DNA of 64,000 nt from Heterodontus francisci (Eukaryota). Location of the stretch: assembly GCF_036365525.1 (NCBI RefSeq), contig NC_090377.1:104932907-104996906 (forward strand). Direction: 5' to 3'. The notes below the pieces were generated by a model, which was not told the origin of the DNA, ran no database searches, and saw nothing but the letters and a program-made list of their open reading frames with translations. Both the position numbers and the translations under genes were made by a program. Shown here in pieces: positions 1 through 64,000 of the stretch (positions are counted from its first letter, which is position 1; each line of letters opens with the position of its first letter).

Positions 1-519
1 ACCTACCGATTCAAGCATGGTAGTTAGCAGTGTATTTCTTCTTCCAACTAAAACAGCCCATGTCGGGGGTTCTTTTCTCACAACCAGGGTCCCATTGTTC
101 AAGTGATCGTCTTGATGTCTTGCTAATGGGAACAGGCAGTTCCCTTAAATTTCCCAGGTCCTGGTTCTTGCTGGGATGGGGCAGACACTTCATCGCCACC
201 TCACAAGCCTTGGAATATAGGATACAGTGTTGCAAAAAATTAGGTGGCCATCTTAAGCTGCTAGCAAAGTCACCTTTTAGCTGTTCCTTTTTAATTCCTT
301 TTAAAAAAGAAATAAATTCAGTTTTCCAGCCAGTGGATTAAAAAATTATCATTCAACATAGCACGTTGGTGTGACACTCTAGAAATTTATATACATATAG
401 TATCGCTTGTTCTGCCAAGCCTATGCAAGGCCAGGCCTGGACCGGGGCAACATTACCTCATTAGCCATCTATGACAAGACATAGTAAATCAGTCAAGTAA
501 CTACAAAGAGGTAATATAA

Positions 520-610
520 ATAGAAAATGGTGGAAGTACTCAGCAGGTCAGGCAGCATCTGTGAGAGAAACAGAGTTAACATTTCAGGTCGATGACCCTT
601 CATTAGAACA
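520..610 (-). mobile_element. Penelope-like terminal repeat fragment with degenerate hammerhead motif
   Basis: Matches repeat family at 29822, 39986, 42685, 43857, 55016; minus strand reads GTTCTAATGAAGGGTCATCGACCTGAAATGTTAAC. Confidence 0.7.
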
Positions 611-1704
611 GGTCAATATCCTATTTAAACCCAACACTTCTTGTGCATAATAACTGATTACTGTTGCTTCGGAAACAACACTTAATAGGTCCAATACCTA
701 GAGATCAGTAAGGATTCAAACATCTCATGCTATGCCGAGATCTGCCAATAATATACCTCTTCTGGCTATTCAAGGCTGCATTAATGGCTCTCGTTCTTGG
801 ACACCCTGTCTTCCACACACCCTTTGGATACCCTCCAGTTTGGTAATCACTGTGCTACATGAAGTACTATGTAAATGTAAGTTTCTACAAATAAAACAAA
901 GACATCTTCTGACTCCACGTTTCATAGGATGATAGCAAACGATGACTAATTTTTAAAAAAACTAAAAATAATAAGATGGAGAAAATAGATTGAGTAAAGT
1001 AGCAAGTAATATAAAAACAGACAGCAGGAACTTCTACCAGTATATAAAAAGGAAGAGAGCAGCTAAAGTAAACATTAGTTCCTTAGAAAGTGAGACTGGG
1101 GAATTCATAATGGGAAACATGGAAATGGCAGAGACTTTGAACAAATATTTTGTTTCAATCTTCACATTAGAAGACACTAAAAGTACCCAATAATACAAAA
1201 TCAGGGAGAAAAAGGGAGGGAGGAAATTAAAACAATCATTATCACCAAAGAAAATGTATTGGACAAACTAATGGGATTAAAGGCTGACAGGTCCCTGGGA
1301 CCTGATGGCCTACATCCTATCGTCTTAAAAGAAATGGCTGCAAAGATAGTGGATGCATTGGTTGTAATCTTCCAAAATTCCCTAGATTCTGGAAAGATCC
1401 CCGCGGATTGGAAAACTGAAAATGTTGCACCCTATTAAAGAAAGGAGGGAGACTGAAAGCAGGAAACTATAGGGCAATTAGCCTAACATCTGGTCATTGG
1501 GAAAATGCTGGAATCCATTAATAAGGAAGTAGTGGCAGGACATTTTAAAAATCATAATACAACCAAACAGAGCCAATATGGTTTTATGAAAGGGAAATTG
1601 TGTTTGACAAATCCATTAGAGTTCTTTGAGGATGTAACGAGCAGGGTGGATATAAGGGAACCTGTAGATTTGTGTATTTGGATTTCCAAAATGGTGTTGA
1701 GGAT

Positions 1705-2027
1705 ACTGGTGGGGAGTCCAGAACCAGGGGTCATAGTCTAAGGATACGGGGCAAACCTTTCAGGACTGAGATGAGGAGAAATTTCTTCACCCAGAGAGTG
1801 GTGAGCCTGTGGAATTCGCTACCACAGAAAGCAGTTGAGGCCAAAACATTGTATGTTTTCAAAAAGGAGTTAGATATAGCTCTTGGGTCTAAAGGGATCA
1901 AAGGGTATGGGGCGAAAGCTGGAACAGGCAACTGAGTTGGATGATCAGCCATGATCAAAATGAATGGCGGAGCAGGCTCGAAGGACTGAATGGCCTACTC
2001 CTGCTCCTATTTTCTATGTTTCTATGC
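1705..2027 (+). mobile_element. CR1 3' end (5'-truncated copy)
   Basis: ESRTRGHSLRIRG...FFTQRVVSLWNSLP C-terminus and TTCTATG-type tail. Confidence 0.9.
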
Positions 2028-2043
2028 ATGTTCCTTGAACCTC

Positions 2044-2276
2044 TGTGTTACTATCGATTGTACACAAAGACCGATCACTCCAGATGGGATCAGTAAGGCA
2101 ATATTGTGAATTCTTTATTGAATACCGAGAGAGCAGCTACACATGTAGGTGTTGACTGTACAGGTATATCTTCAAGACTGCTTAACAGTCAGAATCACGT
2201 GGTGTGTTATTTCATAGCTCTTACATGACTAACATGATCTTGTAGCCACACCTCTTAAAGGTGTACACACACAACA
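2044..2276 (-). mobile_element. Short putative solo LTR (Gypsy-like)
   Basis: TGT...ACAACA termini, TTTATT (minus-strand AATAAA) near 2113, lies inside CR1 sequence; no TSD seen. Confidence 0.5.
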
Positions 2277-2789
2277 GGTAATATATCAACATGGATAGAG
2301 GATTGGCTAACTAACAGGAAACAGAGTTGGGATAAATGAGTCATTTTCAGGTTGGCAAACTGTAGGTAGTGGGGCAGAACTGGGATCAGATCAATTTATA
2401 TTAATGACTTGGATGAAGGGACCGAGTGTATTGTAGCCAAATTTGCTGACGATATAAAGATAGTGGGGAAAGCAATTTGTGAGGAAGACACAGAGACTGC
2501 AAAGGGATATAGATAAAGTGAGTGGGCAAAAATTTGGCAGATGGCGTGAAATGTGAGGTTATCCACATTGGTAGGAAGAATAGAAAAGCAAAATGTTATT
2601 TAAATGGAGAAAGACTGCACAGAATGCTGTAGTACAGAGGGATCTGGGTGTCCTCATACATGAAGCACAAAAAGTTAGCATGCAGATACAGCAAGTGATT
2701 AGGGAGACAAATGGACTGTTCGCCTTTATTGCAAGGGGGATGGAGTATAAAAGTACAATAAAAGTAGAGTAATATTTAGATGCAAGGTC

Positions 2790-3925
2790 ACAATAACTTG
2801 CATTTGTATAGTGTCTTTAACATAGAAAATGCCACAAGGCACATCACGGAGATGTAAGGAAAACAGGTGCAGAGCCCAAAAAGAACTGAATGAGAAGTAA
2901 TCAAAAAAACTTGGTTAAAGTGCTAGATTTTGAGCTGATGAAGGTAGAGAAGCAGAGTGTTTTAGAAAGGAAATTCCTGAGTGGGTAAATGGCAGCTGCC
3001 AGAGGTGAATCAAATGGAGGTGGGATGCACAAGAAGCCAGAGTCAAAGGAACAGAGAGTATGGGGAAAGAATTCTGGTCTGGTGAGCTCATGGAGCAATT
3101 TAAACATTGAGATAAGAATTTTATATTTGGGGTGCTGGCGGACCAGGAGCCAATATAGGTCAGCGATGATGTGTGATGAGCGAACGTGACTGAGTGAAAG
3201 ATAGGTTAAGGACACAGTGAAGTCTTAAATGAGCTAAAGCTTATGGAGGGTGGGTTTGGGGAGTGGTTGGGAGATGGAAGATCAGCCAGGGAGAATAAGA
3301 ATAATCAATTCTGTAATCAGTGAAGCAGGAATGAGAGTTATAGTGGAGTTGGTGATGTTTTGGAGGTAGAAATAGGCAATGTTTGTGATGGAGAATATAT
3401 GAGGCTGGAAGCTCAGTTCATTGTCAAATAATGCACCAAGGTTGCAAACAGGCTGATTCAGCCTGAAAACAAAAGACAGTAAGGGGGATTGAGTTAGTGG
3501 CAAGGGTTTGGAGTCAATGATGATGTTTTTAGTCTAACCAGGGTTTAGCTGGAGGAAGTTATGGGTCATTCTAGATTGGATGTTAGGCAATCAGTACAGA
3601 GGCAGTGGAGAGAATGAGAGAAGTGATGGAGAGGGAGAACTGAGTGTCATTGATGGATATGTGTGGATTCTTCAAATTATGTCACTAAGGCACATCATAT
3701 AGATGAAGGGGCAATTGATGGATCCTTGGAGACCTGAGGAGTTTCAAAATAGGAAGGGAAATCATTAGTAGAAATCAATTGCATGTGATTAGATAGGTAA
3801 GAGTTGAAGTAAGTGACGGTAGTCCATCAGTACCGGAGAACAGAGAAGTGTTGGAGGAGGATTGTGAGATTGACCATGCCAAAGTCTGTAGAGAAGTCTA
3901 GGTGGCTAAGGAAGGATAATGCTTC
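2790..3925 (-). mobile_element. L2 LINE 3' remnant
   Basis: Minus-strand translations NLGALFDNELSFQPHI, LYWLLVRQHPKYKIL, LDFSTDFGMVNLTILLQ; L2-type tail near 2790. Confidence 0.8.
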
Positions 3926-4170
3926 ATAGAATCGTAGAATAGTACAGCACAGAAGACCATTCAGCCTATAGAGTCTGTTCCAACTCTTTCGAAGAGCAAT
4001 CCAGTTAGTCCCACTCCGCCACTTTTCTCTCACATCCCTGCAACTTTTTCTTCTTCAAGTATCTATCCAATTTCCTTTTAGAAGCTACTACTGAATCTGT
4101 TTATACCACTCTATCAGGCAGTACATTCCAAATCTGAAACACTCTTTGTGTAAAAAAGTTTTCGCTCGTA
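3926..4170 (-). mobile_element. CR1 3' end
   Basis: CATAGAATCGTAGAAT tail and CR1 3' UTR in reverse. Confidence 0.8.
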
Positions 4171-4819
4171 TCACCTGTGAGATACATGCTAGTGGAACAG
4201 CCAAACTGAGTGCACAATAGGCACCATGAAAAATACAAAGGGAGGTGCAAAGATGCCAACAAGCACAAATATTAGGGAAAAGCAAGCAAGGTCTGTACTG
4301 CAAGTTAACATCAGCTGCAAAATGCTATTGTAATTTCACAGTCACAGAAAGTTTCAGGTTATTTTGGTTCTGTGTGAGGGGTGGAAACCCAATAGAAGTG
4401 ATTTAAATAGTAAGTTGTCAATTAGGTGGGCATGGATCTGGGAGATAATACAATCAAGCACCCTAATAAGGCAAGAAAAGCTCCAGATGCGATGATAGTG
4501 ATAGTGAGCTTTTTAAGATGGAGAAGTGAAGAGGTTGATTTATGACCTAATTTTATTTCAGTAATATACCAGATTATGGCATTTGAGTATCTATGGCTTT
4601 ATCTATATGATATCCATTTTTCTAATTTGAAATGAATGTTAACTGTGTCATCTGTAATGAGTCATTCAGCCTTTGGTCTTTTGGATGGTAATCATTATAG
4701 TAAAAGAGGTTTTACTCCAGGAAAGATTGACTGCATTAAGTACGAACTGTCAATATCAGGAACATTTTAAGAGTTGAGTTTATAGTCCATAGTATAGATA
4801 TGATATATCAAAACACCGA

Positions 4820-5520
4820 GCAGGAATTTGAAAAGAAGGCTAGGGAGTTGACCAAAATGTTGGTTTTGAGGAAGTGGGAGGGATATGGTAAGGCAGTGTG
4901 CATTGGGAAATCAGTTCCAGAGTTCAGGGGTGAGCTGAACAAAGCTTCTGCTAGGAGAAGCAGAGTAGATGGGAAAGGAAAGGTGGCCAGAGCCCAAAAG
5001 TGAAGGGCACTCCTTGGGCCATAATGGAAAAGGTTGCAAGGGTACAGTGAGGCAAGAGCACAGAGGGATTTATAGACAAAGACAAGGAGACAATGGGAGG
5101 TGAACAATGTCAGGGGTGATAAATGAACTGGACGCAGTGAAACACAAGTTGTGGATGGTGGAATCCTGGATGAGTTGAAGTTTGTATTCGATGAAACATG
5201 GGACATATAAAATAAGTTAAACCTTGAGATGTCAAATGTGTTTTGAGGGTGTGGTGCAGCTGGTGTAGGAGCTAAGGCGGGCAATATTTCAGAACTGGAT
5301 GTAAATATTTGGCAAAGGATTGGAATGTGAAGTTTGAATCTGAACGTTGTGTCAACAGGACACCACTGCAAAGGGCAGGGAAAGGGGATGGAATAGGAGG
5401 CTAGGATGCAAAGTTTCTGACTCGGGTTTTTGTCTTGCTGACATAGAGCTGGAGAAAGTTTCAGTTCATTAACCTGATGTGAACAGGCAGTCAGACAGCA
5501 CAGCAAAAGCAGAGGGCCAC
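4820..5520 (-). mobile_element. Highly decayed L2-like LINE remnant
   Basis: Purine-rich plus strand resembling the L2 copy at 2790-3925; no clean motifs. Confidence 0.4.
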
Positions 5521-6900
5521 TCCTGAATCCCACTCAGACCCCCTTAGCCGATCTTCAACAGACCTCTTTGCCAGCAAGCTGTTGCGCCTTGGCGTTTACA
5601 TTATAATGGAGCTCAATACTGGGGGCACTTCAGGCCTCACCATTCAGGCACAGTGAATAAACTCTGTGCTGATGTTCATATGTTGTGATCCTGATCCGTT
5701 AGTTTACTCAAGGGCAGTAGGTCAATTGTTTTAATTTTAGCTGAGGAAGGAAAAATCCCAGAGGTAACAAGTTTCATAGGATCAGTTTTTTTTTATATCC
5801 CATCTATGCACCCCTTATTTGTTAATCAACAAGATTTGTGTAAGCTGTCTTTGGACATCGACCTCCCTGTTTAAAAAAATAATCTCTGACGACATATTGG
5901 AATTTCCCAAATGGGAGTGATTTTCTTGCAGTCAGCACAATTTCAATTATTTTCACTCAGTGATAGTCCCAGATGCTAAGAATCTTGATAACCAAGGTAA
6001 GCGACATAAAATGTGCTTTAGCCTAGTTAAACTTGTTTTGCAGTATTTTAACACGTTAATTTAAGGTGTTTGCAAGATAGTAAAAAAAGTCGGAAAAGTG
6101 TTCCGAGGAGTGATGTAATTTTTTGAACCAATACTTAAATTAATTGTGTAAAAATACAGGAATCAAGGCTTTTATGGAGAAAAGGGAAGCACAATGCAGC
6201 ATTTGTTTGTTTCACAGATGGTGTCAAGATGATGATTAAGTCACTGTTGAAACAATAATTATTGACATTGTGGCGCTGTTATAACATTCAAATCCACAGT
6301 AAGTGTGGTAATTTCAAATGTAAGATGTTCTTTGCATGCTCTTCCAATTCCTGCAGCTGGAGCAAACTGCTCATTTAAGTTTGAAATAGAGCTTATTTGA
6401 TCTATTAGAAAAGATCAATTAAGTAGGGATATGAGGACGTGGCTTGGGGGCAATCTAATACCAGTAATCTCCAATTCATGCATAAAAGTTCTTCCTTCAC
6501 TAGTGAGTGCATTAATGCTTGGCCTCATTTTGTGCCAAAACTGCCACTGATTTGACTAAAATATGCCTGCTCATCCCTTTCACAATTTGTACCTTTTTTT
6601 ATTGGACTATCCCAAAGGACAAAAACCATAATTATCAAAATTTTAGCTGTTTTCACACAGTGGTGATTGTAATCCTGAATAATTTTAATAAACATGACAG
6701 GTAACAGAAAATTTGCTTTTTGGCCTAATTAAACTTTTTTTTACCCTTATCCGTATATTACTTTAAGAAAGATCGTTACATTTCCTGATCACTGATATTA
6801 CATAATACTATATATTTTTTAAAATTTCAGTTTTGACATACCTTTTGTACTGATGAACATAACATTTAGCTATCCTTGTTCTCACACCGCGGGGAGGCAG

Positions 6901-6975
6901 TGGCGTAGTGGTATCATCACTGGACTAGTAACCCAGTGACCCAGGGTATTTCTCTGGAGACATGGGTTCGAATCC
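6901..6975 (+). promoter_or_regulatory. Internal type-2 RNA polymerase III promoter (tRNA-derived, possibly tRNA-Thr AGT)
   Basis: A box TGGCGTAGTGG 6901-6911; B box GGTTCGAATCC 6965-6975; hairpin TCACTGG/CCAGTGA with CTAGTAA anticodon-like loop. Confidence 0.8.
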
Positions 6976-7199
6976 CACCACAGCAGAAGGTGGAATTTGA
7001 ATTTAATTAATAAAAACCTGGAATTAAAAGCTAGTCTAATGATGGCCATAAAACCATTGTCGATTGTTGTAAAAACCCATCTGGTTCACTAATGTCCTTT
7101 AGGGAAGGAAATCTGCTGTCCTTACCTGATCTGGCCTACATGTGACTCCAGACCCACAGCAATGTGGTTAACTCTTACATGCCCTCTGAAATGGCCTAG

Positions 7200-10089
7200 C
7201 AAGCCACTCAGTTGTACCTAACCGCTACGAAGTCAATAAAAAGGAATGAAACCAGATGGACCACCCGGCATCGACCTAGGCACCGGAAACGGCAACAGCA
7301 AACCCAGCCCTGTCGACCCTGCAAAGTCCTCCTCACTAACATCTGGGGGCTTGTGCCAAAGTTGGGAGAGCTGTCCCACAGACTAGTCAAGCAACAGCCT
7401 GACATAGCCATACTCACGGAATCATACCTTGCAGACAATGTCCCAGACACTGCACTCACTATCCCTGGGTATGTCCTGTCCCACCGGCAGGACAGACCCA
7501 GCAGAGGTGGCGGCATAGTGGTCTACAGTAGGAAGGGAGTTGCCCTGGGAGTCCTCAACATCGACTCTGGACCCCATGAAGTCTCATGGCATCAGGTCAA
7601 ACATGGGCAAGGTAACCTCGTACTGATTACCACCTACCACCCTCCCTCAGCTGATGAGTCAGTACTCCTCCATGTTGAACATCACTTGGAGGAAGCACTG
7701 AGGGTGGCAAGGGCACAAAGTGTACTCTGGGTGGGGGACTTTAATGTCCATCACCAAGAGTGGCTCGGTAGCACTACTACTGACTGAGCTGGCCGAGTAC
7801 TAAAGGACATAGCTGCTAGACTGGGTCTGCAGCAGGTGGTGGGGGAACCAACACGAGGGAAAAACATACTTGACCTTGTCCTCACCAATCTGCCTGCCGT
7901 AGATGCTTCTGTCAATGACTGTATTGGTAGGAGTGACCACCGTACAGTCCTTGTGGAGCCGAAGTCCCGCCTTCACATTGAGGATAGCGTCCGTCGTGTT
8001 TTGTGGCACTATCACTGTGCTAAATGGGATAGATTTCAAACAGATCTAGCAATGCAAAAATGGGCATCCATGAGGCGCTGTGGGCCATCAGCAGCAGCAG
8101 AATTGTACTCGACCACAATCTGTGACCTCATGGCCTGGCATATCCCCCTTCTACCATTACCATCAAGCCAGGAGACCAACCCTGGTTCAATGAAGAGTGC
8201 AGGAGGGCATGCCAGGAGCAGCAACAGGTATACCTCAAAATGAGGTGTCAACCTGGTGAAGCTACAACAGAGGACTACTTGCATGCCAAACTGCATAAGC
8301 AGCATGCAGTAGACAGAGCTATGCAATCCCATAACCAACGGATCAGATCTAAGCTCTGCAGTCCTGCCACATCCAGTCGTGAATGATGGTGGACAATTAA
8401 ACAACTAACTGGAGGACGTGGCTCCACAAATATCCCCATCCTCAATGATGGGGAAGCCCAGCACATCAGTGCGAAAGATAAGGCAGAAGCATTTGCAACA
8501 ATCTTCAGCCAGAAGTGCCGGGTTGACGATCCATCTCAGCCCCCTCCTGAAGTCCCCAACATCACAGATGCCAGACTTCAGCCAATTCGATTCACTCCGC
8601 GTGATATCAAGAAACGACTGAAGGCACTGGATACTGCAAAGGCTATGGGTCCTGACAATGTTCCGGCAATAGTACTGAAGACATGTGTTCCAGAACTTGC
8701 CGCACCCCCAGCCAAGCTGTTCCAGTATAGCTATGACATTGGCATCTACCCGGCAATGTGGAAAATTGCCCAGGTATGTCCTGTACACAAAAAGCAGGAC
8801 AAATCCAACCGGACCAATTACCGCCCCATCAGCCTACTCTCAATCATCAGTAAAGTGATGGAAGGTGTCATCAACAGTGCCATCAAGCAGCACTTAACCT
8901 GCAATAACCTGCTCAGTGATGCTCAGTTTGGGTTCCACCAGGGCCACTCAGCTCCTAACCTCATTACAGCCTTGGTTCAAACATGGACAAAAGAGCTGAA
9001 CTCAAGAGGCGAGGTGAGAGTTACTGCCCTTGACATCAAGGCAGCATTTGACCGAGTATGGCATCAAGGAGCCCTAGCAAAACTGGAGTCAATGGGAATC
9101 AGGGGGAAAACACTCTGCTGGTTGGAGTCATACCTAGTGCAAAGGAAGATGGCTGTGGTTGTTGGAGGTCAGTCATCTGAGCTCCAGAACATCACTGTAG
9201 GAGCTCCTCAGGATAGTGTCCTCGGCCCAACTATCTTCAGCTGCTTCATCAATGACCTTCCTGCAATCATAAGGTCAGAAGTGGGGATGTTCGCTGATGA
9301 TTGCACAATGTTCAGCACCATTCGTGACTCCTCAGATACTGAAGCAGTCCGGGTAAAAATGCAGCAAGGCCTGGACAATATCCAGGCTTGGGCTGATAAG
9401 TGGCAAGTAACATTTGTGCCACACAAGTGCCAGGCAATGACCATCTCCAACGAGAGAGAATCTAACCATCTCCCCTTGACATTCAATGGCATTACCATTG
9501 ACCAGAAACTGAACTGGAGTAGCCATATAAATACCATGGCAATAAGAGCAGGTCAGAGGCTAGGAATCCTGCAGCGAGTAACTCACCTCCTGACTCCCCA
9601 AAGCCTGTCCACCATCTACAAGGCACAAGTCTGGAGTGTGATGAAATACTCTCCACTTGCCTGGATGGGTGCAGCTCCAACAACACTCAAGAAGCTCGAC
9701 ACCCCATCCAGGGCAAATCGGCCCCCTTGATTGGCACACCATCCACTAACATTCACTCCCTCCACCACTGATGCACAGTGGCAGCAGTGTGTACCATCTA
9801 CAAGATGCACTGCAGCAATGAACCAAGGCTCCTTAGACAGCACCTTCCAAACCAGCGACCTCTACCACCTCGAAGGACAAGAGCAGCAGATGTATGGGAA
9901 CATCACCACCTGCAAGTTCCTGTCCAAGTCACACAGCATCCTGACTTGGAACTATATCGCCGTTCCTTCACTGTCGCTGGGTCAAAATCCTGGAACTCCC
10001 TTCCTAACAGCACTGTGGGTGTACCTACCTCACAAGGACTGCAGCGGTTCAAGAAGGCAGCTCACCACCACCTTCTCAAGGGCAATTAG
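7200..10089 (+). pseudogene. Disrupted endonuclease-reverse transcriptase ORF
   Basis: APE: TNIWGL, DIAILTESYL, RGGG, GDFNVHH, LDLVLT, SDH; RT: NYRPISLL, QFGF, LDIKAAFDRV, GAPQDSVLGP, FADD; stops at 7785 and about 8385, frameshifts near 8150 and 9705. Confidence 0.9.
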
Positions 10090-12395
10090 GGATGGGCAAT
10101 AAATGCTGGCCTAGCCAGAGACGCTCACATCCCATGAATGAATAAAAGAAAACTTAGGCAGAAACCAATTTCCTTCAAAGTTCCATAAATTTCACTGTCC
10201 CTAGAATATAGTTGCCTAAACAATGAATGTGAAGATGTTTAGTAGAATTACAGGCACCATGCTCCAATAAAAAAATACATCTAGATCCCCTTAGTAATCT
10301 GAAACCTTGGAAAATGTACGACCTACTTTACTGACTATGGGCAGAAATTGAAATGCTTCATTGACCACTGCCATTTTCAATCTTTAATCAAAACCCTAAT
10401 TTGTATCATGTAATCTTTTCTAAATAATGTGCCAAATGTGTAGCCAAATAGTTGTTCTTCCCTTTGCAATTCCTTCATAGCAAATAATAATTTCCTGATT
10501 ACCGAACACTATCTAAAGATATGATTATTTTTTGTCTCAAGCTATGTTTTTTTTGGTGAAAATATATGTTTAAAAAAACCTATTTCGAACTTTAAAAAAC
10601 AGTTAGGTGTTTGTTAGCCTGAATTGCTGAGCTTGAATTACTTGGTCTCCTGGCATGATATTGTAAAGGGTTGGGGCTTTGATCCAAGGGATGTGCTTCA
10701 CTGGTTGCAATTAAAATTCTCGTCAGGGAGGATGTGTTGCCAACTCCCAACATGCCCTGAAACATGCAGCAATATCCTTTATAATGGTCATGAATCTGAC
10801 CACCGCCTCTCTGCACCACCCCCTCCCCACCGTATCCACCCAGCCTTCTAAATATTTCTGTGGTTGCTGAGCTGTTAACAATACAGCAAGAAAAATTTTC
10901 ACTTACATTAGCTTCTGACCCAGCCGAGGGAATTGGGTTTATATTTTTTGTCTGTGAGAGGGCTGAATCAGGCTACAATAGAATCACCATGCCATTTGAG
11001 AATACGAATTAAGCTGTGTAGTGTATCAGCTGGTAAGATTGTTTGGAAATGGCTATTTCTGAATTAGGAAGACCGTTTAGAACATAAGTAATTTTTTAAA
11101 AAACTATCTCCAAGGACAATGAGTTGCATTTTTAGTCTAACTGACGGAAATGATTTATTTTTCAGAGTACAGCTGATTTTTCAAATTAGAAAACGTGAAA
11201 GATCTGTTTGAAAGGTATGCTCCTCAATTCCTTCTGTACCATGATAATGGAGAACAATTGTTAAATCATTCACTGCCTTTAAAAATAAGGTACTATATAT
11301 TTGGTTGTTCATTGTACAGCAGTTTGTATTTAATGGTGAATATGTCTGTGATTGCATTTTCAAATCTGGAAGACTATATCCTGTCGGAGAGAAGTGACTC
11401 TAATCCTCATTATATTATTTTGTCAGGTTCACACATACCGTGTCAGACATCAGTGAGAGACCAAACGCTGTGAGAAACAAAATGGAGTATTGCATAGTTA
11501 ACTGGATATTGTAGGCTGATTATAAAGTGGCTTGTTACATATTAATTTTAAACATCTTCGTAAACCATAATGTTACCACCATAATTCAGTCAAGATGTTG
11601 GATTGCAATATGAACATTTTCAATTTGTTTTATGTAATTTTTGCCTTTCTGAAGTACTAAAATATTAAGCTAACTTGTATCAGATTGCCTGCATTAGAAA
11701 GATCTTGTTTTTCCTAAATGCAAAACATTTAATTTCCCATTACTTTCCATAGATCAGTTGAAGCTTCTGATTCTCGGTAGAAACATTCCCCTATGTCATT
11801 TTTAGAAATGTCCAATGGTCTTTGCTTGTTTGTGCCAAATTAAGGATTGTGATTTTTTTTTCCCCCTCTCGGCCCACCTCCCCTAATAAGTTTGGTATGG
11901 CTTATCATCTCTTTCCCTCTACTCCAAAATCGAGATATTCTACTTTTCCAATCTAGTTGTGCCTCTGCCTTGCAGCATTATGCATATGTAGATGAGAACA
12001 GGATTGAGTTCAGTTATGATGATCCCATAATCAAAGAACCATAAAATGAACATATAGGTGAGGTAAAAGAATTGCTTGAAACTGTACCATTGAATGAATC
12101 AACATTTTTTGAGAAAGCTGTAGAAAAGTAGGGAGGGGAAAATGGAATTTTATACTAATGCATTTAGCTGCATGTCATAAACAATAGCCGAGAAATTATT
12201 GTTAGCATTGTCAATGGACAATCAGTTAACACATTCTAATACTTCCTTCTGTGTTCTATTTTAGTGCATGTATTAACCCATGTGTTAATCCAGTGAAGAC
12301 TTGCTTAAAATAGTGGGTGTGGGAATTTCATACAAACATGCTAAACGTTCATTTGCTAATATTGGCGACCGTAATCTTTAACCTTTACCAGAAAT

Positions 12396-12725
12396 GGGTG
12401 ACACAGTGGCGCAGTGGTTAGCACAGCAGCCTCACAGCTCCAGTTACCCGGGTTCAGTTCTGGGTACTGCCTGTGCGGAGTTTGCAACTTCTCCCTGTGA
12501 CCGCGTGGGTTTTCGCCAGGTGCTCTGGTTTCCTCCCACAGCCAAAGACTTGCAGGTTGATAGGTAAATTGCCCCTAGTATAGGTAGGTGGTGGGGATGT
12601 GGTAGGAATATGGGATTAATGTAGGATTGGTATAAATGGGTGGTTGATTGTCGGCACAGACTCGGTGGGCCGAAGGGCCTGTTTCAGTGTTGTATCTCTA
12701 AATAACAAAATATATAAATAAAAAA
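12396..12725 (+). mobile_element. HE1-type V-SINE
   Basis: tRNA head TGGCGCAGTGGTTAGC, V domain GCGTGGGTTT..TGCTCTGGTTTCCTCCCACA, CR1-like tail GGGCCGAAGGGCCTG. Confidence 0.9.
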
Positions 12726-12809
12726 TTTAAAGGGAAATGTTGTCATCATGTTCATGATGGTTTTACAGTGAATCTAATGCATAGAGAAGTGAATCCTAAT
12801 TTCACTCCT

Positions 12810-13960
12810 GAAAGGTCTGGCTGTAATGTTTAGACTATGCCCCCTAGTCCTAGATTCTGCAACTAGCATAAATAGTTTTTTCTCTATCTACCTTATCTGT
12901 TCCCCTCAATATTTTGAAAATTTCAATTAAATCATCCCTTAGCCTTCTAAATTCCTTGGAATACAACCCTAGCTCGTATAATCTCGTAATCTAATCCTTG
13001 AGGCCAGGTATCATTCTGAGAAATCTACACTGCACTCCCTCCATGGCTAATATATATCTTTTCTAAGGTGTGGTGCCAAGAACTGCTCACCCTTAGTCAC
13101 TGAGGATACTCCTCCCCTTCTACTATTTTCCTTGTCTTTTCTGTAGACCTTATAACCTGATATTCAGATATTCAGTTCCCAGTCCTGACAGTCTTGCAGC
13201 CATGTCTCAGTAATGGCAACCATGTCTTACCTTCCAATTTGAATTTGCATCTGCAGTTCATTCAGTTTGTTCCTTATGTTTTTGTATAAAGAATGTTTTT
13301 TGGGCCACACACCCTAACTTGTCCTTTAGCTGTAATGTTTCACTCACATATTTCTTATTTCTCCCTCCTGGTATAATCACTTTGCATCTTTCAGTTTATT
13401 GCCTAAAACATAATTTTTGACCTAGTCGACTCTCTTCCTTTTTGTTTGTTATTGAACTATAATTAATAGCTTTTCCACCCCTCCCCCATGCCCCCATTTA
13501 CTAGTTTAAAGTCCTTGTGACTGTCCTGTTTATCCTTACTGCTAGGATCCTGCTATTAGCCTGGTTCAGGTAGAGCCTGTCCCAATGTACAGTTTCTTCT
13601 TGTCCCAATACTAGTGCTAGTGCCCCATGAAATGGATCCCCTCTTTCCCACACCACTCCTTTACCCACTTGTTTACCTCCCTAATCTGCCTAGCCCTATG
13701 CCAATCTGCACGTGGCTCGGGTAATAATCCAGAGATTATATCTCTTAAAGTTCTGTTCTTTAATTTAGCTCCTACTTCCTCTTAACAGGATGTCTTGCCT
13801 CCTCTCCCATTTTATGGTCCTAAAATGTATCATAATGGCTGGACTCTCCCCCTTACTCTCCAATGTCCTTTCAAGCCAGTTCGAAATGTCCCTCACCCTA
13901 GCACCAGGCAAGCAACATAACATGTGGGATCTCAATCATACATTATAAAGGATGTTATCT
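12810..13960 (-). mobile_element. Decayed CR1 fragments (RT 3' part, endonuclease start, ORF1 part)
   Basis: Reverse-strand AITETWLQDCQDWELNI at about 13170-13220; CR1 RT C-terminal sequence at 12810-13090. Confidence 0.7.
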
Positions 13961-13982
13961 TTCCTCCTAATTTTTATTGCAG

Positions 13983-14944
13983 GTTATGACCGAGGCGGAA
14001 GAAATGCACTGTCAAGTCAGTCCCATCACTCCACAGGTCGCAGCATATTATTAATGTTTTACCACCTAACAGGAAAACAGCCTAATTAAACACTTTATTA
14101 ACCCCCAGAATAAAATACACCAATCCAGGTATTTTTAGACAACAACGCATTAACTATTTCTTTTAAAAAAATCTTAAACACTATTAAGGTAATTCTATGT
14201 CTAAAGACCTTATAACTTCTTATTTAACCAAAGCCTCCCCATGCACACACACATACATTCAAAAACTAACAATGATTAATTGTTTTTTTAACTAGTGTTT
14301 CTTCAGAATAAAATAAGTAGCTGGGTTGTAAGTCCTGGTAAGCTACGTTCCGGGTTGATGAGGTATCCCAGAGCAGAGCAATCAGATGCACTCAAAGTCT
14401 CAAGGCTAATTCTTCGAAACAGTCTTTAATAGATAGGCATTCAAAATATTTCAGCTGCAGCAGGCATCACAGAGTTCTTTCAACGAGAAGCACAGCAATA
14501 GGTCTACTTGGATGTTTAAATTGGCGGTCTTTTAGTAAAATTTTGCTGAGAATTCCAGCAAACACACATAGGCAATAGAGAGTGTTACTTCTGCAGCAGA
14601 CTTCTTGGAGTTTCGAAGTAAAACTAAATTTACTATCTATAAGGCAAATTGTTCTTATTCAGGGGTTTATTCCTCCTTAGGCAAACACAGTCTGAGGTCA
14701 ATGTGGATTTTCTCTGCTGAGAAATAGACAGCTTCTTTTCAGTGTACAGCATGCTTTGTTTGTCTTCAGTTCAAACTGGTTTTAGCCAGTTTTACACAGA
14801 GTTAAAAGTTACAGTACACCATGTGACTACCTCTCTCTCTCCTGCTGTGGCCTCAGAACAGCTGCAGCTAGCGCACTGTGCCCCCTTAGTTTTTAAAGGC
14901 ACACTGTTTTTACACGGAGGAGAAAAAAAAATAGTTCCATGACA
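13983..14944 (-). mobile_element. Solo LTR (ERV/Gypsy-like)
   Basis: GTTATGAC...CATGACA termini; AGGT at both ends; start similar to 21826 element (ATGCACTGTC versus GTGCACTGTC). Confidence 0.7.
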
Positions 14945-15199
14945 AGGTCCTGTAAGCTTGAGGTAGTATGTATTTAACATTTTTGTCCAGTACTTTAATG
15001 CTTAGTGCAAGTTAGTGTGTAGAAGAAACTTAAAACAAAATAAAAATTAGATATAAATAATATAGACTGAGATATGGCAGAGCAGCTTCCATGTCTGGAC
15101 TGTAGTTTGTGGACAGCAAAACTGTCCAGAGTGCACACAGCTGCAGTAGATTCACTTCTCCATGCATTAGATTCACTGTAAAAACCATCATGAACATGA

Positions 15200-15400
15200 T
15201 GGCAGGCCTTTAAATATGGCGCCAGCACTTGCTCTGGAGTTATCTGACATTGTAATCAGTGTCTCGCTTTCTGCTCCCGATGCATGATTGTGTGGCCCTG
15301 TGCCTCCGCTATGTAAAATGGCTGCCCGCCGCCTGATCACAGTCTCGCCAACGTGACAAATGAGAATGGCGCCCATTTCTGGGCTCACTAAAATCAGCCC
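15200..15400. mobile_element. Remnant of GC-rich TIR element
   Basis: CpG-rich patch ending in TAAAATCAGCCC, like TIRs at 25510 and 47944. Confidence 0.45.
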
Positions 15401-17569
15401 ACTGTGTGCATTAGCAGGTACTTTTGTACAGTTTTTTGAATCACATTCAAATTACAACTGCTGACTCAGCTTCCTGCTCAGTTCTGTTCAGGCAATCGCT
15501 TACAGCTGATCGACAGCTAACTGCCACTGACAGGTAGTTACTGTTAGGCGTGAACTAAATTACAGTTTCTTTTACAGTTTTTAAATTTAAATACAAAAAG
15601 TTAAACTAAAAACTAAAATATTAGACGAAATCCCAGTTAGACACTACTCATTCTGTACTGCTTACCAGAGAGTTCCACTTGCACTAAATTCCCAACTTTT
15701 GTACTCTGTTTTGTGATCGCTGTGCAAAAAAAATTGTATTTCAATGGGTTAATTTATCAAAAGAATATATTCAAGAAAAGATGTGCTCTGTCGTTCCTTT
15801 TTTCAAACAGATAATCAACCACTTTTGGCATTAAAAATTTCAGAAATGATTGCTTTAGATCTATAAAGATAACATTTTTTTTGCTAATGGAAGTGAAGTA
15901 TCATAAACAAAAAAACAAAACTGAAATGTGAATCCCTGTGTATTTATCTTAGAACTAGGCAATAAGAGATTTCTTGAACTTCTATCAAACCCATATGAGA
16001 GTTAGAGCACAATGCTGAGCAAGATCAATTATCTAAACCGTCAGAGTTTTATCCAATTAACCTGTTGACCACTCATGGCATCATTGGGCTGATTTTTCCA
16101 TGCACAGGCTATGAAAGAAGATTGCTATATTTCTTATCAAAATAGACTCAATCAGGTATGTTGGCAATATTACAATCAGTCGCTTTCTCCCTGTTGTTTT
16201 TGATGGTCCTTGGGAGGTTCATTCATGGCTGTTGTACTTTTCCTTCCTCCCCCTTTTATCTGGCTGTAGAAACTCCCTGGAGTTCATCCTGGAAACAAAC
16301 GAGAGAAATTACTGAATGTAATGGCTTCCTGTGCAATAAACACTTGCTTCTTTTTTAGAATTCCTGAAGTTGTATGGTGTTCCTGGTGTTTTGGTAACAT
16401 TTGGCTGGACATAGTCTTCAGGCAACAGTAAGCGCTGCTGCTGTCTTGTAAAAATAAAAATGGTCAAAGGCCAGTCCATCATTCAGTCCTAAAATCTTTT
16501 AAAAAATTATTCACTGAAGTTGGATTTTATGGCCCAATTTTACCAAAAAGTTAACTTCAATATCTGTGCCTCATTATGTTAGCATATTTATTGTTCAGTG
16601 TCGCTGTACATGTAAGTATTATACAATTTATAGTGAATCTGATCTGCTAAGTTTGGATAAATATTCTACTTTGTGGTTCGACGACAGTGGTAACTTTTAA
16701 TTATGATTGTGTTTGCAGTAAACAGCCCCTCAGCTCAACTGGTCAAATCCCATGTTTCACCTTAATGTTCTATCTCACCCAAGAGTTGGTTTTCATGTGG
16801 CTTTGTGTGTTGGCAAATTATTCCATTATGAGGTGGGGGAAACTTCATGGCTGAGCCCATTTCTGTCTTTGCCAAATCCGCACCTCCACACTTTCCAGAG
16901 GGGGGTTCACAGGAACATTGTTTGACTTCATTTTAAACCATCCCTAGTCTGTCGGGGAGCTGAGGTTATTTGAAGTACCCCTACTGCTGATGCAGCTCTG
17001 ATCAACTATGCCTGCAAAGACTGGGAGTGAACTGGATTTGGAGGGAGCAATGCTACACAAGGTGGTATCTTTAGCTACAAAACCATTGTTTGCTCAGATT
17101 TTGTAATTTCTTCAGTGACCTGTTTTTGAATTGGGTATGTAGTGGCATCTCCATAATGCCATCTTTGGAAGCCTTAAGAAAAGCACATTGCAGCGAGTAA
17201 TATGTTCTAAAGAGATTTTTTCTGTCAACTTTATGTTAATGATGGAGCTATAAACTAAGTCTGTTGTGCCAGAGTATGTGTGATGGTGCTATGTTTATAG
17301 AGATGCGTTAGCACCTCAATACTATGGATGCCCATTTGCATGCATTGAAAGTGCTCATTTTTGACAGTTGATATAAAAATACATCATTTAAAATTATCCT
17401 TTATATTGTATGAGCCATCAGTATGACACTTCAGGAGCAAAACTAGCTTGTAAAATTAACATAAAATGTTCAAATTATATTGTTCTCGGGATGCTTAATC
17501 ATTCATAAATTTTGAAAAGCAATACAGAGAAAAGATGGCAAGATTTACTACAAGATGGCAAGATTGGCT

Positions 17570-17905
17570 ACTGCCAAGGCTCCTTCAACAGCACCTTCCA
17601 AACCTGCAACCTCTACCATCTAGAAGGACAAGGGCAGCAGATACATGGGAACACCATCACCTGCAAGTTCCCCTCCAAGCCACACACCATCCTGACTTGG
17701 AAATATATCGCCGTTCCTTCACTGTTGCTGGGTCAAAATCCTGGAACTCCCTTCCTGACAGCACTGCTGGTGTGCCTACACCCCAAGGACTGCAGTAGTT
17801 CAAGAAGGCAGCTCACCACCACCTTCTCAAGGACAATTAGGGATGGGCAATAAATGCTGGCCTAGCCAACGATGCCCACATCCCATGAATGAATTTAAAA
17901 AAAAA
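17570..17905 (+). mobile_element. 5'-truncated 3' end of the tRNA-headed LINE family
   Basis: Highly similar to 9822-10150 (PRLLQQHLPNLQPLP...SWNSLP). Confidence 0.9.
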
Positions 17906-18037
17906 TTTAATTGAGTATTTTTTTTGTGCCTGTGAATTATGAGCATTGTTAATCTCTCAAATATTTTAAGGCTCTTAACTAGTGCAACCACCAAAAAAAG
18001 TGATGCTTGAGGCACAGGATACCCTTTCACCATTCTA

Positions 18038-18500
18038 GGAACATAGGACTTAGGAGCAGAGGTAGGCCATTTGGCTCTTCGAGTCTGCTCTGCCATTCGA
18101 TAAGATCATGGCTGATCTGGTTGTGGTCTCAACTCCTCTTTCCTGTCTGCCCCCCATAACACTTGACTCCCTTGTCTATCAAAAATCTATCAAATTCAAT
18201 GACCGCCCCCCGCAAACTCTACTGCTTTCTGGGGAAGAGAATTCCACAGACTAACGACCCTTTGAGAGAAAAATAATTCTCATCTCCGTCCTAAAAGGGA
18301 GACCTCTTATTCTTAAACAGTGTCCCCTAGTTCCAGTCTCTCCCACAAGAGGAAACATCCACTCTATCAGGTCCCCCCAGATTTTATATGTTTCAATAAG
18401 ATCACCTCTCGTTTTCTGAACTCGAATGTGTATAGGCCCAACCTGTTCAATCTTTCTTCATAAGATAAGCCCTTCATCCCCAGAATTAGTCGAGTAAACT
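18038..18500 (-). mobile_element. CR1 3' end
   Basis: GLSYEERLNRLGLYTFEFR on minus strand, CR1 3' UTR. Confidence 0.85.
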
Positions 18501-20179
18501 CGGCACTTGGTAAGGAGGTGCCCTTGGCGCTGCGCAAGTGGCAGGGAGAATGTGCATGGCTTGGGCATTGACTGGGGTTGTCACCCCCTCCTTCCACCAT
18601 GGGAGCAGAAGAGTAGGGGGCAAGGCTGCCAATCACAATAGGATGGCTATCTGTCCAAAAGGAAGGCTGCAGCTGGCACTGGGGGCATGACTGCCAGATT
18701 TTGGGCCCTGTGTCGATGAGGGGCAACACCCTCCGCAGGAGGGGTGGAACTCGGGCATCAGGAGGGCAAGGGAGAGGGAAGAGGGGCAGGAAGGCAACAG
18801 AGGCTATTACTTCAACACAGGATCTACTTCTGACGATGGAGCTACCTGGAGATGATGTAGACCTAGTGCTGCAGGAGACTGCGCCTCACCAGGCAGATGG
18901 TCACAGAGATCTGCACCTCATCACTGAACACCTCACAGCACCGGTTGCCGTGCCCTGCTAGTGGCTATCATAGTCACTGTGGCCTTGAGCTTCAGCTGGG
19001 GACCTTAATGACATCTTGCAAACCGCTGCCACTACTGCATCTAACTGGTCACTGATGCCCTCTTTGCCAGAGCTGGATAGTACATTTATTTCACAACAGA
19101 CACGGCCTCGCAGGGACAGAAGGCATTGGGTTTTGTCACCATCACTGGACTCTCCGAGGTGCAGGCCATCATCAATTGCACCCAAGTGACCATCAAGGCA
19201 CCCATTTGGTAGGCCAGTGAAATTCATCAACGGGAAGGGCATCCACTCCCTCAATGTCCAACTGGTCTGCGACCACAACACGAGCTTCCTCCACGTGTGC
19301 ACTCGTTTTCTTAGCAATTGCCATGACTCCTTCATCCTCTGCCAGTCTGTGCTGCCTCAGATCTTCACTCCATCCCCAAAGTACGTGGATGGATCCTCAT
19401 GGACAAGGGATGTCACTTTAAGACATGGCTGCTAACCACTCTACGGGAGACCCAGGTAGAGGCACAGAGGCGATACAACCAATGCCACCTGTTCAGTAGG
19501 CCAACCATTGAGCAGGCCATCCAGCTTCTGAAGATGCGATTCTGGTGCCTGGACCAGTCGGGTGGTGCCTCCAGTACCCTCCTGCAAGGGTCTCTGACAT
19601 TGTTGTGGTCTGTTGTATTCTCCATAACATGGCCCTCCAGAGAGGTATGGACCTTGAGGACGGTGAAGCCCTAGAAGATGACACTTCCTGCTCATACCTG
19701 ATGAGAGAGAGGAGGAGGAATTGGAGGTTGAGGGAGATGACACTGAAGAAGTGCTGCTGTTGAATGCCAACGTAGCCTCTGGCCTGCCACCCTTCGGAAG
19801 AGGGCTTCTATCCTTCATGGCCTTGAGCATTAGATCCAAGTTGGCATTGATGAAGTGAGGGGTTGCCCTGCCCTGTGTGCCAGGCTTGGGCTCCCCTGCG
19901 ACATCTCCCTTCCCTCTAGTGCAGTGGCAGGTTTTGGCACGAACCACATATCTCTCCCTCAGGACAACCAGCAGCCTCAATGATGGGGAGTCTTAAATCA
20001 TTCCCAAACTTCATCTGACCCACCACAGGCTCTAATTGGATAGGAAACTGTCTCCATATGAACTAAGGGCTCATTCTCGTGAAAATCTTAGCTTTAATCA
20101 GATTCCCACGCGAGGAAGGTTTCTGACCAGAAAAGAAACCTGCCTCCTATTTCCTGCCTGCGTGGTGAGAATTCTGCCC
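18500..20179 (+). mobile_element. PIF/Harbinger-type DNA transposon remnant
   Basis: Contains transposase remnant; ends in GAGAATTCTGCCC resembling TIR at 51408; left end not found. Confidence 0.7.
18800..19760 (+). pseudogene. Decayed HARBI1-like DDE transposase
   Basis: FINGKGIHSLNVQLVCDH, CHDSFIL, DKG, RRYN, TIEQAIQLLKMRF.CLD, CCILHN motifs across several frames. Confidence 0.85.
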
Positions 20180-20224
20180 CCGATCCATTTGAGAAGGCTT
20201 TATCATTTGGCAAATGTAGAGTGC

Positions 20225-21490
20225 CCACCAAAGCTACTAAGTATCATCACCTCATTCCATGACAATATGAAAGGCACAATTCAGCATAGCGGCGCCTCGT
20301 CAGACCCCTTTCCTATCCTGGATGGCGTGAAACAGGGCTGTGTTCTCGCACCTACACTGTTTGGGATCTTCTTCTCCCTGCTGCTCTCACATGCGTTCAA
20401 GTCTTCAGAAGAAGGAATTTTCCTCCACACGAGATCAGATGGCAGGTTGTTCAACCTTGCCCGTCTAAGAGCGAAGACCAAAGTTCAGAAAGTCCTCATC
20501 AGGGAACTCCTCTTTGCTGACAATGCTGCATTAACATCTCACACTGAAGAGTGTCTGCAGAGTCTCATCGACAGGTTTGTGGCAGCCTGCAACGAATTTG
20601 GCCTAACCATCAGCCTCAAGAAAATGAACATCATGGGATAGGACGTCAGAAATGCTCCATCCATAAATATCGGCGGCCACACTCTGGAAGTGGTTCAAGA
20701 GTTCACCTAACTAGGCTCAACTATCACCAGTAACCTGTCTCTCGATGCAGAATTCAACAAGCGCATGGGAAAGGCTTCCTCTGCTATGTCCAGACTGGCC
20801 AAGAGAGTGTGGGAAAATGGCACACTGACACAGAACACAAAAGTCCAAGTGTATCAAGCCTGTGTCCTCAGTACCTTGCTCTATGGCAGCGAGGCCTGGA
20901 CAACGTACGTCAGCCAAGAGCGACGTCTCAATTCGTTCCATCTTCGCTGCCTCCGGAGAATCCTTGGCATCAGGTGGCAGGACCGTATCACCAACACAGA
21001 AGTCCTCGAGGCGGCCAACATCCCCAGCATATACACCCTACTAAGCCAGCGGCGCCTGAGATGGCTTGGCCATGTGAGCCGCATGGAAGATGGCAGGATC
21101 CCCAAAGACACATTGTACAGCGAGCTCGTCACTGGTATCAGACCCACCAGCCATCCTTGTCTCCGCTTTAAAGATGTCTGCAAACATGACATGAAGTCCT
21201 GTGACATTGATCACAAGTCGTGGGAGTCAGTTGCCAGCGATCGCCAGAGCTGGCGGGCAACCATAAAGGCAGGGCTAAAGCGTGGCGAGTCGAAGAGACT
21301 TAACAGTTGGCAGGAAAAAAGACAGAAGCACAAGGAGAGAGCCAACTGTGTAACAGCCCCGACAACCAATTTTATCTGCAGCACCTGTGGAAGAGTCTGT
21401 CACTCTAGAATTGGCCTTTATAGCCACTCCAGGCGCTGCTTCACAAACCACTGACCACCTCCAGACTCTCTCGAGTCAAGGAGGCCAAAG
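20225..21490 (+). mobile_element. 5'-truncated RTE-clade LINE with 12-bp TSD
   Basis: GVKQGCVLAPTLF, LLFAD, LLYGSEAW, RLRWLGHV, C-terminal CxxC..H finger; same frame with two stops (20639, 20708); AATGTAGAGTGC at 20213-20224 and 21491-21502. Confidence 0.92.
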
Positions 21491-21825
21491 AATGTAGAGT
21501 GCTTGATTTTTGTTTTGATTTCAATCAGAAGTTTCACTATCCTGGTTATCCTTTGAAACTTAACTAACTACGTTAATTATTTTAAAAATAACAGCTCTTA
21601 CACTATCTAATTTCTAACTTCTCCCTTTATGTTCTTTAATCAAGGTTATCAGTACTCTTTAATGTCAGGTCTGTTATGGTTGTAGAGGAAATGTATTTGA
21701 ATGACTGGGAACGTGATGTTAGATCCAGGCCTTGCCCCAAAATGTGCAGATGATCTTGTGGTGGAGCATACAACCAAGCAAAAAAAAACATTGTAGCATG
21801 GCATGGGGGGTGTGGCTGGGGATAG

Positions 21826-22657
21826 TGTTAAGAACAAGGCTGGAGGAGTGCACTGTCTTTGTCTAGTTCCACTTCTCCACAACATATATTTAAATGTGCA
21901 CCCAGTTACCGATGCAGCCAGTTATATCCTTACTATTTTAGTTTCAGAATAAAATCCACCAACCAGGTTTCCTTAATAAGCAACAAAAGTATTAGTTTAG
22001 TTAAAACAAGACTTAGTCAATAATGATGCAGAGCTTTAACAACAGTTTGAAATATGACAGTAAACATTCCCTTCTAAATCCCCAACACACGCACACACAC
22101 TGGTTAAAGGAAAAATAAAGATGCTTTGGCCAAAGTACTTGTTAATTCTTGAAGAAAAAGGGTAAAATATGTTATGTTCCAGATGACATACAGTTTGGCA
22201 TCCGAGTAAACGTAGACGGGTCACTGGGATCTTTTCAGAAGCAGTTTCAGGATATGGCGAGAGGAAGCTTCTCAGGAGATGTGCCATTTCGGTTTCTCTA
22301 TTTCTTACATTTGAGTGTCAGGGTTTCTCAAAGAGGTGAAGAAAAGAGGAACTGGTCTTGTCTCTTAGCAGGCTGACTTCCGAACTCAACTGACTCACAA
22401 CAGTATTCAAAAATGAAACCCACTCTTGAGCACCATAAATCTTGACATGTCACTTCTCTTGTAATCAACCCCCATAGTCAGAAGGCACCTGTTGTTTACT
22501 TAGCTGAAGACATGTGACATCCAGTAAATGTTTTTAAACAGAGTCGTTTAAAAAAAACACATCCAAGGAATCCCTTCAGTCTCAAATGAATCCATCTCCA
22601 CAATTCTAAAACATAAGTCCTCAAAAAATATTTTAAAATGGAAGCACTTTCATAACA
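21826..22657 (-). mobile_element. Solo LTR (ERV/Gypsy-like)
   Basis: TGTTAAGA...TCATAACA inverted termini; resembles 13983 and 42778 elements; TSD degenerate. Confidence 0.7.
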
Positions 22658-22914
22658 GGTGGTGGTGGAGCTCCCTCTGTTGGGGGAGGCCATGGTATTG
22701 GCATCTCTGTTCCATCTCCCTTTCGAGATTGGTGTGTCAAATTAGATCCATATGTTATCAGTATGATGATTTTATACTTGATATTACTGTCAGATTGTGC
22801 TAGAGGTTCAATAATTTCAACATTGCTGTCAGCAAGTTGCAGTGTTAAACAGCACAGGAGTAGGCTATTCGGCACATTGTGTCCGCGCCGATCATCAAGC
22901 ATAAATTTTTCTTA

Positions 22915-23247
22915 GGGTGGCACAGTGGCGCAGTGGTTAGCACCGCAATGTCTCAGCCCCAGTGACCCGGGTTCAGTTCTGGGTACTGCCTGTGCGGAGT
23001 TTGCAAGTTCTCCCTGTGACCGCATGGGTTTCCGCCGGGTGCTCCAGTTTCTTTCCACAGCCAAAGACTTGCAGGTTGATAGGTAAATTGGCCATTGTAA
23101 ATTGCCCCTAGTGTAGGTAGGTGGTAGGAGAATGGTGGGGATGTGGTACGGAATATAGGATTAGTATAAATGGGTGGTTGTTGGTCGGCACAGACTTGGT
23201 GGGCCGAAGAGCCTGTTTCAGTGCTGTATCTCTCTATGACTCTATAA
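22915..23247 (+). mobile_element. HE1-type V-SINE
   Basis: Same head, V domain and tail as 12396. Confidence 0.9.
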
Positions 23248-24282
23248 CAATGGAGACGTGCTGAATGAGATGTTTCTGTTCCCTATGCCTTCATAGGGAT
23301 TGGGATGTGACCAACAGAGGTCAGACCAGGTGTACATCTTCAAGCGCTGGCTGTGTGGTACTAAAATGAGGGCCCAAGCTAGGATCATGGCTGGAATCCC
23401 TGAATATTTGGCAGTAAGCTTTACTTTAATAATTTCCAAAGCAGCCCGTTTGCAGTAGGCACCGCAGAGATACCAATGAGGGCAACCCACAACTGCCCCT
23501 ACCTTCATCTAGAAATCTGTGAACCGATCTTCTGGCCTGTGCCAGTGGAAGGTGACCCAGGTGCGGCTCTGATGCACCACTGGTTATGTTGACAGCTGCC
23601 ATGGCCATGATAATTCAGGGAATTGTCTCTGACCTCCCGCACTTTGATAGGGCCAACTGCAGATACCGCAGATGAATGTATCCCAGCACTTGAGCTGGAA
23701 TGTTCTCTTCACTCCGAAAGCCCCTTGCAAATTTTATGCACCTACATTACTCAGTAAACAAAACCAAGTAATTTGAGATTAGTTTTGCTACAATCCTGAT
23801 CATTAATTAAAGCAAAATCTTTGCAGTGTTGAATTTTAATTGCCGTTTGCGAAGCAGAAGTGAACTGGGGATGAAAGGGAGACCAAGGGCTAATTGCTGT
23901 TGGTTCAAATGCAATGGCTTCTGTAAATTTCCTTTTGTAATCTACTGCGAAAAATTAGACGTTAAAAATTATATAATATGAACCTCTTTAAAACACTTTC
24001 AAATGCCTGCCTGTATTTCTTCCAACCAATAACTCCTCGCCAAAGCTTTCACAGCAGTCAAGCTTTGCCTCATTGTAAATTATTTAATCTGGGGCTTGGT
24101 GTAAAATTAGTTTTCAGGAGAACCATCTCTATAAAATAATGTAGCCAGTTGCAGTAAATCTTAGGATTTTGTTCTTAGTTGGCGAGGGATTTTGTAATTT
24201 ATACAGCACAACCTTCAGGATATTTCTGTAAAAGAGACATGAATAAAGATTTTCCCTTGATTGAAGAAGGATTTATTGTAGG

Positions 24283-24610
24283 CATCAGCCTTGGCTGAGT
24301 GGTGGCAATTTTGCCTCTGAGTTAGAAGGTTGTGGACTCGAGTCCAACTCCAGAAACTTGAATGTATAACCTAGACGGCATTTCTGTGCAGTACTGAGGG
24401 ACTGCTGTACTGTCGGAGGTGTTGTCTTTTGGATGAGATATTAAACAAATGTTTCCCATCTGAGGTGGGTGTAAAAGATCTCATGATTCTATTCAGAGAT
24501 GAGCAAGTGAGTTCTTCAGTTCCCTCAATAAATATCCAAAACATTTAAGCTGGGCATTTATTTAATTGCTTTTTGTGGGACCTTGCTGTATGCAAATTTG
24601 ATGCCTTAAA
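24283..24610 (+). mobile_element. Deu-domain SINE (SacSINE1-like)
   Basis: tRNA head, GTACTGAGGGA, GTAAAAGATCTCATG..GAGCAAGTGAGTTCT; matches 32385 copy in reverse. Confidence 0.75.
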
Positions 24611-24758
24611 TATATGAAGAGTTCTATCATGAACTTACTCCCCACACTGCTCATCAATCCCTTATTTAAGGAACACAGTTTTCCTTCTCTCGCCAAAAAA
24701 GCAGTTTTGTTAATTATCTCTGTAAATTCTTCTCAGTGCCAGCTAACTGAAACATATT

Positions 24759-25510
24759 GGGCTAAATTTTTACAGCTCGCCACCGATGGCATGGCACAAG
24801 CGCAAGATGTGTGCTGTTGAGCCACTGCGGTATTTAGCGTGGCGGCTCATTTACAAGGAGGGGGCGGAACACCCGCCCCAATGACATAGAAGGGGTGGGT
24901 GCTCCGTCCATGGCAACAGTGTCTGGCGCCATTTTTAAAGGGCTTCAAGGCCTTCAGTTAGATTTAAATTTTTAAAGGTCCCAGGTTCCAAAAAATAAAG
25001 TTAAACTTTTAATAGCACTTTGAATCGCCTCTCCCACCCCCCCAATGAGTTATCAATGTATAAGTTGCCCTCTTGCCCCCCAAAAAAACTTTTTTCCGAT
25101 CTCAAACTGTCCCCCCACCCCCCCGAACTTTACTAACTTTGACCCTGAACCCCTTCCCACCATCCCTGCAACCAACAGGAAGAGTTTAACCCGCTTCTCC
25201 CCACCCTGAAAACTTCTGTCCTCCCCCCTCCGCAGGCACAGGAGTTCCAGCAGCAGGCCAGAATATTGGCATGAGGTGGCCATCGGGATGAGGTAAGTGA
25301 TTATGCAGTAATTAGCATTAGTTTACATATTTAAATTAAGGTTCCATCGCCGAGCAGCGGGGGGTCACCACGAGGCCAAGCAGCCACTGGAAATATGGGG
25401 CGGGGCCTTCCCGGCATCGAGGCTGGTGGGCCTCTCTCAGAGATATTTTCCGGGCCCCTCCCACCCCCGCCACGGCCCCTGACGTCGGGGGGCTGATAAA
25501 AATCCAGCCC
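24759..25510. mobile_element. GC-rich non-autonomous TIR element (PIF/Harbinger-group MITE)
   Basis: TIR GGGCTAAATTTTA / TAAAATCCAGCCC; ATT on both flanks. Confidence 0.8.
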
Positions 25511-28500
25511 ATTGATTATGCTGTTCAGTTCATCAGTTAGTATGGTGTCATTCTTTATTGTTTACTTTGACCATAGACAGGTCTGAAAGTAGGCTGTGAC
25601 CCAGTGGATGGCATGGGGCACTGGGTGTATCGTACAAAGAGAAGAAATGGAGAAGTAGATGGACTGTGGTCTTTTTTCAGTGAATAATTCATAAAACATA
25701 CAAGTGCTGTAATGGTTTGAAGTGAGTTTAATTGATTGCAAAATTATTGCTGAATGTGTGTATTAAAACAAGCAGACAAATATCAAGGCAATCTCCATAT
25801 CTGTAGACTAAATTGAAAAGAGCATACACAGGAATTGGAGGCCTTACTGAAGAGATGTTGGAAGTTACCAGAAGCTAAAGTGTATCCCTAGCTGCTCAAT
25901 TTTTTTTTTAGCTTGCAATCAGCTGAAATTACATCTGATCCTGCAGGGAGTGGCAGACTATGGTTACCACTTAGCAAAAGGCAGTAATACTTTCCAGTTT
26001 CAAGGAAACACAGCATGCAGAATGTTCCAGTATTTATATAATGGCTGATACAACCACACCAAATTAGACCACACCTCCTTTAATTGGAGAGTGCAGTTAT
26101 AATGAATGACTAGCTGGTTTTGCTTTTTGACTTTTTTGTACATTTAAAGTGTACTGTATGCAATATAACACTGAACGTTGACTACACTTTTTATTATCAT
26201 AGTTTCTTTCGGTTTTGGTTCACAATGTGTGTAGAATATTATACAACTTTGCCTTGTTTTAAATCTGTGTTCTCCTTCACTATTGTACTAAAGGGGTGAG
26301 AAATAATTAAGATGCACGCTTGTCATAAAAAAAGCATACCAGTCACGTAGTCATAAACACAACAATACATTCCAATGCACTGGGAAACTAAAAAAAAGTC
26401 TCTTGTTTAGAATGTAAAAAGAATAATCAATAATGCCATCTCTCACTGATTCAGTGGACAAAACAATAATTGACTGTAATAGCCACTGCCTGTCAGTTTA
26501 ATTATGCTGAGTGGCTTAAATAATCCATTGACCAAGTTCAAGTATCTCAAGAGACAGTTTGAAAATCTTCTAAGCAGCAATGAGCAAGCAATGCCACAAG
26601 AGATTAACTAGCTTTGCTATGAAGGAGTGATTTTGTTTTGTTTAACCATTCATTTCAGAAATGAATGCAGTCTTATAGTTTAAGCATGTTTGAAGTACAG
26701 TCCCCACCACTTAAAACGTCCCCGCTTAAAAGGGGCAGTCGCTTCTGTTGGCCAGAAATAAATAACCATTATCCATTTGCACTAATGTCAATTTCAAAGT
26801 TGCCGGTTATCGCGTCTCAAATGCTCCATTAATTTCTGGCAGAAACGGAAATGCTCTTTTTGCTTATCTAAATGTATTTTTTTATTGAAAATAATACTGT
26901 CCAAAAAAAGCAAAAAGGAATTGTTTCACCAGTTAGGTTCAGGTTCTGTTAATTGACATCATGCTCTGTAAATTGTAGCTGGCATAATTAGCACAGTGCT
27001 AAAACAGCCTGGAATGTGGGTTTTCTTTTTAATTATCTTGTCTGCTACAAGCACTCACAGTGGCTTTCAAGTCAAAGTCAAAAGCATTCAGTTGGAGACT
27101 TTAAATGTCCTGCAGGCAATAATCTCATTAAAAGCGGTGCTCACCTGCCATAAAGGCTGTCAAATGTTAACACTGACCATGCTCTACACTGAATATCTGT
27201 GGTCAGTGTCTGATCTCTGCAGTTTGACATCTGAAACCATGTCTGGAGATTATAAACTGATTCTGCATTAGAATTAATAACTAAGAGGAGCACAAGCACT
27301 ACCCGCTGGCACCTTACTATGCCATGTTTTTGATGTGCGCTTCCTACAAATTCTTTTCCTACATTAAACAAGTTCAATCTTCTTCAAGTATATGAACACA
27401 GGAAATAGGAGCAGGAGTAGACCATGTGGCCCACTCGAGCCTGCTCCACCATTAAATACAATCATGTCTGTTCTTCTGCCTCAACTCCATTTCCTGCCCG
27501 CTCGCCATAACCCATGATTCCCTGAGAGATCAAAAATCTGTTGAACTCAGTCTTGAATATACTCAACAATGGAGCATCCACAACACTCTGGGGTAGATAA
27601 TTCCAAAGATTCACAATCCTCTGAGTGAAGAAATTTCTCCTTATCTAAGTCCTAAATGATTGACCATTTATCCTGAGGCTTTGCCCCTGTGTTCTAGATT
27701 CCCCAGCCAGGGGAAACAGCCTCTCAGTTTCCCCCTGTCAAGCCCCTTCAGAATCCTGTATGTTTCACTGAGATCACCTCATATTCTTTTAAACTCCAGA
27801 GAATATAGGCCTAATTTACTCAGCCTCTCATCAAAGGACAACCCCCTCATCCCAGGGACCAATCTAGTGAACGTTTGTTGTACTGCCTCCAAGGTAAGTA
27901 TATCCTTCCTTAGATATGGAGACCAAAACTGTGCACAGTAAGATATGAAGACCAAAACTGCACAGTACTCCAGATGTGGTCTCACCAAAACCCTATACAA
28001 TTGTAGCAAGACTTCCTTGTTCTTGTACTCCAATCCCCTTGCAATAAAGGTCAACACGTCAATTCCCTACCTAATTTCTTGCCGTAGCTGCTTGCTAACT
28101 TTTTGTGCTCCTTGCATAAGTACACCCAAGTCTCTCTGAACATCAACAAAGTGTCTCAGCTTTTAAAATGTGTTCTGCTTTTCTATTCTTATTACCAAAG
28201 TGAATAACTTCACACTTACCCACATTCAGCTCCATCTACCACCTTGTTGCCACTCACTTAACTTGTCTATATCTCTTTGCAGCTTCTTGGTGTCCTCATT
28301 TGTATTGTCAGCAAACTTGGATACATTACTCGTGAAGTCTTCATCTAGGCCATTAACATAGATTGTAAATAACTGAGGCTCCAGCACTGATCCTTGTGGC
28401 ACTCCACTAGTTAGTGCCTATCTACTGACTGCTTCCTGTCTGTTAACCAATTCTCGCGAATATTTTACCCCCAACTCCATGAGCCTTTACCTTGCGTACT

Positions 28501-29341
28501 AACCTTTTATCTGGCACCTTATCAGATGATTTTGGAAATCCAAGTACACTGCATCTACTGGCTCCCCGATCTACCCTACTAGTTACATTCTCAAAAAAAA
28601 ACATAAAACCATGTTGACTTTGTCTAATCAGACTATGATGTTCCAAGTGCATTGTGAAGATTTCTTTAATTACAGATTCCAGCGTTTTCCTGATGACTGA
28701 TGTCAGCCTCACTGGTCTACAGTTCCCTGTTTGCTCTCTCCCTCTTCTTGACTAGCAGTGTTACATTTGCTAGCTTCCAATCCACTGGAACTGTTCTAGA
28801 ATCTAGGGAATTTTGGAAAATCATGACCAGTGCATCCACTATCTCTGCAGCTACCTGTTTTAGAACCTTAGGACGTAGACCAACAGATCCAGGGGATTTG
28901 TCGACTTTTAGTCCCTTAAGTTTCTCTAATACTTTTTCTCTGCTGATATTAGTTACTTTAAGTTCCTCACTCTTATTAGCCCTTTGGGCTACCTCTATTT
29001 TTGGTATACAATTTGTCTCTTGTATTGTGAAGACAAATAGAAAATATTTGTTCAACGCTTCTACCATTTTCTCATTCCCATGATAATTTCTCCTATTTCT
29101 GCTTCTAAGAGACCAATGTATACTTTAGCTACTCTCCTTTTTATATAATTGTAAAAGCACTCACAATCTGTTTTTATATCCCTGGCATGTTTACCAGCAT
29201 TCTATTTTTTCCCCTTCTATCAACTTTTTGGTCACCTTTTGCTGGTTTCTAAAACTCTCCTAATCGTCAGGCTTTCTACTATTTTTTGCAACATTATATG
29301 CCTCTTTTAAATCTACTACTATTCTTAACTTCCCTAGTAAG

Positions 29342-29533
29342 TGTCTCTGCCTCACCATCTTGCTTTCCTTCCTTAAGACCTCCTTAAAACCTACCTCTTT
29401 CACCAAGCTTTTGGCCATCTGACCTAATATCTCCTTTTGTGGCTTGGTATCCTACTTTGTTTTATAATGCTCCTGTAAAGTGCCTTGGAACGTTTTATTA
29501 CCTTAAAGGCACGATATAAATATAAGTTGTTGT
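29342..29533 (+). mobile_element. L2 3' tail inserted into CR1
   Basis: CTTAAAACCTACCTCTTT...TATAAATATAAGTTGTTGTT tail; GTAAG duplicated on both sides. Confidence 0.75.
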
Positions 29534-29821
29534 TGTAAGCCACGGATGGCTCTTTCTCACTGTGTTTTTGTTTTTTAATGGAACATATTTTTGTTGAAAA
29601 TCTTGAATCATTTCTTTATTTACTGCCATACCTTTCAGTCTATTTACCCAGTCAACCTTAGCCAGCTCTCTCCTCATAACTATGTAATTGGCTTCTTTTC
29701 AGATTCTAGTTTTGGACTTGAGTATGTCGCTTTCAAACTTAATATGGAATTCAATTGTATTTTAATTTCTTCCAGAGGACCTTTTATTATGATATTACTA
29801 ATTAACCAATACTAGATCTAA

Positions 29822-29940
29822 AATAAAAGCAAAATAATGCGTATGCTGGAAATCTGAAATAAAAGCAAGAAATGCTGGAAATACTCAGCAGGTCTGGCAG
29901 CATCTGTGAAGAGAGAAGCAGAGTTAGCGTTTCAGGTCAG
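29822..29940 (-). mobile_element. Penelope-like terminal repeat fragment
   Basis: Same family as 39986; flanked by duplicated AGATCTAAAATA; breaks inside hammerhead stem II. Confidence 0.75.
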
Positions 29941-30351
29941 ATCTAAAATAGCTTTGTCCCTAGTTTGTTCCACAATATATTGTTCTAGAAAGCTGTTGCG
30001 AAAGCATTCTACAAACTCATCTTCCAGACTACCTTTGCCAATTGACTTGTCCCATCTCTTTGAAGATTAAAGTCTTCCATGAGCATTGCATTGCCTTTGT
30101 TACAAGCTCCTATTATTTTTTGTATGAGTTTCCTCCTCTGCCTATTATCTCAGACACAGGAGAAAAGTAAAACGCTGTGTAATTACAATGTTAAAACGTT
30201 CATTTTTCATCAATTGATACTGTTGTAGCCCAGGCCATGTGTCAAAGTATTGTAAAAGCTTTGTTTGCGGAGTCTTTTTGAGAAAAATTTGGGGAATAGG
30301 TTCAAGCCTGTAATATCTGTGTAATGTTTGGAGGAGTGTGTAAACCACTTC

Positions 30352-30765
30352 ACACAATCACAGAATTGTTGCAGTGCAGAAGGAGGCCATCGTGTCTGCA
30401 CTGGCTCTCCGGAAGAGCAATTCACGTAGTGCCTCTCCCTGCCTTCTCCCCGTAACCCTGCACATTCTTCCTTTTCATATAAGAGTCTAATTCCCTTTTG
30501 AATGCTTCAATTGAACCTGTCTTCACCACACTTTCAGGCAGCACATTCCAAACCTTGACCACTTGCTGCGTGAAAAGGTTTTTCCTCATGTCGCTTTTGC
30601 TTCTCTTACCAATTACTTTAAATCTGTGCCCTCTCATTCTTGTTCCTTTCATGAGTGGGAACAGTTTCTCTCTATCTACTCTGTCCAGACCCCTCATGAT
30701 TTTGAATACCTCTATCAAATCACCTCTCAGCCTTCTCTTCTCCAAGGAAAACAGTCCTAACTTCA
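30352..30765 (-). mobile_element. CR1 3' end
   Basis: LGLFSLEKRRLRGDLIEVFKIM...TQQVVKVWNVLP. Confidence 0.9.
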
Positions 30766-32384
30766 ACTTTGCTATTGTGGTTTACATCATCTAGTCATTT
30801 TGAGGAACCTTACCTGTCATTTATTCTCTGTACGAATATTTATCCACATTGTTGCACTTTTGTTTTTCTCTTTTTTTACTCTTTCTATAATCAGCTGGTA
30901 TTTATATTTGACTCTTACTTCCTAATCTTGTAATTTAACTGCTGTTAATGTCCGCATGAGCAAATGCTTTCTCATTATCACAGACCACCTGGACGTGCTT
31001 CATTTCTTCTGCTCTTTTGTTTTATCTGCAATTAAAGTTGCTGTAACCTTATGAAAAGAGTGGTTTTCATTGGTGAATTGCCATAAAGCCTTCTGACATT
31101 TTTGTTTTATTTTTCCCAACTATTTGTAGTGAAATTCCTGGAACTGGCAGCACCACATGTTGGGTCAATGTCCTATTGTGTCAAATGTAGTTGGACACTG
31201 ATGCTGCTCTACTTGGCGAGTTCCTGATTTTTGGTTCCATTCTGGGAGGCATTGAACCTGAGAAGGCTGAGAAAAATATTTGAATATAAATCAACTAGCT
31301 GTGTGCTTCCCGATTCTGAGGAGTACGGGCAGAGAACGAAATAGCATGTAGTTCAAGACTGAAGAATGTCATAATGAGGAAGTTGAGATTTTTCATGATA
31401 TTCTTAGTGAATGTTGCTATTTTCTTTTGCCGATAATAATGGAATAACAGAACACTGTGTGATATATTTAAATCAAATGCATTTATTAAATTGTATGAAA
31501 TTTTTCATTTTTTTATAAAAATGCTCAAAACCAAAACTAAATGCTATTGATAAAATAGTGCATGAATGGGTCAGTTGGTATTATCACACACTGTGATAAT
31601 CTAAATGTTTGTAATTATCTCAGCTGCTTATATGGATTGAGAGAATGGTCAAATCAAAAGGTAATTTCCCTTCATCCATGCACCACAAAATCTGGCGCTA
31701 AATAACCAGCATTTTTCTAGCAAAAGACTTAAGTTAACCAGTTGAAATGATCTCTGCACTCAGAGCAACAGGACAGAAACAATGCTTCTGCTAATTTATA
31801 ACATCAAGATGTTAGCATGTATTAGCCTACAGTATTTCTACTTTTTTGTTAGAGTTTACTAATCTAGTCATATTTCTCTTTTTTTAACCAATACTACAAA
31901 CAAGTAATAAATAATTGGATTACATTTTTATTCATAGAATAGACACAATATTATAATGCACTCATAACGTTGACAACCATTTGTTATTTAGGTTTTGAGG
32001 TATGTATACTGCATTTAAGTTTCTTCTTGCATTGGTATGCTTGTGGCAATGAGATGGTCAGTGGTCCCTCTGTCTTTTGCCAGTTATTAGAAGGCTCATG
32101 CGAGTAGTCTAATGGGATCACCCATTTAGATTTTCCCCCTCCATTTGGAGAGATGCCTGGTCCTCATTAGGAACTCTAAAAGTAACAATTGTAGAGCAAT
32201 TGGAGATAACATTTCAGTACTTAGTGATACCACCAATGACACGACCCATCTGCTTATCTATTAAAACTATCAATCCCATTAAAAATCTTGCATATGGCAC
32301 CCAATTCCTGTACTCATTACATTACTTCCTGTTGAAGTTTTTTTTTTGTTCTCTGAAGTACTTTCATGTCTATACATAAAAGAA

Positions 32385-32825
32385 AACTTATCAATATGCA
32401 TTCATAACCACAGGACATCCCAAAGCGCTTTACAGCCAATGAACTACTTTTGGAGTGTAATTACTGTTGTTATGTAGGAAACATGGCAACCAATTTGTAC
32501 TAGCAAGGTCCCATACACAGCAATATGATCATGACCAGATAATTTGTTTTTATGATAAGTGAGAGATGAATATTGGCCAGGACATTGGGATAACTCCCCT
32601 GCTCTTCTTCCAAATAGTGCCATGGCATCTTGAAGTCCACCTCAGAGAGCAGACGGGGCCTCGGTTTAATGTCTCACTCTAAAGATGGAACCTCCAACAG
32701 CGCAGCACTCCCTCAGCACTGAAATGCCAGTCTAGATTTATGTGCTTAAGTCTGTGGAGTGAGACTTGAACCAACAAACTTCTGAATTTATGGCAAGAGT
32801 GCTACTAGCTGAGCTGTGGCTAACT
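32385..32825 (-). mobile_element. Deu-domain SINE (SacSINE1-like), near full length
   Basis: Reverse Deu core AATATTGGCCAGGACA..CTCCCCTGCTCTTC..ATAGTGCCATGG; tRNA head at about 32760-32825. Confidence 0.8.
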
Positions 32826-34269
32826 GCCTAATGAAATCATTGCACAGTAATTGCAGGAGGCTTTTATTAACAACATCCAGCTAACCTGCTATGGCTGTAC
32901 TTGCACTGATAGCAAAACAGGTCAATGGTTTGAGGCAACTTCTTTAGATTTGGTTTCCAGGGATTAGTAAATCCTTCAGGGGACGGGTGAAGGTCCCCCC
33001 TACTAATGACTCAGTACTTCATGTTTAAATCAAAGAAAGTTTTCATGCTCCCTTGCCCTCCTCCAGAAATTACCTGCAGCCTAAAATCCATGCACTCACT
33101 GGCTGGAAAGTGCCACCTGAGCTCAGAGTGGCTGCCATGCCTCACTGACCACCTTCTACCTAAAAGGACAGAGAGAATTAGAAAAAAATGGAAGAAAAGA
33201 GATTGACCAGGAAGAAAGAAAAAATGCGAAGATGACATACTGTTAACAGACAAAGCATATCCTCCAACTTACCTGAGCAATGTCGCAGGAGATCTATAGT
33301 AATCTATTCGGTCTTGTGTATAGTGTGCACTTCCTGTTCATCTAACTTCCCTGTCATGCTGTTTCTGATTGAGTCCACTCAATTCCATTTTCAAGACAGG
33401 TGGCTCTAAGTTTTAATTGCTTCCTATGCACATACTGTTGGTAAACAAACAAACACTGGATTTTAGACTTAAAAACCAGCAGTTGGGTTACGTTTTCCTG
33501 GGATTACCTACTGTCCACACCCCCAGTATGCCACAAATCTACCCCCAATTTGCCAAATGTTGTCTGTCAGCCTTCTGTGTTTTCTGGGCTTTAAAAAGGA
33601 AAAAAATAAAAGTGAAATACCCAGGTAAAGAACAAATGTTCCAAAATCAGTAGAGCTTTTCAAATTGTCAAGTACAATACACAGGTTTAACTAGGAAAGA
33701 ATAGCTAATTAAAACTGCTTGAAGATCCGATTGCCTGAAATCAGCAGAGCTTTTTAAATCTGTGCAGCTAAATACTGACGGAACTACCCAAAATAATGTC
33801 GAGCTTAATACGTAATAAGTTGTATCTTTGTGATTGACTCCTATGTTAATGACAAGTAGTTAACACTATTTGCCTTATATAGGCAGCAGCCCATGTTGAG
33901 CTAAATGATGGGGACTATAGGGATTATTTTAATTTACCCTTTTTCACTTTCGGCAAAAAATAATAAAATCTGCATTCTGCCTGTTGGTTTGTCAGGATTC
34001 TGAAGTCCCTTGTTCCCTTTTGGACCCTGTTTGTCGAGGAAGGTTTTCCTACCTAGGACTGAAGCTGGACTACTTCCTCCCAAACCTATCCCCGCCCCCA
34101 CCCCCCCAACCTCAACCCCAAACCTTCCTTCTCGCAGGAACTAAACCTCAAGTCTTGGATAAAAGAAAGAGAGCTCATAGCAACTCCTTTCCCCACCCTT
34201 GCCGAATTTGCCACGTCCATCATCATTCCTATGACCATCACTATTTGTTACCTGTATCTTCCAGATCCT

Positions 34270-34500
34270 CCTGCTACACTGTTTTCCTTCTGCTTTCTGC
34301 TCCATGCTTTGCCTCTTACTTCATATATCCCATCCTTCATCCCTCTCCCTTCCCCTCCACTCCTCTCTCCCCTCTCTATCCCTCCCCCTCCTCACCCCTG
34401 CCCTTCTTTCCTACCTTATTCTTTTCTTGCTCCCTTCCCCTTGACTCGTCTCCCCCCTTCTCCTTCCTTTCCTCCCCTATTTACCTGCTTCTGTCTTGCC
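34270..34500. repeat. Polypyrimidine low-complexity tract
   Basis: About 230 bp almost entirely C/T on plus strand. Confidence 0.75.
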
Positions 34501-34585
34501 TGGGTCCAGTTAGTTCTCCACCATCTAACTCTACTTGGCCTGAATGCTGAATCTAACACTTAATGCTGACACCCCATGTGCACCC

Positions 34586-34798
34586 CAGCCAAAGACTTGC
34601 AGGTTGATAGGTAAATTGGCCATTGTAAATTGCCCCTAGCGTAGTTAGGTGGTAGGAGAATGGTGGGGATGTGGTAGAGAATATGGGGTTAATGTAGGAT
34701 TAGTTATAAATGGGTGGTTGTTGGTTGGCACAGACACGGTGGGCCGAAGGGCCTGTTTCAGTGCTGTATCTCTAAATAATAAATAAAATAAAAATAAA
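34586..34798 (+). mobile_element. 5'-truncated HE1-type V-SINE
   Basis: 3' half of HE1 with (AAAT)n-like tail. Confidence 0.85.
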
Positions 34799-35129
34799 TG
34801 CCAAGGGAGATCAACCAATAATAATAATAATGGCCAGTCACGTACCATTTTCATGCAAGCATGAACAGAGTAGTGGAATTTAATCTTCAAAGCAGCAATA
34901 AGAATCTGGGATCATGTAATAAAAGCAAAATTTGACTTACGCAGTCACCAGTGGCCTTGGTAAATTATGTGGCATAATCATTATTATGTATTATTATAAA
35001 GCAGCATATTCTCTGACTCACAATAAAAAACACAGCACTAGTGTGTAATAAGAATTTATTCAATAGCAAAATTATCTGAAATCCATTTAATTTAATTAAT
35101 TTAAATTTAATTAATCCATAGAAGCACAT

Positions 35130-38100
35130 GAATGAGTGGCTGCAGGGCATTCTGAGGGAGGGAGAGTGAAAGCCAGAGGCCGTGGTCCGTATCATCACCA
35201 ATGGCATAGGCACAAAGAGGGATGAGGGCCTGCGGCAGAGTATAGGAAGCTAGGACAGAGATTGAAAAGCAGGACCTCAAAGGTAGTAATCTCCGGATTA
35301 TTCCCAGTGCCACATGATAGTGAGTACAGAAACAGGAAGATAGAGCTGATGAATACGTGACTGGAGAGATGGTGCAGGAGGGAGGGCTTTAGATTCCTGA
35401 GGCATTGGGGCTGCTTCTAGGGGAGATGTGATCTATACAAGCTAAACTGGTGACACCTCAACAGGACCAGGACCAATATCCTTACAGGGGGTTTTGCGGG
35501 TGCTGTTGGGAAGGATTTAAACTAGCTTGACAGGGGGATGGGAATCTGAGAGTAGATTCAGAAGGAAGAGAAGAAATGTTCGAAATGGAAGGCAGAAAAT
35601 TAGTAAGTGTGTTTGGAATGCAGAGGAAACAAAGGCGAGAGAATAGACAACAAGGGAGTTTGGCGGTGCTAAATGGTGTATACTTAAATGCAGGAAGTTT
35701 ACGGACTAAGACAGATGAGCTCAGAGCACAGATTGACACAGGGGAGTATGATAGTATGGTGATTACTGAGACATAGCTGAAAGAAGGGCAGAAATGGCAC
35801 CTCAACATTCCTGGTTACAAGGTTTCCAGATGCGATAGAGAGAGGATTAAAAAAAGGAGAGGGAGTCACATTATCGATTAAAGACACAATTATAGCTGTG
35901 AGGAGGGATGATATGGGAGAAGGATTATCAAATGTGGCCATATGCGTTGAACTGAAGAACAAGAAAAGGCAATCACACCACTGAGAGTGTACTATAGATA
36001 CTATAGATCCCCAAACAGTCAGAGGGAGATATGTAGGCAAATCTCTGAGAAGTACATCAACAATAGGGCAGTAATAGTGGAGGATTTCAACTACCCTAAT
36101 ATTAACTGAGATAGAATTAGTGTAAAAGGCACAGAGGGAGCAGAGTTCTTAAAATGCATTCAGGAAAACTCTTTTAGCCAGTATGTAGCAAGCCCAACAA
36201 GAGAGGAGGCAGTTCTGGACTTAGTTTTAGGGAATGAAGCTGGACAGGGTGAAGAGATATCAGTTGGAGAGCATTTTGGCAGATGTGATCATAATTCAGT
36301 TAGATTTAGGGCATTATGGAGAAGGATAAAGATAGAGTAGGAATAAAAGTTCTCAATTAGGAAAAAGCTAATTTTGCGAAGCTGAGGCGTGATTTAGCTA
36401 AGGTGGACTGGAAGCAGCTACTTCAAGTGCCAGATGAGTGGGAGGTATTCAGGAAGAGATAGTGAGGGTTCAGAACAAGTATGTTCCCTTGAAGAAAAGG
36501 GGTGGGACTAACAAATTCAGAATCCCTGGATCTAAAGTGGCTTAAAGGAGAGAATAAAGGAAAAAGGGAAGCTTATGACGTTACAGGGGCTCAGTACTGC
36601 AGAAATCCTAGAGGAGTATTAAAAATGTAGAGATGAAATTAAAAAGGAAATTAGGAAAGCAAAGAGAGGACATGAAAAAATATTGGCAAGTAAAATCAAG
36701 GAATAACCAAAGATTTTTTTATAAATACATAAAGAGCAAGATAATAACTAAAGAAAGAGTAGGGTCTGTTGGGGACCATAAGGGTAACTTGTGTGTGGAA
36801 GCGGAGGACGTTGGTATGGTTCTTAATGAATACCTTGCGTCTGTTTTCACAAAGGAAAGGGCTGACAGAGACATTGCAATCGGGGGGAGGAATGTGAAAT
36901 ATTAGATGAAATTACCATAGTTGGAGAGGAAGTATTAAGGGGTTTAACTTCTTTGAAAGTGGATAAATCCCCAGATCCAGATAACATTTATCCTAGGCTG
37001 TGAAGCGAAGCAAGAGAAGAAATAGTGGAGGCTCTGACCATCATATTCCAATCCTCTCTGGCTGTAGGCTTGGTACCAGAGGACCTGAGGACAGTTAGCA
37101 TTGTGCCATTGTTTAATAAAGGAGAAAGGGATAGACTGAGTAATTACAGGCCTGTCAGCCTAACCTCAGTGATGGGAAAATTATTGGCAAAAATTCTGAG
37201 GGACAGGATAAATCTTCATTTAGAAAGGCACAGTTTAATCAAAGACAGTCAGCATGGATTTGTTAAGGGAAGGTCGTGTCTGACTAACATGATTAAATTT
37301 TTTGAGGAGGTAACAGGGAGGGTCAATGAGGGTAGTGCATTTGATGTAGTTTATATGGATTTTAGCAAGGTTTTTGATAAGGTTCCACATGGCAGACTGG
37401 TCATGAAAGTAAAAGCTCATGGGATCCAAGGCAAAGTGGCAAGTTGGATCCAAAATTGTCTCAGAGCCAGGAAGGAAAGGGTAATGGTGGATGGGTGTTT
37501 TTATGACTGGAAGGCTGTTGCCATTGGGGTTTCGCAGGGCTCAGTTACTAGTTCCCTTGCTTTTTGTGGTATATATAAATGATTTGGTTTTGAATGTAGG
37601 GTACATGATTAAGAAGTGTGCAGAAAATAGAAAAATTGGTCGTGGAGTTAATAATGAAGAAAAAAACTGTAGAGTGCAGGAGGATATTACTAGACTAGCC
37701 AGATGGGTGGAAAAGTGACTAATGGAGTTCCATCTGGAGAAATGTGAGGTAATGCATTTGGAGAAGGCTAACAAGGCAAGTGAATACGCAATAAGTGGTA
37801 GGATACCGAGAAGTGTAGAGGGACAGCGGGACCTTGGAGTGCATGTCCACAGATCCCTGAATGTGTTTGGGCAGGTAGATACAGTGGTCAAGAAGTAATA
37901 TGGGATACCTGCCTTTATTAGCCGAGGCATAGAATATAAGAGCTAGGACTAGGAGGCTATGCTGCAACTGTATAAAACACTAGTTAGGCCACAGCTGGAG
38001 TACTGCATGCAGTTCTGGTCACTGTACTATAGGAAAGATGTAATTGCAGTAGAGAGGTACAGAGGTGATTTAGTTATGAGGAAAGATTGGATAGGCTTGG

Positions 38101-38520
38101 GTTGTTTTCTTTGGAACAGAGGAAGTTGAGGGGAGACCTAATTAAAGTGTGTAAAATGATGAGGGGTCCAGATAAGTTGTATCGGAAAGCAATGTTCCCT
38201 TTGGTTGAGGGATCCATGAGGAGGCGGCACAGATTTACAGTAAGAGGTAGAAAGTTTAGAGGGGATTTGAGGGGAATGTTTTTCACCCAGAGGGTGCTGG
38301 GATCTAGAACTCAGCCTGAAAGGGTGGTAGAGGCAAAATCCCTCATAACATTTAAAAAGTACTTGGATATGCACTTGAAGTGCCATAACCTACAAAGAGG
38401 ACCAAGAGTTGGAAAGTGGGATTAGGCTGGATGGTGACTTGTTGGCTGGTTTGGACACAGTGAGCCGAATGGCCTCCTTCCATGCTGTGAATTTCTAATG
38501 TTCTATAATTCTATGATTCT
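35130..38520 (+). mobile_element. Near full-length decayed CR1 (partial SGNH-esterase ORF1 plus ORF2)
   Basis: RLKSRTSKVVISGLFPVP, WCRREGFRFL (ORF1); YLNAGSL, ITET, DFNYP (EN); NYRPVSLTSV, QHGFVKGRSCLTN, YMDFSK (RT); TTCTATGATTCT tail. Confidence 0.92.
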
Positions 38521-38979
38521 TTGAATGAGGGGCAATAGAGAATCGGCTCTTGAGCAAGGTGCTCTTAAGTTCTTTGATGTTTCTCAACCATGAAGTAAAT
38601 TGTATATGCTTCAGGTTTTACATTTGCAAATAGGTCAGTTTGACGCATACTAATGCCAACTGGCATGTGCAGCAAAGGATTCAGAAAGTTACTATTCAAT
38701 CCTTAAAACAATAGCACAATTAAACCATCACTTCTTGTTTTTACCTGTCCATATATAAAGTTGCATACTTGATTTGATTTTAAATGAAAGTACAATGTAA
38801 TTTCAGTAAGTGTCCTTCCATGGTAGAACAACATGAATACTATAACCTCACTATCATTTTTGTTGCAACATGCATGCCTCTTAAAATGCACTGTTTTTAA
38901 AAAGGATATTTTGATAGCTTTTTTAATAGTTGATCTGGAACTTCTCTGGAAATAATAAAAGAAAAACTTAGAACTGGAA

Positions 38980-39800
38980 ACCTGAAATAAAACTACTGAA
39001 AATGCACAGCAGATCCAATAACATGTGGGAAGAGAAAAGACTATCTCAAAGTTACTGTGGGACTGCTTGCAAGATCAGTTGAAGTTACTGACACTGTGGT
39101 GAGCCTGTTAAGGACATAGCATTAGGGACATGAAAAAGTCTCTAGGCCCAACAAATTTGACCATTTGATAGTTCAGTTCCACTTACCCATCTTTGATATC
39201 CCTCAACCTTTTCTCTCTCTTCAGACACACATGCTGTAAATCTGAAATAAAAACAAGAAATGCTGGAAATTGCTTTTGGAACCTATTTAAGTCATCCATT
39301 TCAATGCCTAAGGTTGGATTAAGTTGCTGTACAGTTTGTTACCTGTGAAGTTGTAAGATTAAAGGCCAGTGCAATGAACAGGTATGGTTTCCTGAGCCCA
39401 CACCCATGTGAAATTAAAATGTCAACAGGTGAAGAAATTAATAATTAGTCTTGCGGAAATAAAAACAAAACATCACAACTGTTGGGTATGAGTTAGTGAT
39501 GGAGACAGAGGCTGAGGAAATAATAAGGGTTTTGGCAAATTAATGGTCACAACCAGCAAGGGAAAATGCCAACTGAGAACAGGATGAAGGAACTAATAAG
39601 GAAATCACAGAAAAGAAGCATAGAACTTTAGGTCTGATATAGCAAGCAGAGAAGTGGTAGTAAATCAGATAGTAGAAATCAAATGGAAACGGCTGCATTT
39701 CTGGTGTTATATTGGTGACGTTGCACCCAACATTTTAACCTATCTTTTCTCTTCCAGGTACTGATCAACCTGCTGTGCATTTACAGTTTTTATTTTGTAT
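38980..39800. repeat. Old inverted pair of Penelope-like terminal repeats
   Basis: AAATGCACAGCAG..GGAAGAGAAAAGA at about 39000-39040 mirrored by TCTTTTCTCTTCC..CTGCTGTGCATTT at about 39743-39782. Confidence 0.5.
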
Positions 39801-39985
39801 GACTCTTTATATATATAAAAGGAACTCTTCCCCCTCCTTATAGGTCATGACATTATGTTCCAATATGTATTTGCAAGGGAGAAAAGTTTTTATTTTATGC
39901 ATAGACTTGCAATTCATAGTCAGTATATGGTAAACTGTTCATCAAATTGGGTCACTTAAACACTACTCAGCATCTATTAAAGCCT

Positions 39986-40184
39986 AAAATAAAAGCAAAA
40001 TACTGCGGATGCTAGAAATCTGAAATAAAAACAAGCAACGCTGGAAATACTCAGCAGGTCTGGCAGCATCTGTGGAGAGAGAAGCAGAATTAACGTTTCA
40101 GGTCAGTGACCCTTCTTCACAACTGACTCTGCTTCTCTCTCCACAGATGCTGCCAGACCTGCTGAGTATTTCCAGCGTTTCTTG
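39986..40184. mobile_element. Penelope-like terminal repeat with inverted partial copy and 14-bp TSD
   Basis: Minus arm 39986-40125, plus arm 40126-40184; ATCTATTAAAGCCT on both sides. Confidence 0.8.
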
Positions 40185-40243
40185 TATCTATTAAAGCCTG
40201 CTTGGTGAAAATATTAAGCTGAAATTTTAAGCTGTCCTAAACA

Positions 40244-40943
40244 GGGCTGAGTTTTACGCGCCCCCGGCCCAAAGAGCGGGATGGGGGTGTTGGGGGGGGT
40301 TGTCAAATGGAGCGGGAAGCTTCAAGAGCCCTTCCTGACCCTCTCCCGCTTCCGCTGCCACTTTACGCAGGGAGGTAATGGCGAAAAACAGGCCACCCAC
40401 CCCAGGCCAATCAAGGCCCTTAAGTGACCGCTTAGGGGCCTTTGCCCACCTCCAAGCGGATTTTACGCATGGCTAATCGGGCAACCAATGCACGAGAGAA
40501 GCCGCCTGACAAAAGTTGTCTGATGGCCCGGGAGGGCAGGGGGCCCTCATGATTGGGCACCCTGTGCCCGATGGAGGGCCACCCCCAACACGCCCCCCAT
40601 CCCCCCAATTGACCACCCTTGCCTCGCCGGGGCCCGACCGATCACATCCGGCGAGGCAATCACATCTTGCCTTTGTTCCAGGCTCCCCGACATGATCTTC
40701 TTCAAGCTGGGCAACTGCTCCCGGTGGCGCTGCTGGGACAGTTGGCTGCCAGCCTGCTGTTTGGCTAGTAGCTCTATTAGGCAGGACTTCCTTCCTCAAA
40801 CGGGTGGAAGTCCCGTCTCACACCAATTGAAACCCGGCAACCCGCAGAATACTGGTCAGATCCCCAGTCGAGGCGGAAGTGGGTTTGCCGCCGACTTTTC
40901 AGTCGGTGGCCGGCACCTGTCCGCCCAGGGTTAAATCCCGGCT
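40244..40943. mobile_element. GC-rich TIR element (PIF/Harbinger-group MITE)
   Basis: GGGCTGAGTTTTA...TTAAATCCCGGCT degenerate TIRs; partial second copy at 42296. Confidence 0.7.
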
Positions 40944-41077
40944 ATTGTAAGTGTAATTATTTTTTCTAACTAAACAAGTTTTTATACTGTGTAATTTTTA
41001 GTAGCTGCTGTCACCCTGAATAATTGTGTAAAATTGCAGAAAGTCAATTAATGGTTTGATGGACCTGAGGCTCTCTA

Positions 41078-41115
41078 GTGTGTGTGTATATATATATATA
41101 TAATATATATATATA
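41078..41115. repeat. (TG)n(TA)n microsatellite
   Basis: Directly visible. Confidence 0.9.
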
Positions 41116-42295
41116 AATAGCAAAGGCTGAGCAAAAAATTTATTTTTGAGAATTGGCCCTAGAAGGCATGGGTAGCAGCCCAGCAATCCAGTGTGTTGCT
41201 GTCATCTTGACTAAGAATGAGTAGCAGTCAGCAGATTGTGGAGTAGCTCCCTTAAAATTCGTAATTCATGTTGCACTAATTCCTAGCGATTTTGTAATTG
41301 ATATTTTCACTTAATCCTTTTGTTATACCTCCCTGTTCTATGCAATATTCACTAACTAAGGAGGGGAGGTAGCTGAATTGCTCCTAGACCTCATGAAATA
41401 TTCCTCTGTAACTGGGTGTCAATCTCTGTATAATACTGGCTGCACATGATTAACTCACAGATTGTTTTTCACTCCCTTGTTGGTTCAAATTGGAAACTTG
41501 TGAAGGGGAGACCCATGCTGTGCTACTTTATAATGTGTTGTAGCCTGAAAGCACTTTGCAGTACTGCTGCCCTTATTTACAAGACTTCAAAGAAGGCTTT
41601 TGCTTCAAGTGCCTGTCAGTCTCCATGTTGAAAATTGAATTGTGGTTTGGGGAAAATCCATATTCTGAGAAAAAGGCTTATTGACTTCACATTGAAACAG
41701 TATGTTTCACTACCACCGCCTTTAAGTGATTTTGGTGGTCGTCATTGCTTTGAATCAAAGGAAAATGAAATGGTGTGTGCTCTGTCAGGAGGTAGAAAAG
41801 AAAAGGGAGAATTATAATTATCTCAAATGTTGAAGGGCTGACCAGCAACATGAGGAATATCCCACTGAAGCAAGTGGATGTTCTATGCTGGAGCACAGGA
41901 GAATGTGAGGTAACTGAGAAATAAATAACTGGAGGGGGAGAAAAAACTGGGTGATACAACAAATGAAAGCTGTTCTTTCTCTGTGCAGAATCTAAACTAG
42001 GCTGCAGAAACAAGTTTTTTTTTGTGGTGATTGAAAGGGTGCTGTGTAGACAGTCTTAATCCAGTACCCAGTGTGCTGCAGCATGCAGAAAATGTTTTGG
42101 AGGCACTGATCCGTGGTTGGGGTCCAAGTCGACAAAGGGAGCTTGACTTTACTGTGTCATGTCTGACGATGGAGTATTGGGTGCAAGCATTCATCCCAAT
42201 ATGGAGAACTGCTCCATTCCCTAGCTCTGACAATCCTCTATGGAACCAGCAAGGAGAAACTGAACTTGAGAAGAAGAAAAGATGAGGAGAGAATC

Positions 42296-42684
42296 AAGTA
42301 AAAGATCCCGGAACAAAGGCAAGTTTTGATTGCCTCACTGGAGGTGATTGGTCGGGCCCCGGCGAGGCAAGGGTGGTCAATTGGGGGGACAGGGGGCGTG
42401 TTGGGGGTGATTGGGGCAGCGGGGGTGGCCCTCCATCGAGTACAGGGTGCCCGATCATGAGGACTCCGCCCCCTGGGCCATCAGACGGCCACGTGCTTTT
42501 GTCAGGTGGCTTCTCTCGTGCATTGGTTGCCCGATTAGCCATGTGTAAAATCCGCTTGGAGGCGGGCGAAGGCCCTTAAGTGGCCACTGGGGTGGGTGGC
42601 CTGTTTTTCGCGGTCACCTCCCTGCGTAAAGTGGCGGTGGGAGAGGGTTAGGAAGGGCTCCCAAAGCCTCCCGCTCCATTTTAC
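42296..42684 (-). mobile_element. Partial inverted copy of the 40244 element
   Basis: Reverse complement aligns to about 40301-40690 with independent indels. Confidence 0.85.
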
Positions 42685-43652
42685 AGAACTGAAGAAGGGT
42701 CACTGACCTGAAACATTAACTCTGTTCCTCTCTCCACAGATGTTGCCAACCTGCTGAGTATTCCCAGCACTTTCTGTTGTTACGACCAGGTGAGAAAGAG
42801 GTCTAGGGTTCCCTTTCCGCCTTCACCTGCTCTTACTGTAACAGGGTTTAATTTTTCAGCTCCCCCTTGGTGAATCCTTGTTCACTGCTTTCCAATTATA
42901 AGGCAAAGAAACCAGCACAGACAGGCTTTCTTAGGTTTAAAGAAGAAAAGTTGAAATTTATTGAACTTAACCTCTAATTCGGTTAACGCCTACAGGTACA
43001 CAACGCGCCCACGCTGGCATGCATACGTGATACACGCATGCAAGAGACAGAAAAGAACAGAAGAAAAATAAAGTGGAAAAGTTTGAGGCAATATCTGAAG
43101 AGTTGTTGTTACGGTTTTTCAAGCTCACTGTAGAGTCCTTGATTATAGGTAGATCTTGCTTTTCGCTGGGGCCTAGTATTCTTCTTAAACCTTGTTTGCT
43201 GTAGGAGACTTTTCTCTCTTGGGGTTCATGTGTCTTCAGTGGATTTAGAGGCTTGTGACAAAGAGATGGGAGCAGACATGAGAGAGATTTTCTCAGTTCA
43301 GGAGCAAACAGACTTTCTGCAGACTCTCAGTTCAAACTGTACAATTCAGAAAGAAAAACAGACTGCCAGGCAGGTTAGTCATGTGGCTAACTGGTTTGAC
43401 CACATTTTTTGTGGATTGTATTGGAGCAGGGCATAGCTCCTTTGTTCCAAGCACTGTTTGTTGATGTGCAAAAATGTCTTTCCAGCCAGAGGCCTGGCAA
43501 CCCCTTGTCACAGGCCTTCTCTTCTTCCCAGCAACAATTTGAAATTTAATGTCCATGTGGCGAAATTAATGTGCCTCATTCTTGGCAGGCAGGGGCCGGC
43601 ATGACACTGTTTTTATTTCAGATTTCCAGCATCTGCAGTATTTTGCTTTTAT
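42685..43652 (+). mobile_element. Penelope-like terminal repeat split by a solo LTR
   Basis: 42689-42777 and 43607-43652 join into the unit seen intact at 43857-43991; GAACT(G/A)AA at both ends. Confidence 0.8.
42778..43606 (-). mobile_element. 829-bp solo LTR with 4-bp TSD
   Basis: TGTTACG...CATGACA termini, CTGT at 42774-42777 and 43607-43610, TTTATT near 42957. Confidence 0.9.
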
Positions 43653-43856
43653 GAACTAAACCGTAGTTTAGTTGTCAGTAGCTAATACACTAAATTACAG
43701 AAAAAGGTATTTCTCTTTAACTTATTAGAACAGTTGAAGATCTCGCACCACATTTATACATCACACAGTATGCTCATTGAAGTGATATCCTTGCAGTGAA
43801 AAGTACCAACTCCTCCCAGTTGCAATGGATTGGATCTCCCAGTCCTTCACAAAGTC

Positions 43857-43893
43857 AGTTCCGAAGAAGGGTCACTGACCCGAAACGTTAACT
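43857..43893 (+). ncRNA. Minimal type I hammerhead ribozyme motif (U4C variant)
   Basis: AGTT-CCGAAGA-AGGGTCACTGACCC-GAAA-CGTT-AACT. Confidence 0.65.
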
Positions 43894-43991
43894 CTGCTTC
43901 TATTTTCACAGATGCTGCCAGACCTGCTGAGTGGTTCCAGCATTTCTTGTTTTTATTTCAGATTTCCAGCATCCGCAGTATTTTGCTTTTA
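43857..43991 (+). mobile_element. Solo Penelope-like terminal unit with TSD
   Basis: CTTCACAAAGTCAGT at 43845-43859 and 43992-44006. Confidence 0.85.
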
Positions 43992-44006
43992 CTTCACAAA
44001 GTCAGT

Positions 44007-44636
44007 GTTCTCTTCGTTCACTTCTTCCGAGCGCTTTCGACCTGGACTTCCATGATTAAGGCGGTGCTCCCGTTCGTCTTTTCCTTCCACAAACGAGAGC
44101 TTTTGAATTGGGTTCAAGTCATCGTAGCCTTTCACTGTATCAGTGTTCTGAAAGCACTTTCTTTCTTTCTCTCTTTTCTGAGGCTGTCACTGCTGGTCTT
44201 TGTGTCTTCCGGTCTTCCTTACAGCCTCCAGATTTCTGAAAGATTGTTGAATTTTTCCAGAATCAAAAGTCAATAGTCATTTGCATTTTAAAGATCACAA
44301 GTCTAGCCGCAGCAGAACCATCCGGGCCTTCTTTTGTTTCCAGGTGTTTAAAAATTCAGCTTGAATTTGCAATTTCAGAGCCCTGGCTCCTTGTTAATGA
44401 TCTGAGCTTCTAGGAGAGCGAAACCCATTGTTCTTCAGGAGTTACAACCCTGCATTCAGCTTTCAAAAAGGTCTTTAATCTGGGTTTCTTGTTCACACGG
44501 CAACCAGGATCCCTGTCTTGTTTCTAAGTAGAGTTGGTGTGAGGTCACATGTCTCCTCAGAATCCTTCTTACGCTACATTAAAAATCACAGTTGTTTTGA
44601 AAAACATAATCATACTACAAATCCAGCGTTCATAAC
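44007..44636 (-). mobile_element. Probable LTR remnant
   Basis: Ends TCATAACA with GTCACATG motif about 90 bp inside, like neighbouring LTRs; other end not located. Confidence 0.45.
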
Positions 44637-44779
44637 ATTTGTTTATTTCTTCAGTCACAAGACTATTTGTTGATCCAACTTGGGTTCAACCTGGAAATCC
44701 CCAGCTCCAAACCGGGGACCATCTCCCAAACACAAACTGTACAGAACTCAGTTTCCACATGAAGACTCCATAACAGCAT

Positions 44780-45450
44780 CATTCTGGTAATCTATGCTGC
44801 ACTCCCTCCATGGCCAATATATCCTTCCTAATGTGTGTCACCCAAAACTGCTCACACAGCACCAGATGTGGTTCAACCAGGATTTTGTATAGCTGAAACA
44901 TGACTTTTTTTTTTAGAGATACAGCACTGAAACAGGCCCTTCGGCCCACCGAGTCTGTGCCGAACATCAACCACCCATTTATACTAATCCTACACTAATT
45001 CCATATTCCTACCACATCCCCACCTGCCCCTATATATTTCCCTACCACCTACCTATACTAGGGGCAATTTATAATGGCCAATTAACCTATCAACCAGCAA
45101 GTCTTTGGCATGTGGGAGGAAACCGGAGCACCCAGAGGAAACCCACGCAGACACAGGGAGTACCCAGAATTGAACCCGGGTCGCTGGAGCTGTGAGGCTG
45201 CGGTGCTAACCACTGCGCCACTGTGCCGCCCCTTCTTCCTCCTTGTATTCTAGTCCTCCATATATAAAGGTCAGCATTCCATTAGCCTTTTTGATTGTTT
45301 TCTTTACCTGTTTATGACATTTTAATGATCTATGTACCTGGACCTGCAGGTCTCTTTGGAACTCCACTGTTTATAGCTTTACATCATTTGGAAAGTACCC
45401 TGTTCTCACCTCACATTTGCCTACATTGAAATCTACTTTCCACAATTTTG
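44780..45450 (-). mobile_element. CR1 RT fragment interrupted by HE1
   Basis: FQLYKILVEPHLVLCEQFW on minus strand; continues after 45232. Confidence 0.75.
44905..45231 (-). mobile_element. HE1-type V-SINE
   Basis: Reverse complement of the 58572 copy with an internal deletion. Confidence 0.9.
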
Positions 45451-46580
45451 TCCAGTCACTTGATATATCAAGATCTCTTTGACTCTCGTGATGCATTTAA
45501 ATTAGTTTTAAGGAGTGGTTCGGCCATACTGGGTCAGATTCCCTTTATACTGCGTGGCAGTTTCCACAGCAGCCAGAACAAACCAAAAGCAACTGCTCCA
45601 ACTTTGAGTACTGGCAATTCCATGGCCAGCATGAGCACAGACCCAGGATTTTTGGTGTTGTGCATAACCTTTGCAGGCAACACTTCTATGTTTATGGCAC
45701 TGGTTTTCTATTGATAACAGGTGGCACTATACCATTGGTGTATTAATTGGCAGGCAACAGGCAATATAAATTTGGCATGAAGTTATTCAATCAGACCATT
45801 GAATAAGATATGCTCATTTTTACAAGGGTTTTTAACACAGGATCAAGGATACTGCAACCGTGAGAAGTAGAAACCAAAATTTGTGTGGTGTTACTTCAGG
45901 AAGCGTTTTAGACTTGACAGCTTCAACTTAATAAGCATTTGATTACTATATGTCATCAATCAGTTTCTCTAACATTATGCTTTTTCTGTTTAATTGAAGA
46001 TTCAGTAGTAAATTGATTTGGTGCCAAAATGGTGCTGCAAAATATTTTTAGAATAAGACTATTGATGTGACATTTCTATTTGATGCACTAAACTGATTTC
46101 TAGCAGCATATTATTGCTGGGGAATATGAAAGAGGTATAGTCATATTAAAAGTGCAGATAGTGTGTTAGTTCCTTTGAACTGTTTTTCATTGGCAGAAGC
46201 AGCAGCAGTTAGAGGTACCTATCCTCTTGCTTTGCTCAGTATTGAAAGTGGTTCAGAAAGTACTGATGTTAAAACAGCACCATTATTTCTCTTTTTTTCT
46301 GTATTATTGTGCGAAAGTATCGAGTGGAGGACTGGCAATTTCCTCACTGGGAGATGGAGTTAATTCTTGGCCAACCTTGCCCATGTCTTAGGAACGAGCT
46401 CAGAGGAGCATTACTAGAGGCTTTAATCAACTCAGCCTCTCGTCCAAAGTTAACCTGGGGAAACCGGAGAATAGTGAGGAAGCTTACTGTCCAGTACAAT
46501 AAAAAAAGACAAATCTGCCTATATAAAATACCATCATGTAAAATGCTTCATAAGTTTGTAAATGTGGTTATATTCAATGA

Positions 46581-47962
46581 TGTTATGATCCCTGTGTAGA
46601 CCATCGACAAACCAAACTAATCAAATCCACCAACTAACTCCAATTTAGGAAACCAAAAACCAAACAGACAAGATTTCACTTTTCTACATTTTACTTTAAC
46701 ACTCAAACCAAAACCAGTCCCACACTACAACAAAATCGGGATCTTCAGGTAGCTTTTCAAGTTCTGTCCTCTAGAATGCAGATATGGAATAACGAGCACC
46801 TGTCGATAGTGACCGATACAATCTTCCCTTTAACGGTTCGGTCTTGTTGCCTCTCGGACAACCTCAGCCTTGCCCAGTACCATCCTGATGCCATGGTTCC
46901 ACTGATAACTTTTCAGACACCGAAGACAGCTGCTGTAAGTTATTCACTAATGGTCAGCCCTCAGTCCAGGCTCCTCTGCCTGCAGTCAAACTGCTTCAAC
47001 CAGCTGCTTTGTAGTCTGATTCTATTCCAAATACCCTCTCTAGAAGCCCAAAACTTGCACCTCTCAACCTGTCTCTTTTTAAAACAATCTGGCTGATTTT
47101 TCCATCCACTGCAGAGTCCTTCTCGACTCTCTAAAAGTCTGCTTTTTACAAAACACACAAAGCCTTGCAGCTGGCTTCCACCTTTTCCAAAAGCCTACTG
47201 GTCAAATCTGAAACCTAAGCTCTCAGTCACATGTGGTTGGTTTAAAAAAAAACAACTGTCTGCTTTTTCTCAATCACAGGACTGCTTGTTTCTCTAACCT
47301 GGGTTTGACTCTCCAAAAACCTGGAAGTATCCAGTTTCAATTTCAAATCGGCGACTCTGTCAAAGAAACAAATACAGGGGGCTGAATTTCATAAGCTCAC
47401 CGCCATTACTGCGGATTTTCTTTAAAAAAATCATAAAAGCTGCAGGCCCTTTCCCAACCACCCCAATGTTTTTTCTTATTGGCCTATATCTCGAACATTA
47501 ACTTCATTCCCACCCCGAACTTTCCCCCTCATCCTCGTCACATTTGCCCTTCAACCCCTTCCCACCATCCCCAAAGCTAATAAAAAATGTTTTCCTCGCT
47601 CCCCCCCATCGCCCGTATAATTTCACTCTCCCCCCACCGCACCATTGTCTCACCTCAGAACTCTGAATGGATTTCCGAAGGCATGGGAGTTCTGGACGGC
47701 GGCAGTAATATCGGCATGGGACAGCCGTCGGAACAAGATAGGGTAATTTGAATGATTTTACTTCAATTATAATCATAAAATGAAGGCGCCACCATGAGTG
47801 ACAGGGGAGGGAGGGGGGTGCCACACCCAGGCCTCGCCTCTGCTGGTAAAATGCGTCAGGGGTCGTGGTGGGCCTCTCCCGGAAGAATTTTCCGGGCCCA
47901 CCTACCACGACCCCTGACGCCGGAGGCCTCATAAAATTTAGCCCTAGCTGTACTGCATCACA
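46581..47962 (-). mobile_element. Solo LTR containing a nested TIR element
   Basis: TGTTATG...CATCACA termini, flanks ATGA/ATGT, GTCACATG motif at 47226. Confidence 0.6.
47379..47944. mobile_element. GC-rich TIR element related to 24759
   Basis: GGGCTGAATTTCATAAG / CTCATAAAATTTAGCCC; shares TTTTCCGGGCCC..CCCCTGACG subterminal block. Confidence 0.8.
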
Positions 47963-48989
47963 ATGTGTGCCCATATGCGTACCCTGCTAACTTTTAAAGA
48001 ATTTTATTTAGAGTTAGATTTGTTACTAAGAGAGGTGTTTGTTAAAGTTAATTATGTTACATTGGCCAGTTTTGGTATAGTTTTCAACAGACTATTACAC
48101 TAATTGAGCCCAGTAGAAGTAAACCACCCCTAACAAAAAAATTTCCTTTTTGATTTGAAAAAAAATTAAAGAATTATTTCAACCAACCCAAGGGAAACAA
48201 AATAAAATTAAAGCCATAAAACCTTGCATCCTCAATTCTGTATGTTCTTTGGTGAACTGAGATCATAGTGCATTGGATATGCAAATGCAGGGTTACATGT
48301 GGTCGCAAGCTCCGTCTCTTTGTTGCTGCGCCATTTATTAGGAAAATTGGTTAGTCTGCAGGGAGAAGCTTCAGGGTTACTAAAATGGTATGGTTTCCAA
48401 GGTGAGAAGTCTGGCAGAAAAGAAGGAATGTACTCAATTTTGCCATTAAGTAAAAATCTATAATTTAAAAAAAAATTGATTTTCTTTTTTATATATATGT
48501 TAATGCAATAAAATTGCCAACAAATTGAACTGAACAGTCAGACCCAAGGGTGAAATTGCACCCTAATGCCAATTGAAGCATTTTTAATGTCAAGATTACA
48601 TTGCAATAATCAAGTGTAATTAAAATTCTTGTGCGTGTGTATGTGTAAATCAGTTTATTAAAGCTGCATTGAATTTCATACTTTTACTTAGTTTTACACA
48701 TTTAATCTACCACTGGCTATTCCAGAATTGTAATAGGTAGTATAAGAAGCTGATGCAAGCATGTTTTGAAAATTTAAGATGAAATTTCCCTGACAACGGT
48801 AAAAATGGGTTTGGATTCATTCCAAACTGTTTGCTGTTATAAACAACACAGGATTGAAGGGTGCCAGAGACATTGAGACCATGGGCCTGATTTTAACTCT
48901 GTTCAAGTGGGTGGGTTTTGAATGAATTAAAATCTCTCCTCATATTCTTGTACTGTTTTGGTCACATAAGAATATAACCTCCACTACTT

Positions 48990-49152
48990 CCCTTGCCTTC
49001 ATTAAGCCACAACTCAACACCCACCTCTTTGACCAAGCACTTTGTCACCCCTCATATCTCCTTAGCTCAGCATGCATTTTTTTTCCTTGCACCTTTGTGG
49101 AAAAACCTTGATTTCTATGTTGAAGGCACTGTATTGATGCAAATTCTTGTTG
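48990..49152 (+). mobile_element. Decayed L2 3' tail
   Basis: CCACCTCTTTGACCAAGC similar to 29390. Confidence 0.55.
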
Positions 49153-50335
49153 ACATTCTTTCCTGTACTTGTTTGGCTAAATACTTATAATTTTGTATTT
49201 GTTAATGTAAAATCTGTTCACACATCTATGCACTGTCTTTCAACAGACAATTGTAAATTGCAATTTATGTGCACCCTGGTTTCTTTTTAAAATTCAGGTT
49301 AATTGAAAGCATTCACCTAAACAGGGTAGCTGTGCTGAATCTACTTGAGTGTAGTTCGAATGTCAGTGAGCTGAAATAAAGACCTCAACACCGTCTTGCT
49401 TTTGGATCAGTTCTTTGAATTGTTGTCTTCAAAGTTCTAATGCCTACCATTGGCTTAGCATTTATGGCACATCCATGCTTTAGTGAGTAATAAATCTCTG
49501 CACTGCAGGCTTTTACAGTGCAACTTTTAAAACTGAGCTGAAACAAAAATTCTCATAGTAAAGCAAGCTCACTTAAGCCCAGGCTTTCCCTTGTTGTTTA
49601 AAAGGAACCAAGAGCAAATGTTTGTAAGTCTATTCCTTACTTAGTTTCCTCTAATTTAGTTTTCTCCAACCTTTAAAGATGCTCAGACTCTGTGCACAAT
49701 TCCCTGAGGTTGGCAGACCTGCTGCTAGGCATTTGGTTCTTCTGCTTTTCCATTTTTACGACCAAAGTGAACAATTTCACACGTCCCTACATTATACTCC
49801 ATTTGCCATCTTGTTGCACTTAGCCTGTCTATATCTCTTTGCAGCCGCTCCATGTCCTCCTCGCAGCTTACCTTTCCACCGAGCTATGTATCATCAGCAA
49901 ACTTAGATACATTACTCTCTGTCTCTTCATCCAAGTCATTAATATAGAGTGTAAATAGCTGAGGCCTCAGCACTGATCCTTGTGGCACTCCACTATTCAC
50001 TGCCTGCCTACTTGAAAATGGTAAAAAGGTTTTTCCCCGTGTTGCCATTGTTTTTTTGCCATTCACCATATATCGGTGTCCGTTGGTTCTCGACCCATCC
50101 ACAAATGGGAACAGTTTCTCGCTATCTACTCTGTCTAAACACATCATGGTTTTGAACACCTCTGTTAAATTTCTACTCAACTTTCTCTTCTGTAAGGAGA
50201 ACAACCCCAGCTTCTTCAATCTATCCACATATCTGAAGACTCTCATCCCTGGAACAATTCCTGTGAATCTTTTCTGCACAGTCTCTAAAGTCTTCACATC
50301 TTTCTTGAAGTGTGGTGCCCAGAATTGGACACAAT

Positions 50336-51408
50336 GGGCTGAATTTTCATTCCAGGGCCTTGATCCCGACACCGGGCTGAATTCTGGGTCGGAATTCCAG
50401 ACGTGGCCGTGGCAGGATGCTGGAAAAGATTTTTGAGGACCCGGCCAATTAAGAGGCCGCCATCGGGAGCCCCATCCAATTAAGGACAGCGAGTGGGCAA
50501 TGGGAGCCCCTGATGCTCTGGGCAGCTGACAGTTTCACCGGGCATGGTAGGCACTGCCACTGTAGGTGGGGGACCGTGAGGGCACCTCAAGAGAGAAGTG
50601 CCCTTTGAAGACCTATAAATGATACAAATTATACAGCGGCCACAGCTGCCAAACCATCATAGAGGAGGGGGAACCCCTCCACAGGATGGCCAGCGGCCAT
50701 GGCTGAGTCCCTTGCAGTTCAGTGGACCCTGCTGGGCTGCTTTGCAGGATGCCACCATGCCATCCACAGGCTCCAGCCATATCAGGGGACCCGATTTTCC
50801 AGGCGGTGTGTGAAGACTGCCTTCAGTTGGTACTTTAATTGGCCTAATTGGGAAGGTCGTTGCATAGTGGTAATGTTACTGGACTAATAATCCAGAGCTC
50901 AGGCTAATGCTCTGGGGACATGGGTTCGAATCCCGCCATGGCAGATGGTGAAATTTGAATTCAATTAATAAATCTGGAATTAAAAGCAAGTCTAATTGTG
51001 ACCATGAAACCATTGTCGATTGTTGTAAAAACCCATCTGGTTCACTAATGTCCTTTAGGGAAAGAAATCTCCCGTCCTTACCTGGCCTGGCCTACATGTG
51101 ACTCCAGACCCACAGCAATGTGGTTGACTCTTAAAATGCCCTCTGAAATGGCCTAATAGTCCACTCAGTTGTCAAGGGCAATTCGGGATGGGCAACAAAT
51201 GTTGGCCTAGTCAGCGACGTCCACATCCCACAAACAAATAAAAAAAAAATTGGCTACCGACAGCTGACGGGCTGTCACCACTGCGCCCCCACCTCCCTGA
51301 AAATAGGCTGGAGGTGGGAACTTGCTGGCAGACCGGCACAGTGGCCGGTAGTACGAAATTGCTAGCAAGCCCAACTTCAAACCTGCTTCCAGGATGAAAA
51401 TTCTGCCC
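50336..51408. mobile_element. GC-rich TIR element with AAT TSD
   Basis: GGGCTGAATTTTCAT / ATGAAAATTCTGCCC; AAT at 50333-50335 and 51409-51411; removal restores CR1 GGACACAATACTCC. Confidence 0.9.
50852..51248 (+). mobile_element. tRNA-headed SINE sharing both ends with the 6891 LINE
   Basis: Aligns to 6893-7214 then jumps to 10076-10150; AATTGG TSD. Confidence 0.9.
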
Positions 51409-53089
51409 AATACTCCAGTTGAGGTTGAACCAGGGTTTTGTAAAGGTTCATTATTAGTTCCTTGCTTTTGTGCTCTATATTTATAAAGCCCAGGACCCCT
51501 ATGCTGGCTTAACTACTTTGTCACCCTTCCTGCCACCTTCAATGATTTGTGCACATATACCCCGAAGTTCCTCTGCTGCTTAATCCTTTAGTTTCCATTG
51601 CCTCTCCTCGTTCTTGCTACAAAAATGTATCTCATCACACTTCTCTGCATTAACTTTTGTCTGCCACGTGTCCACCCATTCCACCAACCTGTCTATATCC
51701 TCTTGAAGTCTGATATCATCACAGTTCCCAATACTTCCAAGTTTTGTGTCATCTGTAACTTTTGAAATGGTGCCGTGTATCCAAGTCTAGGTCATTAATA
51801 TATATCAAGAGAAGCATTGGTCCCAGTATGGAACCCTGGGGGAACCCCACTATATACCTTCCTTTAGACAGAAAAACTACTCTCTATTTCCTGTCACTCA
51901 GCCATGTATCAAAGCTGCCACTGTCCTTTATTATTCCATGGGCTTTAGCTTTGCTGGCAAGCCTATTATGTGGCACTTTATGTAATGCCTTTTGGAAGTC
52001 CATGTACACCGCAACAACTGCATTACCCTCATCAATCCTCTCTGTTACCTCATCAAAGAACACAATCAAGTTTGTTAAACACGATTTGCTTTTAAAAAAT
52101 CTGTGCTGGCTTTCCTTGATTAATACACCTTTGTCCAAGTGCCTGTTAATCTTGTCCTGGATTATCATTTCTAAAAGCTTTCCCACAGCCAAGGATAAAC
52201 TGACTGGCTTGTCATTGCTGGGTTTAACTTTACACCTTTTTTTGAACAAGGGTGTAACGTTTGCGAGTCTCAACAGCAAGCCTTTCTAAAACCTCATCTT
52301 CATCAATTTTTAGCCCATCCTGTGTCTCAACTGCCTCCTCTTTGACTTTGACTTTGACTTTATTTCAAATGTGACAGAGACGTCTGATGACAGTCATGTT
52401 TCATGTCATTGGAAAGGCAAAAAGATGATGAAGGATTTTTCCTGCATTGAAAGCTGTAATTTATATGTTTGTTTTCCCTTTCATTCTGTTTGCTTAACAG
52501 CCCTGCCAGTCATGTTACTATTTGAATTGTCAGGATTTTCCAACTTGCTTTAAAGAAACACATGCTTGCAGGAAGTAAATATTGCTCCCAAGTGTAGCAA
52601 TGTCTAAGGTAAAGATGCTTAGATCAAATCCTGTGCTGTGGACCAATTTGTGCTTACTTTTAAGTTAATTTTCTTTTAAACCATCTTTCTTTTTATGCCC
52701 TTATATCTGTCACCTCTGCAGTGTTTTGTTTGAGCAGGACAATAGCACCTTCTGATGAATTTCCTATCACCACCTCTCATTTCAGCTAATGTTTTACAAA
52801 ATGTCACGATGCTCTCTTTCTGCCACCACCATTGATGAAATATTCCACTGCAAAGTTGATAGGAGCTGATGAAACCGAAGTTTAGTTTGAAGATAGCATT
52901 CGATTACAGACCTATCAAGGGAGCTTAATTCTGTATTGCAGCCATTTTAAAAACGACCAAATTTATGACAGGCTTCAAAATGTGGGCCCCATATATCCTT
53001 GTATGTTCTGCCAGACACTTGCCATAACTCCGGAGAGGTGTCCCTGCAACAAAAAGGGTTCCTTTGTGGAGTTCCTCCTAACTCTGGCG

Positions 53090-53705
53090 GTGAAGTAATA
53101 GTGATATATTTCCAAGACAGGATAGAATGTGGATTGGAGGGGAACATGCAGATGGTGGGGTTTCCATGCACCTGCTGCCCTCGTACTTCTTGGTGGTAGA
53201 GGTTGCAGGCTTGGAAGATACTGTCGGAGGGGCCTTGACGAGTTGCTGCAGTGCATCTTGTATATTGTACGCACTGCAGCCACAGTAGTGGAGGAAATGA
53301 ATATTAATTTTATTTATTTATTTAAGATGGTAGATGTGATGCAGGCAAACAGGTTGCTTTGTTCTGGATGATGCTGAGCTTCCTGAGTGTTGTTGGAGCT
53401 GCACTCATCCAGGCAAGTGGAGAGTATTCCATCACACTGCTAACTTCTGCCTTGTAGATGGTGGACAGGCTTTGGGAAGTCAGGAGATGAATTACTCACA
53501 ACAGAATTCCCACTCTTTGACCTACTTGTATAATCACAGTATTTATGTGACAGGTCCAGTTAAGTTTCTAGTCAATGGTAATGCCCATGATGCTGATGTT
53601 GGGGAATTCAGCGATAGTAATGCTTTTGAATATTAAGGGGAGATAGTTAGATTCTCTTTTGTTGGAGATGGTCATTGCCTGTGACTTGTGTGGCACATAT
53701 GTTAC
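53090..53705 (-). mobile_element. Older internal fragment of the tRNA-headed LINE family
   Basis: AAVRTIYKMHCSNSSRPLRQYLP; corresponds to about 9410-9975. Confidence 0.8.
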
Positions 53706-54074
53706 TTAAGTTAAATATTACTTAAATGTTACAATTGTGTGGAACCAGGAGTGGGAATTCCCTGTGCTGAGAGTTCCACTTGCCCGATCCAACCTGGAAC
53801 AGAATAATAAGACTAGATTTTTAAAAAATTCTAGCTTGGTCTTCTTCCACAGGTGCCCATCGGGCACTTAGTTGAGTCTTACGAGAGGGGTTGTGGAGAG
53901 TGGGAGGCTAGCCTGGGCATTCCCCACTTCCTGATGTTGGCCAAGCACCATATTTCTCAGCAGCTTGGGGCAAGTGAGTACTGAAGATGCTGCAGTAATG
54001 TTGTTTGTGTCCACTGCCGCCATGCTAATTAGGTGACATCCCAGTAATCCTAGTGGTTTTGGTTCGATACCACA

Positions 54075-54310
54075 TATATACATAGTATTTACAGCACAGA
54101 ACCAAGCTATCCAACCCAGCTGGTAGTTTATGCTCCACATGAGCCTGTTCACCCTTCTCAATCTAGCCCTCTCAGCATAACCCTCTATTCCTTTCTCCCT
54201 CGTGTACTTATCAAGCTTCTTCTTAAATGCATCTGTGCTATTTGTGACAGCTATTCCATGTGGTAGTAAGTTCCACATTCTGAATAAAGATGTTTTTCCT
54301 GAATTCCTTA
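54075..54310 (-). mobile_element. Decayed CR1 3' end
   Basis: WNLLP..DAFKKKLDKY..GIEGY. Confidence 0.7.
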
Positions 54311-55015
54311 TTGGATTTAATACTGGAGGGTACTTCTCTCCCTTGCACCAGAACCTTTTCTTCTCTCCACCTTCAACCTTATTTGTTTACGTTCCAGTTT
54401 GATATCCATTGTTCTTTCATCCTTGAGATGCTGTCTCTTACAGAAAGAACATTGCAAAAATGGAAGTTGTTATAAATGTGACATATGTATTTGATATTGA
54501 CATATCTTGAAAACACAATTGTAAAGTTGGGTATAATTTGGCTTACTGTGTCTCTTGTTCTAAACACAATTTGAAAAAGATGAGGATCTTTATTGACAGA
54601 ATGTTATTTTGTCAAGTTTGCTTGGAGACTCATGGTTGTGACGGTTAATCATCTGTTATTCATCATAACCTTGTTGATAACTCTACTTAATATTTCCTAC
54701 AGAAATAAGTCTTTATAAAAATGGAAAAAAATTTGTCAGTTTTGGAATGGATTGTTTACATAAAACATTTCCGATGCATAATTTAACATTTTCTTCACTT
54801 TACAGTGAAAATCTTTTGATTCCTCAGGTTGAACGCTCTGGTCTAACACAGATTTGTCAGCTCTTTGCTTAGTTGAAATATGATATAATTATTCACGCTG
54901 CATGGTAGTAGGATTGGTGGGGGGGGGGGGCGTGGAATGGTAGTTAGTGGAGTAGGTAGGTGGGGAGAAGAGGGAATGGTGAGAGAAAGAGAGTAGGCAG
55001 GTCGATCTCTCCCAA

Positions 55016-55917
55016 ATAAAAGCAAAATACTGCGGATGCTGGAAATCTGAAATAAAAACAAGAAAAGCTGGAAATACTCAGCAGATCTAGCAGCATCTGT
55101 GGAGAGAGAAGCAGTTTTAACATTTCAGGTCAGTGACCCTTCTTCAGAACTGGCAGATATAAGAAATGTAAAATATTTTAAGCAAGTAAAGTGGGAGTCG
55201 GGCAAGAGATAACAAGAGAGGTGTTGACAAGGTCACAGAATAGCTGACCAGGAGCTCGTCGAGCAAAGGCAAACAATATATTAATGGTATGCCGAAAGAC
55301 AAAGCATTAGTACAGATAGGGTGTTAATGGACTGAAATTGAACCACCACAAGCATAAATGTGAAAAAAACAGTGGGTAGGCACAGTAGAAACAACCTGAA
55401 CAAACTAAAATAAAATAAACACAAAAAAGAAATAAGAAAAAAAGAAGTAAAAGTAAAATGGGGGGCCCATCAGATCATGTTTTCAGAGCTTGACGGGCCC
55501 CCCATTTTACTTTCACTTTTAATTTTGCTTTTAGTTTTTTATTTTTTGTGTTTATTTCATTTTAGCTCGTTCAGTTTGTTTCTACTGTGCTTACCCACTT
55601 TTTTCATGTTTGTGCTTGTGGCCGTTCAGTTTTCAGTCTATTAACACCCTATCTGTACTAATGCTTTGTCTTTCAGCACACCATTAACATGTTGTTTGCC
55701 TTTGCTCAATGACCTTCTGGTCAGTTATTCTGTGACCTTGTCCTATCAACACCTCTTTTGTTATCTCTTGCCCCACTCCCGCTTTACTTGCTTAAAATCT
55801 TTTACATTTCTTATATCTGCCAGTTCTGAAGAAGGGTCACTGACCTGAAACGTTAACTCTGCTTCTCTCCCCACAGATGCTGCCAGACCTGCTGAGTATT
55901 TCCAGCATTGCTTATCT
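55016..55917. mobile_element. Penelope-like element end plus long inverted copy (about 900-bp fold-back) with 11-bp TSD
   Basis: About 55058-55472 is the reverse complement of about 55491-55913; ATCTCTCCCAA at 55005-55015 and 55918-55928. Confidence 0.85.
55822..55858 (+). ncRNA. Minimal type I hammerhead ribozyme motif (intact core)
   Basis: AGTT-CTGAAGA-AGGGTCACTGACCT-GAAA-CGTT-AACT: stem I AGUU/AACU, CUGAnGA and GAAA core, palindromic stem III, GUU triplet. Confidence 0.7.
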
Positions 55918-56184
55918 ATCTCTCCCAACATGTCCACCCTTCAACGTGGTTATCACTGCCCCACTGAGATCAAAATCATGAAACTAAGGCACATTGATGA
56001 AAGAAATCTGAAGGAATTTAATTAATTCCATACACTCATGCTACATTAATAATAGATTTGGTGTAATGTGACTGTGAACAAAACAAATCATCAATGATAT
56101 ATACAACCATTGAGTTATGGAAATATGATATGTGAAATATAACAAAAAAGTCTGTGCCAAAGTATCTCTGTCCTTGGAATGGAA

Positions 56185-56586
56185 TTTTTTTTATTTGTTT
56201 ATGGAATATGGGCGTCGCTGGACAGCATTTATTGCCCATCCCCAATTGCCCTTGAACTGAGTGCTTGCTAAGCCATTTCAGAGGGCATTTAAGAGTCAAT
56301 CACATTACTGTGGGTCTGGAGTCACATGTAAGTCATATGTAGGCCGGACCAGGTAAGGACGGCAGAATTCCTTCCCTAAAGGACATTAGTGAACCAGATG
56401 GGTTTTTACAACGATCGACAATGGTTTCATGGTCATCATTAGACTAGCTCTTTAATTCCAGATTTATTAATTGAATTCAAGTTTCGCCATCTGTCACGGT
56501 GAGATTTGAACCCATGTTCCCAATGTACTAGCCTGGGCCTCTGCATTGCTAGTCTAGTGACGTTACCACTATGCCACCTCTTCCCC
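56185..56586 (-). mobile_element. tRNA-headed SINE, second copy
   Basis: Reverse complement of 50852 copy, same junction CACTCAGTTCAAGGGCAATT. Confidence 0.9.
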
Positions 56587-57320
56587 TACGTTGACTACAA
56601 AGTCCTTATTCAGAATCTAGGCTGATGATCAGTGTTGGAGGAAGGCTATCACAGAGGGGACTACATAATAGGATGGAGAAACGAAAGCTGAAGTAATACT
56701 TTTGGTTATGTCAGAGCAGCAGGACAAGGTTCAAGTTTGCAAAGGGCAGAGTTAAGACAGATGTCATAAAGTATTCCTTTACAAAGAGGGTTATCAGGTA
56801 GAGTGGATTGCCAGGAATGGTGGTTGTGGTTGAAGTCAGAACATTAAACTAATTTAAGAAATAGCTGGATTCTGTAATGTGAAGGTGGTAGGAATGGTAT
56901 TCTGGAAGGATGACATCAAACTGGCAAAAGGTTTGGAGGAAAAGGCTGCAATTTGTGATCTTGTTTACTGGCATTATGCATTGTGTGTTTTGAAGTAATG
57001 TATTATGGAAGTATGATAAACCTTTCCACTTGTATATGTTCTCATTTTGTTGGTATTTTCTGTTTGCTAAATGGTTTTGATGGAGCAGATTAGTCCCGTT
57101 TACATGAAGTTGTGAAAATTTTGCATTGATTAATTTGATTATGCAAGCGACTAATTCTTTGAATTAAACAAAGCAGTGGTAAAAGTCAATGTGATTGTAT
57201 TTAGTCAGCAGGATGAGATTTTAAACCAACGTCCTATTTATCCTGTTGGCCAGAAAAGATCCTATGACACTATTCAAAGCAAAACAGGGAATCCTTCCAG
57301 TGTCCTGGCCAACGTTTATC

Positions 57321-59840
57321 AAAGAACAAAGAACAGTACAGCACAGGAACAGGCTATTCGGCCCTCCAAGCCTGCGCTGATCTTGATGCTTGCCTAAACT
57401 AAAACCTTCTGCACTTCCGGGGACCGTATCCCTCTATTCCCATCCTATTCATGTATTTGTCAATATGCCTCTTCAACGTTGCTATCGTACCTGCTTCCAC
57501 CACCTCCCCCAGCAGCAAGTTCCAGGCACTCACCACCCTCTGTGTAAAGAACTTGCCTCGCACATCCCCTCTAAACTTTGCCCCTCTCACTTAAACCTAT
57601 GTCCCCTAGTAACTGACTCTTCCACCCTGGGAAAAAGCTTCTGACTATCCACTCTGTCCATGTTGCTCATAACTTTGTAAACCTCTATCATGTCGCCCCT
57701 CCACCTCCGTCGGTCCAGTGAAAACAATCCGAGTTTATCCAACCTCTCCTCATAGCTAATGCACTCCAGACCAGGCAACATCCTGGTAAACCTCTTCTGT
57801 ACCCTCTCCAAAGCCTCCACGTCCTTCTGGTAGTGTGGCGACCAGAATTGCACGCAATATGCTAACTGTGGCCTAACTGAAGTTCTGTACAGCTGCAACA
57901 TGACTTGCCAATTTTTATACTGTATGCCCCGACCGATGGAGGCAAGCATGCCGTATGCCTTCTTGACTACCTTATCCACCTGCGTTGCCACTTTCAGTGA
58001 CCTGTGGACCTGTACGCCCAGATCTCTCTGCCTGTCAATACTCCTAAGGGTTCTGCCATTTACTGTATACTTCCAACCTGCACTAGACCTTCCAAAATAC
58101 ATTACCTCACATTTGTCCGGATTAAACTCCATCTGCCATTTCTCCGCCCAAGTCTCCAACCAACCTGTATCCTGCTGTATCCTCTGACAATCCTCATCAC
58201 TATCCGCAACTCCACCAACCTTTGTGTCGTCCGCAAACTTACTAATCAGACCAGCTACATTTTCCTCCAAATCATTTATATATACTACAAACAGCAAAGG
58301 TCCCAGCACTGATCCCTACGGAACACCACTAGTCACATCCCTCCATTCAGAAAAGCACCCTTCCACTGCTACCCTCTGTCTTCTATGACTGAACCAGTTC
58401 TGTATCCATCTTGCCAGCTCACCTCTGATCCCGTGTGACTTCACCTTTTGTACCAGTCTGCCATGAGGGACCTTGTCAAAGGCTTTACTGAAGTCCATAT
58501 AGATAACATCCACTGCCCTTCCTTCATCAATCATCTTTGTCACTTCCTCAAAAAACTCAAATCAAATTTGAGGGGCGGCACAATGGCGCAGTGGTTAGCA
58601 CCGCAGCCTCACAGCTCCAGCGACCTGGGTTCAATTCTGGGTCCTGCCTGTGTGGAGTTTGCAAGTTCTCCCTGTGTCTGCGTGGGTTTCCTCTGGGTGC
58701 TCCGGTTTCCTCCCACATGCCAAAGACTTGCTGGTTGATAGGTTAATTGGACATTATAAATTGCCCCTAGTATAGGAAGGTGGTAGGGAAATATAGGGAC
58801 AGGTGGGGATGTGGTAGGGATATGGAATTAGTGTAGGATTAGTATAAATGGGTGGTTGATGGTCAGCACAGACTCGGTGGGCCGAAGGGCCTGCTTCAGT
58901 GCTGTATCTCTAAACTAAACTAAACTAAACTAAATTAGTGAGACACGACCTCCCCTTCACAAAACCATGCTGCCTCTTGCTAATAAATTAATTTGTTTCC
59001 AGATGGGAGTAAATCCTGCCCCGAAGAATCCTCTCCAATAATTTCCCTACCACTGACGTAAGGCTCACCGGCCTATAATTTCCTGGATTATCCTTGCTAC
59101 CCTTTTTAAACAAAGGAACAACATTGGCTGTTCTCCAGTCCTCTGGGACCTCACCTGTAGTCAATGAGGATGCAAAGATTTCTGTCAAGGCCCCAGAAAT
59201 TTCTTCCCTTGCCTCCCTCAGTATTCTGGGGTAGATCCCATCAGGCCCTGGGTACTTATCTACCTTAATGCTTTGCAAGACACCCAACACCACCTCCTTT
59301 TCGATAATGAGATGACTGAGACTATCTGCACTCCCTTCCCTAGGCTCATCATCCACCAAGTCCTTCTCTTTGGTGAATTCTGATGCAAAGTACTCATTTA
59401 TTACCTTGCCTATTTCTTCTGGCTCCACACATAGATTCCCTTCTCTGTCCTTGAGTGGGCCAACCCTTTCCCTCGTTACCCTCTTGCTCTTTATATACGT
59501 ATAAAAAGCCTTGGGATTTTCCTTAATCCTGTTTGCCAATGACTTTTGTGACCCCTTTTAGCCCTCCTGACTCCCTGCTTAAGTTCCTTCCTACTGTCTT
59601 TATATTCCTCAAGGGATTTGTCTGTTCCTAGCCTTCCAGCCCTTACGAATGCTTCCTTTTTCTTTTTGACTAGGCTCTCAATATCCCGCGTTATCCAAGG
59701 TTCCCGAAACTTGCCAAACTTATCCTTCTTCCTCACAGGAACATGCTAGTCCTGGATTCTAATCAACAGACATTTGAAAGACTCCCACATGTCAGATGTT
59801 GATTTACCCTCAAACAGCCGCCCCCAATCTAAATTCTTCA
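57321..59840 (-). mobile_element. Young 5'-truncated CR1 (HER1-like)
   Basis: Long clean frames: NYRPVSLTSVVGKLLE, YMDFSKAFDKVPH, LGPLLFVVYINDL..SKFADDTK; (AAAGAAC)n tail in reverse. Confidence 0.95.
58572..58935 (+). mobile_element. Full-length HE1-type V-SINE nested in CR1
   Basis: GGGGCGGCACAATGGCGCAGTGG head, (CTAAA)n tail. Confidence 0.92.
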
Positions 59841-60269
59841 TTAAATCTATCCTTCACGCGACATCATTAAAAGAGATAATTTGTGTCATTGCTGTTTGAC
59901 AAATCAGCTGCTGCATTCCCTTACACTTTAATTCATTGACCATAAAGTGCTTCATGATGTGCAAAGATGCTATATAAATGTAAGTTCTTCCTTTCGGATG
60001 AAGACTTGATGAAATTCTTAAACTGATAGCTAAAAATGTATTGCCAGGAATGGCTGCTTGTGGTTTCATGGTGTTGTCAAATCACAGAAAATAACTGCTA
60101 ACCTAATTGAAAGATTGTGTCTGTGGCAGCTTAAACAGAAATTTCCAGACTTATAATCAATATTCTAAGATTTCTCAACCAAATCTATTAAGACCAAAAA
60201 GCTAATGTTCAAACATTAGTTGCATTTGTGGCTTCATGTAAGCACTTTCATTGATTGGCCGCATGGATG

Positions 60270-60575
60270 GAAGATTTGTTTCAGAAATGTTGTTTATATG
60301 GATTATAAGAAAGCCTTTGACAAACTACCACATAAAACCAAATTGAGATGCATGGAATAGGAGGGTCAGTGTCCGATTGGATAAAAAAAAAATGTCTAAA
60401 GGACAGAAACCAGTGAATCTTAGTAAATGGTTATTTTTCAGACTGGAGGATGGTAGACAGTGGTGTTCACCAAGGGTCATTGCTGGGGCCACTTTTTTTT
60501 TGCTATATATAACTGACTTGGATCTTGGAATACAGAGTAGAATCTCAAAATTTGCCAATGATACCAAACTTGAAG
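60270..60575 (+). mobile_element. Decayed CR1 RT fragment
   Basis: KAFDK, LYITDLDLG..ISKFANDTKL. Confidence 0.65.
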
Positions 60576-60597
60576 GACTGGACTGCCAGACAGCCAA

Positions 60598-60950
60598 GGT
60601 CGACACATTGGCCCAGTGGTTAGCACCGCAGCCTCACAGCTACAGCGACCCGGGTTCAGTTCAGGGTACTGCCTGTGCGGAGTTTGCACATTCTCCCTGT
60701 GACCGCGTGGGTTTCCGCCAGGTGCTCCGGTTTCCTCCCACAGCCAAAGACATGCAGGTTGATAAGTAAATTGGCCATTGTAAATTGCCTCAAATGTAGG
60801 TAAGTGGTAGGAGAATGGTTGGGATTTGGTAGGGACTATGGGATTAATGTAGGATTATTATAAATGGGTGGTTGTTGGTTGGCACAGACTCGGTGGGCCG
60901 AAGGGCCTGTTTCAGTGCAGTATCTCTAAATAAATAAAATAAATAAATAG
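60598..60950 (+). mobile_element. HE1-type V-SINE
   Basis: Same head, V domain and tail as other copies. Confidence 0.9.
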
Positions 60951-61689
60951 TTTTGCAGGCATGTTTACTCATTGGCATCTGCTTTTGACATAGGTTTTGC
61001 AGCAACTGAATTGGTTAAAACTATGGTAGGATTGTTGCCAATCTACCAAATCTGGAATTTTCTTTGGCCATGATATAGGCCTTTAAAGCTGATTTTCAGA
61101 TATTCAAATTTTTCTTTTCGGAAAAGATTTATGGGCATAAAGAGACAGTGGCAGAAAGCAAATCAACAGTTTAAAACAGTACAGAAAATAGGATGAGGAT
61201 AAGTAGAAAGAGCAAGACTTAAGTTAAAAGAGCAATGAGCACAGATAGAATTGTGTTTTACCTGTAAAATTGTACTCAAGGTGTTAATTAATATAATACT
61301 GCCATTCTTGATTAAGCAAATTTATTACTGTAAAATTTTTAACATCATAGTATATCAGCTGAAAACAAAATGAATCTCCCTGAATTTGTTGTATTCCTTT
61401 ATCAATTTCCACAGACAGCGTACAGTGTAAACTCACCCGGATGGTGAACAGTAGTTGTGCGGAGTGATTTTGAGATGCTGGAACTATTTCCACTGGAGCA
61501 GCAAGGTGTTGAGGTGATTTAGTAGAGGGGTTTAATAATGTGAGTAAGGCAAGAATATTTGGAGAGTCAGTGACGAGTACTCATCAGTGTAAAATTGTCA
61601 CTGAGAGTAAGGAGAGAGCTAGGAAAAGAATCTTCATGTAGGATTATTAGAGCATGAAATGCTTTACCACAGGAGTGGTTAAGAGAGCA

Positions 61690-62080
61690 ACCACTTTGTC
61701 CTTGTCCTCATCGATAGTCTTTAGAGATGGGATCAAAGTTCAGTTCAGTGTACATTTCAAAAGCGGCAGAGATGACGTGGAGGAATAATGGCCAGTGGTC
61801 ATGATCATAGATGTGCTGTGGCACAGACGGAGAGATTCAAACGGGAGTTGTATGAAAGATGAGTATGGATTTGAGACCAAAACGGCACGTTCGAGGACTT
61901 TGCAGAGGAAAGGAAAATTGGCGGCGAGTTGGTAATTTGCAATGACAGTAGTCAGAATTGGTTTTGCTTGAGGGGTTAGTGATAATTCTTAATGGGAGGG
62001 GGCAGTACTGTAACATGGCCAGACTCCACCCTTGCATCAGCTTACCTGCTGCTGAAACCCTCTTTCATGCCTTTCATGCT
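61690..62080. mobile_element. Decayed L2 RT fragments in both orientations
   Basis: Minus FPFLCKVLERAV at about 61880-61915; plus NMARLHPCIS..AAETLFHAF at about 62012-62075. Confidence 0.5.
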
Positions 62081-62092
62081 CTTTCCTCTTTC

Positions 62093-63405
62093 AGGACTAA
62101 CCTCCACTTGGAGAGGCAGGGATTAATCAGGGATAGTCAGCATGACTTTGTCAGGGGGAGATCGTGTCTAACTAACTTGATTGAATTTTTGGAGGAGGTA
62201 GAGGTGTAGATGAGGGTAAAGCATTTGATGCAGTCTACATGGACTTCAGTAAGGCTTTTGATAAAGTCCTGCATGGGAGATTGATTAAGAGGGTAAGAAC
62301 CCATGGGATCCAGGGCAATTTGGCAAATTGGATCCAAAATTGGCTCAGTGGCAGGAGGCAGAGGCTAATGGTCGAGGGTCATTTTTGCGAGTGCTTGCCT
62401 GTGACCAGTGGTCTACCGCAGGGCTCGGTGCAGGGACCCTTGCTGTTTGTAGTGTACATTAATGATTTTGACGTGAATATAGGCGGTATGATAAGTAAGT
62501 TCGGAGATGACGCGAAAATTGGTGGTGTCATAAATAGTGAGGAAGAAAGCCTTAGATTACAGGATGATATAGATGGGCTGATAAGATGGGCGGAGCAGTG
62601 GCAAATGGAATTTAATCCTGAGAAGTGTGAAGTGATGCATTTTGGGAGGACTAACAAGGCAAGGGAATATACAATGGATGGTAGGACCCTAGGAAGTACA
62701 GAAGTGTAGAGGGATCTTGGTGTACTTGTCCATAGATCACTGAAGGCAGCAGTACAGGTAGGTAAGTTGGTTAGGAAGACATATGGGATAATTGCCTTTA
62801 TCAACCGAGGCATACAATATAAGAGCAGGGAGGTTATGATGTAGCTGTATAAAATGCTAGTTAGGCCACAGCTGGCGTACTGTGTACAGTTCTGGTCACC
62901 ACACTATAGGAAGGATGCGATTGCACTGGAGAGGGTGCAGAGGAGATTCACCAGGATGTTGCCTGGGCCGGAGCATTTCAGCTATGAAGAGAGACTGGAT
63001 AGGCTAGGGTTGTTTTCCTTAGAGCAGAGAAGGCTGAGTGGGGACATGATTGAGGTATACAAAATTATGAGGGGAATAGATAGCAAGAAACTTTTTCCCT
63101 TAGCGGAGGTGTCAATAACCAGGGGGCATAGATTTAAGGTAAGGGGCAGGACGTTTAGAGGGGATTTGAGGAAAAAAATTCACCCAGAGAGTGGTTGGAA
63201 TCTGGAAAGCACTGCCTGAAGAGGTGATAGAGGCAGGAACCCTCACAACATTTAAGAAGTATTTAGATGAGCACTTGAAATGCCATAGCATACGAGGCTA
63301 CGGGCCAAGTGCTGGAAAATGGGATTAGAATAGTTAGATGCTTGATGACCGGCATGGACATGATGGTCCGAAGGGCCTGTTTTTGTGCTGTATAACTCTA
63401 TGACT
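62093..63405 (+). mobile_element. 5'-truncated CR1
   Basis: MDFSKAFDKV, PQGSVQGPLLF, VRPQLAYCVQFWSP, tail CTGTATAACTCTATGACT. Confidence 0.92.
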
Positions 63406-63799
63406 GAGTTGAATAATAAAATCCAGTTACCTGTGTCAGTGCATCATAATGATATTTTCTAAACAGACAAGCAATGTGATTGTTCCTGAACTGACAGAAA
63501 TAGTGCAGAAAGGAATTGTATAAGATTAAATTGATATTCTGATTTTTGGCATGTTTATTTTTGAGGAAGGGAGCAACTTTGGAAAACCTGACTATGGGGC
63601 ATTGAATGGACTGTGTTGAGTTTATAATGGGCCAGATTGTAAAAGGAACAGGTTTTATCATCCAAATGGCCTTTTTCGCACTCTTTCGTATTCCTATGTT
63701 CTTGCTGTGAAGTGTGAGGAGTAATTATTGGGTTAACAAGACTGAAACCACTACAGTTGGGATGAGAAACATCAAAAGTGCATCCTTTTTGTCTTTTTT

Positions 63800-64000
63800 T
63801 TAAAATTCATTTCATGGGATGTGGGCATCGCTGGCCAGGCCAGCATTTATTGCCCATCCTTAATTGCCCATGAGAAGGTGGTGGTGAGCTGCCTTCTTGA
63901 ACAGCTGCAGTCCATGTGGGATAGGTAGACCCACAGTGCTGTTAGAAAGGGAGTTCCAGGATTTTGACCCAGCGACAGTGAAGGAATGGCAATATAGTTC
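63800..64000 (-). mobile_element. 3' end of the tRNA-headed LINE family (runs off window)
   Basis: Reverse complement of about 9950-10145. Confidence 0.9.

Follow-up and report, generated by a model that had tools for sequence, protein, structure and literature searches.

On the usual view, RNA polymerase II (Pol II) transcribes LINEs, which encode proteins, whereas SINEs depend on Pol III and are non-coding. The bipartite-LINE SINEs Bov-tA and SINE2_Gav resemble the locus described here in coupling a tRNA head to LINE-derived parts, but in those elements the head has been added to a non-coding deletion derivative rather than to a coding LINE; the available text of the same source holds that SINEs cannot encode protein, and that SINE bodies obtain 5′ parts from RTE and Vingi elements only (PMC5786205). 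It also mentions, in one line and with no claim regarding Pol III, a tRNA-like stretch in RTE-1_DAn, which is the nearest precedent in the literature consulted. The tRNA-Deu SINEs SacSINE1 and LmeSINE1, of a type that occurs in sharks, skate, chimaera and coelacanth, possess a tRNA head, a conserved body and a LINE-type tail, as do the free SINEs found here (a likeness by description only), and are presented in the available text as non-coding passengers of L2-2_CM or CR1-4_DR-like LINEs (PMC5499810). Repeated internal Zenon deletions at 5-bp microhomologies, as seen here, are described for the Persaeus SIDE of lepidopteran Zenon, but Persaeus, in the available description, carries neither a tRNA head nor a Pol III promoter, whereas the deletion product here is a complete SINE (PMC6740152). 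Chimaeras of small RNA and LINE-1 likewise place a small RNA 5′ of LINE sequence; as far as the accessible preprint describes them, they are one-off events at no more than 21 loci, mostly with antisense tRNA halves, and form no propagating family (bioRxiv 2025.02.02.635956). A coding LINE driven by Pol III is not described in the open literature searched.

The family considered here is itself already catalogued, a matter that the original prediction had left undecided. Judged by its motifs, which are found in the published consensuses, and by their first 400 nt, which agree by eye, it is the elasmobranch Zenon (CR1 group) of Stuart et al. 2026 (PMC13343379, available text). The Zenon-1 consensuses of white shark (CarCar), stingray (HypSab), whale shark (RhiTyp), catshark (ScyCan) and dogfish (SquAca) share the same head, body, linker and AUG within that stretch; elasmobranch Zenon-1 elements measure 3244–3314 bp, compared with 3298 here, and, like the present family, are without ORF1 and end in a poly-A tail, such that nothing structural differs in the published material. 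The hagfish and coelacanth Zenon consensuses, in contrast, start without this head in their first 400 nt. The main text of that paper contains no match for tRNA, pol III or polymerase III, and the head, the deficit of T runs, the missing AUG and the SINE derivatives go unremarked there. As Zenons are all described in it as being without ORF1, loss of ORF1 is no evidence for Pol III.

Anatomy of the copy at 6891–10152

The window, meaning the whole 64-kb stretch of DNA analysed, harbours at 6891–10152 a decayed LINE copy of 3262 bp, which, with all of its parts, reads on the forward strand. The element begins at 6891 with a tRNA-derived head (6891–6985), which contains a Pol III type-2 A box (TGGCGTAGTGGT, 6901–6912), an anticodon-like loop, CTAGTAA (6925–6931), and a type-2 B box (GGTTCGAATCC, 6965–6975); the exact A-box 12-mer recurs in 17/34 copies and the exact B-box 11-mer in 20/35. 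A SINE-type body of 230 bp (6986–7215), which may correspond to a Deu domain, follows and is common to free SINEs, the SINE at 50850 displaying 89 % identity to the LINE over family positions 1–323. Next comes an A-rich linker (7216–7245, 47 % A), likely non-coding because its length differences between species, counted by eye, are not multiples of three. A conserved AUG then opens a frame of 46 codons (7246–7386) that is out of the APE frame and overlaps its start. The single APE–RT frame (7200–10089), which in the family majority spans 975 codons between stops and in the window copy is broken, includes an APE domain (PF03372, E-value 2.4 × 10−10, nt about 7338–7769) and an RT domain (PF00078, E-value 1.1 × 10−33, nt about 8792–9496). 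The 3′ UTR (10090–10152) bears AATAAA (10098–10103) and a short A tail, without a target-site duplication, and there is no room for an ORF1 5′ of APE–RT in this copy.

This arrangement agrees with the original prediction, which had proposed A and B boxes with an anticodon-like loop, a body of roughly 230 bp and then directly an APE–RT frame with no ORF1, 3.26 kb in all. The resemblance to tRNA-Thr (AGT) that it also proposed survives only in part. Across the whole 64 kb, ARAGORN calls tRNA-Thr(AGT) at 6897–6985 and one other tRNA-like gene, which begins a related free SINE (50856) and is read as Ile, and the Thr identity is weak. The Rfam tRNA model gives no match to the head at E ≤ 1, nor does any other real Rfam family, and the head is thus tRNA-derived rather than a tRNA gene. 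The copy is dead: two stops (7785 and 8384) interrupt it, and it has lost 1 nt near 8148 and 39 nt near 9492 and gained 2 nt near 9702.

Further remains of the family in the window comprise the last 330 bp of a 5′-truncated copy (17574–17905, forward strand, 92 %), an old internal fragment (53090–53707, reverse strand, 78 %) and the 3′ end of another copy cut by the window edge (63794–64000, reverse strand, 93 %). Fragments of other LINE families, at 26–38 % protein identity, lie at 57650–59278 and 51589–52309 on the reverse strand and at 36902–37564, 62239–63066 and 1223–1594 on the forward strand; two of these families served as the controls for T runs below, one of them being young, with copies 97–98 % identical.

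Head, junction and reading frame across the family

A query composed of head and junction returned 5434 first-look candidates from the 6-Gb genome, and the best 40, which were scored, all span the query at 94–100 %. So as to avoid selection by the head, loci were also picked with three ORF-only queries, one of which gave 4479 first-look candidates. Among the 97 loci so selected (L129 and L130 resemble a duplicate pair), 68 start no more than 15 nt from the head start, 16 inside the head or body and 13 inside the ORF. The 5′ ends cluster 10 nt before the A box, with 37 of 65 near-full copies starting at family position 1 and 53 at positions 1–3. Comparison of the flanks upstream of 29 truncated copies gave six pairwise matches and no common alternative 5′ UTR. 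With regard to a sister family bearing ORF1, none was among the best 40 scored matches, and queries with old fragments gave copies at 82–95 %.

Since SINE and LINE are both very abundant (3893 first-look candidates for a SINE query of the genome, beside the 4479 above), it deserves to be weighed whether, at the window locus only, a SINE landed beside an ordinary LINE or recombined with one. The same junction, however, recurs at dozens of loci that are not linked to one another, older subfamilies and five species have it too, and the SINE tail is absent from it; so local an accident is barely credible, and is ruled out by the 97-locus set and the five-species consensuses. The junction, whose uniqueness to this locus would have undone the original prediction, is instead family-wide, and neither a different 5′ UTR nor an ORF1 is seen in any of the ORF-selected copies. 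Head and junction are real and conserved, and the element behaves like a LINE with a SINE-type promoter.

Target-site duplications were found in 3/35 copies, compared with 2.07 in shuffled pairs, and are therefore at chance level; their scarcity is common in the CR1 group. Eight of 28 full-length copies interrupt another repeat, in most cases to within a few bases, and all eight are among the 12 copies whose flanks are repetitive on either side. This points to near-blunt insertion and indicates that the element moved from head to tail as one unit. Copies that are 5′-truncated with intact 3′ ends are also present. At individual loci, a full-length element has inserted into a SINE copy (L093) or into a fellow member of the family (L069), and four copies display 5′ inversions, as in twin priming (L048, L278, L284 and L287).

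Alignment of 41 copies gives a family majority of 3298 nt with one open frame, and all of the APE and RT catalytic motifs sought were present; a PDB search matched only L1 and R2. No copy among the 41 is intact, the longest open stretch being 460 codons; a few natural intact copies appear in a table of PMC13343379. For 37 of the 41 copies (four misaligned rows were dropped), variants present in at least five copies have a dN/dS of 0.27 (40 synonymous, 27 replacement), whilst private variants have one of 1.09. An older subfamily majority, drawn from 103 of 121 segments that are 6–18 % diverged, has no stop, unchanged A and B boxes and no run of four T (T4), and is separated from the younger majority by 49 synonymous and 28 replacement differences. 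The ORF has been under purifying selection, and its visibility in variants common to copies supports autonomy of the family. The proposal of an autonomous SINE–LINE hybrid is supported by this selection, the catalytic motifs and the family-wide head and junction. When compared with the definition of a SINE2 element, the LINE has the tRNA-derived head with boxes, and is neither short nor non-coding (3.3 kb, 975 codons), properties found instead in its derivatives at 50850 and 56185.

T-run deficit and the transcribing polymerase

The sense strand of the 3.3-kb majority holds 0 runs of four or more T, as against 14 such runs of A, 12 of C and 9 of G. When synonymous codons in the ORF are permuted, TTT runs number 4 where 13.2 are expected (p < 1/3000) and windows with four T in five number 1 where 10.9 are expected (p 0.002), whilst runs of A, C and G are as frequent as expected; T4 runs (0 vs 2.1, p = 0.08–0.09) are not significant alone. 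Synonymous third-position T is used in 0/19 cases before a TT codon, 6/72 before TV and 201/665 otherwise. Oligo-T is the established Pol III terminator (PMC4494074, available text), and a strand-specific purge of T runs therefore fits long-term read-through by that polymerase. The signal rests on the TTT, TT and four-of-five-T counts, of which the avoidance of TT could have another cause.

Two other LINE families in the same genome (30 loci each, 27 % protein identity, T-richer, and assumed to use Pol II) have TTT counts of 39 against 39.2 expected and 28 against 27.5, with 9 and 11 T4 runs, and do not display the Zenon type of synonymous-T avoidance. Of 80 metagenome relatives fetched, 58 have an ORF of at least 500 codons, and 57 of these carry at least three T4 runs; they are T-richer, with a mild TTT deficit (p ≤ 0.01) in 4/58. 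ARAGORN, applied to 58 of the 80, detects no tRNA head, although many are without 5′ ends. One APE–RT relative, on a metagenome contig of 3018 bp (L261), has no T4 in 912 codons (5.5 expected, p < 0.003); it is distant from the family and its 5′ end is missing. Another, L249, has an A-box/B-box-like pair at 3607–3675, roughly 400 nt 5′ of an RT frame that is broken; the pair is probably chance or a SINE because that frame has 17 T4 runs. RNA-labelled runs yielded contigs over all 30 bins of the element, contigs that may hold DNA or intronic RNA. In runs X19 and X20 (metatranscriptome, one labelled coral metagenome) contigs span the whole element, probably because the sample contained nucleic acid of a shark or ray.

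The 3′ ends of the family have short A tails, often after 1–8 T, with no microsatellite tail. Four or more T stand just before the A tail in 14/63 LINE ends, compared with 1/110 internal sites where a T run meets an A run and 24/264 flanks; in examples such as L061, L063, L075 and L093 they lie approximately 45 nt after AATAAA. A T run before the A tail recalls polyadenylated Pol III SINE transcripts. These runs do not rise with age (rho −0.25), and the combined length of T and A stays near 10. They could represent a built-in terminator, whilst the constant combined length fits slippage instead.

An element that kept its head may still be transcribed by Pol II, either from an internal promoter within the head or body or by host read-through, and the avoidance of T runs would then serve to evade U-rich signals for splicing, polyadenylation or decay. 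In keeping with this, the LINE promoters characterised are Pol II promoters (PMC2881922, available text), whale shark copies of the family are described as largely intronic (bioRxiv 443036, available text), and the tRNA-like stretch of RTE-1_DAn comes without a Pol III claim in the text available (PMC5786205); capped RNA would, moreover, be easier to translate. Yet the two control families are without the deficit, the A and B boxes stay the same from one subfamily to the other and can be recognised in five species, 5′ ends cluster 10 nt ahead of the A box, and a ribosome scanning from a cap would encounter nine upstream AUGs, with none in frame. On balance we regard Pol II transcription as unlikely, although it is the strongest of the competing readings. 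Transcription by Pol III in some form, including a variant with divided labour discussed below, is considered likely.

Translation start and the origin of the free SINEs

In both subfamilies the APE frame has no Met until codon 284, which lies beyond APE, a feature that the original prediction had overlooked; the best 60 homologous proteins have a mean of 3.6 Met in residues 2–245, with one having none. The AUG at 7246 is the tenth, nine others occurring before it in the head and body, and its three letters are intact in 80/83, 76/84 and 78/84 rows of family copies. By eye, over the first 400 nt, it is also present in the published Zenon-1 consensuses of all five species, sharks and ray alike, at 31, 31, 31, 27 and 30 nt from the junction; in the stingray consensus its offset to APE motif I is unchanged. 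Eight of 14 substitutions after this AUG in the consensuses fall at third positions of its frame (5 synonymous, of which 3 are CpG-type). The conservation and the third-position bias together weakly favour initiation at 7246 followed by a shift into the APE frame, the alternative being entry at a non-AUG codon. The stretch from 7246 to 7330 is a CpG-rich leader, near-unchanged between sharks and ray; its 85 nt contain 8 CpG, and seven of these coincide with codon borders in the frame that the out-of-frame AUG opens. Neither 7060–7345 of the window copy (z −0.22) nor its head (z −0.29) folds better than shuffles, and no stable IRES-like structure emerged; in sliding folds of the family majority a z of −3.9 is confined to the head, and 7253–7342 gives −1.7. 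A search by eye for patterns of HDV-like ribozyme, IGR-IRES, 2A motif and slippery heptamer gave nothing convincing.

Two free SINEs in the window, at 50850–51248 (forward strand) and 56185–56586 (reverse strand), have the head and body joined directly to the last 80 bp of the LINE. This first form corresponds to family positions 1–321/323 joined to 3219/3222–end (30 loci). A second form, with positions 1–336 joined to 3184–end, gave 10 pattern matches, of which 9 aligned, against 0 for a reversed control; its junction has a 5-nt microhomology, no SINE-only sequence and no duplicated tail. Both forms are exact 5′-plus-3′ deletion forms of the LINE. Fusion would need to have landed exactly on the border between SINE body and tail, whereas internal deletion delivers that border directly, which favours a LINE-first order for these forms; the comparison suggests that the local SINEs derive from the LINE, rather than a SINE having recently fused to it. 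Around ten head letters common to both SINE forms differ from both LINE majorities, pointing to an unsampled or extinct LINE subfamily as the parent.

The LINE enzyme plainly acts in trans on these SINEs, which lends something to a division of labour in which Pol III would make the RNA that is copied and rarer Pol II transcripts, from the same or sister copies, would supply the protein in trans. Such a scheme would account both for the purge of T runs and for the difficulty of translating uncapped RNA. With a protein acting in trans, however, deletion derivatives should win and source ORFs decay, yet purifying selection is seen on shared variants, and the Pol II RNA would still be without an in-frame AUG; we hold this to be rather improbable, and more so than transcription by Pol II throughout.

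The explanation we favour, and consider moderately probable, is an autonomous single-ORF Zenon with a tRNA-derived A/B-box head, whose full-length RNA is likely made by Pol III. TFIIIC would bind the internal boxes, and Pol III would start approximately 10 nt before the A box and read through 3.3 kb because oligo-T stops have been purged. Ribosomes would enter the uncapped RNA internally, close to the A-rich linker; the start would most likely be the conserved AUG at 7246, followed by a shift into the APE frame, and failing that a non-AUG codon. The protein would then use target-primed reverse transcription to copy the RNA that encodes it, with no need of ORF1p, much as Pol III transcripts of the Alu system are reported to retrotranspose without it (PMC2666806, available text), and internal deletions of the LINE would yield ready-made SINEs. 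The conjunction of an autonomous element at least as old as the shark–ray split, a 3.3-kb coding RNA made by Pol III, translation with neither cap nor in-frame AUG (by a frameshift from the conserved upstream AUG or by AUG-free entry), and parentage of the tRNA-Deu SINEs of cartilaginous fishes through internal deletion is proposed more tentatively, as somewhat short of an even chance.

Should this joint reading be true, the conserved SINE body would be the 5′ UTR of a LINE, perhaps one that recruits ribosomes, giving a testable origin to a module whose function is a long-standing question. Deletion of the ORF would constitute a one-step route to the birth of a SINE. A LINE read by Pol III would also provide a test system for cap-independent, and possibly AUG-independent, translation, and a natural 3.3-kb Pol III mRNA, if true, would break the rule that assigns LINEs to Pol II and SINEs to Pol III.

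Follow-up and report, generated by a model that had tools for sequence, protein, structure and literature searches.

A tRNA-headed Zenon LINE of Heterodontus francisci avoids T-runs in its coding strand and may be transcribed by RNA polymerase III

The Zenon family of LINEs, a dead full-length copy of which lies at 6891–10152 in a window of 64,000 nucleotides of the Heterodontus francisci genome (the window being the whole stretch of DNA that was analyzed; coordinates are window positions on the + strand unless marked otherwise), avoids runs of T in its coding strand. The avoidance is real, family-wide, and selected. The element also starts with a tRNA-like head carrying putative A and B boxes, and we think it fairly probable that Zenon is a protein-coding LINE that RNA polymerase III (Pol III) transcribes, probably translated without an AUG. 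The stricter proposal, that the 3.3-kb Pol III RNA would itself be translated without an AUG into the 975-residue endonuclease-reverse transcriptase, with codons and phenylalanine content reshaped by terminator avoidance, we rate at even chances. The family is already published; its tRNA-type head and T-run avoidance appear to be undescribed, since we did not find them in the literature. A search confined to papers, mostly open-access ones, turned up neither an autonomous LINE reported to be transcribed by Pol III nor a Zenon described with a tRNA head.

A Zenon LINE with a tRNA-like head

Elasmobranch Zenon LINEs are catalogued by Stuart et al. 2026 (PMC13343379), and the element at 6891–10152, which differs by ~4.7% from its family consensus, is by sequence a copy of that LINE. 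Its head and leader match the published Zenon rows of CarCar, RhiTyp, ScyCan, HypSab, and SquAca in a comparison made by eye of the first 400 letters of each consensus; the hagfish and coelacanth Zenon rows do not start with this head and leader, and runs of four or more T (T4+) are present in their visible 400 letters (also by eye). The element sequence gives 33,539 first-look candidates in the 6.0-Gb genome. APE endonuclease and reverse transcriptase (RT) domains (Pfam PF03372/PF14529/PF00078) share one ORF, family copies carry a poly-A tail, and ORF1 is absent, the 307-nt leader holding no ORF longer than 48 codons. In RT trees, which include no named Zenon protein, the element stands apart from the CR1 of the same genome and inside a 0.98–0.99 clade of unnamed proteins. 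Viral contigs searched for relatives gave none, and searches with old copies for a diverged second Zenon subfamily, wanted as a replicate, returned the main family only. Annotated shark and ray proteins P0005 and P0023 hold pieces 85–88% identical to the Zenon ORF, and these are probably gene models that swallowed a Zenon copy.

Full-length copies begin at a sharp common 5' boundary, and the flanks upstream are unrelated between loci. The copies start with a tRNA-like head (6891–6985), in which ARAGORN predicts a tRNA at 6897–6985; Rfam gives a tRNA-like match at a sub-threshold score only. A putative type-2 Pol III promoter would consist of an A box (TGGCGTAGTGG, 6901–6911) and a B box (GGTTCGAATCC, 6965–6975), assignments made against the box consensus, and the two boxes sit just inside the element 5' end, as in Pol III type-2 units. 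Judged by eye, both are kept in the published Zenon rows of the five species, with an imperfect B box in HypSab. Across genomic copies their conservation is at a neutral level and carries no information, and TATTT lies between the two boxes in many copies. The head is a part of the LINE itself, because 20 of 30 loci sampled from 6441 exact matches to a head motif run into the ORF (eight others are head-to-tail joins and two end early), and because 12 of 30 loci picked by a mid-ORF motif begin ≤35 nt from the head start. Target-site duplications of 5–6 nt that start with A overlap the A-tail in some full-length copies (L005, L015, L018, L021, L022, L023, and L028); none is evident at the window copy.

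The 5' leader (6986–7213) is common to the LINE and to a SINE-like derivative that joins head to tail, with a junction near consensus position 321 (joints 7212>10076). Two such derivatives lie in the window, one at 50850–51248, where the family head and leader (1–325) are joined to the family tail, and one on the − strand at 56185–56586; these two, as well as L136, L140, L142, and L144, comprise the first ~321 nt and the last ~75 nt of the LINE, with a few recurring junctions. They resemble, at a similar size, the tRNA-headed shark SINE SacSINE1, and may be that element. The LINE itself falls outside the SINE2 class of tRNA-derived SINEs, being 3.3 kb long with a selected ORF; only the head-to-tail derivatives are short and noncoding. 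The window also holds a 5'-truncated 3' fragment of the family (17574–17905; 90%), an old decayed fragment (53090–53707, − strand; 72%), and a 3' fragment cut by the window end (63805–64000, − strand). Another tRNA-headed SINE, at about 60480–60770, is inserted in a CR1 fragment and resembles shark HE1.

The endonuclease-reverse transcriptase ORF

The single APE and RT ORF has ~975 codons in the family and spans 7200–10089 in the window copy, where it contains stops and frameshifts. In the family it is open from consensus position 308, and an in-frame ATG is absent before codon 285. A short ATG-initiated ORF of 46 codons (7246–7386) overlaps its start out of frame; this ATG is kept in 30/30 copies of our first set and in the published rows of five species (the latter by eye); it lies immediately ahead of the endonuclease start and may be a re-initiation or frameshift device. 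Damage to the window copy includes a 39-nt deletion (site 9497–9499) and a C-run one base short (8144–8148), a frameshift that is a minority state in the genome. The short C-run occurs in 26 of our first 30 loci. We considered that endonuclease and RT might be separated by a programmed frameshift, or by one carried throughout the family, and rejected this because the excess was a search bias: exact matches genome-wide number 171 for the short state and 9021 for the in-frame state.

The ORF has been selected in the source lineages. Variants common to three or more copies comprise 44 synonymous and 34 other changes, against 646:1266 possible, whereas singleton variants are neutral (156:292); because the shared variants are enriched for synonymous changes and the singletons are not, the selection is purifying. 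Phenylalanine makes up 1.8% of the family ORF, the lowest content among the ORFs scored.

T-runs in the window copy and in the family

The initial annotation had noted a single sense-strand TTTT (7999–8002) in 6891–10152 beside roughly 16 runs of four or more A, and our count is one T4+ and 17 A4+. It had suggested that the one T4 may be a post-insertion mutation, which is supported, in that TTGT became TTTT by G>T at 8001: the consensus has G, as do 27/30 copies in each of two alignments and 4/4 public sequencing runs compared (of 24, all assembled contigs and one recorded as RNA). The family piece at 17570–17905 indeed has no T4, although it adds almost nothing, covering no more than the final 330 nt of the family. 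Taken by itself, the T4 deficit of this copy is weak evidence. Base shuffling predicts 4.9 runs (P=0.04) and dinucleotide shuffling 1.9 (P=0.40), and the deficit under the latter is weak because TT itself is depleted (observed/expected 0.70).

The family gives a clearer picture. Our first 30-copy consensus (3298 nt) has no T4 and eight T3, and 13/30 of its copies lack any T4. That sample was skewed to copies with the 1-base C-run deletion of the window copy (26/30), and because of this bias a second sample of 30 loci was picked by a short motif; its consensus also has no T4 in 2787 nt, and its copies hold 13 T4 and 262 A4 in 57,362 nt. Conserved sense T4 runs, which the initial annotation had named as grounds against its idea, are thus absent from both consensuses. 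A recurrent T4 at consensus position 1142 (6/30 copies) was set aside as CpG decay beside TTT.

Synonymous choice against T-runs

We permuted synonymous codons across the 975-codon ORF in 5000 shuffles that preserve codon usage. A zero T4 count with significant depletion had been put forward as the outcome that would support selection; the zero held and the significance did not, with 0 observed, 2.1 expected, and 425/5000 shuffles also at 0 (P=0.085). We therefore rejected the T4 count as sole proof, since it falls within the codon permutation as well as within the dinucleotide shuffle. Shorter and interrupted runs are strongly reduced: T3 occurs four times against 12.9 expected and cross-codon T3 not at all against 10.0 expected (0/5000 shuffles as low for either), and T4-or-TVT3 is at 0 against 4.1 expected (22/5000). 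All four remaining T3 are single Phe codons. The choice between T and C at third positions followed by a base other than G depends on context, T being used in 82/249, 27/121, and 1/35 cases for runs of 1, 2, and 3 or more (P=5e-5). Runs of A, C, and G show no depletion. TTT and TTTT are thus avoided by synonymous choice, on the sense strand only. In the 307-nt leader T3 is not depleted (2–4 against about 4 expected).

Host mutation is not run-dependent, with C>T at 0.030/0.024/0.025 and T>C at 0.020/0.017/0.021 across run contexts, and post-insertion C>T is no lower where the change would build a run. The strongest signal lies one step from the known terminator, because TTT is only a minor Pol III terminator; in B2 constructs, as reported in sections of PMC8466645, termination is 65% at TTTT, 42% at TATTT, and little at TTT.

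Control and foreign ORFs

A comparison with other LINE families had been proposed by the initial annotation. Two control consensuses from the same genome, CR1 and RTE, both retain T4, unlike Zenon: CR1 has 14 T4 against 12.0 expected and 34 T3 against 35.6, and RTE has 2 T4 against 3.1, 12 T3 against 14.5, and 5 cross-codon T3 against 8.7 (81/1000). Codon-context use of T is flat in CR1 (0.54/0.49/0.62), in RTE (0.27/0.18/0.23), and in 74 pooled foreign ORFs. The CR1 at 35130–38520 had been described as rich in sense T4+, and we count 15; the accompanying caveat that this control is older loses its force, its 20-copy consensus keeping 14 T4 in 777 codons. The RTE-like control is a young LINE fragment in the window (20036–21454), 94–95% identical to other copies and with 9598 first-look candidates.

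Metagenome controls comprised 80 loci; ORFs at least 300 codons long are present in 75 of these, and 74 could be matched and scored. None of these 74 CR1-group ORFs lacks T4, and their lowest T3 ratio is 0.53, against 0.35 for Zenon; the 11 T-poor foreign ORFs (T ≤22.5%) have 3–17 T4. Because no metagenome ORF in the tree fell inside the clade of the element, 48 more loci from GTDB genome contigs were added; 41 were scored, with 0/41 lacking T4, and four join the element in its 0.99 clade. These contigs (L310–L357), which carry non-LTR retrotransposon ORFs, probably hold DNA of the hosts that ended up in the MAGs of symbionts. ARAGORN returned negatives for 60 of 80 metagenome loci and for 5 of 48 GTDB genome-contig loci; these are weak because it detects only 10/30 true heads and many contigs have no 5' end.

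Three of the clade relatives, L310, L311, and L312, show no avoidance, with 14, 5, and 28 T4. The fourth, L313, has one T4 against 3.9 expected, 15 T3 against 18.4, 2.2% Phe, and a composition similar to that of Zenon; its codon context is significant, at T in 8/52 against 75/206 (P=0.004), and weaker than in Zenon. T5 and T6 are present in its 3' UTR, and its 5' end is off the contig. No other result speaks as strongly against a cause specific to Pol III as the avoidance in L313. This Zenon-clade LINE (34–2895) lies in a bacterial MAG, likely as animal contamination, and has relatives (P0003/P0035–37) on contigs of ~3.16 kb.

The 3' end

AATAAA (10098–10103) lies ~40 nt before the A-rich tail (10143–10152), which in the window copy has no adjoining T4+. 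Across 26,430 exact tail matches, T4+ stands directly before the A-tail, ~40 nt past AATAAA, in 4701 (17.8%) against a background of 8.7%, and may arise after insertion; 82% of tails have no T4 there. Run lengths in the first 100 tails (by eye) are non-geometric, with T1, T2, T3, T4, T5, T6, and T9 at 65, 14, 5, 5, 8, 2, and 1. Tails with T4+ are neither older nor younger (94.6 and 93.5% identity, 27 and 13 copies, P=0.58), and shorter A-tails go with longer T-runs (rho −0.38). B2 T-runs are reported to lengthen as A-tails age (PMC8466645, in part), and L312 and L313 also carry TTT before the A-tail. Given the lack of an age difference, the background, the B2 elongation, and the L312 and L313 tails, we set these runs aside as a Pol III termination footprint and leave them ambiguous; they would give some copies a terminator of their own, which is compatible with Pol III and is not counted as evidence.

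Discussion

The initial annotation had attributed the scarcity of T4 to selection for Pol III read-through of a coding sequence. Selection on T-runs is borne out by T3, cross-codon T3, T4-or-TVT3, and codon context; that Pol III is the cause we infer to be likely, because of the tRNA head with its A and B boxes. In such a cycle TFIIIC and Pol III would start at the tRNA head and read the whole 3.3 kb, and the RNA would end at a T-run at or past the tail. In source elements that gain an internal T-run, the RNA would stop short of the 3' recognition tail, and such elements would leave no progeny. The A-tail would be templated, or else added in an AAUAAA-dependent manner like that of T+ SINEs. 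The RNA, probably uncapped, would be read by a non-AUG or re-initiation route, and the Zenon enzyme would also mobilize the short head-to-tail derivatives. Several observations speak against Pol III: the T4 count alone is nonsignificant, leader T3 is not depleted, TATTT lies between the boxes, L313 shows a weaker form of the avoidance, and most tails have no T4. The absence of an in-frame AUG, together with an uncapped 3.3-kb mRNA, also means that an unusual translation route would be needed.

These observations have to be weighed against a Zenon transcribed by Pol II with a leader captured from a tRNA-SINE, in which some other pressure at the RNA level disfavors U-runs (decay, weak rU:dA hybrids in reverse transcription, or signals for splicing or for premature cleavage under Pol II), or in which their avoidance limits interference by a passenger Pol III promoter. 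AATAAA and an A-tail are general to Zenon (PMC13343379, in part), translation is easier from a capped RNA, the ORF and not the leader has the strongest avoidance, and L313 has a milder form of it. These pressures would be expected to act also on CR1 and RTE and on all 115 foreign ORFs, yet T4 is kept there. Moreover, the element 5' end coincides with the start of the tRNA head, with no conserved sequence upstream, and the A and B boxes persist across the five species. We regard this explanation as unlikely, though still deserving attention, in both its RNA-level and its interference forms.

A division of labor, in which Pol III makes the retrotransposed template and a few copies transcribed by Pol II from host promoters supply the protein, would account for T-run avoidance with no cap-independent translation, and the head-to-tail elements (8/30 head loci) suggest that the enzyme acts in trans. 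We think it improbable; purifying selection on the ORF would be maintained more readily with a single RNA that is both translated and copied, and the missing AUG is left unexplained under either reading. Most improbable, and already disfavored, is that no selection operates and that a low T content, a codon bias toward C endings, or a mutational bias accounts for the lack of T-runs. T is at 20%, the single copy is inside the dinucleotide shuffle, and T4 alone is inside the codon permutation, but a permutation preserving codon usage never reaches the observed T3, T-poor foreign ORFs carry T4, and host mutation is independent of run context.

The Pol III reading has parallels in R2 and L1. R2 is cotranscribed by Pol I and released through a ribozyme, whereas Pol II transcribes L1; R2 and L1 ORF2 offer precedents for RNA that is uncapped or not made by Pol II, and for AUG-independent translation of an RT. 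A 1995 paper reportedly concerned a functional mRNA made by Pol III, and another of that year is said to deal with Pol III and human L1. If the Pol III reading is true, Zenon would provide, in nature, a long Pol III RNA whose translation needs neither cap nor AUG, and would offer a route to SINE origin by deletion of a LINE already bearing a tRNA head. A compact element that has one ORF and carries its promoter internally could also be of interest for gene insertion. LINEs are conventionally Pol II-transcribed and coding, and SINEs Pol III-transcribed and noncoding (PMC5786205, in part), and a Pol III-driven coding LINE, if true, would break this polymerase split.

Among known systems, the closest is elasmobranch Zenon itself (PMC13343379), which shares the length of 3.2–3.3 kb, the absence of ORF1, the APE and RT domains, the A-tail, and the first 400 nt; the head and the T-run avoidance are undescribed in the main text of that paper, where tRNA and Pol III go unmentioned. 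Zenon of Lepidoptera and Persaeus, a partner derived from it by internal deletion (PMC6740152), are likewise a single-ORF LINE with an A-tail and a short head-to-tail derivative, but Persaeus, which bears the Zenon 5' UTR, is described in the relevant passages as having neither tRNA homology nor a Pol III promoter. The Deu-SINEs SacSINE1 and LmeSINE1 of shark and coelacanth differ in that sections of PMC5499810 assign their tail to L2-2_CM. The T+ SINEs B2, Dip, and Ves, as treated in parts of PMC8466645, also have a tRNA head, AATAAA, and a variable T-run followed by an A-tail, but they are short and noncoding, and T before the A-tail is found in L312 and L313 too. The T+ SINEs are polyadenylated by way of AATAAA followed downstream by a T-run terminator, together with beta and tau signals (PMC8466645); the Zenon family has the AATAAA, and the T-run in a minority of its tails.
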